A DNA stretch of 64,000 bases from an uncultured Planctomycetota bacterium (GTDB taxonomy: Bacteria; Planctomycetota; Planctomycetia; Gemmatales; Gemmataceae): assembly GCA_963849325.1 (NCBI GenBank), contig CAWKHF010000005.1:576001-640000 (forward strand). The letters are read 5' to 3'. Shown one piece after another: positions 1 to 64,000 of this stretch. The notes below the pieces were generated by a model. The model was not told the DNA's origin. It was given only the letters and a program-made list of their open reading frames with translations, and did not search any database. Each line of letters begins with the position of its first letter. The first letter of the stretch is position 1. Both the position numbers and the translations under genes were made by a program.

Positions 1-108
1 ACACGGAAAAAGACAAAAACAGAAACAGAGAATTCAGACCAGCGAAGATCGATAAATGAGCGCTACCTCCCTTGCTGTCTTTTTCCGTGTTTTCCGTGTT
101 TTCCGTGG
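1..108. repeat. 9-mer tandem inverted repeat (ACACGGAAA / TTTCCGTGT), truncated by window edge
   Basis: acacggaaaa at 1 and (ttttccgtg)x3-gt at ~80-108; same family as 12906-12988. Confidence 0.75.
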
Positions 109-141
109 TGGGCCTCTTCTGGGAAAGCGCCGCGTCTACCC

Positions 142-789
142 TCATTCGGTCGTCTGTCCCAGGCGCGTCTCGAATTTCTTCCGCAAGACCGCGGCCAGGT
201 GACGCACACAAAGCGCCTGCCGCATCCGTTCGGTGTTCGTCTTGTCGTGGACCATCAGGCGAAGCAACTCGGTCACGCTCAGCCGGTTCTCCTCCTCGCG
301 CAGCAATTCCACCGCATCGCCCGGACTTACCGTGCCTTCTTCCAGCACGGCGAGGTAAAACCCCGGACGATTGCTCGCCAGGAAGCGCGGGATGATCCCC
401 GGATCGCCAAACCGGATGCCCAGCTTGTAACAGGGCAGGCGCGGCTGCGTGACGACGAGGCGCGCCGTGCCGACCCGCAGCTCGTCGCCGACGTGCAGGG
501 CGTCCTCGCGCAGCCCCTCGGTAGTGAGGTTCTCGCCGAAGACGCCGAGGGGCAGTTCGCGGCCCGGAAGCTGCTCGCGCCAGTAATCGTAGTTCTCGAC
601 GGGGTAGGCATAGACGGCCTTGTCCGGCCCGCCGTGGACGGAGAGATCGGCCTGAGCGTCGCCCTCCAGGTTGAGACGCCGCAACGGAACGCGGCCGTCG
701 ATCGGCTCCTTGAAAATCCCCGTGGACACGACATCGCTCCCCCACGCGATTTCGCGGGGCAAACCGACGTTGACGGACACGATTCGCAT
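142..789 (-). CDS. MOSC domain protein (YiiM-like, with C-terminal 3-alpha domain)
   Basis: TGIFKEP, GDAQADLSVHGGPDKAVYAY, FGENLT, TQPRLPCYKL, PGFYLAVLEEG motifs; ATG at 789. Confidence 0.9.
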   Translation of the reverse strand: MRIVSVNVGLPREIAWGSDVVSTGIFKEPIDGRVPLRRLNLEGDAQADLSVHGGPDKAVYAYPVENYDYWREQLPGRELPLGVFGENLTTEGLREDALHVGDELRVGTARLVVTQPRLPCYKLGIRFGDPGIIPRFLASNRPGFYLAVLEEGTVSPGDAVELLREEENRLSVTELLRLMVHDKTNTERMRQALCVRHLAAVLRKKFETRLGQTTE

Positions 790-949
790 GACGACGGAAC
801 CCTCGCGCGGTACACGAGATTGACAGCGGGGCCGGTCTTTGACTATTCTCCCCGTTTTCGCCGGGCGGACAACCTCGGGCACATGAATTGCTCCACATCG
901 GAAGCGTCTTGGACCGATAAGGAATTGTTTGCCGGGAGGATCCTCCGTC

Positions 950-3900
950 ATGGCCGAAACTTCCAAGAACGAAATGACGACCCAGCTTGCCGAGGGTCTC
1001 TCCGTCAGCCGAACTGCGAACGGCAATGGGCTGACGTTGACCATCCGCCTTCAGGGTCCATCCGATTGCGTACTGCACTGGGGTTTGAGCCGGCGTCCCG
1101 GCGGGGCGTGGAATCGCCCTCCCCAGTCGTGCTGGCCGCAAGGGACGACGCCCGCCGACGGTAACGCCGTGCGTACCCCATTCGCTGGCGATGGTCAGAA
1201 AGAGGTGTCCATCCACCTCGATTCATCCGGCCCGTGGCGCGGCCTGGCCTTTGTCGTCCACGCCCCGAAAGAAAATCGCTGGATCAAGAGCGGCAATACG
1301 GACTTCGTCCTGCCGCTGCCCCGTCCGCGGGGCCGCTCGCCCGAAGAAGCGTTGACTGAGTGGGCGCCGGAAGGAACGGGGACGCGCCAGGTCCATTCGC
1401 TCGACAACGGTGATCGCGTCGCGGCGGCTATCGCCGAGACGCCCGACGGCGTGCGCGTCCGCCTGGTTTGCGACGCCGCGGCGCCGCTGGCCTTGCACTG
1501 GGGCTTGGCGTGGCAGTTCCAGCAGGAATGGACGCTGCCGCCGGAGAATTACCGGCCGGAAGGCACGACGCTCGCCGACGACAAGGCCGCGCGCACGCCG
1601 TTCACCGAGCGCGAGGGGTTGCAATACCTGGAGCTGCGCTTCCCCCGACCGTCCGAGGGACCGGGGCCGCGCGGCCTGCGCCTCGTTCTGCATCAGGCCG
1701 ACGAGGGCTGGCTCAAGAGCGACGGCAAAGACCTGTACTTGCCGCTTGTTCCAGGGCGAGCCGGACGCGCGACTGTCCGCGCCGAAGCTGAGCGAGTTGG
1801 CCGAGCAGATCGTCGGCGCCGAGAAGGGTGCCGGTTCGTGGACCCTGATGCACCGCTTCAACCTATGCCACGATCTGCTGGGGTCGGTACAGGATGACGA
1901 GGAGGGGCTGGCGCTGCTGTTCGCCTGGCTGCGCTACAGCGCCATCCGCCAACTCGATTGGCAGCGGCGCTACAACACCAAGCCGCGCGAGCTGAGTCAC
2001 GCCCAGGATCGACTGACGATACGGTTGGCCGGCGTCTGGCGCCGGAACCCGCCGGAGTCTCCGCAGTCGCTTCTGGGTGCGGCAAATGCTCACGACACTC
2101 GGCCGCGGCGGCGAGGGGCAGCGCGTGCGCGATGAGATCCTGCACATCATGCACCGCAATCATCTCAAGGAAACGGCCGGCAACTTCATCGAGGAATGGC
2201 ACCAAAAGCTGCACAACAACACCACGCCCGACGACGTCGTCATCTGCCAGGCTTACCTCGCCTTCCTCCGTAGCAACGGCGACGCCGGCACGTTCTACCG
2301 CACCCTGGAGCAGGGCGGCGTCACGCGCGCAGCGGCTGCAAGGCTTCGAGCGCCCCATCCGCTCCGAGCCGATCCTCTACGGCGACCGCAAGGATGCGCT
2401 GATCGGCGAATTCGAGAACTTCCTGAAAATCCTCAAGTCGGTGCATTCGGGCACGGACCTGGACAGCGCCGTCGCCGCGGCGCGCGGCCGACTCGACGGC
2501 GGCATGAACCGGCAACTCGATGGCCTGCTCGGCCCTGCGCGGGAAGGGTCCGGTCGTGGATGCGCTGGCCGGTACCGTCACGGCGGCGCGCGAAGGTCTG
2601 GCGAAGGCGCTGGCCGCCATCGGCGACGACGCCGGCCGCCGCGACCTGCTCTTCCTCGATCTGGCGCTGGAGGAATACCTGCGTGCGGCGATCGAACGGC
2701 AGAACGTCAGCCAGCTCCGCCGCGATGCGTTGGCGGCGCTGGTGCGGCGCGGCCCTGCGAAACCTCCAGCTCACGGCCGATTCCGCGGAGCTGGCCATCT
2801 GCGCCGGACACTGGGCGGCGCTGTTGGCTCGACCGCGCGACGGCCGCGACTGGGCGCTGCATGCCCGCAGCGTGACCGATCGCGTTTCGCGCTGGGTCGC
2901 AGGACTTCACCGGCGCCATCTATCGGCGCCTGCAACCCAAGGCCGAGGCGCTGGGCGCCGCCTTCGGCGCCGAGAAGTGGACGGTGCCGTTGTTCAGCGA
3001 GGAGGTCATCCGCGGCGGGCCGGCCTTCACCCTTTCGCTGCTCTTGCGTCCGCTCGACCGTCTTCTGCGCGAGGCGGCGGGACTGGGCGGCTGGCAGGTC
3101 ATCAGTCCCGCTCGCGCCACCGGCAAAGTCCGCGCGGTCAGTCGCCTCCACGATGTGCAGGCGGAGCGCTTCGCGGAGCCGACCGTGCTGGTCGCCGACC
3201 AGGTGAGCGGCGACGAGGAGATGCCCGAGGGCGTCACGGCGGTCCTCACCTCCGATTCGCCGGACCTGGTGTCGCACGTGGCCGTCCGCGCCCGCAACGC
3301 CGGCGTTCTCTTCGCCACCTGCTTCGACGCCGACGAATACCAGAACGTCTCAGGCGCTGGCGGGCCAATTCCTCAGCCTGCGCGTGACGCCGGGCGGCGA
3401 CGTGCAATATACGGAATCGTCCAAGTCCGTAGGGTGGGCCGAGTCTTCGAGGCCCACCGAGGAGCGTGGTGGGCCTCGTTCCTCGGCCCACCCTACGAAG
3501 ACCACGAAGGCCACCGCGTCCTTCCACGGATGGGTAGTTGGACAGGACCAGTTCGCCCCCGGCCTCGTTGGCGGCAAGTCGAACAACCTCAACGGCCTGC
3601 GCGGCCGACTGCCCGACTGGATCCGTCTGCCGAAATCCATCGCCCTGCCCTTCGGCGTCTTCGACCGCGTGCTGGCGGACGCGGCCAATCGTCGTCTGCG
3701 CGAGGAATGCAAAACCCTGATCGCGGCGGCCGAGACGAAGGGGACCGAAGCGTTGGCCGAACTGCGAGCCAAGCTGCATGGATTGACGGCGCCGACGGAA
3801 TTGCCAGCGGCGCTTCGGGAGGGCTGGCAGCGCGCCGGCCTGCCGCCGGTGCCGTGGGAGCAGACCTGGCACGCCATCCGCCGCGTCTGGGCGTCCAAGT

Positions 3901-4495
3901 GGAACGATCGCGCCTACCTGTCGCGCCGCGCTCGCGGTGTCCCGCACGACAGCCTGCAAATGGCCGTGCTTATTCAGCAAGTGGTGCCGGCCGATTATGC
4001 CTTCGTCATCCACACGGTCAATCCGCTCACCGGCAACCACGGCGAGATCTTCGCCGAGGTCGTTCTGGGCATGGGCGAGACGCTGGTCGGCAATTATCCC
4101 GGCCGGGCGCTCGGCTTCGTCTGCCGCAAGACCGACCTCAAGCCCGAGATACTCTCCTATCCCGGCAAGAGCGTGGGCCTTTACGGCAAGGGCGTGATCT
4201 TCCGCTCCGACTCCAACGGCGAGGACTTGGAGGGCTTTGCCGGCGCGGGACTTTATGATAGCTTCCTGGCCGAGGAGCCGGAGCATCGCGCTGCTCGACT
4301 ACCGCAACGAGAAGCTGGTCTGGGACGCGAAAGGTCCGCGACGACCTGCTCCGCTCGATCGCTCGGGCCGGGCTGGAAGTCGAACGTCTGCTCGGCTCGG
4401 CCCAGGACATCGAAGGAGCGATCGCCGGCGGCGAGCTGCACGTCGTCCAGACCCGTCCGCAAGTGGGACTGGACGACGACTCTCTCGCCGCGTAA
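950..4495 (+). CDS. Alpha-glucan, water dikinase (plant GWD1/R1-like) with two N-terminal CBM45-like domains; multiple frameshifts
   Basis: Stitched frames give LHWG..W..PP..P.GT x2, LMHRFNL, WLRYSAIRQLDWQRRYNTKPRELSHAQDRLT, GRGGEGQRVRDEIL, EEWHQKLHNNTTPDDVVICQA, PDLVSHVAVRARN, VGGKSNNL, WASKWNDRAY, FRSDSNGEDLEGFAGAGLYDS, QDIEG..VVQTRPQV; RBS GGGAGGA before ATG 950; TAA 4493-4495. Confidence 0.92.
3428..3497. repeat. GTAG-type REP-like nested palindrome lying in-frame inside the dikinase gene
   Basis: cgtagggtgggccgag ... ctcggcccaccctacg perfect inverted repeat with inner gaggcccacc/ggtgggcctc stem. Confidence 0.85.
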
Positions 4496-4497
4496 AC

Positions 4498-4561
4498 GTT
4501 TAGCCGCGACGCGCAGCGGAGCGCGGCGAGCGCCGCGCTCCGCTGCGCGTCGCGGCTAAAC
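4498..4561. repeat. Palindromic REP-like element, family A (GTTTAGCCGCGACGCGCAGCGGAGCGCG)
   Basis: Long inverted repeat; near-identical copies at 31256 and 37538. Confidence 0.9.
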
Positions 4562-4576
4562 CAGAAAGGATTCATC

Positions 4577-5457
4577 GTGACCCCGCGCATCCGCATCGGC
4601 AATCAGACGGCCATTTCGTGCGCCGACCCCTGACGCCTTTCCGCTTCGCCCTGCGACAACGGCTTCGACGCCTTCGAGTGGTTCGCCGACAAGAAGGTAC
4701 ATGCCGACGGCCGTAGCACCGGCTGGGACGAGCCGGACATGGACGCGGCCACGCGCCTCGCCATCCGCGACGCCGGCGTGGCCCATGACGTGCTCTTCAC
4801 CGTCCACGCCCCCTGGCAGGCCAACCCACTGCACGGCGACGGCATCCCCCTCCTGATCCGCAGCATCGATTTCGCCCGCGACATCGGTGCCGACCTGGTC
4901 AACCTGCACCTGTACATGGAGGAGGGGCCGGACGGTTACGCGCGGCGCTGGCGCCGGTGCTGCGGCATGCCGCCGAAGCGGGGCTGCGCGTCAGCATCGA
5001 GAACACGCCGCACACGACGCCGGACGACTTCAACGAAACTTTCGCCCGTCTCGCCCAGCTGGACGCCGTCCCGTCCGGGACGGTCGGCATGTGCCTGGAC
5101 ATCGGCCACGCCAACCTCTGCGCCGCCACCCGCAACAACTTCGTGCGCTACCTCGACGCCCTGGCGCCCGCGGTGCCCATCATCCACGTCCACGCCCACG
5201 AGAACCACGGCGATGCTGACAGCCACCTGACGCTGTTCACCGGCCCCTCGAAGGACGATGACGCCGGCGTGCGCGCGTTCCTGGATCGCCTGCGCCGCCG
5301 CCATTACCGCGGTGCCGTGATCCTGGAGCAGTGGCCCGACCCGCCGCAACTCCTCGTCGAAGCCGCCACCCGACTGCGCAGCCTCCTCGGCCTGCGTCCT
5401 CTCGCCGCGCCGGATGGCGCGACGACGGAGAAAAGCACGTCCCGGCGAGGCGCCTGA
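4577..5457 (+). CDS. Sugar phosphate isomerase/epimerase / AP endonuclease family 2 TIM-barrel protein; frameshifted
   Basis: GTG after GAAAGGA; IRIGNQT, GFDAFEWF, TVHAPW, NLHL, SIENT, CLDIGHA, HVHAHENHGDADSH, ILEQW metal-binding motifs. Confidence 0.8.
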
Positions 5458-5993
5458 ACGGGTGATGGGTCGCTCGTTGCCACGCTCGGCATGGGAGCGA
5501 GCGACAGCTCAAATTTGCACATCGCTTGTTCAAAAAAGACGGACACCGGGGACTTCGGTCTCCGCTTATCCCTCTTTCCAGGCCGGCAGCCGTTGCCTGC
5601 GCGATTTTTTTCTCATGCTCTTTCGCTCTTCTTCCGATTGTTTTTTGGGGATCGCGCAAGAAAAGAGAGGAGGAGAAAGCGCACGGCGCGAGAAGGTAGG
5701 AGAACAAGAACAGGTGTGAGAGGGTGCCGGCGATTTTCTTCACCAAAAATCACGGATTCACTCTCGCCCGCCCTCGGTTCATCGGCGAAAGTTCCCTTGT
5801 CCCAATTGGCGCGCCGCTTGCTCTACCACTCCTGTCGGCTTCCAGCCCCCGGTTGGAGGCACTTGGGCTGTGGAGACGGCGCCTCATCGACGGAAAGGCT
5901 CGGAGGGAGCGAGCCTTGCTGAGGCTACCGAAGAAGGTTGGAACGCGGCGGCTCGGAGGGGCCGCGTCCACCACGTCGAGGGCGGACAGAGAT

Positions 5994-7277
5994 ATGCAAC
6001 AAGACATCAAGGTTCCGTGGGTAGCAGTCGTCTCGTTTCCTCCGGGGCAAACGCCCGCCGAGGGGAAACACTATATCGGTAACGGGCGCGACATTCTCCT
6101 GGAGGGTTTCCACTGGGAGTCCCACCAGGGCGGCGCGTCCGATCCTGCAACGGGCATGCGCAAAAGTTGGTATCGCGTTCTCGTGGAGAACGCGGCAGCT
6201 GTCAAGGCGGCCGGTTTCACCTGGGTGTGGTTCCCGCCGCCGTCCGATTCATTGGCGCCGCAGGGATATATCCCACGGCGTTGGAACGTCCTGGATACGG
6301 CTTATGGCAGCGAGGCCGAACTGCGGGCGGCCATCCACGCGCTGGAACCGGTGCGGGCGATGGCCGACGTGGTCATCAATCACCGCGTCGGCGTCCACAC
6401 CAGCGGCGCCGACTTTGACGATCCGCCATTTCCCAATAACCGAGCGGCCATTGCCCGCGATGATTCTTCCGGCGTCGGCACCGGCAATCCCGACTCCGGC
6501 GAACACCATGCCGCCGGCCGCGATCTCGACCATACCAACCCCGATGTCCGCCACGCCATCACGGACTACTTGCGCAAGCTCAAAGCGATCGGCTTCCAGG
6601 GTTGGCGCTACGACCTGACCAAGGGCTACGCCGGCCGTTTCATCGCCGAGTACAACGACACCACCGAGCCGGGCTTCTCCGTCGGCGAATTCTACGACGG
6701 CGATCGGCAGAAGGTGACAAGTTGGATCGACGCCACCGGCGGCAAGACGACGGCGTTCGATTTCCCCACGCGCTATCTGCTGTATGAGGCGTGCCTGAGC
6801 GACGATTACGGCCGGCTCCGTTCGCACAACAGCGGCCGAGTGGTTCCCGGCGGTTTGCTCGGCCTGTGGCCGAGCCGTTCGGTGACTTTTCTGGATAATC
6901 ACGATACGGAAAGTCGCCGCGATTACGAACATAGCTGTCACAACGACGGCACGCGGCACTTTCCCGGCGAGACGGTCGGCATGGGTTACGCCTACCTGCT
7001 GACGCATCCCGGTACGCCGTGCGTCTTCTGGCCGCACTTCTTCGATTGGGGCCAACCGACGCGGCAGCGAATCGAGCGCCTGATCCACCTGCGACGGCAC
7101 TGCGGCATTCATTCGCGCAGCCACGTGGACATCAAGGAGGCCGGCCACGGATTGTACGCGGCGATCATCGACGGCAAGGTGGCGATGAAGCTCGGTCGTC
7201 GTGGCTGGTCGCCCGGCGGCGGCTGGCACCTCGCCGTCGACGGCGACAAGTTCGCCGTGTGGATGCGATCCAACTAA
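5994..7277 (+). CDS. Alpha-amylase, GH13, plant-type (GH13_6-like), no signal peptide
   Basis: ILLEGFHWES, GFTWVWFPPP, PQGYIP, DVVINHR, GWRYDLTKGY, VGEFY, FLDNHDT, YLLTHPGTPCVF, YAAIIDGKVAMKLG. Confidence 0.92.
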   Translation: MQQDIKVPWVAVVSFPPGQTPAEGKHYIGNGRDILLEGFHWESHQGGASDPATGMRKSWYRVLVENAAAVKAAGFTWVWFPPPSDSLAPQGYIPRRWNVLDTAYGSEAELRAAIHALEPVRAMADVVINHRVGVHTSGADFDDPPFPNNRAAIARDDSSGVGTGNPDSGEHHAAGRDLDHTNPDVRHAITDYLRKLKAIGFQGWRYDLTKGYAGRFIAEYNDTTEPGFSVGEFYDGDRQKVTSWIDATGGKTTAFDFPTRYLLYEACLSDDYGRLRSHNSGRVVPGGLLGLWPSRSVTFLDNHDTESRRDYEHSCHNDGTRHFPGETVGMGYAYLLTHPGTPCVFWPHFFDWGQPTRQRIERLIHLRRHCGIHSRSHVDIKEAGHGLYAAIIDGKVAMKLGRRGWSPGGGWHLAVDGDKFAVWMRSN

Positions 7278-7299
7278 TCTGGTGGTTCGTGGAAACGAT

Positions 7300-7357
7300 A
7301 CGAGCCGCGAACGTCCGCAAGGGGAGGCAACCCCGCTCGCGGACGCTTGCGGCTCGT
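7300..7357. repeat. Imperfect palindromic REP-like element between convergent genes (possible terminator)
   Basis: acgagccgcgaacgtccgc ... gcggacgcttgcggctcgt. Confidence 0.7.
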
Positions 7358-7388
7358 GCCTTGCGCGGCCAGTCCCATGGATGGGTCA

Positions 7389-9107
7389 TTACCCGAATCG
7401 GCGGCTGACCGACGTACACGGCCAGGTCGTGAAGGAAATCCTGGCCTGACCATCCGACAAGGAATGTCCCATAACTCCGGTTCGCCACGCCGGCGCCAGC
7501 AAGCACGCCTGGGCGATCCCCAGTCGAAGGGCGGCGCTCTCCCCGACGCGCTGATCGTACTCCTCGCGCTCGAAGCAGAAGGCGACGCGAGCCACGCGGA
7601 AACACAGCGGCTCCGCTTCGCCGACGAAAACGGCGGCGGCGCGGGAACGCACCTCGCCGGCGAGCGGCTCACAGCTGTCCAGCGGGATTTCCAGCGCGAT
7701 CTCCTGCCGGGTGATTCGGCCATACCACGGCTGCGACGAGAAGGCGCGGTCCTGCGGCACACAGTAGGCCAGAAACGCACGATAGCTGTCGAAACACTCG
7801 CTCCAGGGTGGGCCGGGCAGGGCGGCGCCGTTGGGACGGAGCGCTGCCTCCAGGTCGGGAGCGCTGCCGGTCCCTGGATCGAGCCGGACACGGCAGACGT
7901 GATCCGCGCCGACCGCAACGGCGGCGCGGTGGAGAGCGTGCATGGGCATGCCCTCGGAGAGCAGACGAGCGGCCAGCGCGTGCGGCGTGCTGCTGATGGC
8001 GTTGGTCACGAAATAGACGCCCGGCAGTCCGCTGTGCGGGTCGTGGACGTAGAGACGCCAGTTGGTATGCACCGGCGAGGGCAGCAAGCGGCGCAGTGGC
8101 CCCAGCCGGCGCGGGCCGAAATGGCCGTGCCGGTAGGTCAGGTGCGTGAACAGGGCGTAGCGGCCGGCGCGGCCGAGTCGTTGCAGCTCCAGCCCGGCCG
8201 GGACGAACGACTCCAGACGCTCCGCCTCCACGAGATAATTAACATAAATAACGTCGGTTATATCGCTAACGAAGGCGACGGGCGGCAGCCATTCGCAGTA
8301 GGCACGGAGCAGCCGGCTGTTGGCCAGAACGTCGAGGGCGCGGCCGACCGGGCCGCGTCCAGGGTGCCGCCACGGCGCCAACCGGCCGTGGGTCTCCTCC
8401 GGTCGAGCGCGGCGCAACACCTGCTCGGCGGCCACGGCCAGCCAGGCCAGCAGCAGCGTCAGGCCCACTCCGTTGGCGGCGCCGACCACGGCCGCGGGGG
8501 GCTGCCATTCCTCCGGCAGCAACAGCCCGGCGCTGCCGACGGCGAGCGCGCTCCAGGTCACGATCGACAGGAGCGTCAAGTTTCGGCCCCATGTCCCGGC
8601 GGCGGCGAAGCACCAACTCCAGCCCAGGGCCATGCACAGGTACAGCGTGCCGCCCCAGGCGACGACCGCCTCGTATGCCTGCTTCTCGAATTGCAGATAC
8701 GGCGTCAGGTCGCCATCGCGGTCGGCCCTGGCGGCGAGGTCCAGACCGCGCGTCACCCACAGAGCCTGGCCGCGCTGGTCGGGAAAAATCGCCAGCAGAG
8801 TACACACTAGTACGACCGCCGCCGGCAGACGCGGCACCCAGGACGTGCGCCACAGGGCCAGGCCGGTCAACAAGTCCACGAACGCCGTCACTTGCCAGGG
8901 CAGCCAGCCCAACCGCCATAGCCAGGGATGGGCCGCCAGGTAAGCGACGCGGGCGGCGTCGTCGGCGGAGGTGTCGCCGGGCAGGCCAGGCAGCAGCAAC
9001 AGCGCCGTGCCGGCCAGGGCGAGGACGTGAACGCCCAGGTTGATAAGTAAGACCTGCTCCAGAAACCGCGCCGCCAGACGCGGCTCGCTCTTGGTCGTGA
9101 CGTGCAT
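7389..9107 (-). CDS. Membrane protein fused to a C-terminal DUF2071 (YqjF-like) domain
   Basis: Hydrophobic N-terminal half; VIYVNYLV...VPAGLEL, TNWRLYV...GVYF motifs of DUF2071. Confidence 0.7.
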   Translation of the reverse strand: MHVTTKSEPRLAARFLEQVLLINLGVHVLALAGTALLLLPGLPGDTSADDAARVAYLAAHPWLWRLGWLPWQVTAFVDLLTGLALWRTSWVPRLPAAVVLVCTLLAIFPDQRGQALWVTRGLDLAARADRDGDLTPYLQFEKQAYEAVVAWGGTLYLCMALGWSWCFAAAGTWGRNLTLLSIVTWSALAVGSAGLLLPEEWQPPAAVVGAANGVGLTLLLAWLAVAAEQVLRRARPEETHGRLAPWRHPGRGPVGRALDVLANSRLLRAYCEWLPPVAFVSDITDVIYVNYLVEAERLESFVPAGLELQRLGRAGRYALFTHLTYRHGHFGPRRLGPLRRLLPSPVHTNWRLYVHDPHSGLPGVYFVTNAISSTPHALAARLLSEGMPMHALHRAAVAVGADHVCRVRLDPGTGSAPDLEAALRPNGAALPGPPWSECFDSYRAFLAYCVPQDRAFSSQPWYGRITRQEIALEIPLDSCEPLAGEVRSRAAAVFVGEAEPLCFRVARVAFCFEREEYDQRVGESAALRLGIAQACLLAPAWRTGVMGHSLSDGQARISFTTWPCTSVSRRFG

Positions 9108-9196
9108 GCCCAGCTCCGCCGCTCGCCAACCACCGAAGGCCGCTGGCGCCCTCTTGTGGTCTGGGCGTCATGGTAGCGGCCCACCGGCCGTCGCGC

Positions 9197-9433
9197 CTAC
9201 GAGAATTTGGTAGTGGACGATTCGTGTGTTGACGCGGGCGGGTTCTTGGATCGGAACCGCCAACTTCGCACCTGCACGACGATCAGGCTAGCGACGAGGC
9301 CGGAGACCCCGATCCAATTTCTGGCATCCGAACTGGGTTGAAAGATTCCGTCAACAAGGCTTAGCGCGAGGTAGTGTCCGAACAGCACCCCAGTCAGAAT
9401 GCCGAGCCACCAGTCAGGGGTATTCCACTTCAT
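9197..9433 (-). CDS. Small hypothetical membrane protein
   Basis: Two hydrophobic segments, lower-GC patch; start uncertain. Confidence 0.4.
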   Translation of the reverse strand: MKWNTPDWWLGILTGVLFGHYLALSLVDGIFQPSSDARNWIGVSGLVASLIVVQVRSWRFRSKNPPASTHESSTTKFS

Positions 9434-9629
9434 CGCGCTTATCTCCCTTATGCGTGACCGCTCTTGCAATTCTAGCTCACTCATCCTATGCGGCACCAAC
9501 TCACGAATAGTCCACTACCGAGAATTTGCAAGGAAGGGATACCGCTCAGGGAGTCCTTCTGGGATTAGCGGGAAATCGCTACCATGAGAGAGTCAGGGCG
9601 CCGGCGTGCGCCGCCAGGGGGAGGCTCCC

Positions 9630-10786
9630 ATGTGTCGGACGTGTTCAGGGTGGGGATGGTTGGTTCTCGTCCTCGCGGCGACCGGCTGCTCGTCGAAGAC
9701 GGCGCCCGAGCCGGTGTGGATCGGTCAGCTGCTGCCGCTGGATGGGCCGAACCGCACGGCCGGCCGACACGCTCGCCAGGGGGCTGAGCTGGCGGTCGCC
9801 GACGCGGGCAGCGCCGAGCAGACGGTCGCCGGACGTCTCTGCGCCGTGCTGCACATCGATAGCCGCGGCGATCCTGCCGTGGTCCAGGCGGAGACCGTTC
9901 GCCTTCTGACGGTCAACAAGGCCGCCGCCCTCCTCGCCGATTTCGACCCCGTGCTGACGGAACGCCTGCTGCGTGCCAATCATCCTTATGGCGTGCCGGT
10001 GGTCGTCGCCGGAGAGATGGCCGCCGCGGCCGAGGGCGACGCTGTCCTCTCCCTGGGTGTGCCGCCCGCCGTGCGCGGCCGGCTTCTGGCCCAGTACGCC
10101 TCCACCGAGCTGCGGTTGTCCCGCGCCGCCGTCCTGACCGACAGCCGCCGTCCGGCGGCCGCCGCCCTGGCCGCCGCCTTCGTCCAGGACTGGCCGCGCT
10201 GCGCGGCGGCAGCATCGAGGAATGGACCTTCGCCACCACCGCCGAACGCGACGACCGCGCCGGCCGTGTCATCCAGGCCGCGCCGGCCGTCATCGTGCTG
10301 GCCTGTTCGCCGGCGGATTTCCAGGCCCTCGGTCCCCGGTTGTCCGCCGCCCTGCCGAAGACGCCCTTGCTTTACGGCGGCGAGGACGCCGGTGCCTCGG
10401 CCTTGCAAGCCGAGCTGGAAGCGCGGCCCGACATCTACCTGGCCACCGCCTACAGCGCCGAACATCTCACCGAGTCCGGCCGCTCCTTCGCGCACCGCTA
10501 CGAAGAGCGCTTCCACGAGGCGCCCGACTTGCACGCCACGCATTCCTACGACGCGGTACGCCTCCTCTGCGAGGTGATGCATCGGGCCGGTGCCGCGAAC
10601 AAGGACGCAGTGGTGAAGGAAGTTTCGCGCCTGGAACAGTTCGACGCCGCCACGGGTCCGATTCGCTGGAAAGACCATCAGCCCCTTCGCCGGGTGTTCC
10701 TCGTCGCGCTGAAGAACAATCAGGCGAAGGTCGTTCGCATCGTGGAGCCGGAGGACAACGGAGCACGGCCCGCCACGTCTCGGTAA
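9630..10786 (+). CDS. ABC transporter substrate-binding lipoprotein (LivK/branched-chain amino acid type); frameshift ~10200
   Basis: Lipobox LAATGC, IGQLLPLDG..G..A..GAELAV, DSRGDP, SYDAVRLL, FDAATGPI. Confidence 0.8.
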
Positions 10787-10797
10787 GAAGGATTTCC

Positions 10798-10860
10798 CCA
10801 CCAGCCCGGAGCGCCAGCGACGGGTTGCGCGAACCCGTCGCTGGCGCTCCGGGCTGGTGG
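10798..10860. repeat. Palindromic REP-like element, family B (CACCAGCCCGGAGCG..GCGACGGG)
   Basis: Long inverted repeat; related copy at 27994. Confidence 0.85.
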
Positions 10861-10952
10861 GAAGCGGAGTTTTCCTGGACTTCGCCGCGCCAACCGTTAT
10901 GCTGGCCCCCATGTCCTTGCGAACGTGGCGCCCAAGAAAGGCGGCGAGCGGC

Positions 10953-12295
10953 ATGGGTGGGGCAGACGGACAACGAATCAGTCGAGGTCAGTGGTTGGCC
11001 CTGGCGGCGGCGCTGCTGGGCTGGATGTTCGACGGCTTCGAGCAAGGCATTTTCGGCCTGGTCAGCCGGCCGGCACTGGTGGAGTTACTGCACCTGCGCG
11101 AGGACGCCCGCCTGGCCGCGGACCCCTCCGCGTCCGAAGCGGTTCGCAAGGAGGCGCGCCAGCGAGTGGACCGGCCGGTCGGCGCCTGGAATAGCGGCAT
11201 CACCGCGGGTTTTCTGGTCGGCGCCGCCCTGGGCGGCTGGTTGTTCGGCTGGCTCGGCGACCGCCTGGGCCGCGTCCGCGCCATGGTCTTCAGCGTGCTC
11301 ACCTACGCCCTGTTCACCGGCATGGCCGGGGCGGCCCTCGGCCCGTGGCAGATGGCCGGATTGCGTTTTCTGGCCGCGCTGGGCATGGGGGGCGAATGGG
11401 CGCTGGGCGTCGCCCTGGTCATGGAGAGCTGGCCGCAGTCGATGCGCCCGCTGCTCGCCGGTCTGATCGGCGCCGCCGCCAACGTCGGTTTCCTGCTGAC
11501 GGTCCCGCTCGTCCAGATTGTCGAGTCCGTGGGGATGCCCGTGGCTGCGGGCGGCTGGCGCTGGGCGCTGGGCACCTGTGCCTTCCCCGCCTTGCTCACC
11601 TTCTTCTTACGGGTGTTCGTGCCGGAATCGGAGAAGTGGCTGCACGCCGTCCAGACCGGGCCGCGCCCGCGCATGACGGACATTTTCACGCCGGCGCTGC
11701 AACGTCGCAGCATTCTCGCCGCCACCCTCAGCGGCATTCCTCTGCTCGTCACCTGGGGGGCCGTCGCCTCGATGATACCCGTCTGGGTCAAGTCGATGAG
11801 CAACGAGCAAGCCTGGGTCAACTACGCCCAGGCCAGTTCCGCCGTCGGCGCCATTCTCGGCGCCTGAGCGGAGCGCTGCTGGCGCATTACCTCGGCCGCC
11901 GCCGCACGTATTTCGTCCTCACCGTCGGTTCTCTCCTGATGTGTACTTATCTCTTCCGCTTCTACTTCCCGGTCGGCAGTGAACCGAAACCGGATGCGGG
12001 TTTGCTGTGGGTGATCGGCCTGACCGGCTTTTTCACCGCCTCCTTCTATGGTTGGCTGCCGCTGTATCTGCCGGAACTGTTTCCGACGCGCGTCCGTGCC
12101 ACCGGCCAGGGTTTCGGCTACAACTTCGGCCGCATCATCGCCGCGGCTGGCGCGCTCTTCATGAGCCACCTCCTCCATAATGTTTTCCGAGGCGATTACG
12201 CGCAGGCCGGCGCCGCCATCAGTCTCATTTACCTCGCCGGGTTTCTCGTCATTTGGTTGGCGCCCGAGACACGCGGACAACCGCTGCCGGAGTGA
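10953..12295 (+). CDS. MFS transporter (sialate/aromatic acid:H+ symporter-like); frameshift ~11865
   Basis: LGWMFDGFE, GWLGDRLGRVR, LGMGGEW, PESEKW, LPELFPTRVRATGQGF, PETRG. Confidence 0.9.
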
Positions 12296-12297
12296 GA

Positions 12298-12834
12298 TCA
12301 TCGGAAGGCGCCCGAGGCACCCAAAATCACGAAGAGGAGGATACCGCCCCAGTTGCCCAGCAACGTCAAGCCTCCCATGACGATACCGGCGATGGCGTGG
12401 CCGGTGCCTTTCGCGGTCGGATACGACTTAACGTAGCGCAGACCGAGAATACCCAGGATGAGGGCGGTCGGCCCGAGCAGCAGCCCCGCGCAGGGGATCA
12501 AGCTGAAAACGCCGCAGTAATAGGCGGCCAGGGCCAGGCCGTTCTTATAGGGAATGATGGTCGAGACCGCCTCCTCCGCCGGGTTTCGGCGGATGTCCCG
12601 AGCGCCGCGCCGCGGCCGAATCGGCTCGTCGTCCTCGTCGTCCAGCGCGGGGAGTAGGGTCGGCGTGATGTCCTCCGCTTCCACCGTGGAAGGCTCGGCG
12701 GTGATCGCCGCTTCCGAGGGCGCGGCTGCCGGAAATACCGCCGCGCACTTGGGACATTTGATTTTTTTCCCCGCGAGATTGTCCGCAACCTTCAGTTGTC
12801 CGCCGCATCCGGGACAGGTGAGAAATAAAGACAT
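12298..12834 (-). CDS. Zinc-ribbon + DUF4190-like membrane protein
   Basis: CPGC...CPKC N-terminus; IIPYKNGLALAAYYCG..GTGHAIAGIVMG. Confidence 0.75.
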   Translation of the reverse strand: MSLFLTCPGCGGQLKVADNLAGKKIKCPKCAAVFPAAAPSEAAITAEPSTVEAEDITPTLLPALDDEDDEPIRPRRGARDIRRNPAEEAVSTIIPYKNGLALAAYYCGVFSLIPCAGLLLGPTALILGILGLRYVKSYPTAKGTGHAIAGIVMGGLTLLGNWGGILLFVILGASGAFR

Positions 12835-12905
12835 GGGGCATCGCACTCCAGGAGAAGAGGATCGAGCGCCGAGACCATTAGAGCCACTGACCAAATGCAC
12901 TTGGA

Positions 12906-12988
12906 ACCACGGATAACACGGATAAAACGGATAAAGAAAACCAGAATACTTCTTCTGTCTTATCCGTGTTATCCGTGTTATCCGTGGT
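12906..12988. repeat. 9-mer tandem inverted repeat (ACACGGATA / TATCCGTGT)
   Basis: Three units on each arm. Confidence 0.85.
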
Positions 12989-13013
12989 CAAAATTGCATT
13001 TGGTTCGTGAGTC

Positions 13014-14372
13014 TTAACTCGGCACCGCGCCGAGGCCCAGCCCGGTGAGACAACCTGTTTCCATGATGCCGTCCGTGATGCGGAAAATGCCGGGGAAGCG
13101 TTCTTCCCAGGGTCGATTGGCGGCGGGTACGTACTGCCGCGCGTTGGACTCGATCGCCGACACGCCCGGCACGTGCGCCGCCAATCCGGCCGAGTGGATG
13201 AGCGACGCGCCCGGACAGGTCAGATCCTGCACGCACAGGAACATGCCGTATTTGCGGGCCGCCGCCGCCATCAGCAGCGATTGACTCTGGCCCTTGCACG
13301 CCTTCAGCGCCGCTCCGGTATAGCCCATCTCGCGCGCCAGCCGCAGGCTCTCCAGGTCCAGCAGCGATTCGTCGATGACCACCGGACGCAGCTCCGCCGC
13401 CTCGTGCATGACGTTGCCGCGATTCGCCTGGAGGTCGCGCGCCGTCGGCTGCTCGATGTAGGCGATGCGCTCGAAACCGTCGGCCGTCTGTTCGCGCAGC
13501 CGGCGCAGGAACTCCAGCAGGTAGCCGACGTTGCCGCAGCGCTCGTTGAAATCGAGCGAGTAGCACCAGCGCGTGACACCTCGTTGTCGTTGCGTCTCGG
13601 TCGTCACGCGATCGACGCCGACGACGCGGCCGACGTCCCAGGCCAGGTCGTCGCCGTTGAGCTTGATCTTGAGGTGCGTCAGGCCGTCCGAGTGAATCCA
13701 CTCCGGCAGCGTCTCCGGCAGGCCGTCGCCGACCGGCCGCGTCACGTCCGCCACCGTCAGCGGGTCGAGGGCGCCGATGAGATGATACAGCGGCAAGCGC
13801 GGCTGCGGCTCGCGGCTGATGTATCGATCCAGCGTTTCGCCCTGAAACTCGTCGCCGAGGTAGTGGCCGAGGTCGCGGCTGAGGAAATCGGGTCCGTAGG
13901 TGTGATAGCAGTTGAGGCCGTGGGCCTTGCCGTAGGCGTCGTGGACGGCGGCGTCGAAGGCGCTGGCGACGACCATCGTACACAAACGCGGGATCGGTTC
14001 GGCCAACCGCAGCTCTCGTGACAGCTCCGCCGCGGCGCGCTCGTACTCCGGCTCCAGCGTGCAGCCGAGGTCGATCGGATGCCCCGTCTCCGTGCAGGAG
14101 CCGGCGAGGCGAGCGATGCGCTCGGCCAGGGTCTTCATGGCCCCGAGTGTCGTCTCATAGTCGAGGACGCGCGAGGGGAAGGACCACACGTTGCCCAGCG
14201 GCATCGAGCCGAAGCCGCGCGCGGTTTTCCCGCTCCCCGTATGCACTCGGCACTCGACGTTGAGCAGGGTGACGCGATCGACGGCGATGCCGCCGAACTT
14301 GATCGGCGTGCGGTAGAGGAAGTCCTCGAACTGATGGGTGATTTCGTCGATGCGGATGTCGGTGGCTCTCAC
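13014..14372 (-). CDS. Mandelate racemase/muconate lactonizing enzyme (enolase superfamily) protein
   Basis: [32 protein letters not shown] start overlaps the upstream stop. Confidence 0.85.
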
Positions 14373-15529
14373 GTGTGTGCTCCGTTGCGGGCGGCCTGAA
14401 CGAGCGCATCGGCGGCGCGGTCCACTTGCTCCTCGGTGGTGAATCGTCCGACGGTCAAGCGCAGCGCCCCTCGGCCGATCTCCGGCGGCACACCCATCGC
14501 ACACAGCACCGGCGATTGCGTGACCTTGCCTTCGTGACACGCCGAACCCGTCGAGGCGGCGATCTCCGGCACTTTCTCCAGCAGTTCCGAACCGACGTGG
14601 CCGACGAAGCTGGCGTTGAGCGTGTTCGGCAGCCGTTTGTCCGGATGGCCATTGAGCACGACACGCTCGCCGAGTCCGACCTGCAAACGCTGCCACAGGC
14701 GTTCGCGCAGCTCGCGCAAGTGGTGCGTCGCTTCCGGTAGTCCCTGGCGAGCGAGGACGCAGGCCGTGCCCAGCGCCACCAGGTACGGCACGTTCTCCGT
14801 ACCGGCCCGCCGTCCGCCCTCGTGGCCGGCGCCGTGCAGGTGCGGCTCCAGTGTCACGCCGCGACGGACGTACAGGACGCCCACGCCTTTCGGGGCGTAC
14901 AGCTTGTGCCCGGCCAGCGTCAGCAGATCGACGCCCAGATCGTTGACATCGACCGGCACCTTACCCAGCGATTGGGCGGCGTCGGTGTGCAGCAGCACGC
15001 CGCGCAGGCGCGTCAGGGCGGCGATCTCCCGGATCGGCTGCAAGGTGCCGACCTCGTTGTTGGAGTGCATGATGCTGACGAGAGTGGCGCCGCCATCCAT
15101 CGCCTGGCGCACCGCCTCGGGATCGACCATTCCCCGGCCATCGACCGGCATGACGGTGACGCGGCAGCCGAGGCGGCGAAGAAACTCGCATGGCTGCGTC
15201 GTGGCGGGGTGCTCGACGGCGCTGATAATGACGTGAGCGTCGCGGACCCAGCCGCCGGAGGAGCCGCGCAGCTTGCTGAACACCGCGCCCTTGAGGGCGT
15301 GATTACTGGCCTCGGTGCCGCCGCCGGTGAAGACGATCTCGTCCGGCTGCGCTCCGATCAGCTCGGCCACCTGTTTCCGGGCCTGCTCGACGGCATGGTG
15401 CGCTGTCTTCCCCAGGAGGTGGCTACTCGATGGGTTGCCGAAATGCTCGCGGAGAAAGGGCAGCATGGACTCGATCACCGCGGGATCGAGGGGCGTTGTG
15501 GCGTTGTAGTCGAGATAAATGGGAGCCAT
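14369..15529 (-). CDS. iscS: Cysteine desulfurase (IscS/NifS family)
   Basis: [48 protein letters not shown]. Confidence 0.9.
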
Positions 15530-15538
15530 CTGCGTATT

Positions 15539-16411
15539 CTACGAGGAAACCCTCTCCATCCAATCCACGAGTTCCCCCATCTGCCGCCGCATCTCCCCGA
15601 CCGGCCGCTGCACGCGCTGGCCGTGACCGGGCAGGACCCACTCGAACGACAGGCCGGCGAGCCGGTGCATCGATTCTGTCTGTCGCGGCCACGAGTACCA
15701 GCAATAATCGGGGTACGCTTCCAGGCGCCGACCGTGGCGGTCCCAGGCCAGGTGGTCGCCGGTGAACAGGAAGCGCTGCCGAAAGAGCAGAACACAGTGG
15801 CCTTCCGTGTGGCCCGGCGTCGGCACGGCCAGAAAATCCGGGGCCAGCCAAATCGGCTCCTCGCCGTCGAGAACGACCTCGGCGTCTGGCTGCGCCGCCA
15901 ACTCGGCCCGGTGAATGTACCGCTGGCCGCCGAACTGCTTGGCATAAAGCTGGGCGTCGGCCACGTCGTCGCGGTGGGTCAGGAAGATGTGAGCGATGCC
16001 GCCCAGCGCCTCGAAGCGGCGGACGAGACGAGGTAGGAACTTCGGCGAATCGATCAGCCAGTTGCCGTCGGGATGGCGGACGAAGTAGCTGTTGCCGCCG
16101 TAAGACTTCGGCGAGTTGAAGCCGCAGTAAGAGACTGGCTCCTCGATCATCAGCGGAAAGTCGTCGAGGACCGTTTGCGGCCTGTCCGCGCCGGTAGAAC
16201 CGATGGAGCCGGTGGGACAGCAGACGAGGGCGTGCAGGGCGCGGCGGCGGTCGTCGGGCGTCGCCGGTTGGTGCTGGACGAAGGCATGATCGGCGGCCTC
16301 TCCGAACACGGCGGGAGCGAGCTGCCGGCAGGTGTCGCAGTCGATGCAGGTTCGGTCCACGAAGAAATCGCCCGGCGCGTCCTCCGGTACTCGTTTCGTG
16401 AGGTTCGCCAT
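15539..16411 (-). CDS. Ferredoxin-fused MBL-fold metallo-hydrolase
   Basis: CIDCDTC...CPTGSIG; THRDDVAD, TPGHTEG, FTGDH, LPGHG. Confidence 0.88.
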   Translation of the reverse strand: MANLTKRVPEDAPGDFFVDRTCIDCDTCRQLAPAVFGEAADHAFVQHQPATPDDRRRALHALVCCPTGSIGSTGADRPQTVLDDFPLMIEEPVSYCGFNSPKSYGGNSYFVRHPDGNWLIDSPKFLPRLVRRFEALGGIAHIFLTHRDDVADAQLYAKQFGGQRYIHRAELAAQPDAEVVLDGEEPIWLAPDFLAVPTPGHTEGHCVLLFRQRFLFTGDHLAWDRHGRRLEAYPDYCWYSWPRQTESMHRLAGLSFEWVLPGHGQRVQRPVGEMRRQMGELVDWMERVSS

Positions 16412-16444
16412 GCTGCTTGCCCCTCCTCGCAGTGCGTGCGGCGG

Positions 16445-16717
16445 TCACTCGCCTCGTGTGGAGGCTTCGTACTCCTCGCGCAGCCGCTGGAGTCCTTCGG
16501 TGTTTCGGCGTTTCTGTACGGAAACGTCGCCGTAGTTCTTTTTTAGGCTTCCGGCCTTGCCCAGGCTCACTCGTCTAGTCGTCAGCAGGAACTCGCCGCC
16601 GTACTTGGCGATCTGCCGGGCGTGTTCAATGCACAGGCGCGTGTCGGTCAACAGCTCGGCTCGCTCCGCATCGATCGGTTGGCCGCAAATCTCGCACGGA
16701 CGGGTTTTCTCCGCCAT
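16445..16717 (-). CDS. TraR/DksA C4-type zinc finger protein
   Basis: CEICGQPIDAERAELLTDTRLCIEH. Confidence 0.8.
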   Translation of the reverse strand: MAEKTRPCEICGQPIDAERAELLTDTRLCIEHARQIAKYGGEFLLTTRRVSLGKAGSLKKNYGDVSVQKRRNTEGLQRLREEYEASTRGE

Positions 16718-16831
16718 CGGCTCTCCTCCTCGGTCTGGAGTTTGGTCGCCTCTCTATTGAATAATACGGCGGACGGACGCCGATGTTTCAGCCTGGCGAA
16801 GAGGCATCCCAGCCGGCGGCCCAGGCGTCGG

Positions 16832-17359
16832 CTATTTCGTGAAGTCAAAATCTCCGGCGGAGGGAGCGGGCAGGTCGGTCCAGGCGGCGCTGTGCCGAGT
16901 GAGACAGGAAGGTAAACTCTCGATGAAGGCTGCGGGATCGCGGGCGAAGAGGGCCGTCCCTTCGATTTCCCAGCCGGGGTATTCTTTGCCGTTGGCGTCG
17001 GTGACTTTCTGGTCGAGCGAAATCGTTCGCACCAGGTACGGTTCAGCGGGTGCGAACTCCCAGCCGCCTCCCGAGCTGACCAGTTCCTTGAGGTAGGCAC
17101 GCAAGGGGCCGGCGTCGTCTCGGTCGATGAGGCTGGGGTGCTGCCATTCCAGCTCGTTGGAGCCGACCATGCGCGCGATTTTCGTCTTCCTCCCCGGCAA
17201 GGGACTCAGCCCCCACTGGGAGTAGCGTCCCTCCAACCCGATCAGGTGCGGGCACGGTTGGGGCGGGTTGGCATCGGGATTGAAGACGACATCCAGGCTA
17301 TCGGTCAGGGCGATCTCGCCGTTTTGGCAGTAGGGACACTGGGCTAGTTGCCTTCTCAT
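16832..17359 (-). CDS. Hypothetical protein (CPYC...CPH putative Zn site)
   Basis: Clean ORF with GAGGGAG RBS, co-oriented with the downstream genes. Confidence 0.65.
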   Translation of the reverse strand: MRRQLAQCPYCQNGEIALTDSLDVVFNPDANPPQPCPHLIGLEGRYSQWGLSPLPGRKTKIARMVGSNELEWQHPSLIDRDDAGPLRAYLKELVSSGGGWEFAPAEPYLVRTISLDQKVTDANGKEYPGWEIEGTALFARDPAAFIESLPSCLTRHSAAWTDLPAPSAGDFDFTK

Positions 17360-17531
17360 GGCTCCCTCGTGTTGGGACGACGGTGGCGGAGGACTTACGA
17401 ATCCATCCCAGTGTATCTCGCCGTCCGGGCTATGCCTCGCAAAATCCGGGACGGCCATTGACCCTCGGACGAGACTCTGGCATCATTTCGCCGGGTGGGA
17501 AGGATGGCTGCACTCGGTCGAGGTCCCGATC

Positions 17532-19297
17532 ATGGAAGATCAGGCTCCCCAGGTCCGCTCCGTCGGGGCTTTGCTCCCCTCTCCCCCGCTTCGGGGGAGA
17601 GGGGTAGGGGGTGAGGGGGAGACGCCGCCCCCTCACCCCCTACCCCTCTCCCCCGAAGCGGGGGAGAGGGGAGAGATGCCGGCGAACCTGCCGCGCTCCC
17701 TGGCCGCCTGGCTGCCCTTCCTGTGGTCGCGCGTACTCTTTCCGGGCGGTGCCTGTTCCGGGGTCGAACGCTGTCGTCTGTCGTCGCTGCTGGTGCTGCT
17801 GCTGGTGCCGGCGGCGCTGCTCTATCCGTGCTTGTCGTTCCACCTGTTCGAGCCGGACGAGAGCCGCTACGCCGAAATTCCCCGCGAGATGCTTCAGCGC
17901 GGCGAGTGGGTGGTGCCGTATCTCCAGGGCGAACCGTATCTCGATAAACCGCCGCTCCTGTACTGGCTGATCGAGGCCAGTTACGCCGTGTTCGGCGTCA
18001 AGGTGTGGGCGGCGCGGTTGGTGCCGGCATTGGCCGTACACGGCTGCATCCTGCTCGTGTACCTGCTCGGCCGGCGCAGTCTCGGCGAACGAGCGGCGTT
18101 CTGGGGCGCCCTGGGCCTGGGCCTGGCGCCGGGCTTCCTGAGCATGGGGCGCCTGTTGTTGATGGACAGCCTGCTGACGCTGTGGACGACGCTGGCCTTG
18201 CTCAGCGCCTTCGAGTCCGTGCGCGGCGGCCGGCTGCGCTGGGGCTGGTGGCTGCTGGCGTCGCTGGCCTGCGGCCTTGGCGTGCTCACCAAGGGTCCGG
18301 TGGCCCTTGTATTGCTCTTGCCGCCGTTGGCATTGCAACGATGGCTGACCGGCACGACCTGCCGCGTCGGTCGGGCCGGGGCGTTCGTCTTCGTCCTCGT
18401 CCTCGCGGCGGTGACCCTGCCCTGGTACGCGGCCATGACGATGCGCGTGCCGGCCTTTGCCGGTGATTTCTTGTGGGAGCACAACGTCCGTCGTTTCCTG
18501 GCCCCGTTCGCGCACGAGCACGGCCTCTGGTTCTATGGCCCGGTCCTGCTCGCCGGCTTGCTGCCGGGTACGCTGCTGCTGCTGCCCTTTCTGCGATTCC
18601 TGCTCAGCAGCGCCCCCGACCGTGCCGGACGGCGTACCGCCGAACTGAGCTTCGTACTGCTGGCCGGCGGATGGTGCGTGTTCTTCTTCACGCTGTCGCA
18701 GTGCAAGCTGCCGACGTACATCATGCCGGCATTTCCGCTTCTGGCCCTCGCCCTGGGCCATTTCCTGGTCCACAGCCGCTGGCAGGCATCGCGTCTGCCC
18801 CGGATCACAGCCGCCGTCACCTTCACCGTCCTGGCCGCAGTCCATCATCTCGCATGTCCCTGGTACGCCGCCTATCGTTCGCCGGTCGGGCGACCCGAGG
18901 AGGTTCGCCGCCTGTGCGCCGATCCGACGATTACCGTTGTCTGCTATCCGCGCAACTGCGACTCGGCGGCTTTCTACCTTGGCCGCGACGACCTGCGCAG
19001 TTATCGCAGCAAGAGCATCGAGGAGCTGCGCACCCTGGTCCGCGTCCGGCCGCGCACGGTCATCCTGTGTACGCACCGTCATTCCCTCGGCGGACTGCGG
19101 CAGCTATTGCCGCCGGACGTGCGCATCGTGGACGAGGCCCACTTCGGCCTGCGCGATATTCGCGGGGTGCCGCCGCGCCTGATGAAGGTGCTCGTGCAGC
19201 TGATGGGCGAGACGGCCCTGGGCTTGTGCGACATCGCCGTGGTCGAACCGGGCTGGCGCCATCCGGCGCTATCCCAACAAGCCAACGTACCAATTAG
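17532..19297 (+). CDS. ArnT/PMT-family (GT83/GT39-like) membrane glycosyltransferase; both ends uncertain
   Basis: EPDESRYAEIPREM, YLDKPPLLYW, LTKGPVA, KLPTYIMP; alternative start 17676; ORF as assembled runs on to 20003 antisense to the gspF-like gene. Confidence 0.85.
17574..17673. repeat. Palindromic REP-like element, family C (CCCCTCTCCCCC...GGGGGAGAGGGG)
   Basis: Double-hairpin inverted repeat; related copy at 34401-34517. Confidence 0.88.
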
Positions 19298-20299
19298 CGA
19301 TCCGAAAAATCGCCACGATGATGATGAGGCCGACGAAGGCCCAGACCGCGTAGCCGGCCACGGCCGTCAGCGCCGTCAAACGCCGGCCCGATTCCTCATG
19401 GTAGTGCTCCGCCTGGTGGGCGAGGACCGCGTCCAGCGAACCGGATTCCTCGGCGACGGCGATCATGTGCTGAAAATCCAGCGGAAACAGGCCGCTACGG
19501 ACCAGCGTGGCCGTCAGTTCCTCGCCGCGCCGCAGGTCCATCTCGATCGCCTCGCTCCGTGCCGTGAAGGCCCGGTTGCCGCTCGCTTGCAGGCTCAGGC
19601 GCATGGCCTGGACGATCGACATGCCGGTCTCGGTCGTCAGGCGCAGCGCCACGCAAAACCGCGCCAGGGCCAGCGCGCGAAGACAGGGACCGATCCCCGG
19701 CAAGCCGAGCAGGAACGTGTCCAGCGCGGCGCTCTCGCGGAGACCGCGCCGCATCAGCGCATAGCGCCGGCCAGCCCGCACAGGAAGCCGAACACGATGC
19801 CGAGGAAGATCATCGCTCCGGACGCTCCGGCCAAGCCGATGCCCAACGGGTCCAGCGGTTTGGCTCCGGGTACCTGCGAGTCGGCGATTATCCCCATGAT
19901 GAAGATCAGCCCGGCCAGCACGAAGATGGCCAGCACGAACTGGAGAATCGGCCAGGTGCTGGCGGCGACAAACTGTCGCCAGAGCGTCCGCTGGCGAGCG
20001 TAATACTTCTCCAACTCGGCGAATACCTCGGGCAACATGCCGGTGTGTTCGCCCACGCGCGCCAGGGACAGAAACAACGGCGGGAAGAAGGCGTTTTCGC
20101 GCTGGAGGGCGTCTTCCAGGCTGTCGCCGCGGGCCAGGGCCGCGGCGATGCGGCCGGCCACCGGACGAACGCCGGCGGCGCCCTTGTCGGATTGGTGATG
20201 GAAGGCGGCGACGAGCGGCAAGCCCGCTCCGAGATAATGGCGCAGCACCCGGCACAACTCGATCAGGTTGGACAGGGACAAGCGCGACGAGAAGAACAT
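19269..20299 (-). CDS. Type II secretion system F / PilC family protein; frameshift ~19765
   Basis: LGAGLPL, GDSLEDAL, VGEHTGML, IAVAEESGSLD. Confidence 0.88.
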
Positions 20300-20344
20300 A
20301 CAACAGAGCAAGGCCGCTGGCGGCTTAGAGGCACTAACCAAATA

Positions 20345-20410
20345 GGCGAGCGGGGGGCGTAAGCCCCCTGTTGACGGCGAAAAACAGGGGGCTTACGCCC
20401 CCTGCTCGCC
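20345..20410. repeat. Palindromic REP-like element (GGCGAGCGGGGGGCGTAAGCCCCCTG)
   Basis: Inverted repeat downstream of the large surface-protein gene. Confidence 0.8.
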
Positions 20411-20475
20411 AAAAAGTTACAGCTTCTTAGCGCCGGGACAACGCGAAGCCGCCAGCGGCTGGGAAAACCGTGCTC

Positions 20476-23400
20476 CTAGAGCAACGTCACATCTCCGGAG
20501 AAGAGGGGCAGCCCTCCTCCCATTCCGCCGGAAGATAGCACGCTCACGGCCTCCACGTAACCGAACAAGAGCGCGAACTGACCCAGAGACGTAGGCGTCA
20601 TGGGATCGTTAGCGATGGCGGTGGACAGCTGGCCGATCGTGGCGTTGAGCTGCGTGGCGTTCGAGGAGCCGAACAGGACCAGGAAGGAATCGAGCGTCAC
20701 CTCGAATTCCTCGATCATCAGGCCGAAGAACCCCGCGCTTTGCGGCGGCGTGGGCGTGGGCGTCGGTGTCGGCGTCGGGGTTGGAGTGGGCGTCGGCGTC
20801 GGAGTGGGCGTCGGCGTGGGCGTCGGGGTTGGCGTCGGCGTGGGCGTCGGCGTAGTGGCGTTAACGGTCCACGCAAAGGCGGTATTGCCCGTGACGCCTT
20901 GGTCCGAGGCGCTGACCTGGACGGCGTAGGTATTCGGCGGACCCAAGACGGTGCCCGTGATCTTGCCGGTGTTGGGGTCGATACTCAGGCCCGTCGGCAG
21001 GTTGGTGGCCGTCCAGTTCGACGCATTGGGGTCCGAACTCTGGATTTGCAGGGACACCGTGTCGCCGATGGAGTTGGTCTGCGGACCCGGGTCGGTCAGC
21101 GAGACGGTGGGCGTCGCGGTGACGGTGAAGGTCGCCGGAGCCGAGGTCGTGCCGCCCGGATTGGTCACGGTGACGTTGTACACCTGTTGGCTGGTCAGCA
21201 ACGACGCGGGAACCTGCACTGTCAGCTGGCTGCTGCTGAGGACGGTGGCCGGCCCCGGCAGAGCGGTGCCGTTGAAGTTCACCGTGGCGCCCGAGAGGAA
21301 GTTCGTGCCGTTGATGGTCAGCGTGAAGGACGGGCTGTTGACGGCGATCGAGTTGGGACTCAGGCTGGTGATCGTCAAGGCCACCGGCTGGAGTTCAAAG
21401 GCGCCGATGTCCACGATCGAGTTGCTGATGCGCACGAAGCCGGGGCCGCGCTGGTCGGTGGTCAGACCGCCGGGGATGAGGGTGTTGTCGCCATTGTTGA
21501 CGGCGATGCTGCCCGCGAAGAGAGCGTCGGTCGGCGTGTTGCCGCCGTTGTTCTGGAGCGGTCCCATGTTCAGCTGGCCGGCGGTGACGTTGGTAACGTC
21601 GGTGTTGATGAAACCGCTGGCGCTGCTGGGGGTGACGACGCTGAGGAGATTGTGACCCTGGCTGTTGAATTGGCCGGCCGCATCCGGCCCGATGGCGGCG
21701 GCGTTGAGGGCGATGATGTCGTTGCCGACGGTGTTGACGGTCGGACTGTTGGGGTTGGTGGAACCGAATCCGGCCGCGAAATAACCGCCACCGTTGGAGG
21801 TGCCGTTGGGGCCGGTGGCGCCGTCGGAGCCGTTGCCGGCATGGGAGCCGAAAAAGCCTCCCTGACCGAAAGCGGTGGCCTGGTTGTTGAGGATGGTGTC
21901 GTCGAGGAAGGTGGCGGTGCCGCTGTTGATGTAGACGCCGCCGCCCTCGACGGTGCCGCCGTTGCCGCCGCTGCCGCCGTTGTTTTTGGTGATCCCCGAC
22001 CCCGGGGGGATGCCAGCGTTGCCGCCGCGGCCGCCGTTGCCGGCGGTGACGGTGTTGCTTTCCAGGGTGGGATTGCTGGGATTGGGCGACAGTCCGCCGA
22101 TGGTGGTGTTGTAAACACTCAGCTTGGTATTGTCGCCGCCGAAGAGTCCGCCGCCCTCGCCGTTGCCGCCGTTGCCGCCGTTGCCGCCCGGCCCGCCGTT
22201 GCCGGTCGTGCCCGAACCGCCGATGCCGCCCGTGCCGCCCGCCGCCGTGTCGGCGGCGATGGCGGTGTCGAGGACCTGGAGGATGCTGGGCGATTTGGTG
22301 TTGAGGCTCTGGTTGTACAGGCCGCCGCCGGCACCCAGGCCGCCGGACCCGCCGGCGGCGGAGGCGCCCACGGTCGGACTGGTGGTGTTGGAAGAACCGG
22401 CGCCGCCGTTGCCGCCGACGCCGGCGGTGACGCTGTCGTTGAGCAGGTTCAGGCTGGTCGAGCTGGCTGGTATTGACGCTGCCGCTGGCATTGCCGGCCC
22501 ACAGAGCGAGGCCGCCGCCGACCGCCTCGCCGCCGCTGCCGCCGCTGCCGGCCAGGACGTTGTGGCCACCCGGCCCGGCGGCGTCGCCGCCGAGCCCGCC
22601 CAGGCCGGCGGTCAGCTGGTTCTTCGACATCGAGCCAGCGTTGAAGGTGAAATTCAGGGAGTAACCGAGGCTGTTGTTGAAGAAGACGCCGCCGCCCAGG
22701 GCGTTGCCGCCGTCGCCGCCGTTGCCGCCGACGCCGCCGTTGATGCTGAAGGTGCCGTTGGCGCCCGAGCCGGCGGCGCCGGCAACGCCCACGTTGTCGT
22801 CAATGTTCGTGTTACTGATCTGGGCGTTGCCGTTGTTCAAGCTGGCCCCGGCGCCATGCAGTCCGGTGGGAGCCAGGCCGCCGGCGGGGACCGTGCCGGC
22901 CGATCCGCCGTTGCCGCCGAGTCCGGCGGCCCCCACTCCGGCGTTACCCTCGGTCAGCGTGTTGGCGCTGATGTTGCTATTGGAGAGGACGTAGTTGAGC
23001 GGCACGGTCAAGTTGGTGGCCGGCTCGCCGACGGACAGGCCCCCGCCGTCGGCCGAACCGGGGTTGCCACCCTGGACGCCGTCGCCGCCAGCCCCACTTT
23101 TGGCCGTGTTGCCGGTCACCGGACTGTTGGTCAGGTTCAGGTTGAAATTCTCGCCGGACAGGCCGCCCCCGGAGACCAAACCGCCCTGCCCGCCCAGCGG
23201 ATTGGTGAACGTGGTGCCGACGACGGGGGGAAAGAGGGGAGGGCCGGAGCTACTTCCGGGACCGCTGGGGCTGAGGCCGCCATTACCGCCGATCGCGGTG
23301 TTGCCGGTGATCGGGCTATTGTTGATCGTCGCGCTGGCGGTGCCGATCGACGCCAGGTCGATGGCCCCGCCGAAGGCCGTGCCGCCGGCGCCGCCGGGAC

Positions 23401-25804
23401 CGCCTTGTTGGCCGTTGGCGCCGGTCGCCGTGTTGCTGCTGAACGCACTGGTATCAATGGACACGTTGGCGGTGCCCGACTGATCGAACACGGACAAGGC
23501 ACCTCCGCGGGCACCCTGACGTTGGTTGGGGTCTCCGACCAGGGCGGTGATTCCGGGGAAACCGTTGAGGGGTATTCCCGCGCTGTTGCCGCCCGCGCCG
23601 GCGGTAATGCCTTCGCCGCCCGAGGAGCCGGTCACCTGGTTGCCGCTGAAGGGACTGTTCGTGATGGTGATCGTTTGCGTCTGGCTGTTGCCGTTGTTCA
23701 TCTGAATGAAGTACGAAACGGCGCCGCCCCAGGCCGCTCCGCCATCACCGCCCGTACCGGAGAGGATGGTCGTGGTGGTCGGACCCACGAGCGAGCTAAT
23801 CGTGGGGCTGTACAGGACCTCGCCGGCATTGGTGACGTTGACGTTGATCGGCGGGTTGTTGTAGTTGCTGATGGCGCCGCCATTGCCGCCGACGCCGGAG
23901 ACGATCGAATCGCCCGTGAAGGTGTCGTTGAGGAGGGTGAGGTTTTGATTATTGCTGGTGGCGGCAATGGCGCCGCCGTAGACGGCCGTACCGTTGCCCC
24001 CCAAACCGCCCTCTCCCCAGGTCACGGGTGGGGTCTGCAAAAAGGGAGGATTGGTCCACACGACGGGAAAGACGCCGCCGGGGAGAGTGGGGACCGCTCC
24101 GCCGGCCCCGCCGGCCCCGCCCGCTCCGCCGGTCACGGTGTCGGCCGTGCCAGCCGCGGCCGTGCCGAAGGTGCTCGCCGACACGCTCAGGTTGCCGGCC
24201 AGATTGGCGATGGCGCCGCCCAGGGTGTAAGGGGCGGGCAAGGACGTGTTGGCGGGGAACAGGGTGATGGGGAAATCGGCGATGGGGACGGACGCCTGGG
24301 CCAGGGCCACCGACGTGAAGCTGTTGCCGCCATCGCCGCCGTCGCCAGGATGGCCAATGGGGTTGTCGGTGTTGGGCTGAGCGCCCAGTCCGGCCGCGCC
24401 GCCGGGACCGCCGTCGCCAGCGGGGAGAGAAACGGACGTATTATTGGTGAAGGTACTGCCGAAGACCGCCCCCACGGTCAAGTCGCCGCCCTGGTTCATG
24501 ACGGCGCCGCCCTCGGCGGTGCCGTCGTCGCCGCCGAAGCCGCCGTGGCCGCCGTCGCCGCCATGACCGCCCGGCGAGGTCGCATTGCCGCCATAGCCGC
24601 CCGCGCCGCCCGCGCCGCCGGCACCGGCGAGCGCCTGGTTGCCCGTGAACGTCATAGCGTCCAGGGTGAGCGATCCGCTCTCGGAGAACAAGCCGCCGCC
24701 GAAGGCGTCGCCGCCCACGCCGCCGTTGCCGCCCTTACCGCCGTTGCCGCCCGTGGGTCCACTGGCCGCGTCGCCGCCATCGCCGCCATTGCCGCCGTTG
24801 CCCCCGGCAGCTTGATTGCCCGAGACCGTAATCCGGCTTGTGGGCGTTCCCTGGAGGGTCAGGTTGCCGGCGTTGAAAATACCGCCTCCGGCACCCCAAC
24901 CGCCATTGGCGCCCGCTTGACCATCGGTCCCGTTGGCTCCCGTGTTCTGCGGCGGAAAACCATTGATGCCGCGGGCCCCGGGGATGGGAGTTTTGTTGCC
25001 GCCCTGGGCGACGTTGTTCGTGATCTGGCTGGCGTTGCCCTGACTGTCCAGCCCGACGGTCACGGTGCCGGACGTGTCGTTATAGATGCCGCCGCCCGCG
25101 CCCATGCCGGCCAGCCCGCCGTTGGCAAGACCCGTGGCGTACTCGCTAAGGCCCGTGGCCGTATTGCCCGTGATGGTGGTGCCGAGAAGGGTCAGTGTTT
25201 CGCCCTGGGCGTTGAAGATGCCGCCCCCAAGGCCGTTCGGCGCGCCGAACGCGCCAAAGACCGTGCCCTTGCTGACAACGTCGTCGAGAAGGGTCAGGGT
25301 GCCGCCATTGAAGATGTCGCCGCCCTGGTTGCCAAAGGGCTGGGTCTTGTCCACGGCGCCGTCGCCGCCGGTGATGGTCAGTCCGGAAATGCTCACCACC
25401 GCCGTGTTCGACTCGATGTTGAAGACGCGCGAAGAGACGCCAGCGACAGTCAGGACGTTGGCGCCCGGCCCGGTGATGGTCGTGCTGGCCGAGATTTCCA
25501 GCTCCTTGCCGAAGGAGAGGCTGATGGTGCCTTTCAGACTCGGAGCGAACGTGATAGTGCTGCCGGGGTTGAGGTCGGCCTGATTGACACAGTAACGCAG
25601 ATCGCCGGTCAGGCCCACACCCACACCCGGGCCGTTCGGGCCGCCGCCAGCGTCGGTCAGCACGTTGACGACATAGGTGTTCGCGGAAAACAAGGTCCGG
25701 TCTTCCAGGGTCTCCAGGAAGCACTTCCGATAGTACGTTTTCTTGTTCGAGCTGCTGGGACGGGTCGAGAGACGACCCCACTTCCGCCAAGAGAGGAGGG
25801 ACAT
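20476..25804 (-). CDS. Large Gly/Asn-rich extracellular protein (~1770 aa): LEPR-XLL motif, beta-helix/PGRS-like repeats, choice-of-anchor Q-like, IPT/TIG, putative Ig, PT linker; frameshift ~22465
   Basis: LETLEDRTLFS, GDLRYCVNQA, GGxGGxGG repeats, LQNNGG.T.T.AL..GS.A...G..DQRG..R...VDIGAFE, ITSLSP..LTINGTNF, LPTGLSIDPNTGKITG. Confidence 0.85.
20745..20855 (-). repeat. Coding (Thr-Pro)n linker, ~18 units
   Basis: Hexamer repeats with synonymous variation. Confidence 0.9.
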
Positions 25805-25983
25805 GATGATTCTCGCGTGGATGACTCGTGATGCTGGATGAATGCCCGCTGGGGAGATGCGATTGCCCCTGGGGACCGGAGCAAACGATTGCTACCCTTC
25901 CGAGGGCTACTCCTGCGTGGTGTTCCGTGTTCCATCGGCAGGAGGAACGTTTCTGGTCCAGTCGGCCAACCAGATAACTTATA

Positions 25984-26012
25984 AAATTACAGATTGACTT
26001 ACGTGGATGCAA
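25984..26012 (-). promoter_or_regulatory. Putative sigma70 promoter of the large surface-protein gene
   Basis: TTGCAT-N17-TAATTT on the minus strand in an AT-rich intergenic region. Confidence 0.45.
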
Positions 26013-26086
26013 GAAGAATACGCGGAAAAGCTAAATTTTGTGCAAATACTCCTTCTTGACGGTGGCCAAATATGAACGAGCGTTCA

Positions 26087-26144
26087 CATCCGAGCCGGAA
26101 GCGTTAGCGAAGAAAGGTCTTCGCTAACGCTTCCGGCTCGGATG
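26087..26144. repeat. Palindromic REP-like element overlapping the GH15 stop codon
   Basis: catccgagccggaagcgttagcgaaga ... tcttcgctaacgcttccggctcggatg; related to 56251. Confidence 0.85.
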
Positions 26145-27968
26145 GCCCGAGTTCGACTTGGCCAGTGCCCGCACCGCCCGGACATACTCGATCTGCGAGA
26201 ACAGCAGCGGATGGTTGCCCAGGAAATCGCCGGAACGGGTGTCCAAGCCCTCGGCGAACAGACCGACGGGACCGGCGATTTGTTCGGCCCGGTCGAGGAT
26301 GGACTCGGCCTCTTTCTCGCGGCCCATCATGGCCAGGACCGTCACCAGCCAGAAGGTACAAGGAAGGAAGGCTCCCTCGAACTCGCCCAGCGGCAGCTGC
26401 TGCTTCTGCACGCCCGGCGTCAGCAGCGGGTCGAAGCGATACACGAAGCCGTCGATACTCAGCAACTCCATCACCTTCTCGACGGTGGACTTCACGCGCG
26501 GGTGGTCGATCGGTAGAAAGCCCACGATGGGGATGAGCAGGGCGGCGGCGTCGAGGTTGTCGCCCTCGTAGCGCTGGCGGAACGCCGCCAGGTGGTGATG
26601 GTCGCTCCAGCCGCGTTCCATGACCTCGGCGTGCAGCTCGTCGCGCACTGCGCGCCAACGCTCGGTCTTCTCGGCTTTGCCGAGTTTGTTGGCGATGCGG
26701 AGGGCGCGATCGAGCGCGACCCAGCCCAACACCTTGCCGCTGACATAATGCTGCTTGGCCGGCAGCTCCCAGATACTGTTGCTTTCGTCCTTCCAGTGCT
26801 CGGCAATGTAATCGGCGATGCGCTGCACCAGGTCCCAGAACTCCGGCCGCCAGTCGCCGCCGCCCTCCAGATACACGTGGATGCAGTCCACCAGGTAGCC
26901 CATCGAGCCGTGCTGGTCCTGCCGGTAGGCGCGGTTGCCGAGGCGCACCGGCTTCGAGCCGCGATAGCCTTCCACGTCCTTGCGCTCCTGCTGCGACAAT
27001 TTTTTCTCACCGTGGATGCCGTAGACGACTTGGAGGGGCGGTTCGTCGGACGACTGGAGCTTCGATAGCCATTCCAGATAATGCTGTGCCCCTTCCTTGT
27101 CGCCCAGCAAGGTGAGGATTTCGAGTGACAAAGACGTGTCACGAACCCAGGACAGGCGATAATCGGCGTTCCAATCGCCGCCGATCCGCTCCGGCAGCGA
27201 CGTGGTGACGGCGGCGACGTGCGAGCCGTTCGGCGCGTAGCCGAGCTGATGGACCAGGATCGCCGAGCGCCGCACCATCGTTTGGCGCGGCCCTTTGTAG
27301 GACAACCGGGCCGCCCATTGTTTCCAGTAGCGATCGGACTCCGCCATCGCCTCGGCGGCCTTTGGCTCATTCCAGTCCGCCGCCCGGTGTCCGCAGGCGA
27401 GCACGCACCAGAACTCCTCGCCCTCCTTCAACTCGAAGGCCGCCGCGACGCCGGACGGATGGACTCGGACGGGCCGGCTGGCCCACAACTCGATGTCGTG
27501 ATGGCCCGTCCGCAGCGAGACCGTATTCTCGGAGAGGGTCGTCGGTTCGACCGGCTTGAAATCGCAGGCGATGGCGAGTAGGAGGCGAGCAGGAGTCCGG
27601 CCTCGGACGCAGCGCAGCCGGCGCAGGACGGCATGGTGCTTTTCTCGGCCGGGTGGCCGCTGATCGGCCGGCCAGGCCATGACGTCCGTCAACTCCAGTC
27701 GGCCCTCGCGCAAGTCCCACTCGGTCCGCAACGACGTCGTGTCTTCCAGGTAGCTCTGCCGGCCGAGGTGCCGGCTGCCGGGTCCGAAGTGCCAGTATCC
27801 GCCTTTCTGGGCGTCGAGCAAGGCGCCAAAGAGGACGTTGCCATCGTAATCCGGCAGAGCGAACCAATCGATGGAGCCGTCGGCGGCGACCAACGCCGCC
27901 GTGCGACGGTCGCCGACGACGCCGTGATGCCGGATGGCGGCGTAGGGCACGGGGGGATGCGAATGCAT
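26124..27968 (-). CDS. Glycoside hydrolase family 15 (trehalase/glucoamylase-like)
   Basis: VGDRRTAALV..DGSIDW, AAVTTSLPERIGG.WN.DYR.SWVRD, SIWE, EGAFLPCTFW, GLFAE, LGNHP. Confidence 0.92.
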   Translation of the reverse strand: MHSHPPVPYAAIRHHGVVGDRRTAALVAADGSIDWFALPDYDGNVLFGALLDAQKGGYWHFGPGSRHLGRQSYLEDTTSLRTEWDLREGRLELTDVMAWPADQRPPGREKHHAVLRRLRCVRGRTPARLLLAIACDFKPVEPTTLSENTVSLRTGHHDIELWASRPVRVHPSGVAAAFELKEGEEFWCVLACGHRAADWNEPKAAEAMAESDRYWKQWAARLSYKGPRQTMVRRSAILVHQLGYAPNGSHVAAVTTSLPERIGGDWNADYRLSWVRDTSLSLEILTLLGDKEGAQHYLEWLSKLQSSDEPPLQVVYGIHGEKKLSQQERKDVEGYRGSKPVRLGNRAYRQDQHGSMGYLVDCIHVYLEGGGDWRPEFWDLVQRIADYIAEHWKDESNSIWELPAKQHYVSGKVLGWVALDRALRIANKLGKAEKTERWRAVRDELHAEVMERGWSDHHHLAAFRQRYEGDNLDAAALLIPIVGFLPIDHPRVKSTVEKVMELLSIDGFVYRFDPLLTPGVQKQQLPLGEFEGAFLPCTFWLVTVLAMMGREKEAESILDRAEQIAGPVGLFAEGLDTRSGDFLGNHPLLFSQIEYVRAVRALAKSNSGHPSRKR

Positions 27969-27993
27969 GAGAGGGTCTCTCCACGAAGGAGGC

Positions 27994-28061
27994 ATGCTCA
28001 CCAGCCCGGAGCGTCCGCGACGGGTGAACACCCGTCGCGGACGCTCCGGGCTGGTGAGCAT
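27994..28061. repeat. Palindromic REP-like element, family B
   Basis: atgctcaccagcccggagcgtccgcgacgggtg ... cacccgtcgcggacgctccgggctggtgagcat. Confidence 0.88.
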
Positions 28062-28067
28062 CACCTT

Positions 28068-31000
28068 TTATCGCGCCTTCTCCTGATACATCTGCCACGC
28101 CAGCAGGCCGCCGGCCAGGGCGCCGGCGCCGAGCAGCGCCGCCGTGCCCGCTCCAACCCGGCGACGGCGCCGCGGCGGCTGCATCGACGGTGGCGGCCCC
28201 ATGCGGCCGCCGAGGCGTGGATGCAGCAGCGACGGGCCGTGATCGTGACTGGACCGATACGGCGCCTGGTGCAGGGCCATTTGGATGACCTGCGCCAGGT
28301 GCAGCGGTTTGCGGCCGGCCCCTTGCAGGATCTGCTCGTGGCAGCTGAAGCCGTCGGCGATGATGAGCGTGTCGTCGTCGGCCTGGCGCACCGCCGGCAA
28401 CAGCCGCTGCTCGCCAACCTTCATCGATACCTCGTAGTGATCGGCCTCGAAGCCGAACGAGCCGGCCATGCCGCAGCAGCCGGGGTCCGGCATGTCGAAG
28501 TCCAGTCCCATCTTTTTCAGGATCGACTGCTCATTCCCGAAGCCGATGACGGCCTTGTGATGGCAGTGGCCATGTACCAGTGCCTTGCGCTGAAGCTGCG
28601 GCGGCCGATAATCCTCCACCTTCGCGTCCAGGAACTCGCTCAGCAGGTACGACTGTTCGCGCAGGCGGCTGGCATCGTGATTGTTCGGCAGAAGGTTAAT
28701 CATCTCGTCGCGGAAGACGGACAGGCAACTCGGCTCCAGGCCGATCACGGGAATGCCGGCCTCGATCTGCGGCTGCAAGGCGGCCAGGATTTCGTGCAGC
28801 ACTTTCTTGGCCGTATCCAACATGCCGAAGTCGTACAGCGGCCGGCCGCAGCACAGGTTGGCCTGCGGCACCCACACCTGGAAGCCGGCGTGCTCGAGCA
28901 CCTCCACGGCGGCCTGGGCGACCTCGGGGTGGAAATAGTTGTTGAACGTGTCCGCCCACAGGATGACCGGCGGTTTGCCGTGGTTGCGCACCTCGCGCTG
29001 GGCGAACCACTCCTTGAACGTGTGGCGAGCGAACGGCGGCATGTGGCGATGCTGCGAGATGCCGCCGAGGAACTTGGCGATGCTGCTCAGACCGGGCGTC
29101 TGGCTGAAGAAGTTGGCGACATCCGGCGCCAGCGACGCCAGGCGCGACCACCAGTGAATCCAGCCCATCGCATAGGCGTGGCGCGGCCGCAGCCGGCCCT
29201 CGTAGTAGTGCGACAGGAATTCGGCCTTGTAGGTGGCCATGTCCACGTTGACGGGACAGTCGCCCTTGCAGCCCTTGCAGGCCAGGCACAAATCGAGCGA
29301 ATCCTTGACCGCCTCACTCTTCCAGCCCTCGGTCAGCACCTCGCCGTTCATCATCTCCCACAAGAGATGCGCCCGGCCGCGCGTGCAGTCCTTCTCCTCG
29401 CGCGTGACCTGGTAGCTGGGACACATGACCTGGCCGCCTTCCTTGCGGCACTCGCCGACGCCGACGCAGCGCAGGGACGCTCGCGCGAACGAACCCTTGT
29501 CCTCCGGGAAGTGGAAGTGCGTCTGCGGCTGCGGCGGGTTGTAGTCCGCGCCGATGCGCAGGTTCTCCGTCAACCTTGTAAGCGTCGATCTTCTTGCCGG
29601 GATTCATCTTCCCTTGCGGGTCCCAAATGGCCTTGAACTCGCGGCATGGCCTGGTACAGCGTCTCGCCGAACATCTTGGGCAAAAACTCGCCGCTGGCCT
29701 GGCCGTCGCCGTGCTCGCCGGACATCGAGCCGCCGTAGCCGACAACCAGATCGGCGGCCTCCTCCAGGAAGCTACGCCATTTCTTGATGCCCTCGGCGGT
29801 GTACAGGTCGAAATCGACGCGGCAGTGGATGCAGCCCTGGCCGAGATGCCCGTACAAGGAGGGTTGGTAGCCGTACTTGTGAACAGCTTGCGCAGCTCGC
29901 GGAGGTAGTTGCCTACCTTCTCGGGCGGCACCGCCGAGTCTTCCCAGCCGGGCCAGTTGTCGGGCTTGCCCGGCACCCAGGCCGTGGCGCCCAGGCCGCC
30001 CTCGCGCACCTTCCAGATCATCTCCTCTTCTTCCGGGTCATCGAACATCTTCATGGTCGGCGGATGGGCCTGCTTCTTGAGCAACTCCATGCAGCGGATG
30101 GCCTGGGCGTCGGCGTCCTCCTTGCTGTCGCCGCCGAACTCGACGAGCAAAAAGCCGGTGCCCTCCGGCATCAGGGCGAGGTTCTTCTTCTTCGATCCCT
30201 TGATGGTCTCGAACTCGAAGAGCAGATGATCCATGCCCTCCAGGGCGGTCGGTTGGAGCGGCAGGATGTCGGTGACGTGGTCGCCGGCGGTGTACACGTC
30301 GGGGTAGCCGAGCACCAGCGTCGTGCGCGCCTTCGGCTCCGGCACCAAACACATCGTCGCCTCCAGAATCGAGACGAGGGTGCCTTCCGAGCCGACCAGG
30401 GCGCGGGCGACGTGGCACTTGTGTTCGGGCAGCAGGTATTCGAGGTTGTAACCGGAGACGCGACGCGGCAGGTTCGGATAGCGACGGCGAATCTCGTCGC
30501 CGTACTTCTCGCGCAGCGCCTTGAGTTTGCCGTAGATCTCGCCGCGGCGGCCGCCCTGGCGGATGATGCTCTCCAACTCTTCGTCGGAGGTTTCGCCGAC
30601 GCGCATTCGTACGCCGTCGTAGGTGAGGATTTCCAGTTCGTGGGTGTTGTCGGCGGTGCGATAGCCCATACCGTGCTTGGCGGCCAACAACGAGTGGGTG
30701 CCGCACGAATCGTTGCCGAGCATGCCGCCGAGCGCGTTGTGGTTGTGCGTGGCCGGGTCGGGGCCGAACGTCAACCCCTGCTTCTTGGCGGCGTCGCGCA
30801 GATCGTCCAGCACACAGCCGGGTTGAACCGTGCCCAGGCGGCGTGGCGGCGTCGATTTTCAGGACACCGTGCATGTACTTGGTGAAGTCCATGACGACGG
30901 CGACGTTGCAGCACTGGCCGCGCAGACTGGTGCCGCCGCCGCGCGACAGGACCGGCGCCCCGAACTGACGGGCCAGGGCCATCGTCTGCACCACGTCTTC

Positions 31001-31235
31001 CTTGCTGCGCGGCAGGACGACGCCGATGGGAGCTTGCCGGTAGTTGGAGCCGTCGGTCGCGTACAGCGCCCGGCTGCCGTCGTCGAAGCGCACTTCGCCC
31101 TCGATGCGATGGCGCAGCTCGGTGCTCGAGTTCGCGGACGGCGGCGGGCGGGATGGCCGTCCGGCTGTCGTCGCGGCGCTGCCGCTCGAAGCGGGCCTTC
31201 TGGTTCTGCTCTCTCAGGACGGTCAGGCTAATCAT
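28068..31235 (-). CDS. FAD-binding and Fe-S-binding oxidoreductase (GlcD/D-lactate dehydrogenase-like fusion); frameshifted
   Basis: LYATDGSNYRQ, RGGGTS, FGPDPAT, GSEGTL, SGEHGDG, CVGVGEC, CLACKGCKGDCP, CCGRP, CCGMAGSFG. Confidence 0.9.
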
Positions 31236-31255
31236 GGCTCTCCTCGAATGACCTT

Positions 31256-31319
31256 GTTTAGCCGCGACGCGCAGCGGAGCGCGGCAAGCCCCGCGCTCCG
31301 CTGCGCGTCGCGGCTAAAC
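31256..31319. repeat. Palindromic REP-like element, family A
   Basis: Near-identical to 4498-4561. Confidence 0.9.
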
Positions 31320-31328
31320 GGGGAATAT

Positions 31329-32449
31329 CTAACCTTTCCACACCAGGTATTGCTCGGCGTCGGTGTGTTTGAATTCCAGCCCCATGCCGGGGCGCGACAG
31401 ATCGGGATGCAGAGCGCCCTTCTCCGGGTTGAGAGCGCCGTCGAACAGCATGTGCTCGATGCGATCGTGGTCGTGAAAATACTCCATCGGGCGCAACGGC
31501 AGGATGGCGGCGCAGGGATGCACGGATTCCGACGGGCGCAGTGGGCCGACAGCTCCAGACAGTGAGCGGAGCACAGGGCGCCGACCTGCAAGAAGCCGGT
31601 GACGCCGCCGCAGCGCGTGACATCCGCCTGCAGTACGTCCACGGACCCGGCGTCGAGCATGTGGCGGAAGTAACGCAGGTCGTAGCCGTACTCGCCGGCG
31701 GCGATGTCCATGCCGGCCGGGCCCCGATCGCGGATCAAGTGCAAGCCCGCCAGGTCATCGCTGGAGACCGGCTCCTCGAACCACACGACGCCGAACTCCT
31801 GGTGCAGCCGGTGCGCGAAGGCCAGCGCCTGCTTGCGGCTGAAGGCGCCGTTGGCATCGACGAACAACTCGACATCGTCGCCGATCGCCTTGCGCGCCGC
31901 CCGCACGCGCTCGATGTCGTCCTCCGGGTGGGTGCCGATCTTCATTTTGACGCGCGGGATACCTTGCTTGGCCCAGCCGCCGAGTTGCTCCTGGAGCTTC
32001 TTGTTCGAGTACGACGTGAAGCCGCCGCTGCCGTAGACGGGGACCGACTCATGCGCGGCCCCCAGCAGGGTCACCAGCGGCAGGTCGAGAAGACGTGCTT
32101 TGAGGTCCCACAAGGCGCAATCGACGGCGGAAATCGCCATCGACGAGACGCCCGGCCGGCCGAGGTTGCGGATCGACTTCACCATCTCGACCCAGGCGCC
32201 GGCGATGTTCATGACATCGCGGCCCTCGACTTTCTTCGCCAGTTTCTCGTGGACCAGGTGGGCGGCGGCCTCGTCGGCGTAGGTATAGCCCAGGCCGGTA
32301 TGTCCACCGCCCTCGACCTCGACGAGTACCAGGGTCGTGCTGTCCCAGGCGATGGTGCCGTCCGCCTCGGGCTGATCGGTGGGCACCTTGTAGGCGGAAA
32401 CGTGGAGGTGGTCGATGGCGGCGTGCGTCGCCGTCGCGGTGGCAGGCAT
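31329..32449 (-). CDS. Mandelate racemase/muconate lactonizing enzyme family protein; frameshift ~31535
   Basis: AISAVDCALWDLKA, YGSGGFTS, VKMKIG, VDANG, WFEEP, AGEYG, SRPGMG. Confidence 0.9.
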
Positions 32450-32474
32450 GATTGCTCCTTCTTTCCGTTCCGCG

Positions 32475-32530
32475 TCCTGAGTTCTGAGTCCTGTTTTCAC
32501 TCAGAACTCAGAACTCAGAACTCAGAACTC
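32475..32530. repeat. Heptamer tandem inverted repeat (CTCAGAA)n
   Basis: ctgagttctgag ... (ctcagaa)x4. Confidence 0.75.
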
Positions 32531-34284
32531 TAGACGACCTCCTTGATCTTGTTTTCCAGGACCGTTTTGAGGATCTCCGGAGCGAACTTTTCGCCGCGGA
32601 TGAGCGATTTGGCGAAGTGCCAGGCCTGCTTCATGGTGGCGTGGCCGGGCATCGGCGGTTCGTGCGGATCGACCACCGCCTGCACGACGGCCGGACCCTG
32701 CACCGCGAACGCCTTGCGCAGCGTCTCCTCGCACTTCTCCGGGTCTTCGATGGTGAAACCGGGACAGCCGACCGCCTCGGCGTACTTGGCGAAGTCGATC
32801 GGGTGCAGCTCGACGCCGAATTGCGGGTTGGCCTCCATGACGATCTGCTCCCACTTGATCTGGCCGAGCGTGTTGTTCTTGATGATGACGACCTTGACGG
32901 GCAGCTTGTACTTGACGATGGTGGCCAACTCGCACATGAGCATGGCGAAGCCGCCGTCGCCGATGAAGCAGAGCACCTGTCGGCCCGGATAGGCGATGGC
33001 CGCGCCGACCGAGTACGGCAGGGCGTTGGCCATGGTCGCCAACATGCCGGTGCAGGAAAACATCATCTTGTCGCGGATCTTGAGGTAGCGCGACGCCCAG
33101 GTCGTCACCGTGCCGCAGTCGCAGGCGATGATGGCGTCGTCGGCCAGGAACTTGTTCAGCTGGGCCGTCACCACCTGCGGCTTCATCGGCTTGTCCTTGC
33201 GGGTAGCGCGTTCGTCCATCAACTCGCGCCACTCCTTGACGTTCTTCTGCGCCGTCTCCAGAAAACTTCGGTCCTTCTTCGGCTGGACCATCGGCAGGAG
33301 CGCTTCCAGGACGCGGCGGCAATCGCCGACCAGCGGGACGTCCACGGGGTAGCGCAGGCCGATGCGAGCGGCGTCGAGATCGATCTGCACGCACTTGGCC
33401 TGTCCCGGCTTGGGCAGAAACTGCACGTAGGGGAAATTGCTGCCGATGATGAAGAAGGTATCGCACGCCATCATGGCGTCCTGCGACGGCGCCGTGCCCA
33501 GCAGTCCCATCCCGCCGGTTGCATAGGGGCTGTCGTCGAGCAACACCGCCTTGCCGAGCAGGGCGTTGGCGACCGGAGCGCCGAGTTTCTCGGCTGCTTG
33601 CGTGACGGCCTCGCGGGCCTGCAAGGCGCCGCGGCCGGTCAGGATGGCGACCTTCTTGCCGGCGTTGAGGATGTCGGCCGCCTTTTGCAGCAGATCGCGC
33701 GACGGCAACGGGCTGGCCGCCGCGAACGTATCGCCGCTGTGGCCGGCGATGTTCATGCTGGAGCGCGGCACCTCGTCCGCCGTCCACTCCTGGATGTCCT
33801 TGGGGATGGTAATGTGCGACACGCCGCGCCGCGCCAGCGCCGTGCGGATGGCCTCGTCCACCACGTTATGGACGTGGGTCGGACCCATGAGGCGCTCGTT
33901 GTAGACGGACACGTCCATGAACACCTTGTCGAGATCCACGTCCTGCTGGAATTGAGTGCCGATCATGTCGTGGAAGGTGTGGCCGGTGATGGCCAGGACG
34001 GGCTGGTTGTCGTACTTGGCGTCGTACAGGCCGTTGAGCAGGTGGATGCCGCCCGGTCCCGAGGTGGCCACGCACACGCCGAGCGAGCCGGTGTACTTGG
34101 CATAGCCGCAGGCCGCGAAGGCCGCCGCCTCCTCGTGCCGGACCTGAATGAACTGGATCTTGTCCTGGTGCGTACGCAGCGCCTCGAAGAAGCCGTTGAT
34201 GCCGTCGCCGGGGAGGCCGAAGATCACCTTCACGCCCCAGTCGATCAGTCGTTCGAGCAGCAGGTCGGCCACAGTCTTTGCCAT
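32530..34284 (-). CDS. TPP-dependent pyruvate oxidase/dehydrogenase (PoxB-like)
   Basis: FGLPGDGIN, VRHEEAAAF, SGPGGIHLLNGLYDAK, GDGGFAM...NN. Confidence 0.92.
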   Translation of the reverse strand: MAKTVADLLLERLIDWGVKVIFGLPGDGINGFFEALRTHQDKIQFIQVRHEEAAAFAACGYAKYTGSLGVCVATSGPGGIHLLNGLYDAKYDNQPVLAITGHTFHDMIGTQFQQDVDLDKVFMDVSVYNERLMGPTHVHNVVDEAIRTALARRGVSHITIPKDIQEWTADEVPRSSMNIAGHSGDTFAAASPLPSRDLLQKAADILNAGKKVAILTGRGALQAREAVTQAAEKLGAPVANALLGKAVLLDDSPYATGGMGLLGTAPSQDAMMACDTFFIIGSNFPYVQFLPKPGQAKCVQIDLDAARIGLRYPVDVPLVGDCRRVLEALLPMVQPKKDRSFLETAQKNVKEWRELMDERATRKDKPMKPQVVTAQLNKFLADDAIIACDCGTVTTWASRYLKIRDKMMFSCTGMLATMANALPYSVGAAIAYPGRQVLCFIGDGGFAMLMCELATIVKYKLPVKVVIIKNNTLGQIKWEQIVMEANPQFGVELHPIDFAKYAEAVGCPGFTIEDPEKCEETLRKAFAVQGPAVVQAVVDPHEPPMPGHATMKQAWHFAKSLIRGEKFAPEILKTVLENKIKEVV

Positions 34285-34382
34285 GTCGCATTCTCCATTT
34301 TTGTGCAACCCAGTGATGCGTGGCCCGGCCTCCCGGACCCCCGATTTCAGTCCATTGCTGGCGGCTTCGCGTCCAGAGAACG

Positions 34383-34534
34383 CTAAGTGTCTGTCCGTTA
34401 AGCCCCTCTCCCCCGTACTCGGGGGAGAGGGGTTGGGGTGAGGGGGTGCGGTTTCCCAGGGTTTGCCGCCCCCTCACCCCCTACCCCTCTCCCCCGAGTA
34501 CGGGGGAGAGGGGGCTTCCGCGACAGACTCTCAG
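34383..34534. mobile_element. MITE-like composite: GAGTCTGTC-type termini enclosing a family C palindrome
   Basis: ctaagtgtctgtc ... gacagactctcag flanking the CCCCTCTCCCCC double hairpin (34401-34517). Confidence 0.55.
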
Positions 34535-34546
34535 CCGCCAGCGCCT

Positions 34547-37422
34547 TCACGACGGTACGGTCAACGTGTGCGGCGCACGGTGCAGGATCTCCGTATTGAG
34601 CCACGCCAGCTGCCGTTTGTTCTGCCCCTGCAAGTGATGGCACGTCTCCAGCAAATCCTTGTCTCGCAGTGCCTGCGCTGCCTGCATCACCGTCGTCAGC
34701 AGAACCTGTACCTCGGTGGCCAGCACGAACAGGTTTTGCAGGTCGCGCAGCAATCCCAGCGCGCCGACGTGCGTGGGACCGAACATTTCCTTGCGCAGGT
34801 CGGCCGGCTCGGACGAATCGCGCCGGCCGTACTTCGCCCGAAACGGCCCCAGCGCCTCGACCGCCTCGCGGGAGAATCCCGCCAGCATCGACAGGATGTA
34901 GCGGACCTCCGTCTCGTCGATGTGATGCCCCGCCACGGTCTGACACGCCTTGGCGAACTGCTCGTTGGCGTCGGCGAGCAGGCCGAGGTGATCGGGTACG
35001 TGGCTGCGCGATTCGTGGGCGGCGGACAGCACCTTGTCCGTCAGTTCCTTGGCTCGGTCCACGATCTTCGAGGCCACGTCCGCCGCTCGTTGGCCGAGCG
35101 AGGGCTGCGCCGTGCCGGCCTTGCGCAGCTGTACCGCGGCCGTCTTGTAGAGCGGCTGCTTGCTGACGGGATCCCAGGCGGTCAGGGTCAGTTCGTTGGC
35201 CGCCCGCTCGTGATCGGGATCCTTCTCGTCCCAGTAGCCGTAGTGGAAGGGGATGAAGAGATGGCCCGGCAAGATGTCGCCGATGCGCAGCGGGGCTGCG
35301 CACCGTACCGCGCCGCGAGGACACTTCCACCAACGTCGCCCTCCTGGATGCCCAGTCGCCCGGCGTCCTCGGCCGCCATCTCCACGAACGATTCCGGGGC
35401 CGCTTGCTGAAGCTCCGGGCAGCGGCCGGTCTTGGTGCGCGTGTGGAAGTGGTAGACGAGCCGGCCGGTCGTCAACCAAAACGGATACTCCTTGTCCGGT
35501 TCTTCCGGCGGCGGCAGGTAGTTCGCCGCCTTGAGGATCGCCCGCCCTCTCGGATCGTTGGCCCGGTACTCCTCCTCGGTGATGGAGGCGCCGGTCTCCA
35601 GGTCGTGGCCATAGGTCTCGCACACCTCGGAGGCGGTGCGGAAAACGAAATCGGTGTAGATGCGTTCGCATCCGTCGGGGTACTTGTCGTTGCACGGCCA
35701 GGGGATGCCGGAACCGGCGCGGAGCTTGGCGTAGCTGAGGCCGCTGTAGTCGATGAACAGGCCGCGCGTCGCCTCCTTCCAGTGGTTGAAGGCGCCCTCG
35801 GCGTCGTCCACTTGACGAGCGGTTGGCCGTCCTTGTCGCGGAAGTCCATGCGCCGCGCGAAGTCGAGCAGGATGTCGAGATCGGCGCGGGCCTCGCCGGG
35901 AGGATCGATGGCCTTGTGCGAGATGTGGACGGTGCGGTCGGCGTTGGTGAACGTGCCGGTCTTCTCGCCCCAGATGGCGGCCGGCAGCACCAGGTCGGCC
36001 AGCTGTCGCCGTCTCCGTCAAAAAGGCGTCCTGCACGACGACGAACAGCCCCTTCGGTGCGCAGAATCTTGCGGATGCGGTGCAGCTCCGGCAGCGACAC
36101 GGCCGGGATTGGTCGCCATGATCCACAGCAACTTGATCGAGCCGGTCTCGGCGTGGCGAAAAATCTCCAGGGCGTGGGCGTGCGTGTGCCAGTGGGGGAT
36201 GGTGAGCGGATCGACGTTCCAGCGGCGGGCCAGCTCCCGGACGTGGGCGGCGTTGAGCGGGTTGAGACCGAAGGGGAACTCGCCGTCGCAGCCGCATTCG
36301 CGCGTGTTCTGCGACGTCGGCTGGCCATTCATCTGGAAGATGCCGCAGCCGGGCTTGCCGATCAGCCCGCGAATGAGGTTCAAGTTGTTGACCTGGCAGG
36401 CGGCGGCGCCCGCCTGGTTGGACTGGTAGACGCCTTGCAGGACCACGGACACCAGCGTTGGCGTGGACGTCAGAATCTCGGCGGCGGCGCGAAGTTTGTC
36501 CACAGGGATGCCGGTGATGTCGCGGACGCGCTCGGGCGGATAGTTGCGGACGACCTGCTCCAGCTTCTCGAAACCAACGGTGTGCTCCTGGACGAAGGCG
36601 CGATCGACGCCGCCGTTTTGAATGACGAGATGGAGCAGCCCATTCAGGACGGCCACATTCGTCCCCGCGCGGGGCGAGGTGGACGTCGGCCTCGCGCGCC
36701 GTCGCCGTCTTGCGCGGATCGACGACGACGAGGCGCGGCGGCCGCGGGCCGCGGCGGCGGTCCAGCAGGCGCATCCACAGCACCGTTTTGGTCATCGCCA
36801 TGTCCGAGCCGATGATGAAGACGCCGTCGGCGACATCGACATCGACGTAAGAACAGGGCTGGCCATCGGTGCCGAACGTCTCGCGCATGGCGATGGACGC
36901 CGTCGCGGTACAGAGGCGGGTGTTGCCGTCGAGGTGGTTGGTGCCCAGGCCGCCGTGGGCGATGAGGCTCAGCGTGTAATACTCTTCGAGGAAGAACTGG
37001 CCGGTGTTGTAGAAGCCGACGGCCCCGCCGGTGTACTGGTCACGCACTTCCCGCGTCCGGCGGACGAGCAGGTCCATGGCCTCGTCCCAGGACGCTTCAC
37101 GGAAACGGTCTCCTTCGCGGATCAGCGGACGGGTCAGCCGATCGGGACTGTGGTTGGCGCGCCAGCCATACAGCCCCTTGGGACCGAGCCGGCCGCGATT
37201 GACGCGATCGACGCCCCGGCCACGCACACCGACGATGCGATTGTCCTTGACGCCGATGTCCAGGGCACAGCCATTGGCACACAAGACGCACGCCGACTGC
37301 ACCCAATGGTCCGGCTGCTCGTCCAATCGCTCATCAACGCGCACCGGCCATTGTCCTTCCCCCTCGTAGGGTGTGCGTGGCCCCCAGATGTCTTCGATGC
37401 TGTTGCGCGTCTCACGAAACAC
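34547..37422 (-). CDS. Molybdopterin (bis-MGD) oxidoreductase, nitrate reductase-like, with C-terminal helical extension; frameshifted
   Basis: SACVLCANGC, GRLGPKG, DRLTRPL, DGNTRLCTATA, VVQDAFLTET, EKTGTFTNADR, LTTGRLVYHFHTRTKT, DPVSKQPLYK. Confidence 0.88.
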
Positions 37423-37532
37423 ATCGGCCTCCTCATCGAGCCGAACAAGTCCGGCCGTGGGCGTCTCGTTTGCGTAGCCTGGTTCTCATCGCCGCGCATT
37501 CGGGTGCGCCAGCGTCAATCCGCCTTCCCAGT

Positions 37533-37606
37533 ACCTCGTTTAGCCGCGACGCGCAGCGGAGCGCGAGTGCCGACGCGCTCCGCTGCGCGTCGCGGCTAAA
37601 CGAGGT
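37533..37606. repeat. Palindromic REP-like element, family A
   Basis: Near-identical to 4498 and 31256 copies. Confidence 0.9.
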
Positions 37607-37658
37607 GCTCGCAAATGCGATGCCTCTTGCCGCCTTCCGGCCAATCGTTAAGCGTTTG

Positions 37659-38833
37659 TCACTTCGCCGGCCCGTCCTTGTCGGCGATGAAGACGCGATA
37701 GCGCGGCAATTGGTCGATCACCGACTCCGGCCGGTCCGAAGTTGGCGGCCAGCAGATAATCCGGGTTGGCGGCCAACCACTGCGACAGGTCGATGGCCTG
37801 GTAATGGCCGGTGTTGAAGGCGATCAGGACGCGGGCCGGCTTCTCGTCGCTGTCGTTCTCGATGGAGTGGCCGAAGCCGGTCGGGACGTAGCCGACGTCG
37901 CCGGCGTTGAACGTCTCCTGGCGCCAGCGGCCCTTCGAGCCGAAGAGGCTGATGCGGACGCGGCCGGAGATGACGTACTGCCATTCGTCGGCGTTGGGGT
38001 GCCAGTGCAGCTCGCGCAGGCCGCCGGGATTGAGGTCGAGGATCACGCCGGTGACGGTTGTGGAGATGGGGAAACGATCCTGACCGATGCGCCATTCGCG
38101 GCCGCCGCTGTGCAGCGAGTGCGGCTTCTCGGCCAACATGCGGAACTTGTGCGTGTTGGGCGGCGGATCGAGCGCCTTGCGATGTTCGGGCTGGATGTCG
38201 TCGGGCGGCACGGGACCGCGAGCAAAATAGACCTCCTTGGTCGGAAATTTGTCGAAGTCCTTTTCGGGCAGGCCAAGGTTCTTGGCCAGCAGACGGTGCG
38301 GCGTATGTCCGATCCAGTCGGTGACGCTGAAGGTGGAGAACTCGGAGAAATAGCCGTTGTCGAAGACGAGGACGAAATGACAGGGCTTGTGGCCGAGGCA
38401 CTGGATGGAGTGGCCGTGGCCGCGCGGGAAATACCAGATGTCGCCGGGGTCGAAGTCGTTGGTTTCGGCGTGGCCCTCGGGGTCGATGACGGTGGTACGG
38501 CAGCGTCCTTCGATGACGAAGGCCCATTCGGCGGCGGTGGCGTGCCAGTGCAGCTCGCGCATGGCGCCCGGCTCCAGCCGCATCGACACGCCGGCGATGC
38601 CCTTGGAGATGGGCAGCTGCTTGACCGTGGCCTCCTTGCCGGAGCTGCCGCCGATGACCTTGCCCTTGCGTGTCTTCCAGGGCGAAGCGAAACGTCGGCA
38701 ATTCGTCGCCGTCGAGCAGGGGGTCGGGTTGGTTGACGAGGTCGGTAGGGGTCGGCTGGGCCGCCGCCTCTGCCAGGATCGCGGTCGCGGCCGCTGAACC
38801 GACCAAAAAATGGCGACGTGTCAACTCCGACAT
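37659..38833 (-). CDS. oxdC: Oxalate decarboxylase-like bicupin with Tat signal; frameshifted
   Basis: TRRHFL; RELHWHATAAEW, WYFPRGHGHSIQ, RELHWHPNADEWQY, GHSIEN. Confidence 0.88.
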
Positions 38834-39024
38834 GATGTCTCCTTGGGACGTGAGGTTTCCTGGTAACAAGGTGGGCTTGTGCGACAAGGGTTGAGCAATG
38901 CTCGTGCCAACCAGGCGAGCGGGACCGGATGAGCGTCCCGAGGAACGTGGTCCCGCATCGCGCTCGGTCCCATAGTATAATCGCGTGCCCTCTCGGTGCG
39001 TTCTGGCGGGAAGTGGGTTCGTTC

Positions 39025-41402
39025 ATGCGCTGGTCCATCATTCGTCTCATCTGGATGCGAGAGTTGCGCGACCAGCTGCGCGACCGCCGCACCGTCTTCA
39101 TGATTGCCGTGCTGCCGGTGCTGCTCTACCCGCTCGCCGGCTTCGGCGTCATGCAGCTGGCGCTGGGCTACCTGGGCAAACCGACCGTCATCGGCGTGCA
39201 GGGCCGGCAGTATCTTCCTCCGTTGACATCCCACTGCACCGCTTTCAGCCCCGTACCCGCCCTGTCCTGGCTGACCGTCACGCCTGCCGCTCCCGGCGTC
39301 CCAATGGCCGGGGCGGAGAGAGTGGTCGCGGCGGCGGCGCTGGCGCAGGCACGGCGGAGCGACCCTCATCAGGACTACCCGCCTCTGTTCCTCTCCGACG
39401 GCGAAAATCTCCGCTTCCCGACGGCGTACCTCGAAACGCCCCAGGAGGCCCGAACGCTCGTCATCCGGCCGCTCGACACGCCGACGCGGGACGCCGACCC
39501 GGCACCGCTCGACCCGAACGACTTCACCCGCCATCTCGACGGCCGACCGCACGACTTCCTGGCGCATGTGGATCGCACCGCGCTGGACAATCGGCAAGTC
39601 GATCTCCTCCTTCATCGTGCCGGCCAACTTCGAGGAGATTTTGCGAGCGGACGGCCGACCGCTGCTCTACGTCCTGACGCGCGAAGGCGACGAGCGTTCG
39701 CGGCTCATGGACAACCGGGTATCTCTGATCCTGCGGCAGTGGAAGAGACATCTCAAGGACGTGCGGCTGCTGCGGCAGGGGTTGCCGGCGGACTACGACG
39801 AGCCGATCGAGGTGCGCGACGCGGCGCGGGCCGGCGCGGCGGGCAAACGGGCCTCCGACGAGTTGCTGGAATGCTCGTGCGTATCTTTCCGTTCATCCTC
39901 GTCATGTGGTCGCTGGCCGGGGCGCTGTATCCGGCCGTCGATCTGTGCGCCGGCGAGAAGGAGCGCGGCACGATGGAGACGCTGCTCATCAGCCCGGCCA
40001 GCCGCGAGGAGATCGTCTGGGGCAAGTTCCTGACCATCTGGGTCTTCAGCGCCGCCACCGCCCTGCTCAACCTGCTCAGCATGGGCGTCACCACCTGGCA
40101 GTTCGGCAGTCTGCTCAGCGCCGGCGCCGCCTTCCGGCCGGCCGCCCTGTTCTGGGCCGTGGCCCTGCTGCTGCCGCTGTCGGCGTTCTTCAGCGCCGTC
40201 TGTCTCGCCGTCGGCGCCTACGCCCGCAGCACCAAGGAAGGTCAGTATTACCTGATGCCGCTGTTCCTCGTCACCATGCCGCTCATCTTTCTGACGCTGG
40301 CGCCGGGAGTCGAGCTGAATCCCTTTTACAGCATGGTGCCGGTGACGGGCGTGGCGCTGTTGTTGCAAAAGCTGATGGCCGTCAAGCCGCCGGACAACGA
40401 TCTGTGGGCCTATTTCGTGCCGGTGCTGGCGCCGATGGTCGTGTATAGCTGGCTGGCCCTGCGCTGGGCCATCGAGCAGTTCCAGCGCGAGGAAGTGCTG
40501 TTCCGCGAGGCCGAGCGCCTCGACTTGAAATTATGGCTGCGGCGATTGTTCCGCGAGAAAGAAGCCCTGCCCAGCGCCGGGCAGGCGCTGTTCTGTTTCG
40601 CCCTGATCTTCGGACTGCACTGGCTGACGCTGGGCGTCGGCGGCCGGGCGCCGGTCGTGGCCTGCAACGCCATCCGTTATCTCGCCTTCGTGGCGGCCCC
40701 GCCGCTGTTCATGGCCCTGCTGCTGACTACGCGGCCGCTGCAAGGGTTGTCGCTGCGCCGGCCGCCGCGATGGGCCTGGCCGTTGGCGGTGGTGCTGGCG
40801 GTCCTGCTGCTGCCGCCGTTCGCCGCCCTGACGCTGTTCGTGCTCGAACAATTCCCGCAAATCCGGCAGACACTGCTGGAAGCGCACGATGCCGGCCGCA
40901 CCGGAGGCGAGACTGCCCGAGCGCGCCGGCCGCGGCTCTGTATCTGTTCGTGTTCGTGCTCCTGCCGGCCGTGTGCGAGGAACTGGCCTTCCGTGGCTTC
41001 ATCCTCACGGGCCTGCTCCGGCGCTTTCGGCCGTGGACGGCCGTGCTCCTCAGCAGTTTCGTCTATGCCCTGTATCAGATGAACGTGTTCCAGGCGGGGC
41101 CGCACTTTTTGCTCGGCATGGTCCTCGCCCTGCTCGTGCTGCGCACCGGCAGCGTCGGCAGTGCGATCGTCTTTCATCTCGTCTGGGAGTTGCTGTTGCG
41201 CGGGCCACTCGTCGAGCCGGAGTTGTTTCGCGTCGTCGCCTGGCTCCAAGGATCGCCGCTGTCGGAATGGGGAATGGTGCTGATCTGCCTGGTCCTGGCC
41301 GCCCCGATCCTTTCCGCCCTCGGTCATCCGCTTTTCGCCCTCCGCCGGAAGGAAGAGGCGGAGGGCGATAAGCGAAAGCTCACCAATCCGAGCCAGGAGT
41401 GA
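39025..41402 (+). CDS. ABC permease (NatB-like) fused to CPBP/Abi intramembrane protease; frameshifted
   Basis: [37 protein letters not shown]. Confidence 0.88.
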
Positions 41403-42282
41403 GACTGTCGTTGGGGACCATGGCGATGTTGAAGCTCTTCTGCGTGATGCTACTGTTGACGTTGCGCACACTGCCGTCGCCCAGGCCCACCAGAAGCACA
41501 CCGGTGTGGCTGCTCGACGGCCAATAATGGACGCAGTTGCTGGCGTTGGTGATGGTGAATTGGGGCTTGATGTTGGGCGACTTGTCCATCGCGCCGGCCT
41601 GATTGGTGCCGACAAGGGGCATGTAGCCGCCGTTGCCGTTGGCCGCCCAACGGGTCCCCGCTGCTCCTCCGCTGGAACAATAAGCCAGTTTCTCGGTCCA
41701 GAAAATGGTGTTGGACAAGCCGTCGGGGATGTCGCGCGGGATCACCGTGCCCCCCTTCCAGTTGAACTTGGTGACGTTCGTGGTGTTCGGCGTCGTGATG
41801 ATCGAGCCGAAGACCTGGCCATTGGCGCCGTAGGAGGCAAAGGAACCCACGGTGTTTCCCGTGGCGGTCATGCCCGCTTTGAGCGTGGCGTCGCTGGGGC
41901 ACTGGTAGACCTTGATGGTAACCTTGCTATTCCCATTCCAGTTACTGGACGAACCGGCCAACTTGATCTGGTTGAACAAGTTTTGTTGCTCGATGTAGGG
42001 GAGTATCCAAACGGTGGGCGGCGCCGACAAACCGGCACCCGCCGTGCTTGGGTAAAACGAATGCGCCGGCGGCAGTTCGCCGTAGGTATCGGCGCAATTC
42101 TGCGTGGCCAGACCGAGTTGTTTGAAATTGTTCTGGCACTGGCTGCGGGCGGCGGCCTCGCGCACTTTCTGCACGGCCGGCAGCAGCAGACCGACAAGGA
42201 CGGCAATAATGGCGATGACCACCAATAACTCGATCAGCGTGAAGGCGGCACGCACACGTGGGCGGGATCTCGGACACTTCAT
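41380..42282 (-). CDS. DUF1559 prepilin-type protein (paralog 2)
   Basis: [44 protein letters not shown]...GLGDGSVR. Confidence 0.93.
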
Positions 42283-42330
42283 GAATCAACCTCCTCGAAT
42301 CCTCTACTTGGCCCTGACCGCCCTGGTGCC

Positions 42331-42383
42331 TTCCGTTCGCCGTCGCTCCGCCGGCAGGAACCGGCGGAGGACGGCGAACGGAA
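42331..42383 (-). terminator. GC-rich hairpin downstream of DUF1559 paralog 1
   Basis: ttccgttcgccgtc.ctccgccgg ... ccggcggaggacggcgaacggaa; no U-tract. Confidence 0.45.
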
Positions 42384-42385
42384 TC

Positions 42386-43286
42386 TCACCAGTCCGGGCC
42401 AGGGGTGAGACTATCGTTGGGGACCATGGCGATATTGAAGCTGTTCTTCGAGATGCTGCTGTTGAGGCTGCGCACACTGCCGTCGCCCAGGCCAACCATC
42501 AGCGCGGCGGTGTGGCTGCTCGACGGCCAATAGGCATTGCAGTTCGCGCTGTTGAAGATGTTGAATTGGGGCACGATATTGGGCGACACGCCCAAAGCGT
42601 TTACAACTTTGGAACCGACAAGGGGCGTGGATGCGCCGCCCGCGCCCGCCCAGCGATTGACCGTCCCGCCGCAGTAAGCCAGTCTCTCGGTCCAGAAAAT
42701 GGTGTTGGACAAGCCGTCGGGGATGTCGCGCGCGATCATGGTGCCACCCTTCGTAACGCAAGCGGTGATGTTCGTGGAGTTCGGCGTCGTGGTGATCGAC
42801 CCGAAGACCTGATTATTGGCGGCATACGAGATGAAACTCCCCTGGGAGTCCCCCGAGGCGGTCATGCCCGCCTTGAGCGTGGCATCGCTGGGGCACTGAT
42901 AGATCTTGATGCTGGTGGGGCTTTGCCCATTGTAGTTGATCGGGCTGGAGAGGCTGTTCTGATTACATGAGGCTCTGATAGAGCGGCTGTTGCTCGATAT
43001 AGGGGAGTATCCACACCGTGATCGGCGCCTGCAAGTTGGCAGCCGTGGTCGGGTAATGCCCGTAAGCCGGCGGCAGTTCGCCGCCGTAGGTGTCGGCGGC
43101 GTTCTGCGTGGCCAGGCCGAGTTGCTTGAAATTGTTCTGGCACTGGCTGCGGGCGGCGGCCTCGCGCACTTTCTGCACGGCCGGCAGCAGCAGACCGACG
43201 AGGACGGCAATGATGGCGATCACCACCAGCAGCTCGATCAGCGTGAAGGCGGCGCGCACACGTGGATGGGACCTTGGACGTTCCAT
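42386..43286 (-). CDS. DUF1559 prepilin-type protein (paralog 1); frameshift ~42965
   Basis: Same motifs; colinear with 41380-42282. Confidence 0.9.
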
Positions 43287-43629
43287 GAATCAACCTCCCC
43301 GAATCCTCTATGAAAGAACAAGACCATCAAAAGGGCGGCAGCAGGTGCCTCGCTTTTGATACAACGTGAACGACTTGACTTGGCTATCCACTTGTCGAGG
43401 ATAAGACCGCCGTAGGTTGCCGCGTCAAGGGTCCCACTCGACATTTTTTCCGGAGCAGGGAACGTCGTCCCCGCCGCGCGGAGTCGTCTCCACGCCCCGC
43501 AAGAGAGCCTCGCTGCGCAGCCGCGGCCACGCGCGGCGGCGAAAAGAGCTTGACGATCCGGGTCATCGCCGTTGTGATAAGGTCTGTGGATTTCGTGGTC
43601 CGCGACGTGGTTGCGATGGCGGGAACGAG

Positions 43630-44475
43630 ATGACGCCCAACGAAGCCAAACCGGGGATGTCGATGGCCGATCGGCCCAAGCGCGGAGTGCCCGAAGGGCT
43701 GTGGATTCGCTGTCCCCAGTGCAAGGCCACCATCTTCCGCAAAGAGGCCGAGGCGCGTCTGAACGTCTGTCCCGAATGCGGCTACCATTTCTACCTGCCC
43801 GCGCGCGACCGCATCGCCCAGTTGCTCGACACGGACAGCTTCGAGGAGTGGTTCACCGATCTGCGTCCCTGCGATCCGCTGGAGTTCAAGGACCGGCTGC
43901 CCTACGCCGAGCGTCTGCGGGCGGAGCAGGCCAAGACCGGCATGGCCGACGCGGCCGTGGTCGGACGCGGCTTCATCCGGGGCCGGCCGGTCGTCTTCGG
44001 CGTCACCGACTTCGCCTTCATGGCCGGCAGCATGGGTTCGGTGGTCGGCGAGAAGCTGACGCGCGCCGCCGAGGAGGCGACGCGATTGCAGTTGCCGTTG
44101 TTGTTCGTCAGCGGTTCCGGCGGCGGCGCGCGCATGCAGGAGGGCATTCTGTCGTTGATGCAGATGGCCAAGGTCTCCGCCGCCCTGGGCCGTTACGACC
44201 GCGCCGGCGGCCTGTACGTGTCGATTTTGACCAACCCGACCATGGGCGGCGTCGCCGCCAGCTTCGCCCTGCAGGGCGACATCACCCTGGCCGAGCCGGG
44301 CGCCCTGATCGGCTTCGCCGGCAAACGCACCATCTGGAACACCGTGCGCCTGGAACTGCCCGAGGGCTTTCAGACCAGCGAATTCTTGCTCGAACACGGT
44401 TTCATCGATCGCATCGTCCTGCGCAAGGACCTGCGTACCGAGGTGGCCCAGATCATCGATTACTGCGAACATTAA
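43630..44475 (+). CDS. accD: Acetyl-CoA carboxylase carboxyltransferase beta subunit
   Basis: [48 protein letters not shown]. Confidence 0.96.
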
Positions 44476-44476
44476 A

Positions 44477-44543
44477 AGGGGTCAGGGGTCAGGGTTCAGG
44501 GGTCAGCCATTCTGACCCCTGACCCCTGACCCCTGACCCCTGA
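44477..44543. repeat. Heptamer tandem inverted repeat (GGGGTCA)n/(TGACCCC)n
   Basis: About four units per arm. Confidence 0.85.
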
Positions 44544-44556
44544 AAGAGGTCTGGTT

Positions 44557-45425
44557 GTGAGTCTGTTTAGCTGGTTCAAGTCGAAACCCAAGAGCAATCT
44601 GCCCACGGTCGATGTGCGCAGCGCTTCGAGCTACTCAACCGAACCGGCCAGGGCAGCATGTCGAAAGTGTGGCGGGCGCGCGACAAGAGCCTCGGCTTGA
44701 CCGTCTGCCTCAAGCTGCTGGACAAGGAGAAGACGGCCAAGTTCGAGATGCGTTTCGTCGGCCTCAACAAGCCGAGAGAAGGCGCCATCTGCACGTCGCT
44801 GCGGCACAAGAACATCGTCCAGACCCTGGAATATGGAATCAGCACCGAGGGCGAGCCGTTCCTGGTCATGGAGCTGGTCGATGGCATGGGACTGAACTTC
44901 CTGATCGAGACGAAAAGCAATCAGCTGGAAGGCAACCGTATCTCGATCCTGTCGCAGATGGCCGACGCTTTGGAATACCTGCACAACCAGCACTTCCTGC
45001 ACCGCGACATCTGCCCGCGCAACGTCATGGTGACGCGCGACGGCGTCGTCAAGATGATCGACTTCGGCCTGACGATCCCGAACCGGCCGGAGTTCTGCAA
45101 GCCCGGCAATCGCACCGGCACGCCGAACTACCTGGCCCCCGAGTTGATCCGCCGTTCGACCACGGACCATCGCGTCGATCTGTTCGCCCTGGGCGTAACG
45201 GCTTACGAGGTCTACACCGGTACGCTGCCGTGGGAGAAGGCCGAGTCGTTGCAAACCCTGCTCAGCCACATGAACAGCACCGGCAAGGATCCGCGCGAAG
45301 CCTGTCCGAAGATGGACAAACGGACGGCGCAGTTCCTGCTCAAGTCGATCGAGCGCGATCCGAATCAGCGCTTCCAGAATGCGGCCGATTTCCGCGAAGC
45401 GCTGCAGCAACTGCCCAAGGCGTAA
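44557..45425 (+). CDS. Serine/threonine protein kinase (kinase domain only); frameshift ~44615
   Basis: GQGSMSKVW, CLK, HRDICPRN, IDFG, GTPNYLAPE, DLFALG. Confidence 0.9.
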
Positions 45426-45444
45426 GTGTGGGCAGCCGCTCGCG

Positions 45445-45567
45445 GCTAAGAGTCTGTCCCCTACGGGTTGTGGCGGCACGTTTTCAACGTGCCGATCTGC
45501 TGGATTCTCCGGCCCTCCGGCACGTTGGAAACGTGCCGCCACAACCCGTAGGGGACAGACTCTTAGC
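45445..45567. mobile_element. 123-bp MITE-like palindrome with TAAGAGTCTGTC termini
   Basis: ~50-bp arms with one mismatch, 23-bp spacer, between convergent genes. Confidence 0.65.
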
Positions 45568-45589
45568 GCTGAGCCGCAAGCGGCTGATC

Positions 45590-47571
45590 TCAGCGCGTCG
45601 CCTCTTTCTCCAGGCGCGCGAAGGCGTCGGTCAGTCGGCCCAAGCGCGGCAGGAAGGGTTGCGCGGCCTCGACGGCGCGGAGGGCTTCGGTGCGGTTGCC
45701 TTCGTGGAACGCTTGCTCGCCGACGGTCAACAACCAGTCGAGACGGCGGTTCAACTCGGTCTCGCCGGCCGGACGTGTGAGCAGTTCGCGCACCAGCGGC
45801 GCGGCGGCGGACCACTTGCCCAGTTCGAGCTGCGCCTGCACGAAGATCTCCTGCGCCGGCACGACCAGGTCCTTGCGCCGCGGCTGTTCCTGCCATCGCG
45901 TGACGACCTCGCCGAGCATCTGCAAGCGGCGCGGCCCTTGCCGAGCGGCAGTCAGGGTACGGTCCCACTCCTGGAGCAACGGCAACTGGCCGGTTCGCGC
46001 CAGAATGTCCACGAAGGCCGTCCAGGCCTTCTCCTGGACGCGGCCATCTTCGCCGGCCAGCACGACGCGCCACAGCGCCGCCATCCGCGCCGGCGGCGCG
46101 CACTCGCCGAGCACGGTCGCGGCCCGGCTGCGCACGCCCGGATCGCTGTCGCGCAGCAGCAATTCCTCCAGACGCGCCAGCAATTTGTTCCGCTGCTCTT
46201 CGGAGAGACTCGCCCCGTCGCCGGCGGCGTGGGCCAGCGCTCCCACCAGATTGAAGCGCACCGTGGCGCAGGAGTCGTCCAGGGCGGCGAGCAAGCCGGG
46301 CAGCACGGACGGCTCGGCGACGCGCTCCAGCGCTTGCGCCGCCGCCTGCCGTACCGGCCCGGACGAATGGCGCAGCAGGCCGGTGAGCACGGGACCGGCC
46401 TCCAGGGCGCCCGAGCGCTCCGAGGTCTTCGGCCGCCTCGACCACCACTTCCAGGGCGGGATCGTCGAGTGCCTGTTGCAGAAGCGGCATGACCTGCTTG
46501 CGCCGCGCCGGGCCCTCGCCCTCGCGGCTCCGTGCGTGCAGGGCAAGGGAGTGCAGGGCGGCGGTACGCACGGCCGGAGCGTCGGCGTGCGTCAGCCGTT
46601 GCAGCCGCTCGAAGACGTCGGCTTCGTTGATGCCGCCGAGACCCAGCACCGCCGCCTGTTGCACTTGCACGGCGCTGTCGTGACTCAGTTGCAGCAGCAC
46701 CCGGGTGAGCTGGCGCTTGTGGGCCGTCTCCGCGGCCGGCAGCAGTTCGACGCTCCAGTTCACCACCAGGGTGCGCACCGCCGGGTCGTCCTGCTCCAGC
46801 AGCGATTGAAGGTGGCTGACGCGCTCGGCCCCGGACAGCCGGCCGTACAGCTGCTGCTGCAAGCGCAGCACCTCGGCGCGCGATCGGGCCAGGTCGCCCT
46901 CCAGGCGGTAGGCGCGGCTGGTCTGGTAGGCCAGGCGCGCCTCCAGCCAGCCTTCGTCCGTCAGATGCTGATGGCGTTGCCACCAATCCTGCCAGCGTGG
47001 GACGTTCGAGTCCGTAGTCCTGCCCGCTCAGATCGTGCAGGGCCGAGGCGGCGGCGCGGCGCAAGCGTTCGTCGCCGTCGTCCAGGTGGTCGAGCAGGGC
47101 GCGGGCGGCTCGTTTGCTGCCGCAGCGGCCCAGCGTCCACAAGGCGCTCTGCCGCACGGGCGGCTCCGCGTCTCGATCCGCGGCCAGTTGGCGCAGCCGG
47201 CTCACGAGGCGGGCATCCGGCAGCACGGCGAGCGTCTGCGCCGCCGCCTCGCGGATGGTCGGCCGCCGGGCGGACAGGGCCGCCAACAACTCATCGAGGA
47301 AGCGGCGGTCCTGGCGCAGGCGCACAGCGGCGGCGAGGGCGAGGAAGACCTCCACGTTTTCGATGCCGCGCAGGCCGTCGCGCACGGTCTTTTCGGCCCC
47401 GTCCAGCGTACCCTGCACCAGCAGCAGAGCGGCCTGGCTCTGGCCGTGCGCGTTCTGGTGGTCGTAAAGCATCTCGTGCAGATGAGCCAGGTCCGGGTCC
47501 GGCGGGGCGGCCGCGCCGCCTTCGCCGAGCAGCATCCCCAGGCCGAGCAAGACGGGTGGAATGGCTTGCAT
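45590..47571 (-). CDS. HEAT repeat protein, probably exported; frameshifted
   Basis: Signal-like N-terminus; repeated D....VR..AA..LG units. Confidence 0.82.
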
Positions 47572-47655
47572 GCGCTGGTCCCCCAAGGAAAGATGGATGT
47601 GCTGCTTTTGCCGGATCGTGGTGGGCCGGGCGAACATACCGGCTCCGTCGGAAAA

Positions 47656-47679
47656 TGACAAGGTGACAAGGTGACAAGG
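47656..47679. repeat. Octamer tandem repeat (TGACAAGG)x3
   Basis: Direct read in a divergent intergenic region. Confidence 0.7.
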
Positions 47680-47822
47680 CGGGGTCGTACAAAAGTCCTC
47701 TGGCCTTCCGCGCCGTCATTTGGGTATGGACAGAGGCGGCAGCCGACATCCGCTCGGCATCTCGTTTGCTTCCTCAAAAAACCAACGTTGAACGGAAACC
47801 CAGGATCTCGACGCAGGCAGCC

Positions 47823-49470
47823 ATGACGACGCACGAGGAAATGGCGTTCCCCGCCGACCGCCGGCTACGCATCTGGGTTCGCCCCTCGCTGGTGCTTCTG
47901 TTCGTCGTCCTCGCCGTGGCCCCGGTAATCGTGGCCTGGATCCAGTATCTCGTCTTCGGTCTGCCGCACTTGAGCGGCCGCCACGACCCCGCCGAGCCGG
48001 GACCGCACGGCTTCCCGGTTTGGCTCCGCTACGCCCACTACTTCAATCTCCTGTTCATGGTCCTCATCATCCGGGCCGGCCTTTCGATCCTGATGGACCA
48101 CCCGCGCCTGTACTGGAACGTCCACTGCACGCCCGGCTCGGAGTGGATTCGCTTCACGCCCCTGCGAGTGCCGACCGATCGCGTGTGGACGGCCAAGGAC
48201 GACGCTCGCTATCTTTCGCCGTGGCTGGGCCTGCCCGGCGGCCGGCACACCGTCGGCATGGCCCGGCACTGGCACTTCCTCTCCGTCCTGTTCTGGCTCG
48301 TCAACGGGTTTCTCTTCGTCATTCTGCTGTTCGCCACGGGACAGTGGCGGCGCATCCTGCCCTCCGATGCACGCATTTTTCCCGAGGCGTGGTCGGTCTT
48401 CGTCCACTATGCCACCTTCCACATGCCGCCCGAGCCGGACGGTTACTTCCGCTACAATTCGCTGCAACACCTGGCTTACGGCTCGGTGGTGTTCCTGCTG
48501 GCCCCGTTGTCGATCCTGACCGGCCTGGCCATGTCGCCGGCCGTGGGCAACCATTTCCCCTGGTATCCACGCCTGTTCGGCAACCGCCAGTGCGCCCGCT
48601 CGATCCACTTTCTGCTGCTACTGGGCTATCTCGGCTTCATCACTGTCCATGTCCTCATGGTGGTCATCACCGACCTGCCGCGAAACATGGACCACATCGT
48701 CCTGGGCACCGACGGCACTAGCCACGAAGGGCTGTTGCTCGGCGCCGTGGGCATCGCGGTAATCCTCTTCGCCTGCTATGCGGCGCACTGGTTGTCGTGG
48801 CACCGTCCGCGGGCCGTGCAGTACGTCATTCGTTCGGTCATCGAAGGACTGATGCGGCTGTTCATCAACCCGCTGGCGCCTCGCGCGCCAGTACACTCGG
48901 AAGGACATTTCGCCGTTTTTCTGGCCCAACGGCAAGATGCCCACCAGCGACGAGTGGAAGCAGCTGGCCGACAAGGATTTCCGCGATTATCGTCTGTGCG
49001 TCGGCGGGCTGGTCGAGAAGCCGGTTGAGCTGTCGCTGGCGGAAATCAAGGCGCTGGGCAAGCGCGAGCAAATCACGACACACCACTGCATCCAGGGCTG
49101 GACGGGCATCGCCGAATGGGGCGGTCTGCCGCTGTCGAAGCTCGTCGAGCTGGTTCGACCGAAACCGGAAGCGAAATGGGTGGTCTTCCACTCCTTCGGC
49201 GAGGGGCTGTACGGCGGCGAGTATTACGATTGCCACACTCTCGAAAACGTACTCCATCCGCAAAGCCTCTTGGCCTACGAGATGAACTACCAGCCGCTCA
49301 ACCATCTGCACGGTGCCCCGTTACGGCTGCGCATTGAGAACCAACTCGGCTACAAGCAGGTGAAGTGGATTCGTGCCATCGAGTTCGTCGCCGACATCAA
49401 ACACGTGGGCAAGGGCCACGGCGGCAAGAACGAGGACGATGAGTATTATGACCTCATCGCCAACATTTAG
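47823..49470 (+). CDS. Cytochrome b-like membrane domain fused to sulfite-oxidase-family (MsrP-like) molybdopterin domain; frameshift ~48885
   Basis: HPRLYW, ARHWHF, YNSLQ, ARSIHF, HCIQGW, HGAPLRLR..QLGYKQVKW. Confidence 0.88.
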
Positions 49471-49490
49471 CTGAGGACGTACAGACTCAT
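49467..49490 (-). pseudogene. Possible remnant of a VapC/PIN toxin 5' end (MSLYVLS*)
   Basis: ATGA overlap with the upstream antitoxin-like gene; MSLYVL matches typical PIN starts (MSLYVLDTD). Confidence 0.4.
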
Positions 49491-49786
49491 GGCGCGTCGG
49501 CGTCCTCGTCTACTTTCTTGCGGTATTCCTCGATGGACCGTTTCCAGTCCTCGATCCAGGGATCGCCCTTGAACATGCCGGCGAAGGCCATCCACGGATG
49601 CGGGGCCACTCCGACCTCAAGCCCCACTAGCTCCGCTCCTTTCTTGAGGCGGCCCTCAATTTTGGCGCGCAGCTTGGCCAGCGCCTCCACGCGGGTGGCG
49701 CCTTTGGCACCGACCGCGAACGGTCCCATGCTTCGGGCTCGGTAGCCATTCCTCGCAAGAGGTTCGATCAGGACAGGAATCTGCAT
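49487..49786 (-). CDS. HicB-like fold putative antitoxin
   Basis: IPVLIEP...GYRA...GATRVEAL..L; HPW..FAGMF. Confidence 0.6.
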   Translation of the reverse strand: MQIPVLIEPLARNGYRARSMGPFAVGAKGATRVEALAKLRAKIEGRLKKGAELVGLEVGVAPHPWMAFAGMFKGDPWIEDWKRSIEEYRKKVDEDADAP

Positions 49787-49825
49787 GGCTCGTTCTCCCA
49801 GGGGTTCGAGTGGTCCCGTCTCATT

Positions 49826-50041
49826 CTATCGCGCGGCTCCGTCACTCGCGGACAAGGCAAATTCGATCGCGTGAGGCGCCTTGACCTGTTTGGAGGCATC
49901 CAGCAGTTCGATGGAAACGAGTCGGCCGGCTTTGTCGTAATCGAGGATGAAGCCGGGATCCGACTCGTCGCTTTCGGCCACCTTGCCAGGGCGCAGGATG
50001 ATCGAGAGCGTGTCGGTTTCTTTGTCGTAGATGATTTTCAC
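49826..50041 (-). CDS. DUF2283 domain protein (putative antitoxin)
   Basis: KIIYDKETDTLSI, ILDYDKAGRLVSIELLDAS. Confidence 0.9.
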   Translation of the reverse strand: MKIIYDKETDTLSIILRPGKVAESDESDPGFILDYDKAGRLVSIELLDASKQVKAPHAIEFALSASDGAAR

Positions 50042-50148
50042 GGCGTTCTCCCGTACTTGGCGACGCTGCTGGTTTAGGTGCGGCTCGTCGGAGTGCTTCC
50101 TCTTGATCCACTTGAAGCCTTCGTACTTCGTAATGGCGGCCGATTCTC

Positions 50149-50387
50149 TTATGCTTCCCGATAAGGCGCAAGAAATCGTGGCGAGAGATGTTGGCCTGCG
50201 TGCAGATGGCTCGCAGCGTCGAGCCTTTGAGCCGCCGGTGATTCGGCATGGTCAAGGGCGTCTGGGTGCCATCGGCATTGTCTCGTACCATCGAGATGTG
50301 CTCCTGCTCGCGGACCAACCGGAAGCCCAGGCTTTCGAGCGCCTTCACCACGCGCTGCTTGGGAGCATCTCGGGGAAATTTCGCCAT
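50149..50387 (-). CDS. hicA: HicA family toxin; one frameshift near the C-terminus
   Basis: VVKALESLGF..VRE.EH..M, MPNH..LKGSTLRAI; alternate frame ends YREA*. Confidence 0.85.
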
Positions 50388-50653
50388 TACATCGTCACCT
50401 CCGCCTCGGCGACGAACGCCTCCAGCACGGGTGATTCGACGTCCAGCACCTGCTTTCCAAAGGTCTCGATGTGGAAGCGAATGGCGGATTTCACGTCGGC
50501 CATCGCTTGCTCATAGCTGTCGCCTTCGCCAACCACCACGCTCTTCAGTCCCAGCGGATAAGCCACATAGCCATCCGCGTGCTTCTCGACAATGATCTTG
50601 ACCGCCTCCACCGGCGTCCGCTTGTCTCGCTTATTGGATTTGCGTTTGTTCAT
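50387..50653 (-). CDS. hicB: HicB family antitoxin (short form)
   Basis: IIVEKHADGYVAYP...GEGDSYEQAMADVKSAI. Confidence 0.85.
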   Translation of the reverse strand: MNKRKSNKRDKRTPVEAVKIIVEKHADGYVAYPLGLKSVVVGEGDSYEQAMADVKSAIRFHIETFGKQVLDVESPVLEAFVAEAEVTM

Positions 50654-50751
50654 GCGATTTCCTCCACAATCCAAAAACCCTCAGCCGTTAGCCCGTACAG
50701 ATTGTACACCAGCGGGTCAATCAGGTGGTCGGCGGCGTTGATTTGGCGCCT
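50650..50751 (-). pseudogene. Displaced 3' end of a Type IIG restriction-modification gene
   Basis: Translates RRQINAADHLIDPLVYNLYGLTAEGFWIVEEIA*; stop overlaps the hicB ATG. Confidence 0.75.
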
Positions 50752-50802
50752 GTCGCTTTTACATATTCTGATATTTTACTATTCAGGTGTACTGTACAGG
50801 CG

Positions 50803-50831
50803 TTGACTTATTAGAAGGCCAAAGGTAGAAT
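50803..50831 (+). promoter_or_regulatory. Near-consensus sigma70 promoter upstream of the cyclase-effector pair
   Basis: TTGACT-N17-TAGAAT. Confidence 0.65.
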
Positions 50832-51072
50832 CAACACATGAGTTTCTGGTTGGAGGCTGGAACGATGTTGGGGTTCTTCATTCAACGCAACAGGTTTATC
50901 GAGGGCGGTTCAACCTGAGTTGGCGCGAGCGAATCGAGCAGGAACTCCGCGCATACTTCGACCCGACCTGTGGCAAGCAGTAATCATCGAACCCCCCGAC
51001 GCTGAAGCGAGTGGGGGCGTCGTTTTTTCTGGATAAGTCCCTGGCCTTTTCCGACCCAGAAAGAGTTCGCCG

Positions 51073-51855
51073 ATGCCCATCGCCTTGATTGCTGATCTCC
51101 TTAACTTCGCACAGAATTGCCTTAACGAGGCGGAGAAAGCTGCCAAGGCAATTCACCTTTCCACCTTCCGCGAGTCGGTAGATACTGTGAAAAACTACCG
51201 GGCGCGCCTGCTCGCCGATGAACCCGGCTACTCGGAAGTCAAGACTTTCCGGGGAATGCGTGCATGGGGTGCACTGCTTGCGTTCGACTTGCGCAAGTCC
51301 AGTGCGCGGGCATTGGAGTTGGGACCGCGAGATACGTACCTGACAATGCATACATACTTGCCTACGATGCTGTCTCTCATCAGTAGCGCGGGCGGAATCG
51401 TGGTGGGGTTGCGGGGAGATGGTGCGATCACCTGCTTCGGGCTAGTTGACCAGTCCGAGGGAGAACCAAAGGTAAGCAGCGAACAGGCAGCCAAGGCCGT
51501 GCGGCAAGCATGTCGGTGCGGTGACGCGATGGTTAAGGCCATCGATCTGGTGGTGAACAAGGTGCTCGTGGCGGCTGATATTCGCGGCGGCTTACAACTC
51601 GGTGTTGGCATTGATGTAGGTAATATTGTCGCCACCAACATTGGACTAGGGAGTGCCAGTGAACTCACTGCATATGGAGATTGCGTCAACAAATGCTGCA
51701 AGCGCAGCTGCGCAAATAACGGCGTCATCCTGACGCTCGCCGCCAAACGAATGTTCCCAAAATCAGAAGGAGGAAAAACCGCATTCCACCGCTACAAGGA
51801 CGAATCCGATGCTTTTTTGCTCCGTTATCCGACCACTTACAAAACGCTTGGTTAA
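51073..51855 (+). CDS. Class III nucleotide cyclase, Pycsar PycC-like
   Basis: AFDLRKSS, LRGDG, GVGIDVG, GDCVNKCCK; adjacent to a PycTM-like gene; lower GC. Confidence 0.8.
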   Translation: MPIALIADLLNFAQNCLNEAEKAAKAIHLSTFRESVDTVKNYRARLLADEPGYSEVKTFRGMRAWGALLAFDLRKSSARALELGPRDTYLTMHTYLPTMLSLISSAGGIVVGLRGDGAITCFGLVDQSEGEPKVSSEQAAKAVRQACRCGDAMVKAIDLVVNKVLVAADIRGGLQLGVGIDVGNIVATNIGLGSASELTAYGDCVNKCCKRSCANNGVILTLAAKRMFPKSEGGKTAFHRYKDESDAFLLRYPTTYKTLG

Positions 51856-51892
51856 GCTTTAGCATTTAGCAGTCCTATTTTGGAGAGCACAG

Positions 51893-52429
51893 ATGAGTAA
51901 CGCCGTGGCTGAGCCGAACCTTCAGGCGCACCAACTCGACTTCGCCTGGAAAACTCACGAATATATCAATAACTACATTCGTTTTGCCGATACAAAGGCT
52001 GCGCTCATTATCGCCTGGAGTTCTGCGATTCTGGGCACACTTTACGTTGGCCGTCTCCATGAGGCGGTTATGCAGAGCCACTTCACGTTTAAAGGTATTT
52101 CCTGGGCAACAACGCTAGCGACGCTGGCGTTCCCTCTCTTGGGCGTATCGTTTCTCGCCGCAGCATGGTCAATCATCCCTCGCCTTCCGACGAAACAATT
52201 GAGCGGGTTGGTTTTCTGGGAAAGTATTCTGGTGCATGCGAGTGGCGATTTGTATGCAAACGAGCTCGGGAGGAATGACACTAACCAACTCACCCGTCAT
52301 CTCTGCCTTCAGATCCACACAGTCGCTGCCGTGGCTCGGAAAAAGTATTTGTGTATTACACTCAGCATGTGGATCGCTTTATCCGGGACGATCCTCGGCA
52401 TTCTCTCGATCCTGATCAAAGCTGCCTGA
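51893..52429 (+). CDS. Pycsar transmembrane effector (PycTM / DUF5706-like)
   Basis: INNYIRFADTKA, three hydrophobic helices, IIPRL, LVFWESI, VARKKY. Confidence 0.88.
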   Translation: MSNAVAEPNLQAHQLDFAWKTHEYINNYIRFADTKAALIIAWSSAILGTLYVGRLHEAVMQSHFTFKGISWATTLATLAFPLLGVSFLAAAWSIIPRLPTKQLSGLVFWESILVHASGDLYANELGRNDTNQLTRHLCLQIHTVAAVARKKYLCITLSMWIALSGTILGILSILIKAA

Positions 52430-52456
52430 ACAGGGTAAAAGCCGTGAAAGCGCGAA

Positions 52457-53007
52457 TCACGGCTTGGTGGCTTCGAAGATCTGGATTTCTTCATCGGTCA
52501 AGCCGTACAACTCGTAGACCAGTTGTTCAATCTGACGATCCGTGGCGTCGATCTGGCGTTTGACGACGGTTTGGTTCTGCGGCGTCTTGGCGGCGGTGAA
52601 TTGTTGCGGCAATCGTAGACGGCGAACTCCTCGAAGTCGGTGAGGACCGACAGCGGCAGTTTGCCGGTCCAGGCGTAGCGGCGGAGCTGGTAGGCGGGGG
52701 CGGGATCGTCCTTCAAGTTGACGGAGGGCCGCTTGGCTTCGAGGAAGAACTTGGGCGTGCCGCCGACGCGGAAGCAGTAGTCGGGGGCCTTGGTGGCGCC
52801 GCCGATCTTGATGGCGGCCTCGTGGATGACGTCCTTGTAGGCTTCGGCGTAGCCCTGCTCGTTGTCCATGTCCCAGCCGAGGGACTTGAAGAAGGGATTG
52901 ATAAACTCCTGGCGGACCTGCGCCTCGTTGTAATGGGGCGAATGGTAGGCGTCGGCGTTGCGGCGGAAGAGATCGATCAGTTCGAGGACTTTCTGCGGAG
53001 CACTCAT
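52457..53007 (-). pseudogene. Type IIG restriction-modification gene with a large internal deletion
   Basis: N-terminal nuclease region (YNEAQVRQEFINPFF..LGWD, APDY.F..FFLEAK, YQLRRYAW, LTDFEEFAVYDCR) joined at ~52607, out of frame, to the tail RQIDATDRQIEQLVYELYGLTDEEI; methylase and specificity regions absent. Confidence 0.85.
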
Positions 53008-53009
53008 CG

Positions 53010-54262
53010 TTACTCTCTGTTCTCGATGCGATACAGATGCGTCAACGTGCGGACGAACAGGGCATTGCCGGACACGGCGGGCGAGGCCCGGCAGCCGTCG
53101 TCCAGCTTGTTCGTGGCCAGCTTCTTCCACTGTCGTCCGGCCGCGATCACGTGTCCCCGCCCGTCCTCATCGAAAAAGTACAGTCGGCCGTCGGCGTAGA
53201 TCGGCGACGCCCAGAACATGCCGCCGATGCGCTCCTGCCATACCGACTGGCCCGTCTTCGCTTCGGTGCAGAAGACGATGCCGTCCTTGTTCACCATGTA
53301 GAGCAGATCGTCCACCAGGATCGGCGACGACCGCGACGGCACACTGTTCTTGTTCTTAATCGTCCAATCGATATTCGTCTGGGTGATGTCGCCGCTGCCG
53401 TCCGGCGCACGGCCAGCAGTCGCAGCCCTCCGTCGCCGGTACACAGAAACAGCTTGCCCTGGCCGGACAGCGGCGGCGTCGTCGCGTTCATGCCGCCGTG
53501 ATAGACCTTCCACAACTCCTCGCCCGTCTTCGGGTCGTAAGCGATGGTCGCCATCGCCGCCGGGCTGACCAGCTCCGGTTTGCCGCCGACGGTGACGAGC
53601 GACGGCGTGGCGAACGCTTTCTTGGCGTCGCCGTTGGTCGTCTTGTAGTCGATGTCGCGGTCCTTCTTCCATACGGTTCGGCCCGTCTTCTTGTCCAGGG
53701 CGGCCACGAATTGCACGTCGTAGCCGTCGAATTGCAGAAACAGCAGATCGCCGGAAAGGATTGGCGACGAGGCGGCTCCGCGAAAGTGGTCGCAGTGCAG
53801 GTCGCGCCGCTGCCACAGCGTTTGCCCGGTCTTCGTGTCCAGGCAGGCCGTGCCGTAGGTGCCGAAATGGACGTAGACTCGGCCCTCCTCGACGGCCGGC
53901 GTCGGCGAGGCGAAACTGTTGTAAGACGCCCACAGGCGGCTCGGCTCCTCGACGTCGAAGACCTTGATGTCGTGCAGCACCTTGCCGCTGTTGCGATCGA
54001 CGCAGACGGCGAACAGGCGCGTGCCGTCGGCGCGTGCCGTCGTCATCCACACCTGATCGCCCCACACCACCGGCGACGACCAGCCCTTGTCGTGGATGCG
54101 CGTCTTCCAGACCACGTTCTTGCTCTCGCTCCATTCTAGCGGCAGCTTCGCCGCGTCGGCGCGGCCGTCGCCGTGCGGGCCGCGGAACTGCGGCCAATTC
54201 TCCGCACCGGCGGTGGTGACGAGGAGGGGCAGAAGCAGAAGCGGCATCAAGGAGGTACGCAT
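53010..54262 (-). CDS. PQQ-binding-like beta-propeller (BamB-like) exported protein; frameshift ~53405
   Basis: ENWPQFRGP, GWSSPVV, ASPTP, ASPAV...RT..HLYRI. Confidence 0.9.
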
Positions 54263-54351
54263 GGGGAACTCGATTGTTGGGGGCAGATCATCAGGTGGGA
54301 TTGCGGGGCGCCTACGGAGGTTTATAGCAAAGCACACGGCTGGCGTCGCGG

Positions 54352-54896
54352 CTAAACGAGCTGTCGCAGTTCGCCGAACAGCCGAGCGAGATCGGCCGCC
54401 GAATGATGGGCATTCAGTCCGCTGGGATTGGGTAACACCCAGATTTGTGCCTCGCCCAGCTTCTCCGGTTGAAGACCCAGGACGGCGCGCGGCCGCGCGA
54501 ATGCCGTGCGGTAGGCCGTGATTCCCAGGAAGGCGATGAACTGCGGCCGATAGCGTGCGACCTTCCGCTTCAGGATGTCGGCGCCCTGGCGCAGCTCGTC
54601 CTCGGTCAGCTCGTCGGCGCGGTGCTGGCGCGGGCGACGAGGTTGGTGATGCCGTAGCCGCGCGACAGCAGCTCGCGCTCCTCGTAGGGCGACAGCAAGC
54701 GATCGGTGAAGCCGGCCGCGAACAGCGCCGGCCAGAAACGGTTGCCCGGCCGGCCGAAATGATGTCCGATCGCCGCCGTGTACAGGCCGGGGTTGATGCC
54801 GCAGAAGAGGACTTTCAGCTCGGGGGCCATGACGTCAGGGACTGTCTTGCCCTCGGCGGCGGCGATCTCGGCACGAGTGGGTCTGCGCGGCCCCAC
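54352..54896 (-). CDS. mug: G/U mismatch-specific DNA glycosylase; frameshift ~54620
   Basis: VLFCGINPG, GNRFW, WVLPNPSGLNAH. Confidence 0.9.
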
Positions 54897-54966
54897 GAAG
54901 CTCCCCCCGGACGATCAGGGCGTCCCTTCGCGGTAGGTATCGGGCGACCGGCGGCGTCCCTCGTCA

Positions 54967-55578
54967 TCACGACGTTCGAACGCGGTCGGCGCCCTCGACA
55001 GGGGGACGCGCGGCGCGTGGCCGTCGGCCGCGCTCCCAGCGCTCGCGCGCCAGCTCGTCCAATCGATCGCGCTCCTCATCCCATTCGTCCTCGTAAGCCG
55101 CGACGAACAGCTCCGAGACGCTGGTCAGCGTGATGGACGTGTCCGTGATTTCCTTGGGACGGATGGAGGTCGATTGCACCATGACCGCCAGGACGACCCA
55201 GCCGATCATGAGGACCACCCATCCGATGCATACCGCGGCGCTGAGGGAGTCGTTGCCCTTGTTGTTCACGGTGGCGAGGAAGGCGAGGAAGCCTCCCGCC
55301 AGGAGGAACAACAAGCTGCCGATCACCACAAGCTGCCGTATCATCCAGTGGCCCTTGTGCCGATCGCACAGTGGCACCTCGACGCGGCTGCGCTTGGTCA
55401 GAATGAGGGCCACGATGAGGAACGGTATCAGTCCCGCCAGCAGAAGGACGCCAACCCACGGTGGATACCAGGAGAACGTTTTGTCCTTGCGCAGCGTCGC
55501 CGGCGCCCCGCATTTCATGCACAGCTCCGGCAGGTCGCGCACACGCCCGTCGTAGGACTCCAGGCACACGGCGCTCAT
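54967..55578 (-). CDS. Hypothetical membrane protein (CxxC...C..H); 3' end uncertain
   Basis: LPELCMKCG, VPLCDRH, three hydrophobic segments. Confidence 0.65.
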   Translation of the reverse strand: MSAVCLESYDGRVRDLPELCMKCGAPATLRKDKTFSWYPPWVGVLLLAGLIPFLIVALILTKRSRVEVPLCDRHKGHWMIRQLVVIGSLLFLLAGGFLAFLATVNNKGNDSLSAAVCIGWVVLMIGWVVLAVMVQSTSIRPKEITDTSITLTSVSELFVAAYEDEWDEERDRLDELARERWERGRRPRAARPPVEGADRVRTS

Positions 55579-55700
55579 GACGTTCTCTCCGCAGAGATTC
55601 TTTCCGTCGGCCACATCGCCGGCGAGGGCGATGCGGCCATGAAGTAGTTCGTTCCCAGCCGACTGGGATTTGTTCCCAGCCGGCCAAGATTGGGTCCGCG

Positions 55701-56126
55701 TCAGTCGGCTTTCTTCTGACGTTTCGCTTCCCAGTCGAACGATCGGCTTTGATCGCCCCGGCCGATCTCCACTTTGCCCTTGATGGTGTCGCCTTTCTGC
55801 TCGCCCTTGTACTTCATGGTGAACTTCTGCCCGCCCTGCTCACGCGTGACCTGGAACGATACCTTGCCGTCCTTGACCTTGCCGTCCTCGATGTCGGTCT
55901 CTCGGCCGCCCGGCCCGGTCACGGTGCCGGTCAGCTTCTCGCCGTCCTGCTTGAGGTTGTAGGTGGACGTGATCGTCCGTCCGTTGCCGGTGGTGAAGCT
56001 CGACTTCCACGTTCCGGTCGCATTGGCCGCGGCCTTTTTCTCCTCCGCCCGCGCCCCGCCGGCCAGCAGGCAGCCTGCCAGGCCGAGCACCAGGACGCCG
56101 AACCCCATCCGTCTCTGTACGTTCAT
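55701..56126 (-). CDS. Secreted small beta-rich hypothetical protein
   Basis: Signal peptide; TGTWK, LKQDGEKLTG, WEAKR. Confidence 0.75.
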   Translation of the reverse strand: MNVQRRMGFGVLVLGLAGCLLAGGARAEEKKAAANATGTWKSSFTTGNGRTITSTYNLKQDGEKLTGTVTGPGGRETDIEDGKVKDGKVSFQVTREQGGQKFTMKYKGEQKGDTIKGKVEIGRGDQSRSFDWEAKRQKKAD

Positions 56127-56250
56127 GACTCACTTCCTTCCTTCGCTTTTTCACGAGTGATCCGGCCTTCTCACCACGCCCTGATTGCACTCGTTCGACA
56201 GTTCGCGGTCAAGGAAAAAGCCCGCAACTTTCGCCTCGGCATCTGGAAAA

Positions 56251-56316
56251 AACGTCGGAGCCGGCAGCGTCAGCGAGGGTTGACTTTCCCTTGCTGACGC
56301 TGCCGGCTCCGACGTT
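56251..56316. repeat. Palindromic REP-like element related to 26087
   Basis: aacgtcggagccggcagcgtcagc ... gctgacgctgccggctccgacgtt. Confidence 0.85.
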
Positions 56317-56337
56317 GGCCCGATTGGGCGAGACGAG

Positions 56338-56967
56338 TCACTCTTCCCGCATGGACTGGTTGAGGATGTCCACCAGTTCCTTGCTGATGTCGATGCCGGC
56401 GACGGAGTAAATCGGCGTCAACGGTCCGCATTGCAGCTTGCGGGCGATGTTCATCGGGCTGTTCCTCTCTTCCGGGGTGACGTGCTCATTGTAGTGCAGG
56501 ACCAATTCGAGGTCGTGGGCCACGGCGTAGCGCTGCGTCGCGTCGGTCACGTCCAGGTACAGCGTCTTCATGGCTTCCTCGGTCTTTTTGCCGACGGTCT
56601 TCTTGGCCTTGACCTGGTTGTCCTCCATCTCGCGCTGCAACGTCTTCAGCTTCTCCTCGGCGTCCTCCGACTTCGCCGGTATCAGGTCGGTGCCTGCCGC
56701 GATGCCCCTGCTCAGCTTTTCGGCCTGGATGCGTAGGTTCTTCTCGCGCTCCTGAAAGGGCCGCATCGCCGTCTTCATCTCTTCCTGATAATGGATGTAC
56801 TTCTGGTAGTGCTTGATAACGTAGGTCAGGTTGACGAGGGCAAGCCGCGTGCGCGGGGCGGCCGGCGAGGCCAGCTTGTGCTTTTCGCCCTCCGCTAGCA
56901 ACCGACCGGCGCCGACCACCACGGCCAAGGCCACGATGAGGCTTCCTACCCACAACAAGGCTCTCAT
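56338..56967 (-). CDS. OmpH/Skp family periplasmic chaperone
   Basis: Signal, LALVNL..V, coiled coil, LELVL, IDIS.E. Confidence 0.8.
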   Translation of the reverse strand: MRALLWVGSLIVALAVVVGAGRLLAEGEKHKLASPAAPRTRLALVNLTYVIKHYQKYIHYQEEMKTAMRPFQEREKNLRIQAEKLSRGIAAGTDLIPAKSEDAEEKLKTLQREMEDNQVKAKKTVGKKTEEAMKTLYLDVTDATQRYAVAHDLELVLHYNEHVTPEERNSPMNIARKLQCGPLTPIYSVAGIDISKELVDILNQSMREE

Positions 56968-57080
56968 GGTCCTTCTCCTTGGAACAGAGCATCCGCCGAC
57001 GTCAACTCCTTCGACACCCGGGGGTCCGGCGGAAGGGCGGAGTCTACCCGTTTTGCGAGGACAGCGTCAACGCGACGTTC

Positions 57081-57169
57081 CGAAATTAGGGAATAGGGAA
57101 TAGGGAATAGGGACGAGGCTTCTTCTCTCTTCCCTATTCCCTATTCCCTATTCCCTATTCCCTATTTCG
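57081..57169. repeat. Heptamer tandem inverted repeat (TAGGGAA)n/(TTCCCTA)n
   Basis: 4 and 5 units on the two arms. Confidence 0.85.
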
Positions 57170-57171
57170 AG

Positions 57172-57429
57172 TTACCAACTGCCGAGGACTTCCAGGGTGA
57201 GCTGGCCAAGGCTCTGCTCCGAAACGGACACGGCCTCGCCGCAGTCGGTGCAGCGGATCGTGCCGCAGGCGAACAGGGTCGAAAAGATCATATCTTCAAA
57301 CGTCTCTCCATCGCCCAGGGCGTACCAGGGGCCACCCTCGGCCATGCGATCCAGGACGTCGGCGGCCGGCGTCTCGGGCGAGGCCGCGAACGAGCACGAG
57401 CAGCGAGGGCAGTAGAGTTCGACTTGCAT
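57172..57429 (-). CDS. Small zinc-binding hypothetical protein
   Basis: CPRC...GDGETFEDMI...CTDC; GGAG RBS. Confidence 0.7.
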   Translation of the reverse strand: MQVELYCPRCSCSFAASPETPAADVLDRMAEGGPWYALGDGETFEDMIFSTLFACGTIRCTDCGEAVSVSEQSLGQLTLEVLGSW

Positions 57430-57764
57430 GACTCTTCTCCGGAACGGCGTGAGAGTTGTTTCGACGCCGTGAACAATTGCAAGTCGGATACCAAATCCTT
57501 TTTCTGTCAAGACGATTTTTCGGACTCACACGGACGTCCTTGCGAGCATTGATCTTAGGGTTGAAACGTCGTCCGCTTTCTGCGAGGAGCGGCAAACAGA
57601 AGCCCAGCGATGCGCAACTCTTTTACAACTTGGCAGGGAGGAAACTACAAACGGCTTCTCCGAATGGCTGCCGGGCTTGCTTCGCCGCTTCGTTTCGGGG
57701 ATTCTGGGGTGATACGAGAGACTTTACCGTTTGTATCGAGAATGCCTTGGAAAGCAGGAAGATC

Positions 57765-59843
57765 GTGCCCGAGCCGAACCCTCTGAGCGTCAGCCTGGAA
57801 ACTCTGCCGGGCATCTCCCCCGCCCGGCTGGAACGGCTCGACCGGCTCGGCCTGCGAACCGTCGGAGACCTGTTCTTTCATTTCCCACGGACTTACGAGG
57901 ATCTCAACGACGTGCGGCCCATCGCGGCGCTGTCGGAAGGGAGCATCCAGACGGTGCAGGGCGAGGTCGTGGAGATCGACGGCCGTTCGCTGAGCGATGG
58001 CCGAACGGTCGTGAGCGTCGTGCTCAGCGACGACGGCAAAAGCTGCCTGGAAGGAGTGTGGTTCAACCAGGCGTTCGCGGCGCGGCGCTTTCGCTACGGT
58101 CAACGCCTGTCCTTCAGCGGCAAGCCGAAGTGGTATCGCGATCACTGGCAGATGAGCAGCCCGCGCGTCCAGGTCCTCGACGGAGACGGCGGCGAAGGAA
58201 CCGGGCGTCGTGCCGGTCTATCCGCTCACGGAAGACCTGCGTCCCGAGCACCTGCGGCCGCTGATCGGCCGGGCCATCGACCTGTACGCCGCCGCAGTCG
58301 CCGACGTGTTGCCGGCCGCCCTGCGGCGCCGGCACGATTGGCCGGCGTTCGAGCCGGCCCTGCGCGACATCCACTTCCCGCCGTCGCTGGCGACGGCGAC
58401 GCGCGGACGGCGCCGCTTCGTCTACGAGGAGTTCCTCATTCTTCAGCTGGCGCTGGCCGTGCGTCGCCGCGAGGTCCGCGACGAGGGGCGAGCGCCGATG
58501 CTCGCCGTCACAGCCGCCATCGACGAGCGCATTCGCCGTTTATTTCCCTTCCGGCTGACCGCCGACCAGGACCGCGCCGTCGCCGAAATCTGCCGCGACC
58601 TGGCCGCGCGAAAGGCCGATGCAGCGGCTGTTGCAGGCCGACGTCGGCGCGGGCAAGACGGCCGTCGCCGTCTACGCCCTGCTGGTGGCGGTGGCCAACA
58701 AGCATCAGGCCGCCCTCATGGCCCCGACCGAGGTGCTGGCCCGCCAGCACGCCCGCACACTCGATCGCTACCTCGCCCACAGCCGCGTCCGCCGGCTGCT
58801 GCTGACCGGCGGCGCTGACGCCGGCCGAGCGGCGCGACGCCCTGGCCGCGCTGGCCGCCGGCGACATCGATCTCGTGGTCGGCACGCAGGCGCTGGTACA
58901 GGAGGACGTGCAGTTCGCCCGGCTGGGGCTGGTGGTCATCGACGAGCAGCACAAGTTCGGCGTCCATCAGCGGGCCCGCTTCCGCCGGCTGGGCGTCGAT
59001 CCGCATTACCTGGTGATGACGGCCACGCCGATCCCGCGCACGGTTGCCCTGACCGTCTTCGGCGATCTCGACGTGTCGCTCATCCGCGAGTTGCCGCCGG
59101 GCCGGCAGCCGGTGGCGACGCGCTGGGAGCCGGCCGGTCAGCGCGAGCGCGTCTATGCCCGGCTGCGCGAGGGGCTGCAACGCGGCCGGCAGGGTTACGT
59201 CGTCTGTCCGCTGGTCGAGGAGTCGGCCACGCTCGACGTGAAGGCGGCGACACAGACGCACGCGGAATTGCAGGCGGGACCGTTCCGCGATTTCCGCCTC
59301 GGTCTGCTGCACGGCCGGCAGGACGAGGAGACCAAGGCGGAGGTGATGGAGCGCTTCCGCAAGCACGAACTGGACCTGCTGGTGTGTACCTCGGTCATCG
59401 AGGTCGGCGTGGACGTGCCGAACGCAACGCTGCTGGTGATCGAGCATGCGGAGCGTTTCGGCCTGTCGCAGCTGCATCAACTGCGCGGCCGGGTCAGTCG
59501 TGGTCCGATGGCGGGACAATGCTACCTGTTCGCTGAGCCGCCCGGCGATGAGGGGCGGCAGCGTCTGCGCGCGTTTTTGCGGACGACCGACGGCTTCGCG
59601 CTGGCCGAGGAGGACATGCGGCTGCGCGGCGCCGGCGAGTTCTTCGGCACCCGACAGCACGGTCTCGGCGAGTTGCGCTTTGGCGACCTGGTACGCGATG
59701 CCGACCTGTTGACGCTTGCCCGTAAGGATGCTTTCGCTCTTGTCACGGACGATCCGCGCCTACAGCGGCCCGAACACGCCTTGCTCCGCGCCGCTGTTCT
59801 GGAACGCTACGGAAAGACGCTCGATCTGGCGGAGATCGGCTAG
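57765..59843 (+). CDS. recG: ATP-dependent DNA helicase RecG; frameshifted
   Basis: [68 protein letters not shown]. Confidence 0.95.
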
Positions 59844-59903
59844 GCGGAACTATGGTGAGGCGGTAGCGCGGAATATTCCGTGTGCGTCCTGCTGGAAGAC
59901 CTT

Positions 59904-60329
59904 ATGCCTGTGCTTTATCATGGTACAAGTCGAGCGTTTGCAAATGCGATGGCGGGTACCTCCGCCGGAGGAGGTATGGATGTAACACGGGGCAGGGGAG
60001 AGTTTGGGCGTGGTTTCTATACGCAAAGCTCCAGCGGCAACGCCGCTCGCCGTGCGCAGGCTCTCTACGGCAACAACAGCGCCGTGCTGGTCTTGACCAT
60101 AGACGATCAGGCATATCATGCCTTGACTTTTCGGCGTTTGACGCTGAACATGGCACAGGCGTTAAATGCTCAACTCAGGGGTAGCAATACACAGCATATT
60201 TTTACGACAGTGCACGATGCCTTGGTCGGTCCACTCGTGTATCAGCCGCGAATTGAGCAGCAGAAATTCCAAACGGTGAATGCACAGGTCCTATTAAATG
60301 GACCGCTGACTCAGCGGATGGTGAAGTAA
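59904..60329 (+). CDS. DUF3990-like putative ADP-ribosyltransferase-fold protein
   Basis: LYHGTS, GEFGRGFYT, DALVGP, QQKF; lower GC. Confidence 0.65.
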   Translation: MPVLYHGTSRAFANAMAGTSAGGGMDVTRGRGEFGRGFYTQSSSGNAARRAQALYGNNSAVLVLTIDDQAYHALTFRRLTLNMAQALNAQLRGSNTQHIFTTVHDALVGPLVYQPRIEQQKFQTVNAQVLLNGPLTQRMVK

Positions 60330-60350
60330 AACCGGATTGGAGGGAAGCCA

Positions 60351-60815
60351 ATGGCGTTTGTACATAGCCTGGTGAAGACGAAGCGGAATGGAAAGACCGG
60401 ATGGTGCGCGCCGGTTGAGCTGGGTGACGACGCACCGCATTACATCAGTTTTGTCATTCCCGTGGACGATAAGGGGGATTTCTTCCACGAATATATCTGT
60501 GAGACGATCACAGCGGAGGAAGAGGACAAGAGGATTGAGTCTCATACGTTAGTGCGGCAAGGGAAAGATTCGTTCCTATTGCCTCTTGGTGAGCTTGAGC
60601 TGTGGTTCACTGTCCGCCCCGTCCCAAGAGAGGAGCGTCGTTTGCCTTACATTGGGAAGCCGCAACACGACGACTTCTCCTTCCTATTCACTGAAATCGA
60701 GCCACAAGAGCCAGACAGGCTCGATAGGCTTTACGAGGAGGAGAACACTTTTATAATCGGCTGTGAACCTTTTACCCATTACTCGGGCATTACCAGGTTG
60801 GCGAAAAAGCGGTAA
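60351..60815 (+). CDS. Acidic hypothetical protein
   Basis: GGAGG RBS, clean ORF, lower GC, directly after the DUF3990-like gene. Confidence 0.65.
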   Translation: MAFVHSLVKTKRNGKTGWCAPVELGDDAPHYISFVIPVDDKGDFFHEYICETITAEEEDKRIESHTLVRQGKDSFLLPLGELELWFTVRPVPREERRLPYIGKPQHDDFSFLFTEIEPQEPDRLDRLYEEENTFIIGCEPFTHYSGITRLAKKR

Positions 60816-60911
60816 TATTGGTAATGCAAGGCGAAGGACTGTTTCGCTCGAAGCGAGTCGTGGTCGGAAGCGCGGCCGGCCGTGCTTGACCGATCTTGCG
60901 AGCCTTCCTGG

Positions 60912-63900
60912 CTATTGGCGCGAGCCGTTGTGGGCGTCCGCGTGGCCCGACGCCACCAGGCCGCCGTTGGAGCTGACGGCCACAACGTCAACGACATGGC
61001 CATTGAGTCGGGACGGCAGCGAATCGGCCGCTTTCTTCAGACGCAGATCGTTGAACCACTGAATGACGTAGTAGAACACCGGCGTCAGAAAGATGCCGAA
61101 CAGCGTCACGCCCAACATCCCGGCGAATACGGCCGTGCCCAGCAGGCGCCGCATCTCGGCCCCCGCCCCCTCGGCGATCACCAGCGGTACGACGCCGAGG
61201 ATGAAGGCGAACGACGTCATGATGATCGGCCGCAGACGCAGCTTGCACGCCGCCAGCGTCGAGTGGAAGCGATCGTTGCCGGACTCGCGCTGCGCCTTGG
61301 CGAACTCGACGATGAGGATGGCGTTCTTGCACGCCAGGCCGATCAGCACCACGAAGCCGACCTGCGTGAAGATGTTGATGTCCATGTGCGCCAGCAGTAC
61401 GCCGGCAACCGAACACAGCAGACACATCGGCACGACGAGAATGACGGCCAACGGCAGCGACGTGCTCTCGTACTGGGCGGCCAGCACCAAAAACACCAGC
61501 ACCACCGCCAGCAGAAACACCCACATGGCCGTGTTGCCCGTCTGCAACTGCAACAGGGCCAGCTCCGTCCATTCGTAGCGCATGGCTCGCGGCAGGTCTT
61601 TTTTGGCGACGTCCTCCATCAACTCGATGGCCTGGCCGGAGCTGATGCCGCCTGCCGGCGTGCCATTGATGGCAGCGGACGGATACATGTTGTAACGCAT
61701 GATGAGCACCGGGCCGTTCTCCTGACGCACCTTGAGCAGGGCGGCCAGCGGCACCATGCGGCCGTAGACGTTGGGGACCTTGATTTGCTTGAGGTCGTTG
61801 ATCTGCGTGCGGTAGTCGGCGGCGGCCTGCACGTTCACCTGCCAGGTGCGGCCGAAACGGTTGAAGTCGTTGACGTACAGCGAGCCGAGGTAAATCTGCA
61901 AGGTGTTGAAGACCTCGCTCATGGGGACGCCGTGCGTCTTGGCCTGGGTGCGGTCGATGTCCAGGTACAGCCAGGGCGTATTGGCCCGGAAGCTGGTGTA
62001 CAGGCCTTGCAGTCCCGGCGTGTCCTCGCCATTTTGAATCGTCTTCTCGGCGACGTTTTGCAGCGATTCCAGGCCGGTGTCGCCGCGATCCTCGACGATG
62101 ATCTTGAAGCCGCCGGCCGTGCCCAGGCCGTCGATGGGCGGAGCGCCGAAGACGTTGATCTGGGCGTCCGGGATTTTGTCTTGCAGCACCGTCTGCAAGC
62201 GGGCCGCGATGGCGTCGCCGCTCAGGTCATCCGTCGTCCGCTCGTGGAAGTCCTTGAGCATGACGTACATGGCGCCGAAGTTCGGCGCGTTGGCGTTGAG
62301 AAGGATCGATTGGCCGGCGATGGCGACGGTGTGCTTGACGCCGGGATCGTCCTTGGCGATGTCCTCGATCTGCCGCACCACGTCCTGCGTGCGTTGCGCC
62401 GACGATGAATCGGGCAGTTGGACGTTGACCAGCAAGTAGCCCTTGTCCTGCACGGGAATGAAGCCCTTGGGCGTGCGGATGAAGCCCACGTAGGTCAGGC
62501 CGAGCAGTCCGCCGTAAACCAGGAGCACGATGACGCTGACACGCAGCAACATGCCGACCATGCGCGTGTAGACGTTGGTGGCGACGTCGAACCCCTTGTT
62601 GAAGGCGCGGAACGACCAGCCAAGAATGCGGTTGAGCGGCCCGCCGACGATCCAGCCGGCAACCGCGCCGCCCAGGGCCATCACGCCCACGGCGATTTCC
62701 AGCGATAGCGGCCGCAGAGAAGCCGCATACGGCGCCGGCAGACGTTCCATTCCCTGTCCCAGCCAGTAGTCCAACCACGGCGCCAGATACCAGCCACCGA
62801 CCGCGGCGCCGGCGAGGGCGAAGGCCACGCGCGGCAGCGGCGGCGTGACGCTGCCCTTGGTGCGCGGCCGCAACAGCAGGGCCGTCAACGCCGGGCTGAG
62901 GGTCAGCGAGTTGAACGCGGAGATGAGCGTCGAAACGGCGATGGTCAGGGCGAACTGGCGATAAAACTGTCCGGTGATGCCGCTGATGAAGGCGCACGGC
63001 ACGAAGACGGCGCTGAGCACCAGGCCGACGGCGATGACTGGCCCGGACACCTGCTCCATCGCCTTGATCGTCGCCTCCTTCGGCGCCAGGCCATGTTCGA
63101 TGTGATGCTCCACCGCTTCCACCACCACAATGGCGTCATCAACGACGATGCCGATGGCCAGCACCAGGCCGAACAGCGTGAGGGTATTCAGACTGAAACC
63201 GATGGCGATCATCACGGCGAAGGTGCCGATGATGGCGACGGGTACGGCGACGAGCGGGATGACGGCCGAACGCCAATTCTGCAAAAACAACAGCACCACG
63301 ACGGCGACGAGGATGATGGCGTCGCGCAGCGTGTTGAACACCTCCCGGATCGATTCTTCAATGAACGGCGTGGTGTCGTAGACAATGTCGTAATCGAGTC
63401 CCTCGGGAAAGTTCACCTTCAGCTCCGCCATTTTCTTTTTGACTTCGTTGGACACGTCCAGGGCGTTGGAGCCGGGCAACTGATAGATCGATAATGCCAC
63501 CGACGGCTTGCCGTTGAGCGTGCAGGTCTGATCGTAGCCGAGGGCGCCCAGCTCGATGTCGGCCACGTCGCGCAGGCGCACCAACCGGCCGTCGCCATTG
63601 TCCCGGAGGATGATGTCGGCGAACTGATCGGGATTCATCAGCCGGCCCATCGTGCTCATGGTGTACTGGAAGACCTGGCCGCGCGACACCGGCGGTTGAC
63701 CGATCTGTCCGGCCGCCACCTGCGTGTTCTGCTCCATGATGGCCTGCGTCACCACCGACGCCGACAGGTTGCGCGACGCCATCCGCGACGGGTCGAGCCA
63801 CACGCGCATACTGTAATCGCGCTGACCGAGATAGGAAATGTCGCCAACGCCCGGCAGACGCGACAGCTCGTCCTTGAGCTGGATGGTGGCGTAGTTGCTC

Positions 63901-64000
63901 AGGTACAGGTTGTCGCGGCTGCCGTCCGGCGAGAACAGGTTGACGATCATGAGCACGCTGGGCGACTTCTTCTTGGTGGTGACGCCGCGGCGCTTGACCA
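60912..64000 (-). CDS. RND efflux permease (HAE1/AcrB family), 5' end outside the window
   Basis: GIVVDDAIVVVE, NSLTLSPAL, QYES..LP, LACKNAILIVEFA, RLRPIIMTS. Confidence 0.95.
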   Translation of the reverse strand, partial: VKRRGVTTKKKSPSVLMIVNLFSPDGSRDNLYLSNYATIQLKDELSRLPGVGDISYLGQRDYSMRVWLDPSRMASRNLSASVVTQAIMEQNTQVAAGQIGQPPVSRGQVFQYTMSTMGRLMNPDQFADIILRDNGDGRLVRLRDVADIELGALGYDQTCTLNGKPSVALSIYQLPGSNALDVSNEVKKKMAELKVNFPEGLDYDIVYDTTPFIEESIREVFNTLRDAIILVAVVVLLFLQNWRSAVIPLVAVPVAIIGTFAVMIAIGFSLNTLTLFGLVLAIGIVVDDAIVVVEAVEHHIEHGLAPKEATIKAMEQVSGPVIAVGLVLSAVFVPCAFISGITGQFYRQFALTIAVSTLISAFNSLTLSPALTALLLRPRTKGSVTPPLPRVAFALAGAAVGGWYLAPWLDYWLGQGMERLPAPYAASLRPLSLEIAVGVMALGGAVAGWIVGGPLNRILGWSFRAFNKGFDVATNVYTRMVGMLLRVSVIVLLVYGGLLGLTYVGFIRTPKGFIPVQDKGYLLVNVQLPDSSSAQRTQDVVRQIEDIAKDDPGVKHTVAIAGQSILLNANAPNFGAMYVMLKDFHERTTDDLSGDAIAARLQTVLQDKIPDAQINVFGAPPIDGLGTAGGFKIIVEDRGDTGLESLQNVAEKTIQNGEDTPGLQGLYTSFRANTPWLYLDIDRTQAKTHGVPMSEVFNTLQIYLGSLYVNDFNRFGRTWQVNVQAAADYRTQINDLKQIKVPNVYGRMVPLAALLKVRQENGPVLIMRYNMYPSAAINGTPAGGISSGQAIELMEDVAKKDLPRAMRYEWTELALLQLQTGNTAMWVFLLAVVLVFLVLAAQYESTSLPLAVILVVPMCLLCSVAGVLLAHMDINIFTQVGFVVLIGLACKNAILIVEFAKAQRESGNDRFHSTLAACKLRLRPIIMTSFAFILGVVPLVIAEGAGAEMRRLLGTAVFAGMLGVTLFGIFLTPVFYYVIQWFNDLRLKKAADSLPSRLNGHVVDVVAVSSNGGLVASGHADAHNGSRQ

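Follow-up and report, generated by a model that had tools for sequence, protein, structure and literature searches.

Three co-oriented genes on the + strand, between positions 950 and 7277 of the window (the whole 64,000-nt stretch that was analysed), encode a GWD1-type dikinase, a TIM barrel of the AP-endonuclease-2 type and a plant-type GH13 alpha-amylase. With moderate confidence, we read them as a cassette for the intracellular mobilisation of alpha-glucan in a Gemmataceae planctomycete, the breaks that interrupt two of the reading frames being most likely errors of assembly. The pair of dikinase and TIM barrel is judged to be an old bacterial module, with glycogen genes for neighbours in many phyla, and the amylase to have joined it in this planctomycete family alone. 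The original prediction had named the same three genes, and Pfam and tblastn recover all of them in the same places and on the same strand.

The locus and the enzymes that would act on glucan

The host is a soil-type Gemmataceae planctomycete, whose genome also contains candidate genes for glycogen synthase and GH77 and for three branching enzymes. That the best characterised relatives of the dikinase and the amylase are in plants might raise the suspicion of eukaryotic contamination or a chimeric join, as the original prediction had itself allowed. We regard this as exceedingly improbable: the locus is taken to be bacterial because the same three genes occur together in eight of ten other genomes of the genus and because the GC content of the cassette, 65-69%, is like that of the remaining window. 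Furthermore, the genes are without introns, tightly spaced and flanked by bacterial genes, and the window lies at 576-640 kb of its contig. The positions of the features are collected in Table 1.

Table 1. Features of the proposed glucan cassette, in window coordinates
Feature	Position	Strand	Basis
Promoter-like site (putative), TTGACA, 18 nt, TATTCT	820..849	+	Consensus scan; ~100 nt upstream of dikinase start
GWD1-type alpha-glucan, water dikinase gene	950..4495	+	Pfam, tblastn; read-through of 1178 aa plus stop
First CBM45 / Ig_N_CWD1 module	998..1318	+	PF23166, residues 24-130 of ORF 929-1897
Second CBM45 / Ig_N_CWD1 copy	up to ~1750	+	PF23166, two stretches
Central helical domain, approximate bounds	1692..2966	+	Potato GWD1 match, mapped through tblastn pieces
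Phosphohistidine domain	3089..3358	+	PF22973
ATP-binding domain, PPDK_N / ATP-grasp	3357..4495	+	PF01326; tblastn pieces, residues 847-1216
AP-endonuclease-2 (xylose-isomerase-like) TIM barrel	4577..5457	+	PF01261; tblastn
TIM-amylase spacer, ~540 nt	5458..5993	+	DNA alignment, five same-genus orthologous loci
Plant-type (GH13_6-like) alpha-amylase, 427 aa, intact	5994..7277	+	Pfam; barley AMY2 alignment

The promoter-like site is a pattern match only and hence putative, the scan having returned two sites against a mean of 0.7 in shuffled sequence. Co-transcription of the amylase with the TIM gene is likewise putative only, because the long spacer between them is unconserved: in the five same-genus loci it has 0-30% invariant columns per 60-nt block, compared with 25-63% within the TIM gene. 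The proteins would be cytoplasmic. The expectation that none has a signal peptide agrees with the N-termini, as read by eye and by comparison with barley AMY2.

By its domain content, the dikinase is a five-domain GWD1-type enzyme. An intact 1216-aa frame from the same genus, used as tblastn query, covers window positions 914-4492 in ten pieces at 61-88% identity, the frames running 2, 3, 1, 2, 3, 1, 2, 3, 1, 2. Pfam finds Ig_N_CWD1/CBM45 (PF23166) in two stretches of the ORF at 929-1897 (E 2.9e-41), and the ORF fragments give GWD1_pHisD (PF22973; E 1.2e-34, and 6e-35 at G000:C5:579089-579358) and PPDK_N (PF01326; E 1.1e-24). The HWG...W motifs of the CBM45 modules are invariant in an alignment of GWD sequences. 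The predicted catalytic His, whose codon is at about 3275-3277 within the motif DLVSHVAVRARN, is readable in the window and corresponds to H783 of the alignment, where it is invariant in 19 of 19 sequences; so is a Glu 20 residues upstream. For the central domain, the search was run on the intact G009 orthologue, residues 291-717 of which match that of potato GWD1 (PDB 9ha9/9qvi) with an E value of 4.3e-86; the window copy is 80% identical and covers the same residues. Identity with cotton GWD1 is 43% over about 1000 residues. It had been allowed that the protein might instead group with PEP synthase or rifampicin phosphotransferase, but these match over only about 80 residues at E ~1e-10, as against 4e-86 for potato GWD1. 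There is no PEP-utilizer C-terminal domain among its Pfam or NCBIfam matches, and the latter end at the ATP-grasp part.

The best reading of these features is that the cassette serves cytoplasmic glucan phosphorylation. The function of bacterial GWD is predicted from sequence (our literature search found no experimental work on the activity of any bacterial GWD, of the TIM family or of the amylase), and other members of the dikinase superfamily have pyruvate, rifampicin or prodigiosin precursors as their substrates. The acceptor might not be the cell's own storage alpha-glucan but some different polymer, a small molecule or starch taken up from outside. This is improbable, given the CBM45 pair, a central domain strongly like that of plant GWD1, and neighbours across phyla that include glycogen synthase, branching enzyme, GH77, GH57 and GH13; in addition, the reaction requires ATP and no N-terminal export signal is seen.

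The amylase occupies a single intact frame (5994-7274 plus stop), begins without a signal-like stretch, and is, as had been predicted, plant-type, GH13_6-like by its similarity to plant enzymes. Among solved structures barley AMY2 comes first (1amy; E 1.3e-75, residues 34-424 against 2-401, end to end), followed by the rice enzyme 3wn6 (E 2.7e-74, also end to end), and it has the C-terminal domain Alpha-amyl_C2 (PF07821; E 6.3e-19) as well as PF00128. With the G009 orthologue as query, the closest enzymes of another kind are the maltotetraohydrolases, at about 1e-32. Residues aligned to D179, E204 and D289 of 1amy, which we take to be the catalytic residues of barley AMY2, are kept. Amongst the best 80 of the 301 bacterial GWD loci described below, a GWD-linked plant-type amylase occurs at six, in Gemmataceae only.

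The TIM barrel and its association with GWD

The species-genome collection contains 301 stretches with full-length GWD relatives, spread over at least eight named phyla. Neighbourhoods were counted for the best 80 of these loci. In 60 of the 80, a TIM barrel of the same family lies directly downstream of GWD; in 20 of the 80 it forms a fusion with a second dikinase that is GWD-like, possibly PWD-like; and in 20 of the 80 an adjacent TIM barrel is absent, about 17 of these having flank available. Other recurrent neighbours at the same 80 loci are GH13 (22), GT5 glycogen synthase (17), GH57 (11 and 9), GT4 (10), GH77 (10) and GlgB (7). Amongst relatives, the TIM gene is present in 11 of 11 that are GWD-positive and in 3 of 50 that are GWD-negative. 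The partnership of the TIM barrel with bacterial GWD across phyla is the strongest signal in the data, and one that the original prediction had missed. The novelty of the locus had, conversely, been overrated: besides the 301 stretches, JGI names the bacterial relatives alpha-glucan, water dikinase, a GWD tree published in 2018 already includes bacterial sequences, and plant-type bacterial amylases are already in print (PMC6426938).

The TIM gene is placed by tblastn at 4577-5406, in two frames, with the open frame ending at 5457, and the AP_endonuc_2 family (PF01261) matches its ORF at E 3.3e-16. The motifs VHAP, NLH, IENT, DIGH, HVHAHEN, DADSH and LEQ are all legible across the two frames, and ten residues (H77, H111, E142, D175, H178, H206, H208, D215, H217 and E251) are invariant in 35 of 35 TIM sequences. 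The trinuclear site of endonuclease IV has nine His/Asp/Glu ligands. Invariant TIM residues are matched by H109, D179 and H182 of the E. coli enzyme (1qtw) and, in the M. tuberculosis enzyme, by its HAP, ENT and DxH motifs. This comparison was made by sequence alignment against the endonuclease IV ligand list, and the last Glu falls beyond the stretches compared. Because ligands of the endonuclease IV type appear to be kept, we infer that the TIM barrel is the phosphate-removing partner of GWD.

Public databases label the protein a sugar phosphate isomerase/epimerase, and it is possible, if on balance unlikely, that it is a sugar or sugar-phosphate isomerase, an epimerase or another metal enzyme acting on a product of the pathway, with dephosphorylation taking place elsewhere or not at all. 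An AlphaFold2 model (pLDDT 90, pTM 0.87) gives 3wqo and 6khy/6ki3 as top Foldseek matches, and UlaE and many ketose 3-epimerases follow at E ~1e-9 to 1e-10, the sugar epimerases ranking just after MJ1311 and the ASFV AP endonuclease; identity with endonuclease IV structures is 20-22%. The profile search likewise recovers UlaE (E 0.012), but ranks it below MJ1311 (3e-16) and the endonuclease IV enzymes of M. tuberculosis (3.4e-6), ASFV (AP endonuclease, 1.6e-3) and E. coli (0.01). Moreover, epimerases of this fold are known to use only four ligands, whereas about ten His/Asp/Glu residues are invariant here and align with those of endonuclease IV, and the nearest curated model is that of a phosphodiesterase. 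This model, the best in NCBIfam, is CbiR (NF041277), on which the TIM barrel scores 47.6 bits where the cut-off is 105. An identity with CbiR, a cobamide-remodelling phosphodiesterase, was considered and rejected on account of that score and of neighbours that are glucan genes.

Interrupted reading frames

The frameshifts remarked on in the original prediction are real features of this assembly. The dikinase has nine 1-nt insertions (at 1745, 2060, 2331, 2532, 2748, 2898, 3346, 4289 and 4330) and its open reading frame is not intact here; the TIM gene has one 1-nt deletion near 4943. All ten are most likely assembly errors, since the orthologues are intact, constraint is not relaxed and other genes are frame-broken as well; the breaks being likely errors, the genes of the cassette are probably alive. 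Seven other assemblies hold orthologous open frames of 1185-1314 aa. Reading through the dikinase, with the breaks marked as X, meets no internal stop, and the product differs at only 5 of 469 sites at which eight orthologues agree, as few as in the best orthologues. The host assembly, in 14 contigs and of 84.7% completeness, has its PPDK gene likewise split, over three frames.

The alternative is that this organism carries the dikinase, and possibly the TIM gene too, as a true pseudogene, part of a cassette that is decaying here though functional in relatives. Its breaks number nine in 3.6 kb, compared with about 18 in about 41 kb (roughly 0.4 per kb) in the other genes of the assembly, and this unexplained excess leaves room for such a view. 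The nine are all insertions, none of them in long homopolymers, whereas the direction of breaks in the other genes is mixed, and the frames of the amylase and of the flanking MOSC and DUF2071 genes are unbroken. Even so, we consider a pseudogene rather unlikely. In addition to the uninterrupted and scarcely altered read-through and the split PPDK gene, two few-contig sister assemblies also have shortened GWD frames, of 797 and 1099 aa, and natural gene decay seldom yields nine insertions without any deletion.

A possible pathway and its known counterparts

In plants, phosphorylation by GWD loosens ordered glucan chains. By analogy, the cassette may be the counterpart in bacteria of the cycle by which plants break down starch. 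The dikinase, its activity predicted from its family, would bind the storage alpha-glucan through its two CBM45 modules, accept the beta-phosphate of ATP on the conserved His by autophosphorylation, and pass it to glucosyl residues. The chains thereby exposed would be cut by the endo-amylase, as its family and catalytic triad suggest. The TIM barrel, a metal phosphoesterase if its endonuclease IV-like ligands are a guide, might then strip the glucan-bound phosphate, so taking the job of the unrelated plant phosphatases SEX4 and LSF2.

A wider reading, which we hold only tentatively and think unlikely, is that an ancient bacterial GWD-TIM system gave rise to the eukaryotic starch dikinases, that the TIM barrel represents a glucan phosphatase of a new class, and that the storage glucan is partly crystalline. 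Both eukaryotic starch dikinases would then derive from an operon of this kind, as opposed to a borrowing by bacteria from algae; in many phyla a second dikinase, possibly PWD-like and fused to a TIM barrel, comes after the module. Bacteria that carry the module, Gemmataceae included, would need phosphorylation to mobilise a partly crystalline glucan, and a new glucan phosphatase fold would be of interest to starch biotechnology. The insoluble, starch-like store that the original prediction had suggested for this organism is likewise conjectural. Among eukaryotes, GWD counts as the hallmark of semicrystalline starch, and its emergence is ascribed to the plastid-bearing lineages (PMC6260743 and a 2026 preprint). 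As to the origin of the eukaryotic enzymes, the trees of GWD do not resolve a bacteria-first from a eukaryote-first direction. What the locus offers is a true GWD and a candidate for a structurally new phosphate-removing enzyme, in a conserved bacterial module beside glycogen genes, and this raises three questions: whether storage glucan is phosphorylated, whether some bacteria make ordered glucan, and where the eukaryotic enzymes came from. With its plant-type amylase, the Gemmataceae form is a compact three-enzyme set that could be reconstituted in vitro.

The plant enzymes SEX4/LSF2 and animal laforin remove GWD-added phosphate from glucan. The TIM barrel's proposed role is similar, in that clearing this phosphate would allow hydrolysis to proceed; it is suggested by gene linkage and conserved ligands. 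Unlike those enzymes, which have the dual-specificity phosphatase fold, it is a metal TIM barrel without a carbohydrate-binding module. With endonuclease IV, MJ1311 and CbiR, the last being an AP endonuclease 2 superfamily member that hydrolyses phosphoesters in a metal-dependent way (PMC7733943), it shares the PF01261 TIM-barrel fold, and conserved His/Asp/Glu residues align with endonuclease IV ligands, but its genomic context is glucan metabolism and not the DNA repair or cobamide genes of endonuclease IV and CbiR. The dikinase resembles plant GWD1 (StGWD1/R1, SEX1; EC 2.7.9.4) in the order CBM45, CBM45, central, His and ATP-binding domains, and in keeping the catalytic His and upstream Glu, which in potato GWD1 are H992 and E971 (structures PDB 9HA9 and 9QVI; PMC13553574). 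It differs in its length (about 1180 aa as against 1464 aa), in lacking a transit peptide, in the much shorter linker between its CBM45 modules, and in being a bacterial protein of an operon-like cassette, with a predicted activity. The alignment of the amylase with barley AMY2 (GH13_6) runs from end to end and includes the catalytic Asp/Glu/Asp and PF07821, but the amylase has a 33-residue N-terminal extension; it has no apparent signal peptide and, unlike plastidial AMY3, no CBM45. Finally, the GWD clade and the downstream TIM barrel are common to the window and to the operons in which a second dikinase follows (loci L029, L034, L063, L085 and others); in contrast to these, the window genome, with one PF22973 match, is without a second dikinase and has gained a plant-type amylase instead.

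Layout and gene identities of the cassette

The original prediction described a plant-like dikinase, a TIM barrel and a plant-type amylase in a single locus, and its boundaries proved exact: the three genes lie on the + strand within 950–7277, the dikinase start codon being at 950 and the amylase stop codon ending at 7277. A promoter scan gave one plausible site, a terminator scan found fewer candidates than the shuffled expectation, and a search of the 64-kb window for tRNA genes found none. The spacer between the TIM and amylase genes keeps its length in same-genus loci and is poorly conserved in sequence.

Coordinates of the cassette and related features (window positions, unless a contig of the window's own genome, C, or a bacterial GWD locus, L, is named)
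Feature	Position	Strand	Basis or content
Dikinase ORF fragments	within 950–4495	+	Pfam Ig_N_CWD1/CBM45 (two stretches), GWD1_pHisD, PPDK_N
TIM barrel	4577–5457	+	Pfam AP_endonuc_2
TIM–amylase spacer	5458–5993		~540 nt
Amylase	5994–7277	+	one unbroken frame; plant-type C-terminal domain PF07821
Flanking genes, MOSC/YiiM and DUF2071		opposite	Pfam
Dikinase single-base insertions	1745, 2060, 2331, 2532, 2748, 2898, 3346, 4289, 4330		DNA alignment, six orthologues
TIM-gene single-base deletion	near 4943
Low-GC stretches	50001–52000, 56001–58000, 60001–62000		GC 0.55–0.60 vs ~0.65 elsewhere
Stretch with short ORFs only	around 49.8–52.4 kb
Other split conserved genes	C12:64091–64911, C8:88858–90382, C12:378479–379607
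TIM–second dikinase fusions	L029, L034, L036, L037, L043, L046–L048, L059, L063, L066, L069, L072, L079, L082, L085, L086, L088, L089, L092

[quoted passage not shown] The claimed identity is borne out by the domain set, by a conserved His and by the match of orthologue residues 291–717 to the crystallised central domain of potato GWD1 (StGWD1; E 4.3e-86). StGWD1, in the available text of its structure paper, comprises in order two CBM45 modules, the central domain, a His domain (H992, E971) and an ATP-binding domain (PMC13553574), and the window dikinase shares this order. Across an alignment of 19 bacterial full-length forms there is no variation at the DLVSHVAVRARN motif's His, at the Glu lying 20 residues upstream of it or in the HWG...W motifs of either CBM45 module. 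PEP synthase and rifampicin phosphotransferase were rejected as identities, since they match only ~80 ATP-grasp residues at E ~1e-10, far under the NCBIfam cut-offs.

The amylase was likewise correctly predicted to be of the plant type: besides its C-terminal domain, residues 34–424 align with residues 2–401 of barley AMY2 (E 1.3e-75), and those aligned to AMY2 D179, E204 and D289 are kept. Read by eye, its 33-residue N-terminal extension does not have a charged-then-hydrophobic signal pattern. Both the occurrence of plant-type amylases in bacteria and the transfer of genes between bacteria and plants are already described in part of an earlier paper (PMC6426938).

The closest database proteins, among the best 120 matches, are named as coming from Gemmataceae (Planctomycetota) bacteria. 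Eukaryotic contamination was considered and rejected, because the GC content of the first 8 kb (65–69%) resembles that of the remaining window and the cassette is shared with same-genus genomes. The low-GC stretches further along the window may be foreign or non-coding DNA.

Frame breaks in the cassette

By tblastn, an intact 1216-aa same-genus frame matches window positions 914–4492 in ten pieces, in frames 2,3,1,2,3,1,2,3,1,2, and the DNA alignment traces the breaks to the nine insertions, none of which (0/9) falls at a long homopolymer. Sequence comparison makes assembly error the likelier cause of these breaks and of that in the TIM gene. Read through with an X at each break, the dikinase is a protein of 1178 aa with no internal stop and 80% identity to its closest orthologue. 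Of the 469 sites on which eight orthologues agree, the window copy departs at 5 (1.07%), the orthologues themselves ranging from 0.85 to 8.5%; it is thus as close as the best-conserved orthologues and there is no sign of relaxed constraint. That the gene is instead a real pseudogene in the source strain is suggested by the density of breaks (9 in 3.6 kb), which exceeds the background of the genome, and by their single direction, unlike the mixed background (by hand tally, ~18 frame changes in the ~41 kb of genes that were compared, of which 9 shift one way and 8 the opposite way). Such a pseudogene is nevertheless distinctly unlikely, given the clean read-through and the frame breaks in further genes of the same genome, including the PPDK gene on contig 12, which is split over three frames.

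Assembly error is also in keeping with the character of the source assembly: its split genes, its 14 contigs (8.16 Mb) and its marker completeness of only 84.7% fit an indel-rich long-read assembly. The window spans C5:576001–640000 in it. The candidate glycogen synthase and GT4 genes of this genome each fall into two tblastn pieces. In two sister assemblies with very few contigs the dikinase frame is shortened, to 797 and 1099 aa; seven other assemblies, most of hundreds of contigs, have frames of 1185–1314 aa.

Gene partners and the TIM barrel

Among the best 80 bacterial GWD loci, a tblastn search with the three orthologous proteins placed the TIM barrel immediately after the dikinase in 60; of the 20 others, three are cut off by a contig edge, and the flank is present in about 17. 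The amylase is confined to 6 of the 80, all Gemmataceae-type. Other recurrent neighbours are GH13 (22 loci), GT5 glycogen synthase (17), GH57 with DUF3536 (11), GT4 (10), GH77 (10), a second GH57 (9) and GlgB (7). In the 61 related genomes, the TIM protein and the amylase each occur in 11/11 that are dikinase-positive vs 3/50 that are dikinase-negative. Four genomes (G006, G019, G023 and G058) encode the amylase and/or the TIM protein with no hit to the GWD family PF22973. In G006, the TIM and amylase genes adjoin on contig C188, and therefore the dikinase may sit past the contig end; the TIM relatives of G023 and G058 are only 47–48% identical. The position of the amylase varies, being upstream of the dikinase in a Gemmatales metagenome-assembled genome (L026) and on another contig in the related genome G014. 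Elsewhere in the window's own genome there are candidates for a glycogen synthase, a GH77 enzyme, a GT4 enzyme and three branching enzymes.

A second GWD-like dikinase lies downstream in 22 of the best 80 loci; 20 of these loci, from other phyla, encode it as a fusion in which the TIM barrel takes the N-terminal position of the CBM45 modules. The fused proteins are of ~1150–1290 aa, with an open frame of 1511 aa in L092, and a conserved ORF of ~350 aa, without any Pfam family, often comes next after the second dikinase. The nearest named Atlas cluster of this protein is from Streptophyta (score 0.96), 12% of its members carrying CBM20, and from this one lead it may correspond to PWD, the second starch dikinase of plants. 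The genome of the window has a single PF22973 hit and hence no second dikinase; in G014, one is present after the TIM gene. What is specific to the window is a Gemmataceae variant: GWD, TIM barrel and plant-type amylase, without the second dikinase.

The structure of the TIM barrel was predicted from 35 sequences (mean pLDDT 90). The first match of this model in the PDB by Foldseek is MJ1311, followed by the African swine fever virus AP endonuclease, a relative of endonuclease IV, then by UlaE and many ketose epimerases, and then by bacterial endonuclease IV, at 20–22% identity; the predicted fold alone does not decide the function. A sequence profile also ranks MJ1311 first (3e-16); M. tuberculosis endonuclease IV follows at 3.4e-6, then the viral AP endonuclease at 1.6e-3, and E. 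coli endonuclease IV (0.01) comes just ahead of UlaE (0.012). Thirteen residues are kept in 35/35 sequences (H77, H111, E142, D175, H178, H204, H206, H208, E209, D213, D215, H217 and E251). In the profile alignments, E. coli endonuclease IV has its H109, D179 and H182, and the M. tuberculosis enzyme its HAP, ENT, DxxH and DxH motifs, at such invariant positions; we take these to be ligands of the three-metal site of endonuclease IV. The best curated bacterial model, with a score under the cut-off, is CbiR, which the available part of its description presents as a metal-dependent phosphoester hydrolase of the same superfamily (PMC7733943). Because of the invariant ligand-like residues, the linkage to GWD genes and the fusions, we infer that the TIM barrel is a putative metal phosphoesterase acting on phosphoglucan. 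Homologues among the 120 top matches come from Gemmataceae or Planctomycetes and, where named, bear the generic label 'sugar phosphate isomerase/epimerase', which says nothing about function, and an Atlas look-up gave bacterial PF01261 clusters only; an isomerase or epimerase in place of a phosphoesterase, a reading that the epimerases among the structural matches also bring to mind, is somewhat unlikely.

Spread and origin of bacterial GWD

Of the 8000 candidates scored in a search of 90% clusters, 2324 proteins reach E <= 1e-10; the GWD-specific families PF23166 and PF22973 are present in each of the best 120, which, where named, are alpha-glucan, water dikinase in JGI records and generic in those of NCBI. 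A representative library gave 608 proteins at E <= 1e-30. A collection with a single genome for each species yielded 342 candidate stretches, of which 301 encode a GWD relative. The three-gene reading stands as regards gene identities, and the uniqueness attributed to the locus was overstated. The best 80 of the 301 loci are all from metagenome-assembled genomes, and by record title or NCBI rank include Planctomycetota (Gemmataceae, Isosphaeraceae, Scalindua, Anammoxibacter), Pseudomonadota (Chromatiales, Thiotrichales), Verrucomicrobiota, Nitrospirota, Thermodesulfobacteriota, Myxococcota, Acidobacteriota, Nitrospinota and Deferribacterota. Closer to the window, PF22973 occurs in 11 of 61 genomes. 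Besides the window's own, these comprise 8 of its 10 congeners and a single genome from each of two more genera in the family; the 24 genomes searched outside that family gave no hit.

In a FastTree phylogeny of 197 rows, rooted on 22 second dikinases, the 77 locus-derived bacterial GWDs all fall inside one 107-row clade (support 99), and the labelled eukaryotes branch below it as a grade. An IQ-TREE quick search (LG+G4, 77 rows x 1029 columns, fast-mode MAFFT alignment) gave a main bacterial clade of 39 (SH-aLRT 97), sister to a glaucophyte/red-alga/alveolate clade (support 68). Constraining all 27 eukaryote rows to one clade gave a log-likelihood 20.9 above that of the free quick tree (p-AU 0.72); one Auribacterota row, one Margulisiibacteriota row and two unlabelled rows then split off before the eukaryote/main-bacterial split, on internal branches of 0.03–0.07 with the root on a branch of ~1.2. 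Because of this result and the short internal branches, the trees do not fix the deep branching order of GWD. Two long-branched GWD-like proteins (P0250, Candidatus Auribacterota; P0253, Candidatus Margulisiibacteriota) do not join the main bacterial clade and lie near the GWD root.

A GWD tree published in 2018 already includes bacteria. The literature searches turned up no experimental work on a bacterial GWD, and a word search of the available text of the 2026 StGWD1 structure paper (PMC13553574) returned no mention of bacteria. In the part available of a 2026 preprint, GWD is reported to correlate perfectly with semicrystalline glucan in eukaryotes, and the prokaryotic makers of starch or starch-like granules that it names are limited to a few cyanobacteria, clostridia and some Verrucomicrobia. 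A function of the cassette in glucan phosphorylation is plausible from its sequences; that the host would store an insoluble starch-like glucan is a hypothetical idea raised in the original prediction. The bacterial dikinase is 43% identical to cotton GWD1. SEX4 and LSF2 are the plant phosphatases in the role of glucan dephosphorylation, and the TIM barrel, unrelated to them, would be their functional counterpart.
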